From a virus (lineage: Duplodnaviria; Caudoviricetes): DNA of 44,751 nucleotides. The notes beneath the pieces are model-generated. The model had not been told where the DNA came from. It saw nothing but the letters and a program-made list of their open reading frames with translations, and did no database searches. The position numbers and the translations under genes are program-made. Shown here piece after piece: positions 1 through 44,751 of the stretch. The stretch's first letter is position 1. Every line of letters starts with the position of its first letter. Location: IMG/VR virus record IMGVR_UViG_3300036783_000070, positions 1 through 44,751 of that record; one strand, 5' to 3'.

Positions 1-3000
1 GCTCAGGCTGGTCTTGACGTCGCTACTAAGATTGCCGTTCCTCTTGATCAGGTACAGTCTGGTCTGTATGACATCTTCTCGTCGATGGACGTGAACATGT
101 CTCAGGCACAGTTCCTGTTGACGAACTTCTCCAAGGAAGCTGTTGCAGGTCAGGTAAACCTTTCGGTCGCTGAGAAGGCGACCATTGGTGTTATGAACTC
201 GTACAAGATGAAAGTTCAAGATGTCACGAAGGTTCAAGACATCATGTTCAACCTTGTCAAGTACGGTGTTGGTACATATGCAGACTTTGCTAATGTCATT
301 GGTCTAGTAACACCTTCTGCTGTTCGAGCGAATCAGACGTTCCAGCAGACTGCCGCTCTTATGGCTTTCACGACTCGTAACGGCTTGAGTGCCTCTGAGG
401 CAGCTTCTGCCGTTGCTCGAGGTATGGATGCTATCGGTAAGTCTCGAGACAGTATCCAGAAGTATGGTCAGATCGTAACTGGTGCTCTGGGCGATGCTAC
501 TGCAGCGAAGCTAGGCATTACAGCTAACAGCATGCTCAAGATGACGGATGCAAGCGGTAAGCTGCTCCCCATCAACCAGATCATGACTGAGCTTGGATCG
601 TCCCTCAAGAACTTGAACCCGACGCAGCTGAACGATGTTCTAGTTGCTATGTTCAAGGGTACTGGCGGAACTATTCAGGCTATGCGGTTCATCACGCTAG
701 CAGTGAAGAACTATGGCCAGTTGAATAACATGGTTAAGCAGATGGGTGCCAGTAAGGGTGCTCTGCAGGCTGCTTACAACATCATGGCGAACACGCCTGC
801 GATGAAGATTCAGCTCATGAAGAATAACTTCCAGGCGCTGATGATCACGGTCGGGAACGATCTGCTTCCCGTGTTGGGTGCTGCAGCTAAGGTCTTCGCA
901 AACCTGTTCAGCATCATCACCAAGATCCCTGCACCGATTCTGAAGATTGCAACGATCTTTGGAGTCGTCGCTTCTGTTGGATTGGTCATTGCAGGTGTCA
1001 TCGTTGCGCTCACGGGTGCCTGGCTAGTCTTCAGTACGATCCTAGCAGCGTCTGAAGTTGCTATCCTTCCTCTCATCGGTACTGTGCTTGCCATCGTAGC
1101 GGTTGTAGCATTGCTGGCAGTTGCTGCCTATGAGATCTACAGCCACTGGGGTGCAATATCATCGTTCTTCGTCTCCCTGTGGAACACTGTCAAGAAGTAT
1201 ACCATCCAGTACTGGAACGATATCGTCGGAGCTCTTGGCGACGCTTGGAACACTGTCGTCAACTTCTTCGAGCCAGGACTGAAGGGCTTTGTAGACTTCT
1301 GGGTGAGTGCCTGGACTACTGTTCTCAACTTCATTACAGGAGTCTGGAACGGTATCATAGGCGTCTTCAAGGACGTCGAGAACTGGGTTGCTAGCAACTT
1401 CGACAAGTGGTGGTTGACGCACGGCGAGTCTGTTAAAGAGATCTGGAACTCTATCTGGGGCGCAGCCTCAAGTCAGTTCAAAGAGTTCTGGTCTATAGTT
1501 TCAGGTATTGCAACAGCCTACTGGTCTATCCTGACGGCTGAGTTCAAGATCGGTTGGGAGATTATCTCAACCGTCTTCAAGGTCTACGCTAACATCATCA
1601 TCGGCCTGTTCAAGGTTATGTGGACAATGCTATCGACAGTTGCTAAGATAGCATGGGATGCTCTAACGCTCATCTTCAAGATAGCCTGGGACGTTATCGC
1701 CCTAGTCTTTGAAGCTGCCTGGAATGTAATCGTTACAGCGTTCAAGGTGTTCTGGGCAATCTTTACGGCCGTTGGCAAGATAGCCTTTGCGACCATTACG
1801 CTCATGTGGAAGATTGTCTGGGACACGCTAGTCGTGATCTTCAACCTCTTCCTCGACTTGATTACAGGTCACTGGCACACAGCGTGGATGGACATTCTCA
1901 ACTATGCACACCAGATAGGTAACGCGCTCTACGCCTGGGGCGCAACATTCTGGCATGCACTACAGTCAGCTTGGGAAGCGATCTGGAACGCTCTCAAGGC
2001 TGGCTGGATCGCTATCTGGCACGACCTGTACAACACGTTCCATACGATTGGCAATCAGCTTTACTCCTTCGGTGTGTCTGTCTGGAACAATATCAAGAAT
2101 GCCTGGAGTAACATCTGGCACTCCATCTACAGCACTAGTATGGCTGTCTGGGGAGACGTTAAGGGCGGCGTCTCTAGGATCTGGGCCGATATTGTTCAGG
2201 GCGCTAAGAACACTGTCGGAGGCCTCAAGAGTGTCTGGGGAGGCATTGAGAGTGCCTTCAAGGGTCCTGTCAACTTCGTAATCAGGTACGCGTACGACGA
2301 TGGTCTGAGGGCTATCTGGAACGGTACCATGAACGCCATCGGTCTAGGCAAGCTCAACCTCCCGGCTGTGAAGACCTTGGCCACAGGAGGGAAGCTCGGC
2401 GGCTTTGGTGGTGGGGACCGAAACCTTGCACTACTTGAAGATGGCGAAGCTGTCATTGACAAGCACAGGACGAGGAAGTACGCACCACTCCTGAAGGCTA
2501 TGGGTGTTCCAGGCTTTGCAGGCGGAGGCCTTGTCAACATAAGCAAGATGGTACTCGCCGCTACTACTGGTAATGAAACAGCCTTTGCCAATGACTTGAT
2601 AAACACCCTAGTGACGAGTAGCGGTGCCAAGGGCGAGCTCGGCAATATGATATCTACCTTCCCCAAGGCACTTGCGAGGAAGATGGTATCTGGTGCCTGG
2701 AGTGCCATTGGTAGTCAGGCTGTCAAGTCTGCTGCTGGAGCTATTGGCCTAAGCGGCATCGCCAACTCCAGTGCCTTGGCAGCTCTGAAGTCGGCAGCTG
2801 CAAAGAAGGGTTGGGTCGGCGGTCAGTGGACGGCACTGAACTCCGTCGAGATGGCTGAGGCTGGATATAACATCCACGCGCAGAACCCAACTAGTGGTGC
2901 TTACGGCCTAGCACAGTTCATTAACGGAGCTGGAGAGTACGCCCAGTACGGCGGCAACTCTACGACAGCAGCTGGACAGGCTGTAGCAATGGTAAACTAC

Positions 3001-3258
3001 ATTGCACAACGATACGGTAACCCTGTCAACGCTTGGAACCATGAGACAGCTTTCCACTGGTACAAGAACGGCTTCTCAGGTGATGTTACCAAGCCTACGA
3101 TCTTCGGTGCTGGTGAAGCAGGTCGTGAGCACGTCGAGATTACGCCTGCAGGCAAGAAGACTGGTCCTACTCAGAACTTCTACATCACGACGCAGGAGAT
3201 CAATCCTCGTTACCATGCAGCGCAGTTGGGCTTTGAACTGGCAAGGAGGTCTAGCTGA
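1..3258 (+). CDS. Tape measure protein (5' truncated) with C-terminal lytic transglycosylase-like domain
   Basis: Frame is open from base 1. Long Ala/Gly-rich helical protein with ~11-residue W/F periodicity; C-terminal AEAGYNIHAQNPTSGAYGLAQF...YIAQRYGNP...W SLT-like motif; directly upstream of a Dit-like gene. Confidence 0.95.
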   Translation, partial: AQAGLDVATKIAVPLDQVQSGLYDIFSSMDVNMSQAQFLLTNFSKEAVAGQVNLSVAEKATIGVMNSYKMKVQDVTKVQDIMFNLVKYGVGTYADFANVIGLVTPSAVRANQTFQQTAALMAFTTRNGLSASEAASAVARGMDAIGKSRDSIQKYGQIVTGALGDATAAKLGITANSMLKMTDASGKLLPINQIMTELGSSLKNLNPTQLNDVLVAMFKGTGGTIQAMRFITLAVKNYGQLNNMVKQMGASKGALQAAYNIMANTPAMKIQLMKNNFQALMITVGNDLLPVLGAAAKVFANLFSIITKIPAPILKIATIFGVVASVGLVIAGVIVALTGAWLVFSTILAASEVAILPLIGTVLAIVAVVALLAVAAYEIYSHWGAISSFFVSLWNTVKKYTIQYWNDIVGALGDAWNTVVNFFEPGLKGFVDFWVSAWTTVLNFITGVWNGIIGVFKDVENWVASNFDKWWLTHGESVKEIWNSIWGAASSQFKEFWSIVSGIATAYWSILTAEFKIGWEIISTVFKVYANIIIGLFKVMWTMLSTVAKIAWDALTLIFKIAWDVIALVFEAAWNVIVTAFKVFWAIFTAVGKIAFATITLMWKIVWDTLVVIFNLFLDLITGHWHTAWMDILNYAHQIGNALYAWGATFWHALQSAWEAIWNALKAGWIAIWHDLYNTFHTIGNQLYSFGVSVWNNIKNAWSNIWHSIYSTSMAVWGDVKGGVSRIWADIVQGAKNTVGGLKSVWGGIESAFKGPVNFVIRYAYDDGLRAIWNGTMNAIGLGKLNLPAVKTLATGGKLGGFGGGDRNLALLEDGEAVIDKHRTRKYAPLLKAMGVPGFAGGGLVNISKMVLAATTGNETAFANDLINTLVTSSGAKGELGNMISTFPKALARKMVSGAWSAIGSQAVKSAAGAIGLSGIANSSALAALKSAAAKKGWVGGQWTALNSVEMAEAGYNIHAQNPTSGAYGLAQFINGAGEYAQYGGNSTTAAGQAVAMVNYIAQRYGNPVNAWNHETAFHWYKNGFSGDVTKPTIFGAGEAGREHVEITPAGKKTGPTQNFYITTQEINPRYHAAQLGFELARRSS

Positions 3259-4115
3259 TGCCTACGTTGGTCGATGACTACTCGTTCCAGTTCGGTGACA
3301 CTGGAACCATCTTGAACACCGACGACATGAGCTTGCCGTTCATTGACGTCACACAGGTAACTGGTCTCGATGCAGCTCCGCAGCGGAGTACTACTGATGA
3401 GCATCAGGGCCTAGACGGTACCTACATTGACAATCCTTACATGTCAATGCGTACGGTTGTGGTAACAGGGAACTTGTACACGGATCCAGCTGATCCCGAT
3501 ACTCTTCTGAACCAGCTTCGAGCGGACTACAACGCAAGCCTGGTTAGGCCTTTCTACTTTCAGCTGCCTGGTCAAGTACTGAAGTACGTCAATGCTGGAG
3601 GCGGCGGCCTTCAGTACAACATTGACACGAATCGCAACATGGGAATAACGGCTGTACAGTTCACGGTGCTTGCAGGCGATCCCTACATCTACGACTACCC
3701 ACCGCAAGTCAGTTCCGCAGTGGTGCCGCTTACGTTCGATATCGGCGCAGGCTTCAACATGGGCTTCAATGTCGGCTTCGGTGGGTCGATTCCCGTCAGT
3801 GCTGTGTCTGGAACTAACTACGGAACGCACACAGCATACCCTGTACTTACAATCGCGGGCCCTGTGGTGAATCCCGTCCTCGCGGACGCGTTTGGTATAA
3901 CTATGGCATTCAGTACAACCCTTGCAGCTGGCGACCTACTCGTAGTTGATTGCCGTAACAAGTCGGTTGTCTTGAACGGTACAGTTAGCCGTAGGACAAC
4001 TCTTGCAGGACTGAAGTGGTTCTCAGTCCCGAAGGGTATGACAGAGTCAGTTGCCTTTTCTGCCGACTCTGGAACAGGTACACTAACTATGTCTTTGAGC
4101 TCGACGTACTACTAG
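3258..4115 (+). CDS. Distal tail protein (Dit-like)
   Basis: 285 aa immediately after TMP (TGATG overlap); DG.Y....R.V...G, DPYIY and N.GT....P.LTI.GP..NP motifs typical of siphophage Dit. Confidence 0.85.
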   Translation: MPTLVDDYSFQFGDTGTILNTDDMSLPFIDVTQVTGLDAAPQRSTTDEHQGLDGTYIDNPYMSMRTVVVTGNLYTDPADPDTLLNQLRADYNASLVRPFYFQLPGQVLKYVNAGGGGLQYNIDTNRNMGITAVQFTVLAGDPYIYDYPPQVSSAVVPLTFDIGAGFNMGFNVGFGGSIPVSAVSGTNYGTHTAYPVLTIAGPVVNPVLADAFGITMAFSTTLAAGDLLVVDCRNKSVVLNGTVSRRTTLAGLKWFSVPKGMTESVAFSADSGTGTLTMSLSSTYY

Positions 4116-4122
4116 GAGCGAC

Positions 4123-5136
4123 ATGCCTATCAACCCACCATATGTGTGTCAGGGGAGGACAGACCACCCTGCGCAGTTGTTTCGAATGGCTCTTGCTGGG
4201 TCTGCTGTAAACCCTCAGGCTGTCGGCTCTACGGTGTCGGCAGGCGGCGTCTCCCAGCAGTTCGGCAACGCTCTAGCCGTTACAGGACTTGCATCGATGG
4301 CTGTCAGCGTTGGAACGGGACTGTGCTACATTCCCAGCTCAACAGCTTGGCAGGGTGAGTATGCTGCCTTTAACACGGGTTCGTTCAACGTCAGCATCTC
4401 AGCATCTTCGACTACGCAGTGGCGTCGTGACTACATCGTTGCTCAGGTAACTGACCCTGGCGACAACACTGCTAACTGGAACATCGTGCCAGTCACGGGA
4501 ACGTTCTCCTCGACGTCACCTGGTGCGCTACCTGCGATCCCGAACAACTCCATTCCGCTAGGCATCGTTAACGTCGTGCCGAACATGACGGTAACAAACG
4601 GTGCTGGTACCATTAGCGACGCTCGTAGCTTCATGGCGCTGCCTGGTCCTAAGACCTGTACGTCTTCTTCGAAGCCTGCACTCACTTGTCCCAATGGGAC
4701 TATGTGGTATGAGACTGACACGAACCAAGTCGGTATCATCGTCGCTGGCGCTTACAAGTATGTCAACATCGGTACAGCGCTTGACACCTTCCATACAGTC
4801 ACCTACCAGAACGGATGGACGGCACAGGCTGCAGGGCTTGACCTGGAATACACTAGGCTACAGAACGGCCTCATAGCCCTTACAGGACGACTCACTTGCG
4901 GGACAACCTTTAGTCCTGGTCCGCAGACGATCGCTACTCTGGGAACAGGTTACAGGCCTGCACAGCCTAGCGCGTTCATTCCGAGCCAGGCACATGGTGG
5001 CGTTGGTGCTACGCCGCCGTATGAGATGGACGCATCTGGTCTAGTCGTCGTCGACAGCTCTGGCAACATCAAGGTGTACGGAGCAATGAACGCAGGCCAG
5101 TTCTTGGAAATCGGCGGAAGCTTCGTGGCAGCATGA
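4123..5136 (+). CDS. Minor tail protein / tail fibre component
   Basis: Tail-module position; RRDYIVAQV..P.IP.NSIPL..V..V..ISDAR motif of actinophage minor tail proteins; C-terminal TL..GYRP beta domain. Confidence 0.8.
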   Translation: MPINPPYVCQGRTDHPAQLFRMALAGSAVNPQAVGSTVSAGGVSQQFGNALAVTGLASMAVSVGTGLCYIPSSTAWQGEYAAFNTGSFNVSISASSTTQWRRDYIVAQVTDPGDNTANWNIVPVTGTFSSTSPGALPAIPNNSIPLGIVNVVPNMTVTNGAGTISDARSFMALPGPKTCTSSSKPALTCPNGTMWYETDTNQVGIIVAGAYKYVNIGTALDTFHTVTYQNGWTAQAAGLDLEYTRLQNGLIALTGRLTCGTTFSPGPQTIATLGTGYRPAQPSAFIPSQAHGGVGATPPYEMDASGLVVVDSSGNIKVYGAMNAGQFLEIGGSFVAA

Positions 5137-6245
5137 CAGCTCAGTATACCTACCTAGCGACAGACCTAGTGACCAATGCTATACTGGGTGAGCTACCAGT
5201 TAACAATGTGTCGCTAGACTGCCAGCTGAACAGTGCTGGTAACCTGTCAGCAGGTATGCGGCTATCGGATCCTCGTCTCGAGAATGACGATGCGATAGCT
5301 AGGACTGAACCTGGTAAGACAGCGTTCTGGGCTATTCGAGAGAACACAGTTGTCTGGGGCGGTTGTATCCTCAGCAGGGAATACCAGTCTGATGGCAAGA
5401 GCGTCTCGCTTACAGGGCAGACGTTCGAGTGCTATGCCGCTAGGCGCTTCCCGCAGGATGTAATCGCGAACGCAATACAGAACCTGTCGCTAGGTCAAGG
5501 TGCAACGATTGACTACCTTTGGAGTCAGCTCCAGTCCTGTGCCAATGGCTCTATTGGAGTAGCTCCAGCCAATGTACCTCTAGTCGATCCTGCGACGACG
5601 TTGACTATAACAGGAAGCGACCTCTCAACGTCGTATGGTGACTTGATCACATCTGTCACAGGGCTCGCAGGTGGTCCTGACTATACCATCGCTTGGGGCA
5701 TAGACCAGAACGGCAACCTTACCAAGCAGCTAGTGGTAGGTACGCCAATTGGAAATGCTCTAGGCGCAACAGACTTGACTATCGACTATCCTGGGCCAGT
5801 TAAGAATTACACCTACACGGAGAACTCAAGCTCCGGATCGAATAGATGGTATGCTGTCGGTGACGGCGGAACCACAACAGCCGTGATGGGTGTGTCAACA
5901 GACGAGAACAGCCTAGCGAGCGGGTACCCCCTGTGGTGCGGTGTCAATAACTATTCCGGGGTAACTGTCCAGAGTACGATCAATGCTCACTCCGCGTCAG
6001 ACCTAGCATCTTCACCTATGCCTTTGGTGACTCATGCCGCTGAGCTTGCTGGAAATGGTTTCCCTGAGTTCGGTTCGTACGGCATGGGTGACTACGTTGT
6101 CGTGAACATTACCGATCCTAGGTTCAAGGGTGGGTTCACCTTCAACGTTCGTGCTATCGGCTGGAGCATTCAGCCGCCCGATGAGGGCCAAGGCGTCGAG
6201 ACGATCAACCTCGTCTTCGACGAGTCCACAGGGAGTGGAGGCTAA
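5133..6245 (+). CDS. Minor tail / baseplate hub protein (ReqiPepy6 Gp37-like)
   Basis: Y.YLATDL..ILGELP, VWGG.I..R and Y.MGD.V motifs; ATGA overlap with the upstream gene. Confidence 0.8.
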   Translation: MTAQYTYLATDLVTNAILGELPVNNVSLDCQLNSAGNLSAGMRLSDPRLENDDAIARTEPGKTAFWAIRENTVVWGGCILSREYQSDGKSVSLTGQTFECYAARRFPQDVIANAIQNLSLGQGATIDYLWSQLQSCANGSIGVAPANVPLVDPATTLTITGSDLSTSYGDLITSVTGLAGGPDYTIAWGIDQNGNLTKQLVVGTPIGNALGATDLTIDYPGPVKNYTYTENSSSGSNRWYAVGDGGTTTAVMGVSTDENSLASGYPLWCGVNNYSGVTVQSTINAHSASDLASSPMPLVTHAAELAGNGFPEFGSYGMGDYVVVNITDPRFKGGFTFNVRAIGWSIQPPDEGQGVETINLVFDESTGSGG

Positions 6246-6649
6246 TGGCTAAGTACCAATACGCTAAGCCGTTCGACTTCGTCCGGGACTTTAAAGCTCT
6301 GCAGGATGCTGTCAAGGCGTTGCAGCTACGTTCTGGAACTGTTGGGCCTTGGCAACAAGCTGCAATGCAGAACGGCTGGACTGGTACGCTCAACTATCGT
6401 AGGACAGATAGGAACGAGATCCAGTTCTCTGCACACTCATTGACTCCTGGGACTATCAGCGCAGGTATTCTTATTGCCATAGTAACGCTCACGCCTCAAG
6501 GACCTCATGAGTTCCAGGTTATGACTAGCGGAGCTGTAGGCGCTGGATCACCTAGGATAGCTCTAGACATTTCTGGCAACCTTAACTTGTCCGGTGTAAC
6601 GACCGGTTCAGACCTTTCTATCGAAGCAATCGTGCCACTAGATATATGA
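6245..6649 (+). CDS. Minor tail protein
   Basis: N-terminal coiled coil plus NGW...YR beta domain resembling the C-terminus of 4123..5136; translationally coupled. Confidence 0.65.
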   Translation: MAKYQYAKPFDFVRDFKALQDAVKALQLRSGTVGPWQQAAMQNGWTGTLNYRRTDRNEIQFSAHSLTPGTISAGILIAIVTLTPQGPHEFQVMTSGAVGAGSPRIALDISGNLNLSGVTTGSDLSIEAIVPLDI

Positions 6650-6657
6650 GGTGGTAA

Positions 6658-6900
6658 GTGTCCATAGGCGACGTCCTGACACTCATGGGCGGCACTGGAG
6701 GGGGTGTCGGCCTTGTCATGCTCGCGCTTTTCATCACAGGTTACATCGTTCCTAAGTCTCGTGCAGACGAGATCAAGGAAGAGCGTGACGAGTGGAAACG
6801 AACCGCCGAGCTCGAGCGGCAAAGGGCCGATGCGAGTATCGCCGCTGGCCAGATCGTAAAGGATGTAATGGTCAGTCTCCGTAAGGAGCTGGGGCAGTAA
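6658..6900 (+). CDS. Membrane protein of lysis cassette (1 TM + coiled coil)
   Basis: GAGGTG RBS and GTG start; hydrophobic N-terminus then charged helix; upstream of endolysin. Confidence 0.7.
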   Translation: MSIGDVLTLMGGTGGGVGLVMLALFITGYIVPKSRADEIKEERDEWKRTAELERQRADASIAAGQIVKDVMVSLRKELGQ

Positions 6901-7094
6901 TGAGATGGCAGTTCTGGAGGAAGCAGGTGCGTGATGTAGAGGTGGCACGCGCAGAGAGGCGACGATCTGAGCGACAGCTCGAGATCGACAAACGAGAGGT
7001 AATCAGACCCCTCCACGAGCTACGCGAGACAAACCACGTAGCGGAAATGATCACCGAACTCATACAACGCAAGACGGGAGGTTCAAGCGCCTAA
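6900..7094 (+). CDS. Small basic lysis-cassette protein
   Basis: TAATG-coupled; W..WR N-terminus and RETNH.AE.I motif seen in actinophage lysis cassettes. Confidence 0.65.
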   Translation: MRWQFWRKQVRDVEVARAERRRSERQLEIDKREVIRPLHELRETNHVAEMITELIQRKTGGSSA

Positions 7095-7441
7095 TGGAAC
7101 TGACGCAGCTAATCTGGGGTGTACGCATTCTTGGGTGGGTAACACTTTTGTTCCCCCTAGTGAATGCTGCGTTCTGGCCATGGTGGAAGACAGGTTGGGG
7201 CTGGAACCTGATTACATTCGACATGGGCGTGTTCATCTCGATACTTCCATCATGGCTAGGCGTTACGTTCGGCATCAGAGACAACATGAGTGTATACTGG
7301 ATCGAGATCATCGGTGTCGATCTAGTAATCCTGAACGTGGTCTGGCGAACGTACATCATCATCAGGACGCAAGTGAGAGGAAGAAATCATGACTCTGCAT
7401 CACGTGTTCGACGCGGCGTATCCTCCGAGAACGGCGCCTAG
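7094..7441 (+). CDS. Putative holin (3 TM)
   Basis: Three hydrophobic segments, PWWKT.WG motif, basic C-terminal tail, adjacent to endolysin. Confidence 0.65.
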   Translation: MELTQLIWGVRILGWVTLLFPLVNAAFWPWWKTGWGWNLITFDMGVFISILPSWLGVTFGIRDNMSVYWIEIIGVDLVILNVVWRTYIIIRTQVRGRNHDSASRVRRGVSSENGA

Positions 7442-7931
7442 CTCCTGCTCAGGAGTCCTAGGCTACATCGGCGGTGGAAGGGCCTACAGGACCTGGACGC
7501 TCGCAGACTGGGAGCCGTTCGTGAACCTCAAGCAGTTCCCCTGCTGGGTTCCGAAGGGAACAGAGAACGCGGTAGCCGACGCGAAGAACGCAGTCGACAA
7601 GGCCAACCAGCTCGGCTGGGTCTCCAAGGGTGGGTCGCGTGTCATCATCTGTGACCTGGAGACGCTCGAGGTTCCCAGCTGGTACCACTCGTGGGCGATG
7701 CAGGTCAACGCAATGGGGTACTACTCCGTAGCGTACGGCAGCGCATCGACCATCGACAAGAACAAGGCGACGAACGTCTGGATCGCCCAGTACAATGGCG
7801 CACAGAGCCTTCCCACCGACACCCACGCACACCAGTACGCTGAGAACGTCAAGTTCTCCACCACCGAGGTCGACTACTCGATCATCGACGACTGGATGTT
7901 TGACAGGGGCGGTGTCGGCAGAAGGCACTAA
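7389..7931 (+). CDS. Putative endolysin, GH25/DUF1906-like glycoside hydrolase
   Basis: FDAAY, GYIGG, IICDLET, YGS, WIAQY, HQY and VDYS motifs match the GH25-like TIM-barrel layout; last gene of the late operon. Confidence 0.7.
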   Translation: MTLHHVFDAAYPPRTAPSSCSGVLGYIGGGRAYRTWTLADWEPFVNLKQFPCWVPKGTENAVADAKNAVDKANQLGWVSKGGSRVIICDLETLEVPSWYHSWAMQVNAMGYYSVAYGSASTIDKNKATNVWIAQYNGAQSLPTDTHAHQYAENVKFSTTEVDYSIIDDWMFDRGGVGRRH

Positions 7932-7942
7932 CACCACAGGGC

Positions 7943-8005
7943 GTCTAGCCTTTCACCTTCGGAGATGCGGCTCTCCTGGTCCGGGTGAAAGGCTAGACTT
8001 TTGTT
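7943..8005. terminator. Terminator hairpin between convergent late and middle operons
   Basis: Perfect 15 bp inverted repeat GTCTAGCCTTTCACC (7943-7957) / GGTGAAAGGCTAGAC (7984-7998), followed by TTTTGTT on +. Confidence 0.85.
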
Positions 8006-8469
8006 CACTTCAGTTTCTGGAGTAGTTGGTAGCGAGCCATCTGCAAACAGAGCTCAGAGTGGTCAGCTGTCGCGAGGAAGTACATCAGGTGACGTCTGGC
8101 ATCGTTCGCATGACCATTGTTCGTTGCAGGTGTGATCCGTGCATTGAGTCTCAAGAGCTTTGCGTCTGACATGAAACTCTTAGCAGCGGAAGCGCCTTGC
8201 ATGATAAGGATCACATCACGCTTCTGGTGTGAAGCCTTGATGATACCGATGTACTCGCATGAAATGAGAAGCGAGAAGTCGTTGTTCCGTTTCTCGAAGC
8301 GTTCGCATATGATGATGTCAGGCTTCTTGTTGGCCAGAAGCTTCTGCAAGGTGTAGTGGTGATCGCCTGTAAGTTGTCCGTAGTCTACTAGGTCGACGAC
8401 ACCATCTTCGTCAATGTAGGCAGAGCACCAGCCAGTAGTGCCGCCTGGGTCGAAAGCTAGGATCCTCAT
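8005..8469 (-). CDS. RuvC-like Holliday junction resolvase
   Basis: ILAFDPGGTTGW, IICERF and HANDARRH RNase H-fold acidic motifs. Confidence 0.85.
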   Translation of the reverse strand: MRILAFDPGGTTGWCSAYIDEDGVVDLVDYGQLTGDHHYTLQKLLANKKPDIIICERFEKRNNDFSLLISCEYIGIIKASHQKRDVILIMQGASAAKSFMSDAKLLRLNARITPATNNGHANDARRHLMYFLATADHSELCLQMARYQLLQKLK

Positions 8470-8494
8470 CGCTTACCTTCTCCTTCTGTCTCTT

Positions 8495-8620
8495 AGTCTA
8501 AGAGAGTCTAACTAATGACAAAGCGCGTTGGTGTATCGGGGCTTAAGAAGCTTTGTCCTCAGTTAGACTTATATTAGACTTTGATTCTCGCGCGGAATTC
8601 TAAGGTGTTGAGCTAAAGCA
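8495..8620 (-). repeat. Dispersed ~125 bp element, copy 1
   Basis: On -: TGCTTTAGCTC-N29-AGTCTAA-N4-AGTCTAACTG..GACA...TGTC..TAGTTAGA..TTAGA; homologous to 28364-28486 and 44416-44540. Confidence 0.85.
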
Positions 8621-8621
8621 C

Positions 8622-8963
8622 TCACTTAGTTTTCTGTGTGTCCAGGCCTTCAAGGGCATCGCCGACACTTGCCCACTTGTTATGAATAGCATAGTAATCG
8701 ACCTTACCATGCTTTAGCACGCCTTCGGTAATGAGAATCGATTGAACCTCATCTAGAAGCTTGCCTTGAAGCCCTTCATACCAGTTGAGGAAGTATTCGA
8801 CGTTAACTAGGTAACGAGGACTTCTCACACCAGTACTGATCTTCTTTGTCGTCTTCCTCTTGCGCATATACTCACGCATGTAGTCACGGCGATGGTCTTC
8901 GCAGTAGGCAGACTTAGGATGCGCCTTAGGCTTTGAGCACTTGGCGCACTTACCGTTGGGCAT
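8622..8963 (-). CDS. Hypothetical protein with N-terminal Cys/His zinc-finger-like motif
   Basis: CAKC...YCEDH motif followed by a basic helix; RBS AGGAGG; in operon. Confidence 0.6.
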   Translation of the reverse strand: MPNGKCAKCSKPKAHPKSAYCEDHRRDYMREYMRKRKTTKKISTGVRSPRYLVNVEYFLNWYEGLQGKLLDEVQSILITEGVLKHGKVDYYAIHNKWASVGDALEGLDTQKTK

Positions 8964-9270
8964 CGATTTCCCTCCTAAGGATTTCTGCCTGAGCCGTGAG
9001 CTCTAGGATCTCTGCCTCGATAGCTGCGAGCCTAGCCTGCGGACTCCTTCTGGCCGAGAGCTTGAGCACGACCTTGATGTTGCTAGGGTCAAGGTTGGAT
9101 CGATCGTTGTCCTTGAAGATGACACGCTCGTTGTCGTTGAGGGGCCTGTTGAGCTTCTTCTCGGCAATGATGATGTGCTTGCCGACCCAGCCACGCTTCG
9201 TCTTGACTTGTGTGTACCCTAGTGCGTTGACAGTCTCGTCACCGATCTTGCTAGGCTTTCCTCGAGGCAT
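8950..9270 (-). CDS. Degenerate HNH-fold protein with C-terminal coiled coil
   Basis: GY..VK....KH...AEKKLNRPL..NE.V.F.D.DRSN..PSNI resembles HNH_3 but lacks the HH catalytic residues. Confidence 0.65.
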   Translation of the reverse strand: MPRGKPSKIGDETVNALGYTQVKTKRGWVGKHIIIAEKKLNRPLNDNERVIFKDNDRSNLDPSNIKVVLKLSARRSPQARLAAIEAEILELTAQAEILRREIDAQR

Positions 9271-9290
9271 TTCTTCTCCAGACAGTAAGC

Positions 9291-9325
9291 GGGGCAGCTC
9301 CTAGCTTCCATCTAAGAGCTGCCCC
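9291..9325 (-). terminator. Intergenic hairpin / possible terminator
   Basis: GGGGCAGCTC...GAGCTGCCCC 10 bp inverted repeat just after the stop of 9337..9660; no strong U tract. Confidence 0.5.
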
Positions 9326-9336
9326 TGTGGACTTAC

Positions 9337-9660
9337 TTAGGCGTTGGTAGTCGCGGTGGCAGACATGCCATCTGAGCCTACCTCGACGTTCCAGGTGCGG
9401 TCACCATCGTCAGTTGCCTGAACGGTGAAGGTGTCCTCCGGAGCCGACTTGTTCACGGAGAACGTCGCCGTGATGTTGGTCGACTCGCTGTTCTGGTTCT
9501 GAACAACGACTGTCAGGGTGAAGCCGGAGGTTTCCACCTGCTCTCCAGACTGCCAGGTGATCTTGGCCGTGATCGCGTCGCCGGGGTTGAACGTGGGGTT
9601 GTCGAGCACGTTGCCAGACGCGTCGACGAACTGGACAGACAGGTTGGTTGGTGCGGTCAT
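9337..9660 (-). CDS. Hypothetical all-beta (Ig-like) protein
   Basis: AAGGAG RBS precedes ATG at 9660; Thr/Ser/Val-rich alternating pattern; high-GC3 codon use. Confidence 0.6.
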   Translation of the reverse strand: MTAPTNLSVQFVDASGNVLDNPTFNPGDAITAKITWQSGEQVETSGFTLTVVVQNQNSESTNITATFSVNKSAPEDTFTVQATDDGDRTWNVEVGSDGMSATATTNA

Positions 9661-9710
9661 AATTCCAAGCTCCTTCTCGAGCCACCTGAAAGGGTGATGC
9701 TTGTGATGTT

Positions 9711-12074
9711 TCACAGGACACCCCAGTTGTCACCGATCTCGATGTCTACGCCGAACTTGACGTAGTCACCGACGATCGTTCTTGCCGACTCGAGCATTGT
9801 ACTCTCGAGTCGCATCTTAACCTCGTCCACGTCCCTTTGATGACACTCAACGAGTATCGAGTCGTGAACGAGGTTCCTCACCCATCCTACGCCTTTCAAC
9901 TGCGGACGTAGCCAGGTGAAGGCTTGTAGGCAAATGTCTGAGGCTGTCGATTGCGGGAGGAACGCAAGAGCCTCATTCATTACCTCATGGCTGTTCTGAT
10001 CCGTAATCAACCAGAACCTGCGATGCCGACCGAAGGGCGTTATCAAATCCTCGCCCCTGTGGACCTTCTGCTTGGTCTCTTCGCGGAAGTCGACTATGTT
10101 AGGAATGACGTCGAAGAAGGCACGCATGCCTCGTTGTGCTTCGCCTACAGGGATGCCGAACTCATCGGCGATCGACTTAGCCTCTCGGCCATAGCCCAGT
10201 CCATAGACGTAAGCCTTGACGCGTATTCGGAGCTCCTTGAGCGCAGGCTTATCAAGGCCTGCGAGATCGCCGTAGAGTCTTGGGGCGAGCTCGTCGAAAA
10301 TGTCACGAGTTGGGTCGTTGAATATTTCCCGAAAATAAGGCTCTTGAGCCAACCACGTGAGCATTCGTAGTTCGGCTTGCTTGTAGTCGGCCTGAACAAA
10401 TACGTATTCAGGTCGAGTAGGTACGAATTGACGACGGAGTACTTCTCCGCGTGTGATATTTTGAAGGTTAGGGTTACGACAAGAAAGTCTTCCCGTCGTC
10501 GTCCCATGTAGAAGGAACGTCGGAAATACACGGCCCTTATAGACGCGTTGACGTATACCTTTGACGTAGGTTCCATACGACTTGGCATCCTTTCTATGAG
10601 CCAGGAGTAGTTCGAAGAATTCATATGCCTCTCCATCTACCTTGCCACGATACTCATCCAGAGCATCTGCATCCGTAGTGGGACGCATCTCACCCTTCTG
10701 GTTACGCTTAAGGATTGGTCGGAGTCCAAATCCTTCGATCGCTTCCAGAACCTGCTTCGGTGATCGTGGGTTGAATGATGACTGATCGATGAGTGTTGCC
10801 ATAGAGCTTTCCAGGGAGGCCAAGCGTCGTGAATACTCTTGTGCCAGCTCGGAATTATATTCCAGATCCACACCGATTCCATTGAGCTCAACGAACATGA
10901 GTTCGTTGGATGCCTGAATGAGAAAATCGTGTAGTGCACGCAGGCCAGGCTCCGCGTCAAGAAGAGCGCTGAGCATTTCAAACAGCGCGTACGTAGCGGC
11001 GCAATCGTATGCATTGTACTTGTACAATACGTCACGTGGTATTGCACCGTAGCCGTCGCCGGGACGAAGGTAGCGCTTGATCTCGTCATCGTACTGGGGA
11101 GTACCGAGCCTTTCCACAGCATTGTACTTAAGGCCGTGAATCCCTGGTCGCTCGTCAAGGCAGTAACTGGCGAGCATTGTGTCGAACCAGAGCTTGAGAC
11201 CTCGCAGGCCTTTAGCGTAAAGCCCTCCAAGATCGAACTTGCCATTCTGAGCAATGATTCGACGGCATGCGTCAGCAAGGTATTTCCTGAGAGCCTCGAT
11301 GACTGAAGTGTCTCGAAGGACACGCTCACCGAACACACACACCTTTCCGGGAGCGTATCCGATGCCCACACAGAGTAGAGTATGTCTTCTGACGTGCTCG
11401 AAGGAGACGTCTTTGTCCACATCAGTCTCAATGTCAACTGAGACCGTCGCATATGCGGCAAGTTCATCAATTGCTCGATGAGCGGACTCTGCATCGTCGA
11501 CCACGGTATATTGAGGCTCGGTCCACTCATGGCTTAGCCCTTTGAGCTTGGCGAAGTCGTTGACGATGGACGGGAAGTAGCTGTCCCCCTTCGGCCGGAG
11601 GCATGCCGCGGGATGGAACGTGGGAATGACCTGAAAGCCAAGCTCTTCGACTTCCTTTGGTGGTCCAATACGGAGGCGTGTGATTCCCACCTTACCTCCC
11701 AGAAGACTCTGTGCGGAAGAGTTACCGAGAGCCACCACTTGCTTGATCTTTCGCTCCTCCAGCTCGTGAAGGAGACGGGGCCTACACGCACGGATCGCGT
11801 TCGCGGAAGGGGTTGCGTTCTCCGGCGGCCTGCATAGGCACGCATTGGTGAGGAAAGTCTCTTCGCGATCGATGTGGTGGTACTGTAGGACCTTGTCCAG
11901 AATCTTGCCTGATACGCCAGAGAAAGGAATACCAATGCGAGTCTCATTTGCGCCTGGAGCCTCGCCGACGACTGCGATGCCATTCTTTCCGTTGCCGAAC
12001 GATGGGACGAACTTGCCATCTTCATACAGGTCACACTTCTCGCATAGTGCGTGAGGATTCTTACGTTCGGTCAC
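9711..12074 (-). CDS. DNA polymerase I (family A) with N-terminal family-4 uracil-DNA glycosylase domain
   Basis: UDG4: CEKC, GEAPG, TNACLCRPP, HPAA. Exo: DIET, NGKFD, YNAYD. Pol: TTTGRLS, ADYKQAELR, KAYVYGLGYG, VHDS. Confidence 0.95.
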   Translation of the reverse strand: MTERKNPHALCEKCDLYEDGKFVPSFGNGKNGIAVVGEAPGANETRIGIPFSGVSGKILDKVLQYHHIDREETFLTNACLCRPPENATPSANAIRACRPRLLHELEERKIKQVVALGNSSAQSLLGGKVGITRLRIGPPKEVEELGFQVIPTFHPAACLRPKGDSYFPSIVNDFAKLKGLSHEWTEPQYTVVDDAESAHRAIDELAAYATVSVDIETDVDKDVSFEHVRRHTLLCVGIGYAPGKVCVFGERVLRDTSVIEALRKYLADACRRIIAQNGKFDLGGLYAKGLRGLKLWFDTMLASYCLDERPGIHGLKYNAVERLGTPQYDDEIKRYLRPGDGYGAIPRDVLYKYNAYDCAATYALFEMLSALLDAEPGLRALHDFLIQASNELMFVELNGIGVDLEYNSELAQEYSRRLASLESSMATLIDQSSFNPRSPKQVLEAIEGFGLRPILKRNQKGEMRPTTDADALDEYRGKVDGEAYEFFELLLAHRKDAKSYGTYVKGIRQRVYKGRVFPTFLLHGTTTGRLSCRNPNLQNITRGEVLRRQFVPTRPEYVFVQADYKQAELRMLTWLAQEPYFREIFNDPTRDIFDELAPRLYGDLAGLDKPALKELRIRVKAYVYGLGYGREAKSIADEFGIPVGEAQRGMRAFFDVIPNIVDFREETKQKVHRGEDLITPFGRHRRFWLITDQNSHEVMNEALAFLPQSTASDICLQAFTWLRPQLKGVGWVRNLVHDSILVECHQRDVDEVKMRLESTMLESARTIVGDYVKFGVDIEIGDNWGVL

Positions 12075-12835
12075 GAGGCTGCCTTGTCCAGAGCTTCGAT
12101 GTTCTTGTCGACGAGCCAGATCGGGAAGTTGCTAACCTCCCTACCGAAGTAGTTCTTGACACGCTCGTTCATCCTGCTCTCTTCCATCCAGAGCTGATCA
12201 CCAGCGTCAGCCCAGACGAACGGAGCGTCAGTGTCGATGGAACGTACCCACTGTGCAAGACGCTTGACCTCATTCAGCGGCCCCTGTGGATCCTTCGCTC
12301 GTGAGAGGCCCAGCAGGTGGATACTTGCTATGCTAGGTGAACACTGCGCTCGGATCTCCCGCACGGCTAGCTCTCGTGTTCCGACGCCCATGTCTTCATT
12401 CATTCGACGAGGAAGACCGAACGTGTAGTGACCGATGCCAGACTGGTACATCAGCTTGCCTGTCTGGTAGATGAACTTGGAGATCTCGTCAGGCGACTGT
12501 ACCTGCATGACGACTTGAAGGTTGAAGTCGTAATCTGTCTGCTCGAAGATCTGGAGGAAGCCTTCGAGCTGTTCGAGAGTCTTCTCAGAGTCACGATAGG
12601 TATCGTTCACGATGATCTCGTTGCAGTGGTAACGCATGCCGATGTCCATGAGCTCTTCAGGACCGTAAGGTTCCTTCTCGAACATGCCGTTGTCGAGGAG
12701 CGTGTAGCAGCCGCGAAGTGCCTCGTACTGCTTACGCAGTCGGGGGAACTTGAGCATTTCGGGAACTAGCATCTGCGTCTGACGGTGCTGGATTCTCTCG
12801 GACAGACAAGCCGGAGGAATGATTGCTACCTGCAT
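12071..12835 (-). CDS. Putative TGT/DpdA-like base-exchange transglycosylase (TIM barrel)
   Basis: LLDNG.FE, IIVND, VVMQ, FGLPR, IHLLG and RSIDTDAP motifs parallel TGT/DpdA D-S-G, V.Q, H.LG and S.D motifs; lies in the preQ0 cluster. Confidence 0.6.
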   Translation of the reverse strand: MQVAIIPPACLSERIQHRQTQMLVPEMLKFPRLRKQYEALRGCYTLLDNGMFEKEPYGPEELMDIGMRYHCNEIIVNDTYRDSEKTLEQLEGFLQIFEQTDYDFNLQVVMQVQSPDEISKFIYQTGKLMYQSGIGHYTFGLPRRMNEDMGVGTRELAVREIRAQCSPSIASIHLLGLSRAKDPQGPLNEVKRLAQWVRSIDTDAPFVWADAGDQLWMEESRMNERVKNYFGREVSNFPIWLVDKNIEALDKAAS

Positions 12836-12856
12836 AGTTACTCGCTTCCCGCGGAG

Positions 12857-12880
12857 CGGGGCCAGATTGCTCTGGCCCCG
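12857..12880 (-). terminator. GNRA-capped hairpin, possible terminator or stabiliser
   Basis: CGGGGCCAGA-GCAA-TCTGGCCCCG perfect 10 bp stem on -. Confidence 0.55.
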
Positions 12881-12887
12881 TCACACG

Positions 12888-13082
12888 TCAAATGGTGTTA
12901 GGCGGCTGGGGTAGAGGAGGAGTAGGTTCCGGGTGCTGGACCAGACTCGCCTGGTGCACAGCGAGATCCTGGCTCGTGTTGTTCGCGACCGTGTGCGCCT
13001 TGAACGCTGTGACGAGCGCCGTGATGGCTCCGATGATGCCAGCGATAGCAGTGCAGAGCGCTGCGATGGTTGCCGGGTTCAC
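12888..13082 (-). CDS. Small single-TM protein
   Basis: Hydrophobic N-terminal helix, Pro-rich tail, coupled to upstream gene. Confidence 0.65.
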   Translation of the reverse strand: MNPATIAALCTAIAGIIGAITALVTAFKAHTVANNTSQDLAVHQASLVQHPEPTPPLPQPPNTI

Positions 13083-13351
13083 TACTTCGCGCCAGGGACG
13101 ATGTGCGTGAGGTTGTTCTCGACGGCATGGATCTGAGAACGAACTGCCTGGTCCTTTGCCTCGACTAGCTTCTGCATGGCCTTGGTGAGCTCGGGACTCG
13201 ACGGAACGACCTTCATGATGTCCATGGCGAGCTTCTCGAACATCTGCGGGATGTGCTTGAGCTCATCCTTGAGGTGACTCGAGTCGAGGAACCGCACGAC
13301 GTCGTTGACGGGCTTGGCGTGCATGAGCTGAATCGATGGATCAATTGCCAC
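13082..13351 (-). CDS. Conserved phage helical-hairpin protein (possibly Acb2/Tad1-like)
   Basis: F..SHL...L......F..LA......P.SPE.T.A..KL.EAKD.AVR motif, a widespread phage family. Confidence 0.55.
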   Translation of the reverse strand: MAIDPSIQLMHAKPVNDVVRFLDSSHLKDELKHIPQMFEKLAMDIMKVVPSSPELTKAMQKLVEAKDQAVRSQIHAVENNLTHIVPGAK

Positions 13352-13646
13352 CTTGGAACATCTCCTTTGCTGAGATGAAGCCTTCCTTGACTTCAGGCCT
13401 CGATGCGTAGAACTGGTTGAGCTGCTTCTGCAGGATGTACAACTTGATGTACGTCATGCGAGCGTAGTTGCCGAGGTCCAAGACCTCTTCCATTGCCTCC
13501 TGAAGAGTGTCCGCACCGAGGAACTTGAACGGTCCGTACTTCTCTTCTCCTAGCTGGAGACGATGTGCAGCCTCATCGACGAAGGCTGTATCGGCCTCAG
13601 CCAGGATTGATGGCAAATCGTTCGGTGTTACGCTCTCGCTTGGCAA
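13341..13646 (-). CDS. All-alpha NTP pyrophosphohydrolase-like protein
   Basis: R...G..KYG.......L.EAMEEVLD..NY with EExxD acidic motif. Confidence 0.6.
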   Translation of the reverse strand: MPSESVTPNDLPSILAEADTAFVDEAAHRLQLGEEKYGPFKFLGADTLQEAMEEVLDLGNYARMTYIKLYILQKQLNQFYASRPEVKEGFISAKEMFQGGN

Positions 13647-13908
13647 GGTAATGCTCCTCCAGGTTGTCGACTTCCAGTGCTCCGAAGAGCGTTGATAGGT
13701 AGGTCAGAACGTCGACGAGCTCTTCCGTAATCTGAGGCTTGAGCTCGGTGAAGGTGTGTGTACCTCGTTCTACCTTCTTGACGAGGTTAGCGACTTCACC
13801 AACCTCTCCAGCCAGTGCTAGAGTGAGGAAGGGGATGTCATACGGACGTTCGGGAAACCAGTCCGTAGTGTCTTCATGACACTGCTTGACGAGCTCTTCC
13901 AGATTCAC
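13597..13908 (-). CDS. MazG-like nucleotide pyrophosphohydrolase
   Basis: LAGEVGEVANLVKK and EELVDVL MazG motifs. Confidence 0.9.
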   Translation of the reverse strand: MNLEELVKQCHEDTTDWFPERPYDIPFLTLALAGEVGEVANLVKKVERGTHTFTELKPQITEELVDVLTYLSTLFGALEVDNLEEHYLAKRERNTERFAINPG

Positions 13909-14453
13909 CGGATTGCCTCCATGAATTCCATTTTCGCGGTTCGCGAGTGGTCATTGAAGACTCCTCGCATGACGGTCGTTCTGGTCTTGCTACCGAGTGC
14001 CTTCGCTCCTCGGATGCCCATGCAGGTATGTTCTGCCTGTAGGACGACTGCGACGCCTAGAGGGTCAAGCTGTCCCTCAATGACGTTAGCGATCTGTTCC
14101 GTCAACTCTTCTTGAGTCGACAAGCTCGCTGAGCACTGAGTCACCAGCCTCGGAAACTTACTGAGGCCTGCTATAACCTTGTTCGGTATGTAGCCGATGT
14201 GTGCAACACCGTAGTACGGGAAGACGTGGTGCCTGCACAGGCTGGCAAAGCGAATGTCGGTCACGGTAACCATCTGATCGACTTCGGCAGTGAAGGTCGT
14301 GAAGTCGAACTGCAGAGGTGTTGTCATCTGCTTCAGAGCTTCGACAAACCTTCGCGGCGTGTCTCTCTCCTGTGGATCACTCGGATCGAGACCCGCGACC
14401 CTAGTTAGGAGTACGCGTGCCAGGTCTTCGTCGTTCAGTGGACTAAATGCCAC
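13905..14453 (-). CDS. folE: GTP cyclohydrolase I
   Basis: DTPRR, SLCRHH, GLSK, QEELT, AEHTCMGIRG; likely start GTG at 14453 overlapping the queE end. Confidence 0.95.
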   Translation of the reverse strand: MAFSPLNDEDLARVLLTRVAGLDPSDPQERDTPRRFVEALKQMTTPLQFDFTTFTAEVDQMVTVTDIRFASLCRHHVFPYYGVAHIGYIPNKVIAGLSKFPRLVTQCSASLSTQEELTEQIANVIEGQLDPLGVAVVLQAEHTCMGIRGAKALGSKTRTTVMRGVFNDHSRTAKMEFMEAIR

Positions 14454-15141
14454 GGACTTGGGCTCCGTAGATGTAGTTGTGGACTTGTACGTTGAGTCGC
14501 CAGGGAAGTCGATGTTCCTGGATGAACTGAACGATGGCGTTTGAGGGATATTGGCCCCAGGCAGCTCCAACGTAAACCTCCGGCATCTGATCGACGAGGT
14601 ACTTCCAGTAGAGCTCCTTGGCTGCGGTCAAGTCCGATCGCTTGGCGATAACGAACTTGACTGCGTCACCAGGTGTAAGCTTCGGGATGTTCTGGATACG
14701 AGTTTCATCGTAAGGGTTCTCATTGCTGGCTGGAAGCTTCCAGTCCATGATGAACCTGCAGCCGAGATCGATGAGCTCGTCAGGAAGAGGCCTCGTACCG
14801 TTCGTGAACATCTCGAACGTGAAGGGACTGTCGTAGGCGTCGAGCTCCTGGATTACCCTGACGATATCCTGTGTAGGCTGGATGAGAGGCTCGCCACCTG
14901 TGAAGCAGATGTTCGACGCGAAAGTATCGATGTACTTCCGATTGATGTCGAAGGCAAGCTCTTCTGCCAAGATCTTCTTCTGCTCGTCCTTGAACAGTTC
15001 AGGCTTAATGGCATAAGGCGTATCGCACGGCCATCCAGAGCACTTCAGGTTACATCCGGCGAACCGAACGAACTGAGTCAGGACACCAACGTACGGTCCT
15101 TCGCCCTGCGTTGAGGTGTAATGCTCTAGGAGGCGTAGCAA
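14443..15141 (-). CDS. queE: 7-carboxy-7-deazaguanine synthase (radical SAM)
   Basis: STQGEG, FVRFAGCNLKC...CDT, TGGEPL, TNGT, VKFVI, RLNVQVH. Confidence 0.95.
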   Translation of the reverse strand: MLRLLEHYTSTQGEGPYVGVLTQFVRFAGCNLKCSGWPCDTPYAIKPELFKDEQKKILAEELAFDINRKYIDTFASNICFTGGEPLIQPTQDIVRVIQELDAYDSPFTFEMFTNGTRPLPDELIDLGCRFIMDWKLPASNENPYDETRIQNIPKLTPGDAVKFVIAKRSDLTAAKELYWKYLVDQMPEVYVGAAWGQYPSNAIVQFIQEHRLPWRLNVQVHNYIYGAQVRGI

Positions 15142-15248
15142 GATACGTTTCCTTCCAGGAAGCTCCAGATGGTTACTTGTCCCCGCTGAAGCTGCTTGAA
15201 CTGCCAGTCTCGTACTTGAATAGGACCGTTGTACATACTGGCGCCCAT
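15126..15248 (-). CDS. Possible 40-aa small protein
   Basis: MGASMYNGPIQVRDWQFKQ... fills the queD-queE gap; GAGG upstream. Confidence 0.4.
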   Translation of the reverse strand: MGASMYNGPIQVRDWQFKQLQRGQVTIWSFLEGNVSCYAS

Positions 15249-15265
15249 TCCGTAGTTGTTACCTC

Positions 15266-15682
15266 TCACTCGCTACTCCAGGTTGCGCAGTTGACTGCTG
15301 TCTCCCAAACAGTTACGGACGTTTTCGAGCAGCCGAAGAACTGGTTGGCCCATGAACCAACACCGTTTGCAAGGTTCTCGGTTGTAGGATCTCCAGGCAG
15401 AGTCGCTAGGCCAGGCAGGAGACCCATATCTCCAATGTTCTGGGCCCAGGGGTCACGTGCGTTGAGAAGAATACGATGGTCGAACTCGTGATCCAGGAAG
15501 CCGCGGAAGTGCTGCTTGACTATGCCGAAGTCAAGGCTGTTGAGCATTCCACGACCGTCGATGGAACCGAACAGTTCAAGTTCGACGTTCCAACTGTGGC
15601 CATGAATCTTCTCGCACTTGCCTGGGGTCTCGAAGAGACGATGTGCCATCTCGACGTTGTGCTTGACCTTGATGCTCTGCAT
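15266..15682 (-). CDS. queD: 6-carboxy-5,6,7,8-tetrahydropterin synthase
   Basis: AHRL, C..IHGHSW, DFG, DH..LLN, PTTENLA, VWET. Confidence 0.95.
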   Translation of the reverse strand: MQSIKVKHNVEMAHRLFETPGKCEKIHGHSWNVELELFGSIDGRGMLNSLDFGIVKQHFRGFLDHEFDHRILLNARDPWAQNIGDMGLLPGLATLPGDPTTENLANGVGSWANQFFGCSKTSVTVWETAVNCATWSSE

Positions 15683-15795
15683 TACTTCCCTCGGATGCCT
15701 CTGACGACAGCAGCTACGGCTGCCGACAGAACGAATATAAGGACCAGAATGATAATGGCCTGAAGGATATCCTTTCCGAACTCACTCCACGGCAT
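15682..15795 (-). CDS. 37-aa single-TM protein (not in ORF track)
   Basis: MPWSEFGKDILQAIIILVLIFVLSAAVAAVVRGIRGK; overlaps the queC end and is TAATG-coupled to queD. Confidence 0.65.
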   Translation of the reverse strand: MPWSEFGKDILQAIIILVLIFVLSAAVAAVVRGIRGK

Positions 15796-16498
15796 TGGTA
15801 ACGGCCTTCCAGTACAGGTTGTCCTCGTAGAGGGTCTTGTCGATGTCGTCTGCATCAGCACCGTGAATGGCTTCGAGACGCTCGACGCAGGTTCCGCACT
15901 TGCCGCAGTGGATCATACCACCCTTGTAGCACGACCACGTCTTGTCGAACGGGACGTTGAGCTCCTTGGCACGCTTGGCGATCTGCGTCTTCGTCTTGTA
16001 AAGGTAAGGAACAGTGATCCCGAAGTTCGGAACGATGAAGCCCTGGTTGGCCATCATCAGAACCTGCTCGAGGCTACGAATGAAGTCGGGCCTGCAGTCA
16101 GGATAGATTGCGTGGTCACCAGCGTGAACGGCTGTTGCTATGGAGTCTGCCTTACGAGCTACTGCGACCCCTGCAGCCATCGAGAGCATGCTCATGTTAC
16201 GGTTCGGAACAACCGTCGAGCGCATGTTGACGTTGTCGTAGGCACCTTCAGGCACTGCAATGTCACGGTTCATTAGCGACGAGATGCCCTCGCTGATCAA
16301 CTCGCCATAGCCGACGAGGTTGATGACTTCGTGCCTGATGTTCAGGTCGTAGGCGATCTGCTTCGCCGCGTCGAGCTCCTTAGCGTGACGCTGCCCGTAG
16401 TTGAACGAGACAGCCTCGACGTCGATGCCCTGACTGAGCAAGTCATAGATCATCGTTGTGCTGTCGAGTCCACCACTGAAGACTGCGATCGTTTTCAT
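15782..16498 (-). CDS. queC: 7-cyano-7-deazaguanine synthase
   Basis: SGGLDS, FNYGQRH, VPNRN, YPDCR, TWSCY, HCGKCGTCVER. Confidence 0.97.
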   Translation of the reverse strand: MKTIAVFSGGLDSTTMIYDLLSQGIDVEAVSFNYGQRHAKELDAAKQIAYDLNIRHEVINLVGYGELISEGISSLMNRDIAVPEGAYDNVNMRSTVVPNRNMSMLSMAAGVAVARKADSIATAVHAGDHAIYPDCRPDFIRSLEQVLMMANQGFIVPNFGITVPYLYKTKTQIAKRAKELNVPFDKTWSCYKGGMIHCGKCGTCVERLEAIHGADADDIDKTLYEDNLYWKAVTNAVE

Positions 16499-18654
16499 TC
16501 TTCCTGCTCTCCTAGCATGGAGTTGTAGGTTGTAGCACGGCCACCGCCACCCTTTGTAATGACGCCGCGCCCCACGAGGGTCTTCTCTACGTCATCCATT
16601 TCACGTGCTGTCATATGGTATGTCTGCATGAGTCGAGAACGACTTACCGTCCCCTTCTTCTCGACAGCATTCTGGATGAGTTTGATTCGATGCTCGCTGT
16701 CGCTCTGGCCAAGAGACATCACTACGTCTTGAGAGTAGCGTCGCCAACCGTCTGTGTACGACAACGCCTTGAGTAGGTCGTGTACTCCGATGACGAGTGA
16801 GCCTTCTTGGCTTCGTGCGGCAGCTATGAGCATTGCACACTTGAGCGTGCTGATGGAAAGCCGTGCGTTCGTCGGAACAAGTAGACCAGCATACTCTCCT
16901 GTGTCGAGAGCTATCTGAGTCATAGTCTGGTCGAACTCGTTGAATCGCAACCAGGCTTCAGGAGTCATGGTGACTTCTTGAATCTGGTTGGTAACTCCTA
17001 CGACCTTACCTGCAACTGAGATAGGAACTGTCTTGGTATGCCTATCTCGAATGTCACGAAGCTCTTGCACGAGTGCCTCGCGTCCCTGAAGGTCATTCTC
17101 CACAGGGGGGCCGAGTGGCTTTACCTTACTGACGTCGCTCTCTGCTGTCACGATAATGAACCGTGGAAGAAAGCCCGACTCTACATGTTCCTGATTAAGG
17201 AGCCTTGCCGTCTTAGACTTGATGCCTCCACCGAAGACGATGAACCGGGGATCCTTGATGACAATCTCTTCCTTGCGGAGGAGACGCTTTTCTCTCTTGC
17301 CGTCGTATAGCTTCGTGAAGAGCTCAGGCATTCCTGCCATGTAGTCCTTCTTGGTCATCTGCTGAATCAGACCTGTGAACTCGTCACGAAGGAATACAGA
17401 CGGTTTGCCACTCCTGACCGATAGTGCCGTTAGGAGACCTTCAATGGATCCGTCAGTGGCCATCAGGATATCTTCGTCTACGTCGTTGACGATATCCATT
17501 GCCATATCCATCGCGGTTGACTTCCTAGTTAGCGTTGTGTCAGCTAGGATCATGAACCAAAGGTTGGGGATGAGCTTACCGAATGACGTTGGTAGAACCA
17601 TTGAGCCGGTTAGTACTGACGACAGCTGAATGAATGCTCCAGCTATATGATACTGTTCAGCTGCATCTCCTGCGTGCTTAGCCCATTCAAAGTACCGATC
17701 AACGTATGTTTCCGGAAGAGACTCTACTAGGTCCCATTCCCTCTCGGTCAAGATCGATATCTCACCAGTCGGTGGAGCTGACAGTGTGACTCGTGTCTCT
17801 TCGAACTTCGAACGTGCTCGGCATACGTCTTTCCAAAGCCTAATGTCTTCGCCTTGGAACTTGTTGCATTGTGCGTCACGACATAGTAGGAACGTCTCTA
17901 CCATTGTCAGGCGTGCTTCGAAACAGTACATCGACAGACTGTAGAGTGCCTTGGAACGATCTTCCGGGGCCTCTCGATAGAACAGGGTGAGGACTGCTCC
18001 GTTGAGCTTGAACTTGTTATCTTCTAGAACCTGCTCGCCTGATCTAGCGGGCAAGTCTGGAAAAGGTACATCGAGGTACTCGTAGCCTTCAACTTGCGGA
18101 TAGACTATGAAGTCGTCAGGCTTACTGGTGATGCTTGGATCCCAGTGATGAATTCCAACCTTGGGAATGTCACTTGTGTACTTGAAGTTGTTCGTTCCTG
18201 GGACACGAAGCAGCTGCGTTAGATCCCAGCCAGAAACGTCTGAACCTACGTTCCTGTGGCCATATGCTACTCTCCGGGAGAGCGCTTCGGCGTCTTCTGC
18301 GGCGATAGGTTGTTCGAGAGACCATATAGCTTGATAACGTTCTGGACTTGTTTCGAGGACAAGCGTCGGGCGTACCAGGAGATTGTTAGGATTACAATCG
18401 TCGAGATCAGCCCAGACGCACTGAACCAGATCCACATTCGCTTTGATCCTTCTCGGCTCGACGAGAAGCTGGGGACAGTAGTAGACGTTCTCGACGTTGA
18501 CCTTCTGCTTGATAAAGGCCAATGCGCCGCTAACTTCGTCTGGATATCTGTAAAACTTCTCAGTGAAGGGGCCCCCCGATCTACGTGATGCCATGCACAT
18601 GTAGCCTTCTGTATTACCGAAGGACTGTGCGAAGAAACGTTTCAAGCCTGACAT
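16495..18654 (-). CDS. RepB-like primase fused to DUF3987-type helicase/ATPase
   Basis: WADLD, ETSPERYQAIW, LRVPGT.N.K (RepB primase); RKST, GS.EGL, RDEF, SGFLPRF (ATPase). Confidence 0.9.
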   Translation of the reverse strand: MSGLKRFFAQSFGNTEGYMCMASRRSGGPFTEKFYRYPDEVSGALAFIKQKVNVENVYYCPQLLVEPRRIKANVDLVQCVWADLDDCNPNNLLVRPTLVLETSPERYQAIWSLEQPIAAEDAEALSRRVAYGHRNVGSDVSGWDLTQLLRVPGTNNFKYTSDIPKVGIHHWDPSITSKPDDFIVYPQVEGYEYLDVPFPDLPARSGEQVLEDNKFKLNGAVLTLFYREAPEDRSKALYSLSMYCFEARLTMVETFLLCRDAQCNKFQGEDIRLWKDVCRARSKFEETRVTLSAPPTGEISILTEREWDLVESLPETYVDRYFEWAKHAGDAAEQYHIAGAFIQLSSVLTGSMVLPTSFGKLIPNLWFMILADTTLTRKSTAMDMAMDIVNDVDEDILMATDGSIEGLLTALSVRSGKPSVFLRDEFTGLIQQMTKKDYMAGMPELFTKLYDGKREKRLLRKEEIVIKDPRFIVFGGGIKSKTARLLNQEHVESGFLPRFIIVTAESDVSKVKPLGPPVENDLQGREALVQELRDIRDRHTKTVPISVAGKVVGVTNQIQEVTMTPEAWLRFNEFDQTMTQIALDTGEYAGLLVPTNARLSISTLKCAMLIAAARSQEGSLVIGVHDLLKALSYTDGWRRYSQDVVMSLGQSDSEHRIKLIQNAVEKKGTVSRSRLMQTYHMTAREMDDVEKTLVGRGVITKGGGGRATTYNSMLGEQEE

Positions 18655-18763
18655 TCATGTCCCCACACCTTTGTAGCGTCCGCACCACGATTGGCGGACT
18701 GTCAACGGATTGCGACCGACAGGTGTTCTCATGAGTCCCTGCGAGTACCGTTGTCAATCCTAG

Positions 18764-19267
18764 TTAAGGCAGCATCGAGTCTTTCTTCTTGGAGGAAGAC
18801 GTCGAAGAGCCACCGTTCGAGCTGCCCTCGTCTTCCTTCAGAGGAGAGAAGCCACGAATCTCGATCCAGCTCATAGGATCGTCGTTCGGGTTTTCCTTCT
18901 TCTTCTTCGGGTTGACACCTCGCCTCGCGAAGAGCTCCTTGCCGATGTAGAACTCAGGCGCCGTCGGAATGTCGAGGTTGTTCTGCCCACCGCAGTTCTC
19001 GAACTCGTTGATGCCCTTCAGGATGTTGACGATCGTGTACAGCGCGCCATCCCAGCAGCACGCGTTGCTGTACATCATCCGGTCGGCAAACTTGCCTTCC
19101 TGGATCGTCAGCTCGAAGTTGAGCATCGGCTTGCCGGGGTTCTTCTCCGACTTGCTGTGCTTGAGCTCGACGTCGGTGATGCAGACGTGGTAACGTCCCG
19201 ACGGCAACGGCTCGTACTCGCCACCAGACTTGGCTTCCTGGTCGCTGAGATTGACCTTAATGCCCAT
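18764..19267 (-). CDS. Single-stranded DNA-binding protein (DUF669-like)
   Basis: YEPLPSG.Y...ITDVE...SK....G.PML OB-fold pattern, low-complexity tail; follows AAA ATPase. Confidence 0.8.
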   Translation of the reverse strand: MGIKVNLSDQEAKSGGEYEPLPSGRYHVCITDVELKHSKSEKNPGKPMLNFELTIQEGKFADRMMYSNACCWDGALYTIVNILKGINEFENCGGQNNLDIPTAPEFYIGKELFARRGVNPKKKKENPNDDPMSWIEIRGFSPLKEDEGSSNGGSSTSSSKKKDSMLP

Positions 19268-19269
19268 TG

Positions 19270-20328
19270 TTACTCCTGCGTGATTAGCTTGAAGATGTCG
19301 TTCATGGTAGGCTCTTGCATGAGGAGTGGTAGATTTCCAGAGCGGTCCTTGGTTACGTAACCCTCGAGTGCTCCGGTCATCAAGATTCGCTTGGTTAGTT
19401 GTTCGCCGTTCTCCTCTACCTGCTTGGTGTATAGGTACATCACCTGGTCGAAGAAGGCTGCTGCCTGGTTCGCCAGCTTCCCTGGAAGGTCTGGCTTCTT
19501 CCAGAGAAGTCCCTTGTTGTCGCGGTCTTCCTGTTCGTGAGCGACTGCGACGAAGTTGATGGGGAGATCTCGGAACCGACGAATCATCGTCCGCATACGG
19601 TTCGTGCTCTTGCCCCAGTCATGCAGACCAGGAACGTCAGGATCACGATCCGGATTCGAAGAGAGCGTCTGGTCCATCACCCAGTTCATGTTGATCTTCT
19701 GGAGCTCGGTGAGCGTGTCGATCGCAACGCTCTTGAAGTCACAACCGTCTTTGGTGTTGTAGCACTGACGATCCAACTCGTCGTAGATCGCTTCGAGCTC
19801 GTCCCAGGTAACGGATCCTCGGACGTTCGGGTCAGGAAGGATCATGATGTCCTGGCTGACCTGCTTCAGAGTCGAAGATCCTGCCTCGGCTGCGATGTAC
19901 AGCATCGGAGACATGATCGGCGAGAGCTGTGCAGTACCAGTGAGGCGAGTCTTACCGATACCAGGCTTACCGTAGATGAGGATGTTGACGACAGGCTTGA
20001 TGGACCGAATCGGCGCCATCGGCACGCCTGCGAAGGCCTTGGCGAGCTTGAGCTCTGTCTCGGTAACGATAACTCCTGCGGCGATTGCTTGCCTGTCCTG
20101 CATGTCGAGCTGCTGACGCTTCGTCTCGTTCTTGTTCGCGTCGAAGTTGGCTAGCCTGTTTTCGTCTTCGACCTCGTCGAACTGAGGCTCGTCGGGATCG
20201 AACATGTGTGGATCCCGCGGGGGATCGTTGACAGGCCCCGGCATCTCAAGTTCGATATCGTCATCGTCGAGCTCTTCAGACGTAGGTTCAGGACTCTCAT
20301 CGAGCTTCGCCTGATCAGTGTCGTTCAT
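19270..20328 (-). CDS. AAA ATPase (AAA_24/Sak4-like recombinase)
   Basis: YGKPGIGKT Walker A, VAIDTLTE Walker B, AH, KDR; acidic N-terminal extension. Confidence 0.88.
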   Translation of the reverse strand: MNDTDQAKLDESPEPTSEELDDDDIELEMPGPVNDPPRDPHMFDPDEPQFDEVEDENRLANFDANKNETKRQQLDMQDRQAIAAGVIVTETELKLAKAFAGVPMAPIRSIKPVVNILIYGKPGIGKTRLTGTAQLSPIMSPMLYIAAEAGSSTLKQVSQDIMILPDPNVRGSVTWDELEAIYDELDRQCYNTKDGCDFKSVAIDTLTELQKINMNWVMDQTLSSNPDRDPDVPGLHDWGKSTNRMRTMIRRFRDLPINFVAVAHEQEDRDNKGLLWKKPDLPGKLANQAAAFFDQVMYLYTKQVEENGEQLTKRILMTGALEGYVTKDRSGNLPLLMQEPTMNDIFKLITQE

Positions 20329-21527
20329 GATACGTTCCTGTCAGTTGATGGTTTCCGGTTTTCATAGTATCTTGGTTTGATTTCGTAAAGTGTGTCTAGA
20401 GCGTATTCGTAGTCTCGTCCTGCAGTCTTGTCGATACATGGTCCTTGGAAAGCACACCAGCCGCAGGTGAACCTGCCTGGGCTAGGATAGATGGACAACT
20501 CGGGGTTAGTCATCTCCTTCGCCTGAAGGTAGATGTAGTACCCGATGTTGTCGAGAGTCTGTTCGGGCTTAGGAATCTTGTGCGCCTCGTAGAACCTAGG
20601 TCCTGCACTCTGCAACCAGTTGATGAACTCGTCGTAGAGTCCTTGCTGGTAGGCAGAAGCATCCTGCGTCATTACAGTCTTGAGGTAGGTTTGGTAGTCC
20701 GTGTTGATCTGCTTCGAGACGGAGAACTTCCTACCTAGCCTTCGAACCTTATTCTCGTTCGGAGGCTCCGGGAAACCCTTCTTGAGCTCGACGTAGATGA
20801 ACCCGCGGATGTTAAGGCCGAGTGCATTCCTCAAGGCCCAACAGTAACTTGCTACCTGGTCATCTGTTTCCAAGACAACTTCGGAGTCTTCGTTCAACAT
20901 CCTCATTGTTGTCTTCCAGTCAAGGATCCAGAAGCCACCAAAGGCGTCCATCACAAGCGCGTCGATACGACCCTCGTAGACGACTGGGAGACAATGCCGA
21001 TCGTAACCGGCTACTTGACATTCCTTTGCTAGCTCATGTAGCTCTTCGGAAGAGAGTCTTGCTATCTTTTCCTGACACCGTTTGCAGGCGCAGCGAAGCT
21101 GCTTACCATTTGGATCCAACACGGGAACGGCAAACGTCTGCTCTACTGCTACAGGAGTGAATTCCCCAAGGGGCAGATGCTCTTTCACGTACCAACGAAT
21201 CATGCCGACTCCAAGGTCCATGAGAGCCTTGTAGTCACGCATTTTCTCGTCGTCAAGGTAATTGGCGTTACGTTCGTAGGTCTTCTTCTGTTCCTGAACA
21301 ACTTGGAGGAAGGCAGTTTCAGCACGAACACCGATCACTTCGCGACTTTGGCCCCAAGTGGTCGGATCATACATCACTTCCATCGCCCTGTGGAACGCTG
21401 TGCCAAATTCAAGGGGCACGGCGGTAGTAACAGGTTGACGGTTCTCTTGGAAAAGCCACGACCACCGCTGGCGACATGCTCGGTAGCTTCGTAGCTCCGA
21501 GACATGTATCTCGTGGACCAGATCCAT
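20325..21527 (-). CDS. PD-(D/E)xK (RecB/Cas4-like) exonuclease
   Basis: S.L..Y..C, GTAFH, VEQ, GRID, ILDWKT, Q...Y, C.WC.F..PC. Confidence 0.9.
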   Translation of the reverse strand: MDLVHEIHVSELRSYRACRQRWSWLFQENRQPVTTAVPLEFGTAFHRAMEVMYDPTTWGQSREVIGVRAETAFLQVVQEQKKTYERNANYLDDEKMRDYKALMDLGVGMIRWYVKEHLPLGEFTPVAVEQTFAVPVLDPNGKQLRCACKRCQEKIARLSSEELHELAKECQVAGYDRHCLPVVYEGRIDALVMDAFGGFWILDWKTTMRMLNEDSEVVLETDDQVASYCWALRNALGLNIRGFIYVELKKGFPEPPNENKVRRLGRKFSVSKQINTDYQTYLKTVMTQDASAYQQGLYDEFINWLQSAGPRFYEAHKIPKPEQTLDNIGYYIYLQAKEMTNPELSIYPSPGRFTCGWCAFQGPCIDKTAGRDYEYALDTLYEIKPRYYENRKPSTDRNVS

Positions 21528-21555
21528 TCGTTCCCCTTACTTAGCTTGTAATAAT

Positions 21556-21584
21556 ATTATATAGGGCTTCAAAAGGAAAGTCAA
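21556..21584 (-). promoter_or_regulatory. sigma70/HrdB-type promoter for replication operon
   Basis: TTGACT-N17-TATAAT on -. Confidence 0.85.
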
Positions 21585-21617
21585 CGGGCTCAAAGAGGTA
21601 ATTTTTAGGAGCAAGGG

Positions 21618-21667
21618 TCCCGCTCGAGACTAGACCTGAAGGGGGGTTCAGTAGCCCCGAGCGGGAC
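21618..21667 (-). terminator. Hairpin after 21682 gene
   Basis: GTCCCGCTCG...CGAGCGGGAC outer stem with inner hairpin. Confidence 0.6.
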
Positions 21668-21681
21668 GATCTTGGTGAAGA

Positions 21682-22338
21682 CTAGCTGATCTTGGTCGCC
21701 GTCAGCGAGCCCGTAATCAAGCTGTACTCGCTAGCACCGGTGTCAGCGTCGTAGCCGAAGCCGTAGACGTGCAACGTCTCGCCTCCAGAAGGAACCGTGA
21801 CCACGCTGGAGCCGCTCGCATAGGCGTCATGCTGGGAAGAGGCAGCAGACACGTACGGCTGAAGATCAGCGCTTACGTTGAACAGGTCACCAGAGAAGCT
21901 GGAGTTCTTGACCTGGTCGTAGACGAAGAACTGGGCCGAGACGGTTCCTGTAGTACTGGCGTCCGGTTCGGCCTGAGCGTTGATGTCGAGCTGGTACGTT
22001 CCAGCCGGAAGAGTCAGTGAGCCAACCTCTGCAGACTTGCTGTTGAAGCTGCCTCCGGTGGGAACCGCTGACGCGTCCGACAGCTTCTCGGTGGAAGTAG
22101 TTCCGAGCGCTGCCACCTTGGCTGCGGTAGCATTCTCCCGACTGCTCACCAGAGTGACGTTGCTGTTGATGTTACGGATGTTGGCGTCGATGTTGATGAC
22201 GTCCTGGGACAGCGACGCGATGGTGTTGGTCGTCGCAGTAGTCGCAGCGGACGCGACACCCGAGCGAGTGACACCGACGGTGATACCGATGATTGCCAGG
22301 AACAGGGCGAGCCCGATCCAGAGCTTCTTACGCGACAT
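21682..22338 (-). CDS. Secreted/membrane-anchored protein with coiled-coil stalk and C-terminal beta-sandwich
   Basis: Start MSRKK at 22338; basic + hydrophobic + ASA signal peptide; heptad stretch; LTLPAGTY beta domain. Confidence 0.75.
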   Translation of the reverse strand: MSRKKLWIGLALFLAIIGITVGVTRSGVASAATTATTNTIASLSQDVINIDANIRNINSNVTLVSSRENATAAKVAALGTTSTEKLSDASAVPTGGSFNSKSAEVGSLTLPAGTYQLDINAQAEPDASTTGTVSAQFFVYDQVKNSSFSGDLFNVSADLQPYVSAASSQHDAYASGSSVVTVPSGGETLHVYGFGYDADTGASEYSLITGSLTATKIS

Positions 22339-22753
22339 TGATTGGGTCCTTTTCTTCAGCCTGAGGCATTTCCTCAGGAGTCTCTTGAGGACGGAGTTCG
22401 TCCAGTATGTCATGGTGTCCGTTCATCAAGTTGCCGATGAACTTCTGGACAACCATTTTCGTAGGCCGATTGCAGGTAGCGTGCACCCACCAACCGAACC
22501 TCTTGGTCTTGGAGTAGCCGAACTTGTTGCCGCTGGAACGCTTTCCAGTACAGCGACACCAGTTCTTAGGCTGGGCAAGCATCCACTCGATCTTGCCGTA
22601 GGCAGCAGTGACAGTTCCGAGTTCCATAACTAGATCCCGAAACATCCCTATGTGCTGAACCTCTGAGGGAACGTTTTGCGCTTCCCAGATCTTCTTGACG
22701 AAGGACTCGGCAGCTTCGTTATCCCTGAACGTGAGTAGTATCGCGCGTGCGAT
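22328..22753 (-). CDS. Hypothetical Cys/His metal-binding protein (start uncertain)
   Basis: CRC...GWWVH.TC.RP motif; frame stays open upstream of ATG 22645 to an ATC preceded by AAGGGAG. Confidence 0.6.
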   Translation of the reverse strand: MARAILLTFRDNEAAESFVKKIWEAQNVPSEVQHIGMFRDLVMELGTVTAAYGKIEWMLAQPKNWCRCTGKRSSGNKFGYSKTKRFGWWVHATCNRPTKMVVQKFIGNLMNGHHDILDELRPQETPEEMPQAEEKDPINVA

Positions 22754-23156
22754 TTCGGCCAGCTCCCTTCAAAGCATAGAGCTCTGTAGCTATTGCTAGT
22801 CTGCGTTCTCTTTGCTTATCCGTAAGTGCATATCCTCGACCTGTCATCAGCGTTCCGAATTCGAGAGCCAAGTCTACTTCTTCTACCTTGAGTACCACGT
22901 AAGGTCTTATCAGGGTAAGCATCCGAATTGCCGTATGACCAGCACTACGTAGTTTGTAGAAGCCTCGATGCTCACAGTAGAATCCGCCCAGAAACTCCTG
23001 CATGTAGAGAAGCGGCTTAGGCCTATTTTGGCCTATTTCTACGCGAACGAGGCATCCATCGTTATAGACACCTACACTACCTTCTCCGTCGAAGAAGCCT
23101 GCAGCATAGGCAAGCTCCGTTTGACTAGCCGCTCGCGTCGGCGCGCCTCTCGCCAT
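22719..23156 (-). mobile_element. Free-standing LAGLIDADG homing endonuclease gene
   Basis: LAYAAGFFDGEGSV motif; PY...K C-terminal motif. Confidence 0.88.
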
Positions 23157-23316
23157 CAGGCTTCACCTCCTGTAGAGTACCTTCCCAGCGCTTGCCATTG
23201 AGCCAGATGATACAGTGGCGCACCCGAGTAGGACTCAGCAGCTCTGTGACCTCACCCAGATGAACTTCCATCGCAGGAGTTTCTTCAGCTTCCCTGCGGC
23301 GCTGTTCCGAGTTCAT
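23125..23316 (-). CDS. Hypothetical protein
   Basis: Fits the dense - strand gene tiling. Confidence 0.5.
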   Translation of the reverse strand: MNSEQRRREAEETPAMEVHLGEVTELLSPTRVRHCIIWLNGKRWEGTLQEVKPDGERRADASG

Positions 23317-23542
23317 TGATTCCCCACTCGTCGATCACGACGCCAAGGTAGTACATCTGGTGCTTGACATCTTCACACTTCGAGTCTTCGGAGTGGTAGT
23401 GAAGAAGGACGTGCTCCTCTTCCGACTTCTTCCGAGCATCGTTCAGGACCTTTTGCTCGTCAAGAATCGGAATCATGTACATGTGCCTCATCCGATGCAC
23501 CACCTGACAAACGTGCGCCCCGCTCGCTTGAGGTTCTTCCAC
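23285..23542 (-). CDS. Hypothetical protein (start probably near 23493)
   Basis: Tiling and phage-like codon use in the 3' part. Confidence 0.45.
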   Translation of the reverse strand: MEEPQASGAHVCQVVHRMRHMYMIPILDEQKVLNDARKKSEEEHVLLHYHSEDSKCEDVKHQMYYLGVVIDEWGINELGTAPQGS

Positions 23543-23934
23543 AGGGCGCTGAGTGGGATGTCAGGAAAGTCGAAATCGAGGATGGGATGCTCGTCAGTCT
23601 CCCATGCCTTCTGGAGCTCTCCGATGTCGTAGTCGTCTTCGGGCTCGTCCTTGACGGCTGCGAAGGTTGTCGTGACTGCGACTGGAGTGAAGGTCGGCTG
23701 CGGTCGACGTTCGGGAGCTCGGAGGGTGACGACGTATCCCTTGACCTCGTTGATGATAGGCCGAGCTTGCCTAGCGACAGCAGCGGCGGCAGCCCTAGCA
23801 CGCTCATCGGACTCTCGCTTCAGGAGGTCGAATGTGGTCTCAGGGTTCTTCCACCCCTTGCAGAGCTCGTCGAACATGTCGTTGCCGAAGCGAATCGGAA
23901 CAGGGTTCGAACGATCGAGGTAGTCGATGCTCAC
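23488..23934 (-). CDS. Hypothetical protein
   Basis: GTGA overlap with upstream gene; high GC3. Confidence 0.65.
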   Translation of the reverse strand: MSIDYLDRSNPVPIRFGNDMFDELCKGWKNPETTFDLLKRESDERARAAAAAVARQARPIINEVKGYVVTLRAPERRPQPTFTPVAVTTTFAAVKDEPEDDYDIGELQKAWETDEHPILDFDFPDIPLSALWKNLKRAGRTFVRWCIG

Positions 23935-24260
23935 AGCTTGTGTCCGTTCTGTGTAGATGCCTGCTGACGCTTACTGGTCCGAAGAGCGTTGCACCCTTCG
24001 TGAAGGACTTCTTCCAGGTCTTCGTCGGTAATGAAGGGGTCGAGAATGATCGTCATGTTCGCGACGTTGTGGTCAGGACCGATGAGCAAGCCCTTGGCGT
24101 AGTAGATGATACCCCAAGTAGGCCGCGGACCAGTAGGTCCCTGCTGAACGATCACAGCCGTGTCGACGGCGATGATGTCGAGTCCGTAGCTTATCTTGCC
24201 GAGGATAGCGACAGCACGGTTGTGAAGATCCGTCGACGGCCGCTTGACGTCCTTGATCAC
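23931..24260 (-). CDS. Hypothetical protein
   Basis: GTGA overlap with helicase stop; AGGAG RBS. Confidence 0.7.
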   Translation of the reverse strand: MIKDVKRPSTDLHNRAVAILGKISYGLDIIAVDTAVIVQQGPTGPRPTWGIIYYAKGLLIGPDHNVANMTIILDPFITDEDLEEVLHEGCNALRTSKRQQASTQNGHKL

Positions 24261-25708
24261 TTGTCTCCTAGAAGGATCTTGAGGTTGGCTAGCTTGGTCT
24301 GTATGCGCTGGTTGCGTCCCATGTCGACTGTATCGTTGGCTACGATGTCGATGACTTGGACGGCGTTCTTTTGTCCAATGCGATGAAGTCGATCCTCAGC
24401 TTGGAGATTCTTAGTCGGATTCCACATCCGGTCCAAGAACACGACGGTACGAGAACGGTGCAGCGTGATGCCTTCTCGACCAGCGGCAATCGTAGCAGCC
24501 AGGAGTTGAATGTCCCCAGCCTGAAAAGCCTGGACATTCGCATCTCGATCGGTGAGGGAAACGTTACCATGATAACCCGCACATAGGATCCCGGCTTTAC
24601 TCGCTCGATCCAAGACGAGGTTGACCATCCCACGTGACTGGGAGAAGATGACGAAAGGCTCATTGGCGTTGTCCTCGATGAGCTCCATGAGACGGTTGAG
24701 CTTGCTTGACGGAGACCTGAGTACGACTTTCGTGTCACCCTTGTCGTTGACGACTTCGAAGTCCACCGTTGCTAGTGCCATCTGCTGAAGACGTACTAGC
24801 TGACTAACGACGACAGGTGCTGTGAGTGGAGTGTCCTCATGCTCACCGATCCAGGCGATCATGTCCTTACGCATCTGATCGTAGGCACGACGCTGGGCAG
24901 GAAGAAGGTCTACATGAAGTGGAGTGTAGTACTTCTCAGGAAGGTCGATACCGACTTCGTCCTTGGTCCTACGAAGGAACCAGGCATCCCACTCCTTGTG
25001 AAGAGTAGGTACAGCTGCCTCGTTCACGCCAGTGATCTTGCGGAACGTGTTGCCGTACTTACCTTCGCTAGTCTCCTGGATGCAGTACGTGTTGACGAAC
25101 TTCCAGTAGCTGGCGAACTCCTTCGGGTAAAGCCAGTTGAGTACAGACCAGATGTCTGCTGGCTTATCGTCTCCAGGAGTTCCGCTCAAGCCTGTCTTGA
25201 AGTACGTCTTGAGCTTCTTCAGGTTTACGGCGGCTTGGGCTTTGCGGTTCTTCACCCTGTGGACCTCATCGCAGATGATGTCGAACCAGGTGATTTCCTT
25301 GAGCTCAGGTATCAGACGCAATGCCTCGTAATGCACGATGACATACATCGGATATGGAGGCTTGAGGCGCTCAACTAGAAGGTGCCGCTTCTTCGGATCG
25401 ATGACGACGATGTTCTTCCTGAACGCCTTCTCGTCCCAGTGAGAGAGTTCAGGTAGCGATCGAATCGCAGGTACCCATGCATCGTAATGCGTTGCTAGAG
25501 GCGCTACGATGAGCGTCGGCCGCATGTAGGGAGGCTGTTCCTTCGGAGGAAGACGCTCCCAATGCTTCCGAGAGCGGAGCTCTGCATCGATGAGAAGGCC
25601 TTCGAGGGTCTTTCCTAGGCCCATCTCATCCGCTATGAGGCGCCCGGGGAGTTCCTTCCTGGCTAGCTTCTCCACCGCTTGCAGTTGATGCTTGTACGGC
25701 GTTATCAC
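24257..25708 (-). CDS. SNF2-family DEAD/DEAH-like helicase
   Basis: PYKHQ, ADEMGLGKT, DEVH, SGTP, QAEDRLHRIGQ; likely start GTG 25708. Confidence 0.93.
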   Translation of the reverse strand: MITPYKHQLQAVEKLARKELPGRLIADEMGLGKTLEGLLIDAELRSRKHWERLPPKEQPPYMRPTLIVAPLATHYDAWVPAIRSLPELSHWDEKAFRKNIVVIDPKKRHLLVERLKPPYPMYVIVHYEALRLIPELKEITWFDIICDEVHRVKNRKAQAAVNLKKLKTYFKTGLSGTPGDDKPADIWSVLNWLYPKEFASYWKFVNTYCIQETSEGKYGNTFRKITGVNEAAVPTLHKEWDAWFLRRTKDEVGIDLPEKYYTPLHVDLLPAQRRAYDQMRKDMIAWIGEHEDTPLTAPVVVSQLVRLQQMALATVDFEVVNDKGDTKVVLRSPSSKLNRLMELIEDNANEPFVIFSQSRGMVNLVLDRASKAGILCAGYHGNVSLTDRDANVQAFQAGDIQLLAATIAAGREGITLHRSRTVVFLDRMWNPTKNLQAEDRLHRIGQKNAVQVIDIVANDTVDMGRNQRIQTKLANLKILLGDK

Positions 25709-25868
25709 TAAGCAGTTCCTCTCGGGTGATATCACTGAACTCTCGCCGCTCGAACCGAACGCTACTGCAGAGGTCTGTGCCTCCAGAATGGTAGACTCGT
25801 ACTGTCTTCTCGATCTTGAAGAGGTATACGAGCCTACCATGCTGAGCACACTTGTAAGTTATCCTCAC
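25626..25868 (-). CDS. Hypothetical protein
   Basis: GTGA coupling to upstream gene; overlaps helicase start. Confidence 0.45.
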   Translation of the reverse strand: MRITYKCAQHGRLVYLFKIEKTVRVYHSGGTDLCSSVRFERREFSDITREELLSDNAVQASTASGGEASQEGTPRAPHSG

Positions 25869-26269
25869 AGGTCTTTTACTGGCGGACGGAAGTTCTCCCC
25901 GTCATACCAGCCGCCTCCTATTCCCAGGCAGGTTTCGCACGTCTTGACATTGCCGAGAGGACCGTTAGTGAAGCCGCCCTCTCCATCGCGACCGAATGTA
26001 CGGTACTTCAGAGGAATCGGAGTACCATCCATCATCACGACACCGCACTGCTCGCAGTCCTTACACTTGACCCATCGGAGCTTGTGGTTACCTTGTCTGC
26101 CTAGCCAGAGACCGTCCTTGCGTATGCGCTTAGCAACGCCGTACGAGAGAAGAAGGAAGACTAGTACGATGGGTATTGCTACCGCTATGACTATGTGGTT
26201 GAACACGATCCAAATCACCTCCACCATGCACTCTAGTAGAAAGAAGCCGACGTCGTTGAAAAGTTGCAC
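25865..26269 (-). CDS. Membrane protein with Cys-rich (DnaJ-like zinc) motifs
   Basis: TM segment, CKDCEQCG and CETCLGIG. Confidence 0.65.
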   Translation of the reverse strand: MQLFNDVGFFLLECMVEVIWIVFNHIVIAVAIPIVLVFLLLSYGVAKRIRKDGLWLGRQGNHKLRWVKCKDCEQCGVVMMDGTPIPLKYRTFGRDGEGGFTNGPLGNVKTCETCLGIGGGWYDGENFRPPVKDL

Positions 26270-26336
26270 TACTTACTTTCCTAGGTTGCGGGTACCTACG
26301 ACGTTCTTTGTTACCGGGCAGAGCCAGTGTAGAGCT

Positions 26337-26651
26337 CTAGGACTTCTGTCCTCGTTGAACTCGTACCTTATTTCCAGCTTTCCGTTTCCGTTGTACGGGT
26401 GCCTCTGATGACACTTCGGACACCACAACCCCAGGCTGACGTCTTGCAGCCTTGGCGGCTTCCACGAGACGCCGTCGTGCGTCCGATGCTTCCTGTGCCA
26501 TCTTCTGCTTGCGCTCGGCTTCGAGTCGCTTTCGTGCTCGGACACAACGCATATGCCCCTTGTGGTGTTTCGATGACTTGGCTCGACTTCCGATGTACGG
26601 GTCCTCACACATTTGAAACGCTGTCACAGGGAGCCGCCGCTTGTTTGTCAT
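26337..26651 (-). CDS. Hypothetical basic protein (overlaps a zinc-ribbon-like ORF ending at 26273)
   Basis: ATGA-coupled start; the overlapping frame 26273..26608 has a WCPKC...LCP C-terminus, so the gene boundary is unclear. Confidence 0.4.
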   Translation of the reverse strand: MTNKRRLPVTAFQMCEDPYIGSRAKSSKHHKGHMRCVRARKRLEAERKQKMAQEASDARRRLVEAAKAARRQPGVVVSEVSSEAPVQRKRKAGNKVRVQRGQKS

Positions 26652-26824
26652 GTAGCGTCTTTCTCCTTCCGTCGTGTCCTCCAGATCGGCGAGGACATGA
26701 GATGCCGATCCATGACTATCTTTAGCAGGTGCGCCATGGCCTGCTGCTTCGTGAAGTTGTTCTTTACTCGAAAGTCTTCGAACTGTTCCTCGAAGTCTTC
26801 AGGCAACTCCACTGTTACTCTCAT
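26648..26824 (-). CDS. Ribbon-helix-helix DNA-binding protein (58 aa, not in ORF track)
   Basis: MRVTVELPEDFEEQFEDFRVKKNFTKQQAMAHLL; ATGA overlaps at both ends. Confidence 0.65.
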   Translation of the reverse strand: MRVTVELPEDFEEQFEDFRVKNNFTKQQAMAHLLKIVMDRHLMSSPIWRTRRKEKDAT

Positions 26825-26958
26825 GTAAAGTCCTTAACCCTGCATCGTCGTGGACAGGACGTCTCGTGGCCGAAGCGTTGAACGTTCTGCGGGTAACGGC
26901 ACGTACACTTGGCCCAAGGCCAGAAGACGAGGATGTTCGTTCGCCACCACTGCTTCAT
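26821..26958 (-). CDS. 45-aa Cys-rich small protein (not in ORF track)
   Basis: MKQWWRTNILVFWPWAKCTC...H..SCP; ATGA overlaps at both ends. Confidence 0.55.
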   Translation of the reverse strand: MKQWWRTNILVFWPWAKCTCRYPQNVQRFGHETSCPRRCRVKDFT

Positions 26959-27254
26959 TTGGCGATAGCCTCCAGCATGTCGTAGATGTTTTGGTTCCAG
27001 GCGTCAAGGAGGAACGCCGGATCCTTCTTCAGGACTTCGCAGGCCTCTCGGGCTGCAGCCTTCGTGCCCGAATCGTTGCTAGACGATTGCGTAATGCTGT
27101 CGAGGACGACCGTCTCACGCTCGGTGTCTCCGAAGGTCTTGACGAAGACATCGCCACCACGCTTTGCGTAGTCAGCGTACGCCCTCATGCGTTCGGCAGC
27201 CTCTCCACCGTCTACTTGGACGATGAAGTTTACGCTGATGCGCTCATCAGCCAT
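26955..27254 (-). CDS. Hypothetical protein
   Basis: Tiling and codon use. Confidence 0.65.
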   Translation of the reverse strand: MADERISVNFIVQVDGGEAAERMRAYADYAKRGGDVFVKTFGDTERETVVLDSITQSSSNDSGTKAAAREACEVLKKDPAFLLDAWNQNIYDMLEAIAK

Positions 27255-27403
27255 TGTCGTCGCTCTTCTCTGTCGTTATGCACGACTTCAGAATGTTGCC
27301 GAGTGCCGGTAGGAGGACAACACCGACCTTGTAGAAGTAGTCCCCCGAGCGCTACGAGCTTCTTGGCGTCTTCGTCCTTGAGCTCGAAGGTGATTTTAAC
27401 CAT
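27247..27403 (-). pseudogene. Small gene apparently frameshifted at a G5 run
   Basis: Removing one G at 27342-27346 gives MVKITFELKDEDAKKLVALGDYFYKVGVVLLPALGNILKSCITTEKSDDNG ending over the next start. Confidence 0.4.
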
Positions 27404-27825
27404 CATGCCGTGTAACCACCATCTGGGAAGATCTCAGGGTCGAGGTGATTCTTGACCTCGTACTGGTCTCCTGAGAGTGGCGGAAGGTCCTCGTCGCCAG
27501 CACCCTCGAACCACGGCACCTCTTCGTCTTCAGGGAACTCTACTGGGAACATCGCGTCGTAGCACGGTCCGCAGGTCTGGCTGATGAGAAGCTCGCGCTC
27601 GTCGGCCGTCAGGTAGGTGAAGACGTCCTGAACCTTCTCGCCTCCATGATGCCATCGAGAGAAGTCGTTCTTCGAGATCATCATGTGGATCTTACCATCG
27701 CCACCACTGTCGAGTGACTTCTTGGTGAGGCAGTTCTCGGAGAACTTGGTCTGGCAGATAACGAAGAAGTCCTCCTTCTGGTTCTCGTATTCCTCTTCTA
27801 GCTTCTCGAAGTCTTCGTCGTTCAC
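27403..27825 (-). CDS. Hypothetical protein with Cys motifs
   Basis: VQDVF.YL.ADERELLISQTC..C.D motif common in phage proteins. Confidence 0.7.
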   Translation of the reverse strand: MNDEDFEKLEEEYENQKEDFFVICQTKFSENCLTKKSLDSGGDGKIHMMISKNDFSRWHHGGEKVQDVFTYLTADERELLISQTCGPCYDAMFPVEFPEDEEVPWFEGAGDEDLPPLSGDQYEVKNHLDPEIFPDGGYTA

Positions 27826-28151
27826 GGTAGTAGTTTCCTCTCTGCCTGTTTCAGGTTCTCGATCTGCTTCTCACGACGCTCCTGCGAAAGACGAATGTCT
27901 AGCTTGTAGGTTTCCTTTGACCACTCGTCCTGCAGAAGCTGATTGAACTCGTCGGTGATCACGACCATGTCGTCTTCTGGCTCGAACTTGACGACGCCGT
28001 GGCACGGTGCGATCTCACCTTCGTCGTAGATGCCGACGAGCTTCTGCTGGTACTCTTCAGGCATCCTCAGGAGGAACTCGCCCAGCTGCTTCGCCGTCCA
28101 CGGTTTCCAGTTCTTCAGCTTCGTCGGGTCTACCGAACCCAAATAGCTCAT
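27822..28151 (-). CDS. Hypothetical protein
   Basis: GGAGGA RBS; GTGA coupling downstream. Confidence 0.65.
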   Translation of the reverse strand: MSYLGSVDPTKLKNWKPWTAKQLGEFLLRMPEEYQQKLVGIYDEGEIAPCHGVVKFEPEDDMVVITDEFNQLLQDEWSKETYKLDIRLSQERREKQIENLKQAERKLLP

Positions 28152-28341
28152 CTGCTTCCTCCTTCACGACGCATCGGCGTCCGCATTCGCATTGTACAGG
28201 TTCTAGTTTGTGATCTCTGATCTTGGCGTATACTCTTTGCGGTGCGATTCCTCGAAGTCTTCCGTATTCGATTGGCGTAATGAGTCGTTGATCTTCTCGT
28301 TCGTCTTGTTCGATTTGTTTCTTGAGTTCGTCTATGTTCAT
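28057..28341 (-). CDS. Helix-turn-helix (excisionase/MerR-like) protein
   Basis: ITPIEYGRLRGIAPQRVYAKIRDHKL..C.CGR pattern. Confidence 0.7.
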   Translation of the reverse strand: MNIDELKKQIEQDEREDQRLITPIEYGRLRGIAPQRVYAKIRDHKLEPVQCECGRRCVVKEEADELFGFGRPDEAEELETVDGEAAGRVPPEDA

Positions 28342-28363
28342 GACGACCTTTTGTTTGCGCGCG

Positions 28364-28486
28364 TGCTTTAGCTCACGTCCACATATATACTTTGTTAGAC
28401 TGAGTCTAAACTATTTCTAACTGATGACAATCGCGCTCTCGCAGCTTTACTACAGCGCGATTTGTCCTCAGTTAGAATCGATTAGA
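28364..28486 (+). repeat. Dispersed ~125 bp element, copy 2
   Basis: TGCTTTAGCTC-N28-AGTCTAA...TCTAACTGATGACAA...TTGTCCTCAGTTAGA..TTAGA. Confidence 0.85.
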
Positions 28487-28652
28487 ATCGAGGATGGTTG
28501 AAGCTACGCCACCTTTCGTCGAACTCCTTTTGTCCCTTCTCCATGGCCTTGAATGCCTTCTTCTGGAACCTGATTGCAGCTACCACTGCAGTTAGAAAGC
28601 ATGCGAATCCTAGAAAGGATACGGCTACGATCGCTATGCCCCACCAAGGCAT
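28482..28652 (-). CDS. 56-aa single-TM protein (not in ORF track)
   Basis: MPWWGIAIVAVSFLGFACFLTAVVAAIRFQKK...; TAATG coupling. Confidence 0.65.
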   Translation of the reverse strand: MPWWGIAIVAVSFLGFACFLTAVVAAIRFQKKAFKAMEKGQKEFDERWRSFNHPRF

Positions 28653-28990
28653 TATGGACGCCTCTCCAGTAGGTCGATAACCTCACGGCGGGTAAGGTGT
28701 GGATAGAGGCTCTGCGCCTCCGTGATGCGAAGATCATCTCGTGCGCGCTGTGCCGCTTCCGAGAAGTGGTTGATCTTCGGAAACGCCTTCGGACCCTGAT
28801 GAGGCTGCGGAATGCTTCCGTCAGGATTCGTCTGAACGATGCGGCGGCTCTCAAAGTCCACGCACCGTTCGTTGCTGCACTCGAAGACGTGAACCTTACC
28901 TCCCTGTGGAAGCTTGGTCACCTTCACGGCCTTGCAAGGCATGTCACACCTAGGACAGCGACTCGCCATCTCAAAGGTGGTCTCAGGCAA
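28652..28990 (-). CDS. Zinc-ribbon protein
   Basis: RCPRC...FECSNERC. Confidence 0.7.
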   Translation of the reverse strand: MPETTFEMASRCPRCDMPCKAVKVTKLPQGGKVHVFECSNERCVDFESRRIVQTNPDGSIPQPHQGPKAFPKINHFSEAAQRARDDLRITEAQSLYPHLTRREVIDLLERRP

Positions 28991-29174
28991 CGCGAGTCAC
29001 CTCCGTGTCGACCTTGACGTCGTCAGCGTTCCCGACAAGCTCGAGAATCTCGTCAAGGTCGTCGATGTCCTGCTCGTACGCCTTGGCCTCCTCGAAGGTC
29101 TTGCTCGGGTAGTTGTCCAGGGAGATCTTGTGCTTGACGACGATCGTACGCTTGACCTCGATGAACCCACTCAT
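28983..29174 (-). CDS. Hypothetical acidic protein
   Basis: ATGA coupling, AAGGA RBS. Confidence 0.65.
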   Translation of the reverse strand: MSGFIEVKRTIVVKHKISLDNYPSKTFEEAKAYEQDIDDLDEILELVGNADDVKVDTEVTRVA

Positions 29175-29593
29175 GCCGATTCCTTTGCTTGTAGTTCTGC
29201 GATCTGTGCCTCAGTGACTTCGAGTCGAGACTCCAACTCGTTGTACCGACTCGCGAGCTGCTTGACCATATCCTGCGTCTGGCCCGCTTTGGTGTTCTGC
29301 TTGTGTCGCCGCTCTTCGTACACGGCGAATGTGTCCCAGTCAGGTTCGCGGATGATCTGCCAACGAGAAGGAGTGTTGCCTCCGCCGCGACTCAACTGCT
29401 GTACACAGCCCATAGCCTTGAGCCTCTGCATGACCGCTGTGTAGTACGGTATGGCAAGCTTCTTCTCGGCGAACAGTTGTGTCAAGAAGTTCTCGTAGAC
29501 AAGCTTTCCCTTGTCCACGGTGGCTTCTGCTTTCATGGCTTCGTAAACTGTCGAGCAGTGCTCAAACAGCTTCGGAGGTGCTTCCTCGCTCAT
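29171..29593 (-). CDS. Winged-helix DNA-binding protein with coiled coil
   Basis: YY..V...L..MGC..QL.RGGG..PS.W wHTH wing pattern. Confidence 0.7.
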   Translation of the reverse strand: MSEEAPPKLFEHCSTVYEAMKAEATVDKGKLVYENFLTQLFAEKKLAIPYYTAVMQRLKAMGCVQQLSRGGGNTPSRWQIIREPDWDTFAVYEERRHKQNTKAGQTQDMVKQLASRYNELESRLEVTEAQIAELQAKESA

Positions 29594-29789
29594 CGAGTTG
29601 GCTCCTGATCTTCTTCAGTGTGTCAATCGCCTCAGATGAGAACGACGTATGCTTAAGGAGCTCTTCCCAGCTGTCGAAGGGCTCTTTAGTCAGCAGTTCG
29701 AGCGTTTCTTTCCATTGCTCTTCTTGCATGTCAAGAATGTCACGAAGAAATGTCATCTCCTCATTTGACAGTTCGATCTGCTTTGCCAT
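29562..29789 (-). CDS. Hypothetical helical protein
   Basis: Likely start MAKQIEL at 29789; the upstream extension overlaps RNA structures. Confidence 0.6.
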   Translation of the reverse strand: MAKQIELSNEEMTFLRDILDMQEEQWKETLELLTKEPFDSWEELLKHTSFSSEAIDTLKKIRSQLDERGSTSEAV

Positions 29790-29807
29790 GTTATACTTTC
29801 TCGAGGG

Positions 29808-29863
29808 TTTAAAAACTGGAGGTCGAATCCAATTCCTGGCAGGGAATCCATGACGACCTCCAG
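29808..29863 (-). terminator. Intrinsic terminator closing the ncRNA cassette
   Basis: CTGGAGGTCG...CGACCTCCAG stem followed by TTTTT on -. Confidence 0.7.
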
Positions 29864-29918
29864 CCCCAGACTGCCATCCAGTTGCAGCACTCCGCCCCAG
29901 CGGACGCAAGCACTACCG

Positions 29919-29987
29919 TGTGCGTGCCGGGAATCGAACCCGGACCACTCTGACGGTGATAGAGTGTACTACTTATACGACACGCAC
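29919..29987 (-). tRNA. Aberrant tRNA or tRNA-like RNA (apparent anticodon ACC)
   Basis: GTGCGTG/CACGCAC acceptor stem; perfect T arm CCGGG-TTCGATT-CCCGG; 5-nt D loop without GG; anticodon loop TCACCGT; no encoded CCA. Confidence 0.7.
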
Positions 29988-29988
29988 T

Positions 29989-30325
29989 GGCGAGCCCGTG
30001 TTCTCGCCGAGTCGAGCCAGCTTGCATCTGGCTCGACTTAGATGGAACCGCCACCCTCTCGTACAGGAACCAGTCCGGGTGGTGTACCGTAGCTCTGTCG
30101 GTCAGGCAGCGGTTCCGCTTGAGGAAGGAGGACGAGTCAGCGCGCCTATATCCACAGACGTTCGGCGCAGGCACTTTTAGACCTTGGCAGCGCTGAGGTA
30201 CTGCGAGGTATGCCCTACGACTTACGAAGCTGTGACCTCTAGACATCTGTCCTCGTCCTCCTTCCGCTTAGACCTGCACGCCCTGCTTCCTCTTGAGGCA
30301 ACCCTGAACCCCCAGGGCGTGCAGG
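29989..30325 (-). ncRNA. Array of abutting structured RNA elements
   Basis: Stems of 6, 11, 8, 14 and 13 bp at 29989-30008, 30010-30038, 30044-30116, 30123-30265 and 30273-30325. Confidence 0.6.
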
Positions 30326-30329
30326 AGCT

Positions 30330-30794
30330 TTACTCGGCCTCTTCGAGGTCCTCGTCGTCGCCCTCGACCTCGACGCCGTCTTCCTCGTTCAGGTCCTCGA
30401 CGTCACCGTCGGACTCGTCCTCGGGCTCGTTGCTGACCTCGGTCGCCGCTGCCTTCTTCGCGGCAGGCGTCGCCTTCGGCTGCGTGCTCTTGGCGACGTA
30501 CCACTCGACGGCCTCTTCGAGGTTCGGCAGACCAGGTCGCGTAAGCACACCACCAGGCTGCTCGTCGTGAACGGTTCCGTCCTCCTCGTACCACTTGACG
30601 GGGAACGGGTTCGTCTTGCCGGGCGACTTGACCCAGGCGTACATCTGCTGGGGCTTGAGCGTCTCCGGCGCGATGCCCTCCTCGACGAGGTGGTTGCGAA
30701 GCTCGATCGGCGTCACAACGCCCTTGGGGAGCTTGAACCGAGCCGTCTTCGGAGCGACTGGCTGGGTCTCGTTCTCCGCGGTCTCTGCGGTCAT
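30330..30794 (-). CDS. Putative DNA-binding protein with acidic tail
   Basis: VTP......PQQMY motif shared with 36142 and 37021 genes; first gene after a consensus promoter; AGGAGG RBS. Confidence 0.75.
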   Translation of the reverse strand: MTAETAENETQPVAPKTARFKLPKGVVTPIELRNHLVEEGIAPETLKPQQMYAWVKSPGKTNPFPVKWYEEDGTVHDEQPGGVLTRPGLPNLEEAVEWYVAKSTQPKATPAAKKAAATEVSNEPEDESDGDVEDLNEEDGVEVEGDDEDLEEAE

Positions 30795-30852
30795 TTGGTC
30801 CTCCTGGGAACTTGCCGGCTACTTGCTAGCTATGTTTTGCTTGCTTGATTAA

Positions 30853-30881
30853 ATTATATAGGGCTTCAATGGGAAAAGCAA
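30853..30881 (-). promoter_or_regulatory. sigma70/HrdB-type promoter
   Basis: TTGCTT-N17-TATAAT on -. Confidence 0.85.
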
Positions 30882-30930
30882 GGGATCTCAAAAGATTTCC
30901 TAGGAAAATTTTTTGCTCCCTCGCGCCCCA

Positions 30931-31206
30931 TTAGGACTTGTCTAGACTAGCGTTGATGCCAGCTAGCGATGCCTTGACCTCCTGAACATCGTTTACGATT
31001 GCCGGGAGAACCTTTCCCAGAGCACTTGTCACAGCTTCCGCCGCGATCGGAACAGTCATACCGATGCTCTCGATCGTATCCTTGAGCTCCTTGATCTGCG
31101 TTGCGATAGCTAGCAACGACAGTGCTACTGGGTAGTCTGTCTGCTCCAAGTTCGTCGACTCGATAGCGGACCGAGCGACGCGGATTGAAACGGAATCGTC
31201 GGGCAT
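30931..31206 (-). CDS. Hypothetical helical protein
   Basis: AGGGAG RBS before ATG 31206. Confidence 0.6.
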   Translation of the reverse strand: MPDDSVSIRVARSAIESTNLEQTDYPVALSLLAIATQIKELKDTIESIGMTVPIAAEAVTSALGKVLPAIVNDVQEVKASLAGINASLDKS

Positions 31207-31285
31207 TCTCTTCTCCCTGTGGTCTCTCTTCAGGCCTAAGGCACCACCCTTAGACGACGCCAACACATGGCGTTTCGAATCAGGA

Positions 31286-31909
31286 TCAGTAGTCTTCTAC
31301 ATCTCGGAGCTCGATGAGCTGAGTCCAGCCGTACTTCGGCGCGAGCTGCTTGATGTCCTGCTCATCGTACATGAACGACCACGACTGACCGAAGTACTGA
31401 CTCATGATGTTGCGGCAGTTCTGGTCGCTGTAGCCGACGATCTTGACGTACTTCTTCCCGAGCGGGATGCCTTGCTGCAGCGAGACGTCCTCACGAAGCG
31501 AAGCCTGTCCATTGAGAACAGACACGAGCTTGTGCCCTACTCCGAACGTGAAGTAGCGCGCTACCAGGATAGGTGTCTCGTCCACAGGGGCCTGCTTGCG
31601 CCGAGTATCCACAGGGACGTCATCCATTGCAGCTTCTTGCATTGTCACCTCCTCGTGTTGCCACACACGGTTGATGTCCGTGTTCGTGAGGCCGCCGCAC
31701 GTCGCTTGGCCGCGGCCCGACGCCCAGTTATGAGGAGCGTGTACTTCGGTGAGCTGACATTGGATGACTGGGATCTCGCCGTCGCCTGAGAGAAGTAGAA
31801 TTTTGCCGTCGCGCTCTTCCTCTGGGTCGCGTTCGAGGTTGTTGTCCATGCGATGGTTCTCCTCTTCGAAGTGGTTTCCGTCATAGTAACTCAGTTGACC
31901 TTCCTCCAA
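31286..31909 (-). CDS. Hypothetical protein
   Basis: C-terminal YFTFG.GH.....YV.I.....R..M...FG..WSF.Y motif common in phage proteins. Confidence 0.7.
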   Translation of the reverse strand: MEEGQLSYYDGNHFEEENHRMDNNLERDPEEERDGKILLLSGDGEIPVIQCQLTEVHAPHNWASGRGQATCGGLTNTDINRVWQHEEVTMQEAAMDDVPVDTRRKQAPVDETPILVARYFTFGVGHKLVSVLNGQASLREDVSLQQGIPLGKKYVKIVGYSDQNCRNIMSQYFGQSWSFMYDEQDIKQLAPKYGWTQLIELRDVEDY

Positions 31910-32130
31910 TGCGGGGAGTTACTGGGCTGCTCGCCGCACATGCCGACGTTCTGGTAGCCGCGGCAGCTATCTCCACCAGCGACTCCGACGTTCTGATATC
32001 CCCTGCAGCTGTCTCCGCCTGCGAGGTGAGGCATGATAGCCTTGCAGAGGAACGTGTGGATACCGTTCTTGCTGTCGCAGTGAGGCCTGACAGGGTTGGC
32101 GCGGTAGATGGCGATGAGTAGGTTGATCAT
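31891..32130 (-). CDS. 79-aa Cys-containing peptide with tandem AGGDSCRGYQNVG repeat
   Basis: ATGA-coupled start; the two copies differ only at synonymous sites. Confidence 0.8.
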   Translation of the reverse strand: MINLLIAIYRANPVRPHCDSKNGIHTFLCKAIMPHLAGGDSCRGYQNVGVAGGDSCRGYQNVGMCGEQPSNSPHWRKVN

Positions 32131-32294
32131 GATTCTGGCACGTCCTCGTAGTAGACTTCGACGATCTGATTGTCATCGGGATCGCGAATGATTTTCACGA
32201 CCTTGAACTTGTGCACGTCGCCAACTTTAGGAACTTCGGCTTCGTGCGTGTGATGCTTGCGGAAGGATCTCACGACTTGTGCACGTAGCTTCAT
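32127..32294 (-). CDS. 55-aa hypothetical protein (not in ORF track)
   Basis: MKLRAQVVRSFRKHHTHEAEVPKVGDV...; ATGA overlaps at both ends. Confidence 0.6.
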   Translation of the reverse strand: MKLRAQVVRSFRKHHTHEAEVPKVGDVHKFKVVKIIRDPDDNQIVEVYYEDVPES

Positions 32295-32497
32295 GCCGTG
32301 TACTTCCTTTGCTTCTCGATATGGCCTACACGGTAGACCTTGCCAAGGTACTGAACCTCGTACCTGTAGCGAAAGCTCATTCTGTGCTTCCCTACTAGTA
32401 CTGCTTGGACTCGGTTATGGAACAGCCGTCTAACGTCAATGACCTTGCTGCTGTTCGTCGTCGGGTCGTTGATTAGAACGACCGATCCCTTCTTCAT
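32291..32497 (-). CDS. Hypothetical basic protein
   Basis: AAGGAGGTG RBS. Confidence 0.6.
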   Translation of the reverse strand: MKKGSVVLINDPTTNSSKVIDVRRLFHNRVQAVLVGKHRMSFRYRYEVQYLGKVYRVGHIEKQRKYTA

Positions 32498-32729
32498 TAC
32501 ACACCTCCTTTACAACCATCGCTACGACGTACGTCATAGGGTGAATACCCTTGACATGGTAGTCGACCCAGATCTCTGAGCCGACGAGCATAGCACCCCA
32601 GCATACGACATCTTGCGGCTCGCGCATTGTGCCGTCGGCGTAGGTAGAGACGTCGCGGATGTGGTCCTCCACTGCCTTTTCAGACCCTGTAAGACCACAT
32701 CCGTCACATTCCCACATGTTAAGGGACAC
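32436..32729 (-). CDS. Hypothetical protein with C2H2-like motif
   Basis: WECDGCG.......EDH. Confidence 0.55.
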   Translation of the reverse strand: MSLNMWECDGCGLTGSEKAVEDHIRDVSTYADGTMREPQDVVCWGAMLVGSEIWVDYHVKGIHPMTYVVAMVVKEVCNEEGIGRSNQRPDDEQQQGH

Positions 32730-32976
32730 GAAGAACCTCGATGCGGAGCTCGCGAGCGCCAGCGATCCACAGGAAGGGAGATCGCTGAACTAGCATGTTC
32801 TCGCCGAGCTTGAAGTCCTCGCCACATGTTGCCTGCTTGCGAAGCTCGGCGTAGAAGAACGCCTTGCCCTCATCTTGCGCCCTGACTACTGTTCGGAAGG
32901 TCTCGATGTTCTCGACGATCTCTCGAACTGTGTAGTCGAAGAACTCGCCTTCGCTTGCATGGAATCTGTCAGTCAT
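32719..32976 (-). CDS. Hypothetical protein
   Basis: AAGGAG RBS; tiling. Confidence 0.65.
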   Translation of the reverse strand: MTDRFHASEGEFFDYTVREIVENIETFRTVVRAQDEGKAFFYAELRKQATCGEDFKLGENMLVQRSPFLWIAGARELRIEVLRVP

Positions 32977-33388
32977 TGAGGTACTCCTTACATGCCTCGA
33001 TGAAGCCGTAGAGGACGGCGATCTGCTCGTACAGGAACGCGTAGTCCTCTTCTGGATCGTACTTAGCTCCGTCGATCGCTCCGACAGGCTCCTTGGTAGG
33101 ATGACGCATGAGTTCGATGACTCCGTACGTCAGGCCCTCTCGTGCCCAGGTTTCGGCTGTGAGTATGCTGTTCTTGTACTCGACAACCTTCTCCCGAGCG
33201 TACGTCATGAGGTCAGGGACCTTGTCGTAGCTGATCTCGAAGACGCGGTGTTCCATCTCGGGAGTCTTGTACAGGTAGAGGTACTGCTGCATGGTGACTG
33301 AAAGCGTAAGGTGGAGTTCCTCATCGCCTTCATAGAACTTGAAGTAGTCTTCCCAGCGACCTTCGGGCATTTGTTCTCCAGGTCTCAT
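32969..33388 (-). CDS. Hypothetical protein
   Basis: Tiling; codon use. Confidence 0.65.
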   Translation of the reverse strand: MRPGEQMPEGRWEDYFKFYEGDEELHLTLSVTMQQYLYLYKTPEMEHRVFEISYDKVPDLMTYAREKVVEYKNSILTAETWAREGLTYGVIELMRHPTKEPVGAIDGAKYDPEEDYAFLYEQIAVLYGFIEACKEYLND

Positions 33389-33433
33389 CAGGCAGCCTAT
33401 CTGACTGCGACGCCATCACGGCGTTTCGACCAG

Positions 33434-33799
33434 TTAGAACGGTGGCTCTTCGGCAATCTCGCGATCGACGCGCGTCTGTTCGATCTGCTCGTCGAGGTCG
33501 AACTCGCCCGTTGTGACCGGGAGCAGGAACGGGCCTGTCAAGTCAGCGAGCGCGAGGTCTTCGTCACCTGCCTCCAGCGCCTCGGAGTGCTTGTCGTCCG
33601 TTGAGTCGTCGACGAACGGTGCTGCCGACGTGAGCGCGTCGATGAGGCGAACTCGATCTTCGTCAACGAGCTCCTCTCCGAGGACTCGAATGACTGTGTC
33701 GACAGTGACGTGCGAGAGGCAGACGCGAAGGAGAATGTCCTCGGCGACCGACTCCTTGTTGTTCTCAGTTACGACGACTTGCTTGCGATGCAATGCCAC
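33434..33799 (-). CDS. Hypothetical acidic protein ending EEPPF
   Basis: AAGGAGA RBS before GTG 33799; SSB-like acidic PF C-terminus. Confidence 0.65.
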   Translation of the reverse strand: MALHRKQVVVTENNKESVAEDILLRVCLSHVTVDTVIRVLGEELVDEDRVRLIDALTSAAPFVDDSTDDKHSEALEAGDEDLALADLTGPFLLPVTTGEFDLDEQIEQTRVDREIAEEPPF

Positions 33800-34031
33800 G
33801 GCGAATCTCCTTCTTGTGTACTTGACCGAGCGGTGCTCCGGCAAACGCTAGGATCACGAATCCGTAAGGCAGAAAGACTACTGTTGCCATTACTGCCAGA
33901 GCTATGAGGATAATGAGTAGCGTTCCTAGGGTTCCGAGAATCTCTAGGAATATTAGCCTGTCACCTTTCTCCCTAGGCGGCTTGGGTAGTTTGTACTCTT
34001 GGAGCTGGACGAAGTATGCCTCGAAGCTCAT
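33765..34031 (-). CDS. Membrane protein
   Basis: ATGA-coupled start at 34031; long hydrophobic segment. Confidence 0.55.
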   Translation of the reverse strand: MSFEAYFVQLQEYKLPKPPREKGDRLIFLEILGTLGTLLIILIALAVMATVVFLPYGFVILAFAGAPLGQVHKKEIRRGIASQASRRN

Positions 34032-34900
34032 GCTATCGCCAGCGACCCTAGGATGTTGTTGAGCGCCACAGTGGGGTTCTCTAGCACTCGTGGGCGGTTG
34101 AGGAGCACTCCCTCGATCGCTTGCTGGCCTCGTCCCATCCAACGCTCTCCTGCAGACTGTGCAATGGAGAGTAGCGGAATGGCGATCTCCTCAGGTCTGT
34201 TCTTGAGACCTTCGGGAATCTCTGGCTCCTCGGGAAGCTTGTCACGCACTTGCGCTGCCCACATCGCGATCCAGGGAACCAATGCCGCTGCTTGCTCGCG
34301 TGCAAGTCTCCCGAACCTCTGCGGCGGTTCAGTTGCTTTCGCCATGTGCACGATGAAGCCTCTGGACAACAACGCGTCGAGGTTGCCATCTGTGCCTGTT
34401 TGCACCTTGTCGAGAGCGGCAATCGCAACAGGTCCGAAGACGTTGGTGCGATTAGGCTTTCCGCCAATCCCGTTCAGAATGGATCCGTCGCGAGTGTAGC
34501 CCTGGTTAATGACTGCTCGCACGGAGCTCTTCCTGCCTCCTGAACCAAAGAGAATATCTCCTTCGTCCAGAAGCACAGTGGCGTGCTCCTTGTTAATCGT
34601 GAACACGAGGCCTGGCTGCGTAGGTTCGATGTCTAGCCCGAACGTATTCGGGCACAGCAGATTCAGCAACTTGAGTACCGTCGATTTGCCACTCCCTGGC
34701 TCGGAGCTCAGAAGGTACAGTCTAGGACTCGTCTCAAACACTAGCGTCTGATTCGCGTCCCGCATGTAAGTATGAGCGATCCACAGGGTGACGACATCGA
34801 GTGCCTCTGGCGTCATCTTGGCGTACGTGTTAACGTACTGCGCTACTGTGTCGAGTAGCAGGTCACCAGGTATTTCTGGATCTCTTCGTGCTGGTAGCAT
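34028..34900 (-). CDS. DUF3631-like P-loop ATPase
   Basis: LWIAHT, PRL...S.EPGSGKST, LLDEGD, INQGY. Confidence 0.8.
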   Translation of the reverse strand: MLPARRDPEIPGDLLLDTVAQYVNTYAKMTPEALDVVTLWIAHTYMRDANQTLVFETSPRLYLLSSEPGSGKSTVLKLLNLLCPNTFGLDIEPTQPGLVFTINKEHATVLLDEGDILFGSGGRKSSVRAVINQGYTRDGSILNGIGGKPNRTNVFGPVAIAALDKVQTGTDGNLDALLSRGFIVHMAKATEPPQRFGRLAREQAAALVPWIAMWAAQVRDKLPEEPEIPEGLKNRPEEIAIPLLSIAQSAGERWMGRGQQAIEGVLLNRPRVLENPTVALNNILGSLAIA

Positions 34901-34987
34901 CTTCCTCCGATCTCATCAGGCCCAGCGTAACTGGACGACGCCTCGCGGCGTTTCGATCTTTTGGCTAGAGATTTTTGCTTTTCTTTT

Positions 34988-35017
34988 ATTGTACATGGGC
35001 TTGCTATGGAATTGCAA
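34988..35017 (-). promoter_or_regulatory. Early promoter
   Basis: TTGCAA-N18-TACAAT on -. Confidence 0.75.
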
Positions 35018-35027
35018 GGGCTTTTAA

Positions 35028-35342
35028 CTAGGAATTTTTATCGCTACCTCCGTTCTTGACCTCGAGCGGTGTGTCGAGGTCAATGTCGTCTGGGAACTTC
35101 AAGAACCTGACAGCCCAGCCCTTACGACGACCGTTACGGACGCGATTGACTTCGACGTTGCCGCCCATTCTCGACGCCCTGTTACGGATTTGCTGCTGGA
35201 TTGAATCTGTCTCGTAGTCTTCACCTTCCCAGATGATAACTGACGTGCCATCCTGCAGCCATTTATCCCAAGGGTACTTTGGCTTACGCCCACGGCTAAC
35301 GTACTCGTAGTCACGAGGCTTGTTTGGATCGACGATCTCCAT
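35028..35342 (-). CDS. Small putative DNA-binding protein
   Basis: RGRKPKYPW..W motif; GAGGAGG RBS. Confidence 0.75.
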   Translation of the reverse strand: MEIVDPNKPRDYEYVSRGRKPKYPWDKWLQDGTSVIIWEGEDYETDSIQQQIRNRASRMGGNVEVNRVRNGRRKGWAVRFLKFPDDIDLDTPLEVKNGGSDKNS

Positions 35343-35361
35343 TTGTTTACCTCCTCATTCT

Positions 35362-35390
35362 ATTATATAGGGTTTTAGTGGACAAAGCAA
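35362..35390 (-). promoter_or_regulatory. Early promoter
   Basis: TTGCTT-N17-TATAAT on -. Confidence 0.85.
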
Positions 35391-35421
35391 GGGGTTTCAA
35401 AAGAAAGTTTTTGAAACCCCT
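35390..35421. terminator. Hairpin abutting the promoter -35
   Basis: AGGGGTTTCAAAA...TTTTGAAACCCCT 13 bp inverted repeat. Confidence 0.6.
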
Positions 35422-35786
35422 CCGTGAAGTTAGTGTAATAGTGCATTAGGGGCCGTGATTTTGCTGCGGCTACATAAACGGCCACGCTGCAATCAATAAA
35501 CAAACTACGGTTTCTAATCTACTTCTTATGCGCTTAGCTCTACGACTAAGAGCAGCTGTTGGATGTAAAAGCACAGTATAATCGCACGGCCGTACATGTA
35601 CCGGCAATTTTAGGTATTTGCTTTTAATATTACAAGAATAGTTATATTTAGATAACATCGTAAGACTTTAGAATTCTTTCCTGGAACTCGTGTCTTCAGT
35701 GTGTATCTACTTCATCATTTAGAGCATAAAGCTCAAAGGCTCACAATCACGGTGGCATTTCCATACTAAACGAAGCCACTTTATAC

Positions 35787-36122
35787 TTAGCGGGTGCGTT
35801 TACCATGGGAACGATTATCGGGTTCACATGAACCGCCGAGAGCAGTGGTATACTCTGTATCTGATGCAGCGAGGGGAGTTAGGTTGCGGTCTACACTGTA
35901 AGCCGCTTTAACGAAGCTGCGTTGCTGTGTCTCTGCTATACGCTGCCTAGGAGATACGAGCCGCTTCGTCGGACGTGCAGGACGTGGAGCATTCTCCGGA
36001 CGCTTCTTGATTTCGCTCTCCGCGTTCCTGAGGTACTCTTCCCAATCGGAAGGAATCATCGCGCATCTACTCCCTGTGGAGACCTGGCTCATCAGTACCG
36101 GGCGGTCATGTCCGGTAGACAC
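35787..36122 (-). CDS. Hypothetical basic protein (start probably near 36059-36062)
   Basis: GGGAG RBS upstream of MIPSDW; the 5' extension overlaps a hairpin. Confidence 0.5.
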   Translation of the reverse strand: MSTGHDRPVLMSQVSTGSRCAMIPSDWEEYLRNAESEIKKRPENAPRPARPTKRLVSPRQRIAETQQRSFVKAAYSVDRNLTPLAASDTEYTTALGGSCEPDNRSHGKRTR

Positions 36123-36141
36123 CCCTTTCGGGGTGTTTCGC

Positions 36142-36456
36142 CTAGCTCATGAACTGCTCGGCGAGCTTGTCGTAGTCCTGCTTGCCGGCGACTGCGTCTC
36201 CGCGCTCGATGCGGGCGACGAAGTCCTTGATGTACTCGGCGAGCGGCTCGGCCTCGAAGTAGACCTTCTCCTTGTCGGCGCGCGTGCTGTAGTTCGACGG
36301 GATCGTCCCGTTCTTCGCCGCGGAGTACATCTGCTGCGGCGGGATCTTCCGGTCGATGCCCTTGAGCTCGAGGATGCGGTTGATGACCTGGGCGGCGGCG
36401 TACGGCGTGAGCGGCGACATCGGGGTCTTGTTCGAGGTGTTGGTGTTCTCGACCAT
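36142..36456 (-). CDS. Early putative HTH protein, paralogue A
   Basis: LTPYAAAQV.NR...PQQMY..AKNGTI.SNY.TRA.KEKVYF; AGGAG RBS; followed by a GAAA-loop hairpin at ~36119-36136. Confidence 0.8.
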   Translation of the reverse strand: MVENTNTSNKTPMSPLTPYAAAQVINRILELKGIDRKIPPQQMYSAAKNGTIPSNYSTRADKEKVYFEAEPLAEYIKDFVARIERGDAVAGKQDYDKLAEQFMS

Positions 36457-36502
36457 TTTGGGCTCCTAGTTTTTGATGGTTGTTGGTTTTTGTTCTTACT
36501 TT

Positions 36503-36532
36503 ATTTTACACGGGCTACTAGGGGAATTGCAA
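36503..36532 (-). promoter_or_regulatory. Early promoter
   Basis: TTGCAA-N18-TAAAAT on -. Confidence 0.75.
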
Positions 36533-36575
36533 GGGCGTTTGAAAAGATTCTCTAGGCAATTCAAACGCCCTTGCA
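36528..36575. terminator. 16 bp inverted repeat overlapping the promoter -35
   Basis: TGCAAGGGCGTTTGAA / TTCAAACGCCCTTGCA. Confidence 0.65.
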
Positions 36576-36578
36576 TCC

Positions 36579-36779
36579 CTAGTTCGCCAGGGCGAGCTCT
36601 GCGGGGAAGAGCTCGTGGTAGACGTGGAGGATGTGGATCTCGAAGGCCATTAGGTCTTCGATCGACTTGTGCGGCTTGCCGTCATCGTGGGCGCGAATGA
36701 AGTCGCCGATGATGAAGTGTGTTTCCCCGCACTTCTGGCAGTCGACGTGGTAAACGTCGTTTTCGTCGAGGCCGTTCAT
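36579..36779 (-). CDS. Small Cys/His protein
   Basis: CQKCGETH; ATGA-coupled at 36779. Confidence 0.65.
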   Translation of the reverse strand: MNGLDENDVYHVDCQKCGETHFIIGDFIRAHDDGKPHKSIEDLMAFEIHILHVYHELFPAELALAN

Positions 36780-36940
36780 TGTACTGCCTCGCACGAGACG
36801 CCGACGTTCTCGACGCTGCAGTAGTGCGTGTCGGTGCCGATCGAGACGCCGTAGGTTCCGGCGAAGTGATCGACGTGGGTGAACGGTGCCGCGATTGCGA
36901 GGAAGGCAATCGCGAAGCCGATTCCGAGGCGCTTCTTCAA
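36776..36940 (-). CDS. 54-aa secreted or membrane peptide (not in ORF track)
   Basis: AAGGAGAGGAG RBS, TTG start; MKKRLGIGFAIAFLAIAAPF...YCSVENVGVSCEAVQ. Confidence 0.65.
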   Translation of the reverse strand: MKKRLGIGFAIAFLAIAAPFTHVDHFAGTYGVSIGTDTHYCSVENVGVSCEAVQ

Positions 36941-37020
36941 AGCAGACTCCTCTCCTTGAAACGCAGTCTCATTGTAGAGACTAGACAGCGGGGGGCTTTC
37001 GCCCCCCCGTCATCTAGCTC

Positions 37021-37278
37021 CTACATGAACTGCTTGGCCAGTTCGTCGAAGTCGACCCGACCTGCCTGCTGCGAAGCGGGCTTGTCGAGCCAGGCCTTGA
37101 AGGCGTCGCCGTCGAAGTATACCTTCTCCTTTTCCGCCCGCGTCTTGTAGTTCGAGGCGATGGTTCCGTTCTTGGCGTAGCCGTACATCATCTGCGGCGT
37201 AACCTTGCGATTCTGATCCTTCGCTGCGAAGACGCGGTTGGCGACCTGTGCGGCAGCGTAAGGGGTCAGGTTCTCCAT
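37021..37278 (-). CDS. Early putative HTH protein, paralogue B
   Basis: Closely similar to 36142..36456; AAGGAG RBS; followed by a GAAA-loop hairpin at ~36989-37009. Confidence 0.8.
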   Translation of the reverse strand: MENLTPYAAAQVANRVFAAKDQNRKVTPQMMYGYAKNGTIASNYKTRAEKEKVYFDGDAFKAWLDKPASQQAGRVDFDELAKQFM

Positions 37279-37359
37279 GATACTTCTCCTTTGTATAGAT
37301 ACCTAGCTTGTCTAAGTATCTAGTAAGATAGATACGAGCGTATCTATCAAACTAGATAT

Positions 37360-37581
37360 TTAGCTCTCGCACGAACACGAACCGTTCGTACTCTTCGCTT
37401 CGTAGCATTTCGAACATATGTTGCGTTTCGAGATATTGAATCCTCCTGAGAACTTACGATCGGCGTCGCGATCAGCTGCTGCGCGATCGAACTTCGCTTT
37501 CGGAGAGGAGAGATGCGCGAGATGCTGCGTCGCTCCGTAGCGCTGCGTTGTCTCATATTGAGAGCGCTGAGATTGAAGCAT
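37360..37581 (-). CDS. Early protein with C-terminal Cys4 motif
   Basis: ICSKCYEAKSTNGSCSC; first ORF after the AT-rich promoter region. Confidence 0.6.
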   Translation of the reverse strand: MLQSQRSQYETTQRYGATQHLAHLSSPKAKFDRAAADRDADRKFSGGFNISKRNICSKCYEAKSTNGSCSCES

Positions 37582-37709
37582 GAGAGTCTCTTTCTTTTAG
37601 AGAGTTTTGTAGAATGAAGAGAAGTAAGATATTTAGTTGAGAAGTAGCAAATAAATAAAAGAAATAAAGTTTTGATTTATTTGATTTATTTATTTTTTGT
37701 TATAACTAT

Positions 37710-37738
37710 ATTTTAGTTGATCATGTCAAAAATTTCAA
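37710..37738 (-). promoter_or_regulatory. Leftward early promoter in AT-rich divergence region
   Basis: TTGAAA-N17-TAAAAT, plus a nested TTGACA. Confidence 0.6.
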
Positions 37739-37804
37739 GACCCTAGGACTTACGCCAATCTAGCCTTAAAGTTTGTGTATAACTTGTGAACTCGTGAGGA
37801 ATCA

Positions 37805-37822
37805 TTGGAGACCATATATAAT
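37805..37822 (+). promoter_or_regulatory. Late promoter motif
   Basis: TTGGAGACCATATATAAT, matching TTGGAGCCCATATATAAT at 44571-44588. Confidence 0.7.
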
Positions 37823-37828
37823 AGAATC

Positions 37829-38104
37829 ATGGACGATAAGCAGTACGATCCCATGGCCGAGATCGAAAAGGAGATCTTCGGGGAAGAGACGCATGCGCAG
37901 AAGGCGAAGCGTATACTCACCACGAACACTCCGTTCGCTGCTGCGCAGATCGTGAACTTGGCCATGAATGGTAGTTCCGATCGCATTCGTCTCGAAGCGT
38001 CGAAGACGATCCTCGATCGCACGCTTGGTCCGGTCGGGAAGGACACGCAGGAGGACGTTCTCAACGACTTCCTCGAGGGTATCCAGAAGCTGTCGAAGGA
38101 ATAG
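37829..38104 (+). CDS. Putative terminase small subunit
   Basis: Upstream of TerL; A..I..LA.....D.IRL.AS..ILDR motif; ATG 37829 sits 6 nt after TATAAT. Confidence 0.65.
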   Translation: MDDKQYDPMAEIEKEIFGEETHAQKAKRILTTNTPFAAAQIVNLAMNGSSDRIRLEASKTILDRTLGPVGKDTQEDVLNDFLEGIQKLSKE

Positions 38105-38120
38105 CAGTCGAAAGCTGTTC

Positions 38121-38151
38121 TTGACAGCCAAGCGCTGGCAGTGTTTATTAT
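38121..38151 (+). promoter_or_regulatory. Possible promoter for terL
   Basis: TTGACA followed 19 nt later by TATTAT (suboptimal spacing). Confidence 0.35.
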
Positions 38152-38189
38152 ATACCGCCCTGTGGCGCTTTAGATGAGAGGAGGGGCCC

Positions 38190-39698
38190 GTGGTTGACGC
38201 ACTGACGCAGTCGTTCTGGAAGAAGGTTGGCTACGAGCCCCATGATCGTCAGCTGGAGTACCATGACAGTACGGCTCGCTTCAGGGTTCCATGTTGTGGG
38301 AGACGATTCGGCAAAAGTACCATGGCTGCCAGGGACGTCACTCCTAAGCATCTCTTGAAGCCGAATCAGATGGTATGGATCGTAGGGCCGACGTATGACC
38401 TGGCTGAGAAGGAGTTCCGAGTCATTTGGAACGATCTCATCGTAGGTCAGAAGCTTGGTAGGGACAAGCGTGTCAAGAGGGCGTACAACAAGAGATCTGG
38501 CGACATGTACATCCAGTTCCCCTGGGGAACAAGGGTTGAGTGCCGTTCTGCTGAGCATCCTGAGTATCTTGTTGGTGAGGCTTTGGATCATGTCATCATG
38601 TCCGAGGCTGCTAAGCACAAGAAGGAAACCTGGGAGCGCTACGTTCGGCCAGCTCTTGCTGACCGCAGAGGCGGAGCTGATTTCCCTACTACGCCAGAGG
38701 GTTTCAATTGGCTCCACGATCTCTGGCAGCTCGGTCGTCGTGACAAATTCCGAGGGATCTATCAGTCTTGGCGATTTCCGTCTTGGGAGAACGTCGCTGT
38801 CTATCCAGACGGGCGAACTGACGATGAGATCCTCCTTCTTGAGGATACAAGCGAGCCGGAGTGGTTTCAACAGGAGATAGGAGCCGACTTCGCTTCGTTT
38901 GTCGGTAAGATATTTCCGCGTTGGGATGAGACTCAGCATGTACTGTCTGAGGACTACAAGTTCATACCCGGTTGGCCTAACTACATAGCGTTTGACTGGG
39001 GCTTCACGAACCCGTTGGCAGCTGTTGAGTTTCAGGTCTCGCCTCAAGACGAGATTTTCGTCTGGCGTGTGCATTACAAGAAGTACAAGACCATACCAGA
39101 CCACATCGACATTATGATGCAACGTGACCAGCCAGTAGGCTACCACATCGACTTGATGTTCGGTGACCCTGCAGATCCTGAAGCCGCTACGATGGTGACG
39201 ACGGAACTACAGAAGCACGGTATGTATGTTCAATGCTGGGCTCCGCCGGAACTGAAAAGCCAGTACACATGGCGTGACGGTATTGACCTTATGTCTTCCT
39301 TCATGAAGCCAGTGGAAGTGCACAAGGACAAGTGGGGCGCACCCATTGAGCGGCCAAGGTACCTGGTATCGTGGGATTGCAAGGACCACATTCGGGAGCT
39401 GAACAACTACCGCTCCAAGGAGCCAGTTAAGGGGCAGAACGTCCCTGAGCTTGGTAACAAGGTCGAGGACCACACCATCGACGCAATGCGATATGCGTTG
39501 CTATGCCTGTTCAAAATGGGTGCTCGGAACAACAGGCTGACGGCGGCAATGACACAGAGCGCCCCTGTGGAGCTTTCACCTAAGGACCGGGCCGTCAGCC
39601 GTGCCGTTGAGCAGGATGGCTTCTCCCAGCTTATGGGCTCATCCAATGAGGGCGGGTTCTTCTCGCTAGGTTCGACTGACAATGAGGTGGTCTTCTAA
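38190..39698 (+). CDS. Terminase large subunit
   Basis: PHDRQ, GRRFGKS Walker A, GPTY, VIMSEAA Walker B variant, TTPEG, FDWGF, DPA, DHTIDAMRY. Confidence 0.95.
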   Translation: MVDALTQSFWKKVGYEPHDRQLEYHDSTARFRVPCCGRRFGKSTMAARDVTPKHLLKPNQMVWIVGPTYDLAEKEFRVIWNDLIVGQKLGRDKRVKRAYNKRSGDMYIQFPWGTRVECRSAEHPEYLVGEALDHVIMSEAAKHKKETWERYVRPALADRRGGADFPTTPEGFNWLHDLWQLGRRDKFRGIYQSWRFPSWENVAVYPDGRTDDEILLLEDTSEPEWFQQEIGADFASFVGKIFPRWDETQHVLSEDYKFIPGWPNYIAFDWGFTNPLAAVEFQVSPQDEIFVWRVHYKKYKTIPDHIDIMMQRDQPVGYHIDLMFGDPADPEAATMVTTELQKHGMYVQCWAPPELKSQYTWRDGIDLMSSFMKPVEVHKDKWGAPIERPRYLVSWDCKDHIRELNNYRSKEPVKGQNVPELGNKVEDHTIDAMRYALLCLFKMGARNNRLTAAMTQSAPVELSPKDRAVSRAVEQDGFSQLMGSSNEGGFFSLGSTDNEVVF

Positions 39699-41617
39699 TG
39701 GACCTGAATGGGCTGCCGCGAGTTGACTTGCAGGATCTGCTAGATGGCGGATACGAGCCTGTTCTCGTTGACAATGAGCCAGGTAACTCGTTCATTGTGA
39801 TGGCTCCTCCTGGTCACCACGTGATGACTGACGACAGTACGCCTTCCCAAGTCTTCGCAGGGAATGAAGAAGTTGCCGAGTATCAGATGGCTCAGCGCGA
39901 GCCGACTATGCGGCAGCGGACGGGTGTCCAGAAGCGTGGTCGCAAGCCTGCATCGACTCAGACGTCTCCAGGAACGATTGTTGGGACGACGCAGCAAGAC
40001 GGATTGCAGTTCGATCCTAAGCCCGACCAGAAGATAGGGTTCGGTTCCGAATCGGGAGAAGTTCGTCCTCATGCGCGAGTCGACTTGGCTCAAGGTCGTG
40101 GTGTTGGTACTGGCGCTGCTGTTGGCGGTATCGGTAATGAGCTTGGCAGTGCTACTCCTTCACCCTTCACCAGCTGGGTACGACGGGAATACAATAAGGA
40201 CCTGTATGGTATAAAGGGCCTGCGCATCTACGACAGGATGCGCAAGTCTGACGGCACGGTTCGCGGAACGATGCGCCTAGCGAAGACGCCTGTGCTGGCC
40301 GGACAGTGGACGATGAAGCCTGCTAGTCAGTCCAAGAAGGACCAGCAGATAGCGTCTTTCGTCTGGAAGAATCTGACGCAGTGGACCTCGACGTCGTGGC
40401 CTCAGACGCTGACCGAGTCGTTGCTAATGCTGGACTTCGGCTACTACATGTTCGAGAAGGTCTTCTGTCCTGGAGAGCAGGTGACGAATGATCCAGACGC
40501 TCGAGGTAAGATTGTTTGGCAGAAGCTCGCACCGCGTCATCCGATGGACGTCAAGGAGTGGTTTTTCGACTATGAGGGCGGCCCACTATCCGTCGACTTG
40601 TGGGCTCCCCCGGTTTTCGTTCCCGGTCTACAGGGTGGCGTATTTCAGGGCTTCCAGCAATGGGTCAACATCCCCATCAATAAGCTCCTGGTCTTTTCCT
40701 TCGACAAAGAAGCAGGAAACATTGAGGGTATTTCCTTGCTGCGTTCTGCCTACAAGCACTGGTACTACAAGGACAACCTCTACAAGATAGATGCGATCCA
40801 GAAGGAGCGCCATGGGATTGGCGTACCGGTCATCCAACTTCCTGTGGGCTATTCGCCGCAAGATCTGGCCAACGCAGACGCCTTGGGACGAAACCTGCGG
40901 ACCAATGATCGTGCGCACGTTGTCCTTCCACCAAACTGGTTGCTATCCTTTGCAGAGCTCAAGGGTCACCCCGTTGACTGTATCGCCTCGATCAACCATC
41001 ACGACGAGGAGATCGAAAAGCAGATCCTCGGCCAGTTCCTGACGACGGCACAGAAGACCGATGAGCAGGACCAGACGCTGTTCCTTAAGGCGACTAGGTT
41101 CACTGCGGACATCGTAACGGATACGTTCAACTCCTATGCCATACCACAACTCGTCGACATGAACTGGGCGGGTGTACGGTACCCTCAGCTGGTCGTGAAG
41201 AGGATTGGTGAGCAGGAGGATTGGCGTACCAACAGCTTCACGATTCGCAACTACGTCGGTGCAGGCGTTATCGTTCCCGACCAGCCACTCGAAGACATGC
41301 TTCGTGACGAGCTTGGCCTACCGCCATCTGATCCCGAGACGTCCAGGCTCATCCGTTCGACGGAGAACCGGAACGTTGCACAGCCTGCACCGTCTGAGCT
41401 TCCTGGTAACCCTGCAGACATCGAAGCGGCTCTCAAGTCGGGTCAGATTACGCAGGAGCAGTACCAGCAGATGCTTAACCAGCAACAGGCTGGCGCCGGT
41501 GGTACTCAGCAGCAGGGTGCGAAGCCTGGCGCTCCTAGGCAGACGCCTCCAGGCACAACTCCGCCCTCCACAGGACGCGGTGACGGTTCAGGTACTTCAG
41601 GAAGGCGAGGACAGTGA
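39698..41617 (+). CDS. Portal protein (DUF935/Mu gp29-like)
   Basis: Follows TerL; Y..M...D..V, GY..FEK, G.SLLR.AY..WY.K, ERHG.G.P, I.QLV..N motifs. Confidence 0.9.
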   Translation: MDLNGLPRVDLQDLLDGGYEPVLVDNEPGNSFIVMAPPGHHVMTDDSTPSQVFAGNEEVAEYQMAQREPTMRQRTGVQKRGRKPASTQTSPGTIVGTTQQDGLQFDPKPDQKIGFGSESGEVRPHARVDLAQGRGVGTGAAVGGIGNELGSATPSPFTSWVRREYNKDLYGIKGLRIYDRMRKSDGTVRGTMRLAKTPVLAGQWTMKPASQSKKDQQIASFVWKNLTQWTSTSWPQTLTESLLMLDFGYYMFEKVFCPGEQVTNDPDARGKIVWQKLAPRHPMDVKEWFFDYEGGPLSVDLWAPPVFVPGLQGGVFQGFQQWVNIPINKLLVFSFDKEAGNIEGISLLRSAYKHWYYKDNLYKIDAIQKERHGIGVPVIQLPVGYSPQDLANADALGRNLRTNDRAHVVLPPNWLLSFAELKGHPVDCIASINHHDEEIEKQILGQFLTTAQKTDEQDQTLFLKATRFTADIVTDTFNSYAIPQLVDMNWAGVRYPQLVVKRIGEQEDWRTNSFTIRNYVGAGVIVPDQPLEDMLRDELGLPPSDPETSRLIRSTENRNVAQPAPSELPGNPADIEAALKSGQITQEQYQQMLNQQQAGAGGTQQQGAKPGAPRQTPPGTTPPSTGRGDGSGTSGRRGQ

Positions 41618-41853
41618 CAGGAAGAACTCTGCAGTGGGCACACTGCTGCAGGACGGCAGATGACCATCCCAGGCACCATCACTACGATGACAATGGTGTG
41701 CTGATGTCGAAGCACATCGACTGTTGCGCCAAGGATGGCTGCCCCGATGGCTCGTGCCCAGTAGCTCTTGAGGAGTCGAACAACGCCCAAGGCCAAGAGC
41801 TCATTCACCACCTTGAGCGTCGAGCACTAGAGGCGGAGGCTAACAATGCCTAG
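41614..41853 (+). CDS. Small Cys/His-rich protein
   Basis: GTGA overlap; HCC, HHH, CC...C...C. Confidence 0.65.
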   Translation: MTGRTLQWAHCCRTADDHPRHHHYDDNGVLMSKHIDCCAKDGCPDGSCPVALEESNNAQGQELIHHLERRALEAEANNA

Positions 41854-42307
41854 TGGGATGGACGCAACGCGTTCGCAAGCAATCCTCGCAGCTTCAGTAG
41901 GCAAGTCGGCATTCCCGACCTTCACCGACTCGACGCACGCCTACCTGAAGCTGTGTACAGGTACGGCTGCAGGCAGCCCTTCTGCAAACACGGGAACTGA
42001 GATCACGCCTGGCGGAAGCTACACTAGCCCGGGCGTTCCTTTCAGTCCGACAGCCATTTGGGGCTCTGCCAGCTACTCAGGCGGGGGCAGCGACGCTGCT
42101 GGGACGGCTTCGATTACGAGTTCCGGCGGAGTCATCAGCCAGACGAACATGCCTGCGGCTACTGTGAACCAGGTCGAGGAGTGGGACAACACTTCGGGGA
42201 CGAAGCTTCGCTGGTGGTGGGGCGATATGTCGGCAGCTGTTACCACGAACCTGGGTGACACCCTCTCGTTTGCCGCAGGGAACATTACGGCATCTCTGAA
42301 CGTGTAG
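41846..42307 (+). CDS. Virion structural protein (fibre-associated)
   Basis: YL.L.T.....GTE...GSY...WD......W.G......GDTLSF.AG.I motif of small phage fibre-associated proteins. Confidence 0.7.
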   Translation: MPSGMDATRSQAILAASVGKSAFPTFTDSTHAYLKLCTGTAAGSPSANTGTEITPGGSYTSPGVPFSPTAIWGSASYSGGGSDAAGTASITSSGGVISQTNMPAATVNQVEEWDNTSGTKLRWWWGDMSAAVTTNLGDTLSFAAGNITASLNV

Positions 42308-42310
42308 CTT

Positions 42311-44413
42311 ATGACTAGCTACAGGGGAATGGACGGAGTTTCCGGACGCCCGGGTACTGGCTCCTCAGGTACTCAGCCTCCGACTTCGGCTACTTCCTTT
42401 TCTGGTAACTACATACCTGGGTTGATGTTCGAGACTACCCAGGCTGGTTGCTTCTTCGAGGGCTACTGGTGGTGGGTACCCACAGGAGGTCTTACAGCTC
42501 CCCAGAAGTTCTGTCTCTGGTGTGTTGACGACGTATTTACCGTCGAGCGTAGCAAAGTCATTGCGGATAGTATTGTCACATCTGGAACGCTATCAGCTAC
42601 TCCTGTAGGTGCTGAGGTCGGTGGACACTTCAACTTTGTTCCGTTGCCTGCACCGATTCCAATCTCTCTTGCGACGACATATTGTGCTGCTGCAGGTGTT
42701 AATGGCCCTTTCCCCGACACGCAGAACCAGTTTGGTTCAGGACAGCCTTACTCTGCAGGTATTGTTAATGGGCCACTGAACATCTTCAGTGACCACAGTG
42801 GCTCGAACCCTGAGCCGATGAGTCAGTTCCAGGGACCGTTTACTACTGCAGGTTCTGATCCTACAGTTAATAGGCCCTTTTCTGACGACCTGTCTGACAT
42901 ACTTTGGCTTGATGTACAGGTCCGCGATGACACACCTGCTGGATACAAGGGCAACTACGAGCTGTGGCCTAACAAGACCAGCGCATCACTAGGAACCATA
43001 GGCGACTCGCCTACCACCTTTGTACTGTCGCACGAGATCCATGTCTCAGCACAGGTTTCGACGTTCTACGTCAAGTTCTATAGCAATCCTAGCAGCGCTA
43101 CTTCATTGCCTACGTGGGCAGGTATCTATGATACAGCCACGAAGGCGTTGGTAAGTGCTAATACATCTCCGACTTGGACGAAGCTAGATGGAACTCCAGC
43201 CAGTGTTGGAGACGGCTGGATCTATTGTACCTTCTCCGTAACTCTGCCTATAGGCGTTTACAAGGTCTGCGTCTACAACGCTAATGGCGCTGGCGGTACT
43301 TGGTCTGCTACGCAATATGGCTACTTCAGTCCTGGCGGTCCTGGCGGTTCAGGCCTTACGTGGGGACCACTGTTTGCACCGCCTCCTTCAGGCGCTCTGA
43401 ACGCTTACGTCTACTTCAACAACCCAACACAAACGCCTCCTTACACCGATGGTCATTCTCAGGAGCAGGCACAGGGTTCGTTTGCCGTAACGGGGCCACA
43501 GTATCCATATCTGTACGTTGACTACACCTTCCCAGGTACAGGTGCGCCCACAGGAGCGGTAGCAGAGAGCTTCTGGGTTGACCTTGTAGTCGGTCCGCCT
43601 GTAGTTACGCAGCCTGGAGCAGCAGCCTTCGAGGGCTCTGGCGGCTTCATGATAGGCGCCGCTGCAGGCATCGTACACTTTCGCGGTTCAGGATCCTTCT
43701 CAGCGAAGGCGACCAGTACTTACCAGCGTGGGCTAGTCCTCCATGGCTCTGGAGCGTTTAACGTCCAGATAGTCGGTACGCGCTTTGGAGCTGTTGCCCT
43801 CAACGGCTCTGGATCATTCACTGCAGGTGCCGCGAATGTCACTGAGCATGGTACTGCACACTTCTCAGGGTCGGGTTCCTTTGTCGTAGGGAATACGGGC
43901 CCTGGGGACATACGGACAGCGCTACATCTAACTGGAACGTTTACAGAGACGAACCAGCTAGGTGGCACAGTAACCAATGCAAATGTCTTGGGCGGTAGCG
44001 TAACTAATGCCAATGTCTTGGGCGGTAGCGCCGTAACGCTAGACCCTGTGGAAGCTACACTAGTGGAGTGGACCATGCAGGAAGTCGATATCAACCTGGC
44101 CGAGTTCAACGACGAGACCCTGAACTTGACGCTCGCCTCTTCAGGTAGCCCCTTGAACCTTACAGGTTTCAACCTGAACATGTATCTTAAGGTCAAGCAG
44201 GGCGATGCCGACAGCGCTGCTACGACTACGAAGCTGTCTACCACTACTGGTGAGATTACCATCACCAACGCATCTCAGGGTCTGGCAACGGTAGCGATTC
44301 CGAACTCTGACTTGCAGGCGCCTTCGTTCACCTTCTACCGCGTTGACCTTGTCGGGAGCGGTAGCAAGCAGAACACCGCGATCTACGGCAAGGTCTCTAC
44401 AACTTCTCTGTGA
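42311..44413 (+). CDS. Fibre/adhesin-like virion protein: two DUF4082-like domains, GSG.F repeats, C-terminal BppU-like domain
   Basis: G..F....G....G.W..., P..I....TY.A, NGPL, FWVD motifs; repeated xGSGxF; PLNLTG...ITNA.QG...V.I...D C-terminus. Confidence 0.65.
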   Translation: MTSYRGMDGVSGRPGTGSSGTQPPTSATSFSGNYIPGLMFETTQAGCFFEGYWWWVPTGGLTAPQKFCLWCVDDVFTVERSKVIADSIVTSGTLSATPVGAEVGGHFNFVPLPAPIPISLATTYCAAAGVNGPFPDTQNQFGSGQPYSAGIVNGPLNIFSDHSGSNPEPMSQFQGPFTTAGSDPTVNRPFSDDLSDILWLDVQVRDDTPAGYKGNYELWPNKTSASLGTIGDSPTTFVLSHEIHVSAQVSTFYVKFYSNPSSATSLPTWAGIYDTATKALVSANTSPTWTKLDGTPASVGDGWIYCTFSVTLPIGVYKVCVYNANGAGGTWSATQYGYFSPGGPGGSGLTWGPLFAPPPSGALNAYVYFNNPTQTPPYTDGHSQEQAQGSFAVTGPQYPYLYVDYTFPGTGAPTGAVAESFWVDLVVGPPVVTQPGAAAFEGSGGFMIGAAAGIVHFRGSGSFSAKATSTYQRGLVLHGSGAFNVQIVGTRFGAVALNGSGSFTAGAANVTEHGTAHFSGSGSFVVGNTGPGDIRTALHLTGTFTETNQLGGTVTNANVLGGSVTNANVLGGSAVTLDPVEATLVEWTMQEVDINLAEFNDETLNLTLASSGSPLNLTGFNLNMYLKVKQGDADSAATTTKLSTTTGEITITNASQGLATVAIPNSDLQAPSFTFYRVDLVGSGSKQNTAIYGKVSTTSL
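43958..44030 (+). repeat. 30-nt in-frame tandem repeat (LGG(T/S)VTNANV)
   Basis: About 2.5 copies seen in DNA and protein. Confidence 0.8.
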
Positions 44414-44415
44414 GC

Positions 44416-44540
44416 TGCTTTAGCTCGTTTCATCGAATATACTTAAATAGACTGAGTCTAAAGTAAGTCTAACTGTAGACAGAGCTGATGTAGCCCCTTT
44501 ACTACAGCGCGCTTCTCAAAGCGTCTAACTCGATTCTAAA
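44416..44540 (+). repeat. Dispersed ~125 bp element, copy 3
   Basis: TGCTTTAGCTC-N28-AGTCTAA...TCTAACTG..GACA...CTTTACTACAGCGCG...TCTAA..TCTAA. Confidence 0.85.
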
Positions 44541-44558
44541 TGTTTTCATCGGAGCCCC

Positions 44559-44588
44559 TTGTGGAACAGCTTGGAGCCCATATATAAT
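44559..44588 (+). promoter_or_regulatory. Late promoter
   Basis: TTGTGG-N18-TATAAT; shares TTGGAG.CCATATATAATA with the terS promoter. Confidence 0.75.
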
Positions 44589-44611
44589 AAGAGGACAGAG
44601 GTGAAACCGAA

Positions 44612-44751
44612 GTGGGTGTATATAACCCAAGCGGGTCAGGAAACGTTCATGTAGACGGAATCATGGGGAGCAAGCCAATGCCACCTAGGAAGCCTAGGGC
44701 AGGTGCTAAGAAGCCGGCAGCCAAGAAGGGCATGGGCTTCGCGGCAGCTGC
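44612..44751 (+). CDS. Basic Lys/Ala-rich protein (3' truncated)
   Basis: GAGGTG RBS then GTG 44612 (alternative ATG 44678); open to the window end. Confidence 0.6.
   Translation, partial: MGVYNPSGSGNVHVDGIMGSKPMPPRKPRAGAKKPAAKKGMGFAAA

What the first reader, a model, noticed from the sequence alone, without database searches (positions are those of the whole stretch)
9711..16498. 7-deazaguanine DNA modification module wired to the polymerase and nucleotide-pool enzymes
Seen in one co-directional run: queC, queD, queE, folE, MazG, a second all-alpha NTP-PPase-like gene, small genes, a TGT-fold gene and UDG-PolA. Known: FolE-QueD-QueE-QueC make preQ0 from GTP, and phage DpdA enzymes insert 7-deazaguanines into DNA against restriction. 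No QueF, ArcS or Gat-QueC is visible, so dPreQ0 (or a hydrolysed derivative) is the predicted base. Inference: coupling to the polymerase and the two pyrophosphatases suggests a pre-replicative route, with base exchange on a free deoxynucleotide, dGTP depletion and polymerase incorporation, analogous to Z-genome phages rather than post-replicative exchange.
Basis: partly seen in the sequence, partly recalled or inferred. Interest (0 to 1): 0.8.

Follow-up and report, generated by a model that had tools for sequence, protein, structure and literature searches.

The report
Phage DpdA3 blanket guanine-replacement module
An uncultured phage carries a DpdA3-type gene set for making a 7-deazaguanine base, and it and its module-bearing relatives show no avoidance of restriction sites whereas relatives that lost the module do, so most of its guanine is likely replaced, probably by swapping the base on free nucleotides before DNA copying rather than in finished DNA as published (untested).

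Summary
Observation confirmed, except that the "second PPase" rests on a motif only. The TGT-fold gene is DpdA3 (profile match to phiST DpdA3 E 2e-23; not DpdA1), the subfamily found in phages with complete G replacement, published as post-replicative but never assayed. Bacillus phage BSP7 has the same Que+DpdA3+UDG-PolA set. Evidence added here: the window and 9 module-bearing relatives show no depletion of G/C 6-bp palindromes, while two separate module-loss lineages and 7 of 8 DpdA1 phages do; this points to blanket, not motif-limited, protection. The pre-replicative idea still has support: an NMP-kinase-like gene lies within 3 genes of dpdA3 in 6 of 7 cultured phages and is fused to it once, and MazG keeps its acidic residues in 85 of 86 module loci but not in a module-less one. 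Against: this clade lacks the kinase. Base: dPreQ0 or dADG. Odds: near-complete replacement about 0.8, pre-replicative about 0.55. The scan noted this module before on other DNA (e1-10236591).

The parts
15782..16498 (-). QueC, 7-cyano-7-deazaguanine synthase, stand-alone (238 aa); start overlaps the primase stop
   Evidence: closest of 5 cultured phages tested is Rosebush-type phage Lars, 42%
15682..15861 (-). small hydrophobic ORF between queC and queD (probable ATG at 15795, 37 aa); role not known, not conserved as far as checked
   Evidence: (no family)
15266..15682 (-). QueD, 6-carboxytetrahydropterin synthase, CxxxHGH intact
   Evidence: motif read
15126..15269 (-). 47-aa ORF, no family
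14443..15141 (-). QueE radical-SAM CDG synthase (TTG start)
13905..14453 (-). FolE, GTP cyclohydrolase I (probable GTG start 14453; longest ORF reaches 14570)
13597..13908 (-). MazG-family all-alpha NTP pyrophosphatase, acidic residues E35, E38, E63, D66 intact; substrate not shown, dGTP inferred
13341..13646 (-). 101-aa helical protein, conserved module member; NTP-PPase-like motif only; its slot is taken by a dATP/dGTP diphosphohydrolase (PF18909) in L058
13082..13351 (-). 89-aa accessory ORF (phrog_1761, phrog_5120), in 7 of 89 loci; not a core part
12888..13082 (-). 64-aa accessory ORF with hydrophobic N-terminus
12857..12880 (-). 10-bp perfect hairpin (GCAA loop) about 20 nt before the dpdA3 start, no U tract; possible RNA control element
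12071..12835 (-). DpdA3-family guanine transglycosylase (254 aa, bare TIM barrel; D48, N49, D78, H173, G176, D201, N245 conserved)
9711..12074 (-). family A DNA polymerase with N-terminal family-4-like UDG and 3'-5' exonuclease; start overlaps the dpdA3 stop; also present in relatives without the module
16495..18654 (-). primase-like replication gene that flanks the module upstream (context, outside the finding)

Best explanation
This is a DpdA3-type 7-deazaguanine module that sits between the primase and the polymerase of a large clade of uncultured tailed phages and likely replaces most genomic guanine, probably before replication. Steps: (1) FolE, QueD, QueE and QueC turn GTP into the free base preQ0, or its amide ADG (established chemistry of these families; genes shown intact, product not measured). 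(2) MazG is predicted to cut dGTP to dGMP, which both drains dGTP and feeds the next step (inferred; the analogy to MazZ of Z-genome phages is recalled). (3) DpdA3, which keeps the TGT/DpdA aspartates, is predicted to swap guanine for the new base on dGMP through a covalent sugar-enzyme intermediate (fold and residues shown, substrate inferred). (4) Host guanylate and nucleoside-diphosphate kinases would make the triphosphate, because this clade has no kinase of its own (inferred; weakest step). (5) The phage PolA, which needs no visible specialisation, would copy with it. Result: protection of G-containing restriction sites regardless of motif.
For: DpdA3 membership: the only tblastn hits among 50,697 phage records are phiST-group CGPG_00065 (5 records), named DpdA3 in Cui 2023; family profile vs phiST protein probability 99.6, E 2e-23, full length and vs CAjan DpdA1 4.5; model vs phiST model TM 0.78. 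The three DpdA3 phages measured are completely substituted and DpdA3 failed when expressed in E. coli, where DpdA1 works. Blanket protection: depleted G/C 6-bp palindromes (Poisson p<1e-3) number 0 in the window, 0 in 8 and 1 in 1 of 9 module relatives, 1-8 in 5 of 5 module-less sets, 3-15 in 7 of 8 DpdA1 phages, 0-2 in 6 cultured DpdA3 phages. Module-less polymerases form two separate nested lineages and the second also shows depletion (8 seen, 26 expected, p 3e-5; sisters 208/229; window 210/208; none of 29 low-GC module loci below p 0.01). Nucleotide level: P-loop NMP-kinase-like gene within 3 genes of dpdA3 in 6 of 7 cultured phages examined; CP220 dpdA3 lies among tail genes flanked by an HD+P-loop gene and a 'thymidylate kinase'; natural kinase-DpdA3 fusion P0209; no MazG, 101-aa or kinase hit by my profiles in 11 DpdA1 loci. 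MazG acidic residues intact in 85 of 86 distinct module-locus copies (the exception is a cut ORF) and broken in module-less L108; the 101-aa ortholog has lost its motifs in module-less L104; PF18909 dATP/dGTP diphosphohydrolase directly before dpdA3 in L058.
Against: No kinase in this clade: the kinase profile hit 2 of 35 records, both used to build it; 2 of 84 distinct loci; no small P-loop kinase in 9 module genomes. Cui 2023 proposes that all such modifications are post-replicative. Every characterised TGT/DpdA works on polymeric nucleic acid (passages). The palindrome signal shows breadth of protection, not timing; groups are related, hosts are unknown, and module-less genomes have lower GC; the ten words were picked after seeing pools that held L104 and L108. 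A hydrolase is not universal: PF03819 found in 1 of 15 cultured phages searched (the search missed annotated copies), none seen beside dpdA3 in BSP7, Youna2, MA9V-3 or StAshley, and two DpdA1 phages have a MazG-like gene 4-5 kb from dpdA. L108 keeps a second MazG-like gene after the polymerase, and decay rests on 2 short contigs (24% and 9% complete). MazG also resembles dUTPase/dCTP pyrophosphatase. Net charge does not separate DpdA3 from DpdA1.
Confidence: 0.52

Rival explanations
1. Published model: DpdA3 is a highly efficient, sequence-independent transglycosylase that swaps guanine in DNA during or after replication; MazG, the kinases and HD proteins are house-cleaning or recycling enzymes.
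For: Cui 2023 conclusion; conserved TGT/DpdA fold and aspartates; no kinase in this clade; fits the palindrome result equally well; dpdA3 start/stop overlap with polA allows coupling at the fork.
Against: DpdA3 never shown active on DNA, failed in E. coli; does not explain kinase adjacency in 6 of 7 cultured phages, the fusion P0209 or MazG decay after loss; ADG nucleoside was seen in the cytoplasm of CP220-infected cells (cited; original paper not held); DNA-acting DpdA1 reaches at most about 30%.
Confidence: 0.36
2. Partial or motif-limited modification as in DpdA1 phages (CAjan: GA and GGC; about 30% of G), with MazG acting as a dUTP sanitiser for the UDG-polymerase.
For: Same Que gene set as CAjan and Rosebush, which carry dPreQ0 at 28-32%; MazG has a weak dUTPase_2 hit (E 0.008); no annotated dUTPase among window ORFs scanned.
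Against: Protein is DpdA3, not DpdA1; no G/C palindrome depletion, unlike 7 of 8 DpdA1 phages; module-less relatives keep UDG-PolA but lose or degrade this MazG.
Confidence: 0.09
3. The que genes serve host tRNA (queuosine) or the module is inactive.
For: Top Foldseek hits are tRNA TGTs; Hutinet 2019 raised tRNA boosting for DpdA-less phages.
Against: No QueF; TGT hits are distant (E 1e-6, TM 0.5-0.6) against phiST DpdA3 (TM 0.78); all ORFs intact; restriction-site signature follows the module.
Confidence: 0.03

Closest known systems
Bacillus phages BSP7/BSTP5 and Weizmannia phage Youna2 (DpdA3 + FolE, QueD, QueE, QueC; BSP7 and BSTP5 listed in Data S1 of PMC10516641)
   Same: Same order primase-queC-queD-queE-folE-dpdA3-UDG/PolA; their polymerases are the best cultured matches to the window's (31-32%).
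   Different: They have an NMP-kinase-like gene directly before dpdA3 and no MazG or 101-aa gene there; the window has the reverse. No DNA analysis of BSP7 was seen in what I read.
Cellulophaga phage phiST dDG system (DpdA3, DpdL; Cui et al. 2023)
   Same: DpdA3 homolog; order queD-queE-folE-MazG-...-dpdA3-polymerase.
   Different: phiST lacks QueC, has DpdL and a kinase-like gene, uses a DnaE-type polymerase, and carries dDG.
Campylobacter phage CP220 (complete dADG) and Flavobacterium phage immuto_2-6A (complete fdPreQ1)
   Same: DpdA3 with invariant D48, N49, D78, H173, L175, G176, D201, N245; CP220 has the same listed Que set.
   Different: CP220 genes are scattered and dpdA3 is flanked by HD+P-loop and kinase genes; immuto adds QueF, DpdN, kinase and a PRTase.
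DpdA1 dPreQ0 phages CAjan and Rosebush
   Same: FolE-QueD-QueE-QueC plus a TGT-fold enzyme; in CAjan next to the polymerase.
   Different: Different subfamily (DSG not DNG motif), motif-limited, about 30% of G, still avoid palindromes.
Z-genome (2-aminoadenine) phages: PurZ, MazZ, DatZ, DpoZ (recalled)
   Same: Proposed logic: pool remodelling, dGTP-to-dGMP MazG, host kinases, family A polymerase.
   Different: No PurZ; the polymerase scores 63 bits against a DpoZ cut-off of 500; the key enzyme is a transglycosylase. Works-like claim only.

Membership tests
DpdA3 guanine transglycosylases | Homology to phiST CGPG_00065 over the full length | tested here: met
   E 2e-23; TM 0.78
DpdA3 guanine transglycosylases | TGT-type TIM barrel with the three active-site aspartates | tested here: met
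   (7ui4 DpdA Z 15.6, rmsd 3.4, 224 aligned, tied with archaeosine TGT); D48 and D201 in 143 of 143 and D78 in 142 of 143; mapping to DpdA D95/D130/D256 is by motif order, no residue-level superposition was printed
DpdA3 guanine transglycosylases | Encoded with 7-deazaguanine synthesis genes in a phage | tested here: met
DpdA3 guanine transglycosylases | Complete replacement of genomic guanine | not testable with these tools
   indirect support only:
DpdA1 (CAjan/9g/Rosebush) | Full-length homology to CAjan DpdA and DSG motif | tested here: not met
   (probability 4.5, 75 columns); DNG in 141 of 143 vs DS[GS]A in 11 of 11 controls
MazG-family all-alpha NTP pyrophosphatase (13597-13908) | ExxE...ExxD metal-binding motif and homology to solved members | tested here: met
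MazG-family all-alpha NTP pyrophosphatase (13597-13908) | dGTP specificity | not testable with these tools
   nearest solved relatives are a Vibrio-type MazG entry (2q73, labelled hypothetical) and dCTP pyrophosphatase 1
All-alpha NTP pyrophosphatase (13341-13646) | Significant homology to a known member | tested here: inconclusive
Z-genome-type pre-replicative system | DpoZ-type polymerase | tested here: not met
   NF038380 63 bits vs cut-off 500; same PolA lineage occurs without the module
Z-genome-type pre-replicative system | Modified base made as a free dNMP/dNTP | not testable with these tools
   needs enzyme assay or pool analysis
UDG-fused family A polymerases (SPO1-like, PMC13697223 passages) | N-terminal UDG domain with catalytic motifs kept | tested here: inconclusive
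   PF03167 E 2e-26, TIGR00758 121 bits vs cut-off 125; GEAPG and HPA motifs present (motif roles recalled); subfamily placement not tested

The most novel reading that the evidence does not exclude
DpdA3 is not a DNA-modifying enzyme but a nucleotide transglycosylase: the first TGT-fold enzyme acting on a free deoxynucleotide, giving a guanine counterpart of Z-genomes. This clade would be its minimal form (Que genes, one or two dGTP hydrolases, DpdA3, host kinases), and loss of restriction-site avoidance would be a sequence-only marker for fully G-substituted phages.
Probability: 0.5. Interest if true: 0.8.

Novelty: new variant of a known kind. Interest (0 to 1): 0.52.

Why it matters
How phages replace all of their guanine has been open since the Campylobacter phage work: a modified dGTP was proposed (passage), then post-replicative DpdA3, with no enzyme data. 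This compact one-operon version, and cultured BSP7 with the same core in Bacillus subtilis, make the question testable with three small proteins. If nucleotide-level, it revises the published mechanism, adds new chemistry to the TGT fold and offers an enzymatic route to fully 7-deaza-G DNA. The module itself is a known kind, and the clade is large (112 distinct uncultured dpdA3 loci), so such genomes may be common.

Tried and rejected
Single-sequence fold was useless (pLDDT 43); the 143-row alignment fixed it. Sequence search of PDB with the DpdA3 alignment found nothing. Polymerase adjacency as evidence for timing: rejected. Polymerase specialisation: no difference seen by eye between 3 module and 3 module-less sequences; not tested further. 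Charge or pI as a DNA-binding marker: DpdA3 median pI 5.7 (143), DpdA1 5.8 (11), uninformative. My first impression that module genomes avoid AT-only sites did not hold with pooled counts (O/E 0.78-1.40). The 101-aa ORF could not be tied to MazG or PF18909 by profile comparison. The 89-aa ORF looked to me like a nucleotide-sponge hairpin protein (recalled); Pfam and PDB gave no support. No bacterial or archaeal genome locus was returned for the DpdA3 motif (1 confirmed stretch, 0 loci), so the host stays unknown. QueC identities to 4 cultured phages (38-42%) do not tell dPreQ0 from dADG. The careful PolA tree did not finish; the quick tree is used. No complex prediction was run. Literature searches for a pre-replicative DpdA3 paper and for restriction-site avoidance in such phages found none in the held library; 'kinase' and 'dGTP' occur 0 times in the main text of PMC10516641. 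Two likely relevant papers (10.1128/JVI.01111-19, 10.1128/mmbr.00199-23) are not held and may already discuss this; I read only part 1 of 19 of the Cui supplement, whose sheet DS8 on CGPG_00066 may bear on the kinase.
Full report
OBSERVATION. The window is a virus record, about 71% complete, with tape measure, terminase and portal genes of a tailed phage. On the minus strand, from the primase down, lie queC, queD, queE, folE, MazG, a 101-aa ORF, two small ORFs, a 254-aa ORF and a UDG-exonuclease-PolA gene, mostly with overlapping stops and starts. The four preQ0 genes and the polymerase have clear family hits. QueD keeps CxxxHGH and QueC has no Gat domain. MazG is at the Pfam cut-off alone, but its alignment matches solved MazG and dCTP pyrophosphatases. 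The 101-aa ORF has a suggestive motif in 43 homologs and no significant match, so the 'second PPase' is open.

THE 254-AA GENE IS DpdA3. tblastn against 50,697 phage records gave five hits, all the phiST-group gene CGPG_00065, which Cui et al. 2023 named DpdA3 (bioRxiv sections 15 and 20 read, passages of PMC10516641). It has 465 relatives among cluster representatives. A 143-row profile aligns to the phiST protein end to end (E 2e-23) and barely to CAjan DpdA1. The model (pLDDT 97) matches TGTs, has bacterial DpdA and archaeosine TGT tied at the top (Z 15.6) and the phiST model at TM 0.78. D48, D78 and D201 are near-invariant and shared with CP220, immuto, BSP7 and phiST; by motif order they correspond to the acid/base, base-binding and nucleophile aspartates of DpdA (passages). 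So it should exchange bases on a guanine-bearing sugar. Which one is the question.

WHAT IS KNOWN. The three DpdA3 phages analysed are completely substituted, DpdA1 phages reach 0.1-30%, DpdA3 gave no activity in E. coli, and the authors propose that all insertion is post-replicative. Earlier, a modified dGTP had been proposed for Campylobacter phages (passage). Data S1 (part 1 of 19 read) lists BSP7, BSTP5, CP220, CP21 and IBB_35 with exactly DpdA3, FolE, QueD, QueE and QueC. BSP7 also has the window's gene order. The gene set is therefore known. CP220 carries dADG, while CAjan and Rosebush with the same Que genes carry dPreQ0, so either base is possible here; I put dPreQ0 at about 0.45 and dADG at about 0.4 (judgement).

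THE CLADE. Of 155 loci with dpdA3, 119 are distinct at 95% identity and 112 are uncultured. The polymerase follows directly in 99 of 110 with downstream DNA (inflated, since some loci were fetched by the polymerase). Among 84 with upstream DNA: FolE 79, QueD 77, QueC 74, QueE 72, MazG-like 69, 101-aa ORF 54, both 52, kinase 2. Relatives without the module exist; three larger ones lack dpdA3 and folE in the whole record, two of them rated 100% complete. In a quick PolA tree of 44 rows (a chosen subset of module loci) they fall in two lineages nested among module bearers, read as two losses.

BREADTH OF PROTECTION. I counted 6-bp palindromes against a maximal-order Markov expectation. G/C-containing words depleted at p<1e-3: window 0 of 46 tested; nine module relatives 0,0,0,0,0,1,0,0,0; five module-less sets 5,1,8,1,2 (CTGCAG, GAGCTC, CTCGAG, GGATCC and the like nearly absent); eight DpdA1 phages 4,15,15,6,0,3,4,3; six cultured DpdA3 phages 1,0,0,2,0,0 (for four of them only the first 60 kb was counted; for phiST, CP220 and immuto low GC lowers the power). 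The second loss lineage alone shows 8 of 26 expected for ten such words against 208 of 229 in three module-bearing neighbours, and none of 29 low-GC module loci falls below p 0.01. Limits: genomes are related, hosts unknown, and the ten words were picked after seeing pools that held these contigs. Still, selection against restriction sites disappears with the module and returns on its loss, and motif-limited DpdA1 (GA and GGC in CAjan; abstract) does not remove it. I infer an active system covering most G (about 0.8). This says nothing direct about timing.

TIMING. UDG-PolA fusions are known on their own (passages). Other signs do favour free nucleotides. A small P-loop kinase-like gene is next to dpdA3 in phiST, MA9V-3, BSP7, Youna2 and CP220, three genes away in immuto, and five away in StAshley. 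In CP220, dpdA3 stands apart from the que genes between an HD+P-loop gene and the kinase. P0209 fuses kinase and DpdA3. A DNA-acting enzyme has no clear use for a dedicated NMP kinase. My MazG, 101-aa and kinase profiles hit nothing in 11 DpdA1 loci, although two of these records annotate a MazG-like gene 4-5 kb away at the locus edge. In this clade MazG keeps its four acidic residues in 85 of 86 distinct copies and has lost two in module-less L108; L104 shows a motif-less 101-aa ortholog; L058 has a dATP/dGTP diphosphohydrolase in the 101-aa slot. Against: the clade has no kinase, so host Gmk and Ndk would have to accept a 7-substituted dGMP; L108 has another MazG-like gene; several cultured DpdA3 phages show no hydrolase beside the gene; and all assayed TGT-fold enzymes act on polymers.

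MECHANISM COMMITTED TO. GTP to preQ0 or ADG by the Que enzymes (established chemistry); dGTP to dGMP by MazG (inferred); base exchange on dGMP by DpdA3 (inferred); phosphorylation by host kinases (inferred); incorporation by an unspecialised PolA (inferred). Confidence 0.52 for this chain, 0.36 for efficient exchange on DNA, 0.09 for partial modification, 0.03 for a tRNA or dead module.

NOVELTY AND SCORE. New variant of a known kind: the DpdA3-Que set is published, the kinase-less MazG plus 101-aa version is in an uncultured clade. My searches of the held library found no paper that assays DpdA3 or argues from kinases or palindromes; two relevant papers were not held. The scan reached the same reading on other DNA (e1-10236591 and others, one leaning the other way); I looked only after forming mine and count it as no support. 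Interest 0.52; 0.8 if the nucleotide-level route is shown.

Noticed in passing
window 12857-12880 (minus strand): Perfect 10-bp hairpin just before the dpdA3 start; L004 has a near-identical one with a paired base change, and L006, L008, L011 have other strong stems there. Possible RNA-level control of dpdA3-polA.
   Followed up: partly
P0209 (463 aa): Natural fusion of a P-loop NMP-kinase domain (best PDB match YorR 2axp, E 1e-5) to a DpdA3 barrel. No DNA context available.
   Followed up: partly
L058 4768-5391; L084 5762-6403: DpdA3 loci with a Vut_1/YhhQ-type transporter and no FolE in the record (records 42% and 70% complete): possible salvage versions that import the base.
   Followed up: partly
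L012 3172-3672; L014 3728-4477; also L028, L035, L040, L154, L189: A DJ-1/PfpI-family gene inserted between queC and queD in several relatives; candidate for a further change of the 7-substituent.
   Followed up: no
L008 2145-5054: Primase and QueC are one 969-aa ORF; real fusion or frameshift not checked.
   Followed up: no
L126 4799-5830 (CP220 gp055): HD domain fused to a P-loop domain directly before dpdA3; candidate dGTP-destroying enzyme of CP220.
   Followed up: partly
window 13082-13351: 89-aa helical protein of two unnamed PHROG families, patchy in the clade; may be an unrelated counter-defence gene (recalled likeness only).
   Followed up: partly
L212, P0216, P0220 family (P0212, P0216, P0220): DpdA3-like proteins P0212, P0216 and P0220 carry a shared 60-80 residue C-terminal extension with no Pfam hit.
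   Followed up: no
window 36142-36456 and 37021-37278: Two paralogous small ORFs with a shared 'LTPYAAAQV' start in the early region.
   Followed up: no
window 22719-23156 and 8950-9270: LAGLIDADG-like and HNH endonuclease genes flank the replication region.
   Followed up: no
slot before dpdA3 in L013, L057, L066, L071, L072, L074, L099; L043, L064; L087: Where the 101-aa ORF is missing the slot often holds DUF3310, DUF6378 or another small helical family.
   Followed up: partly
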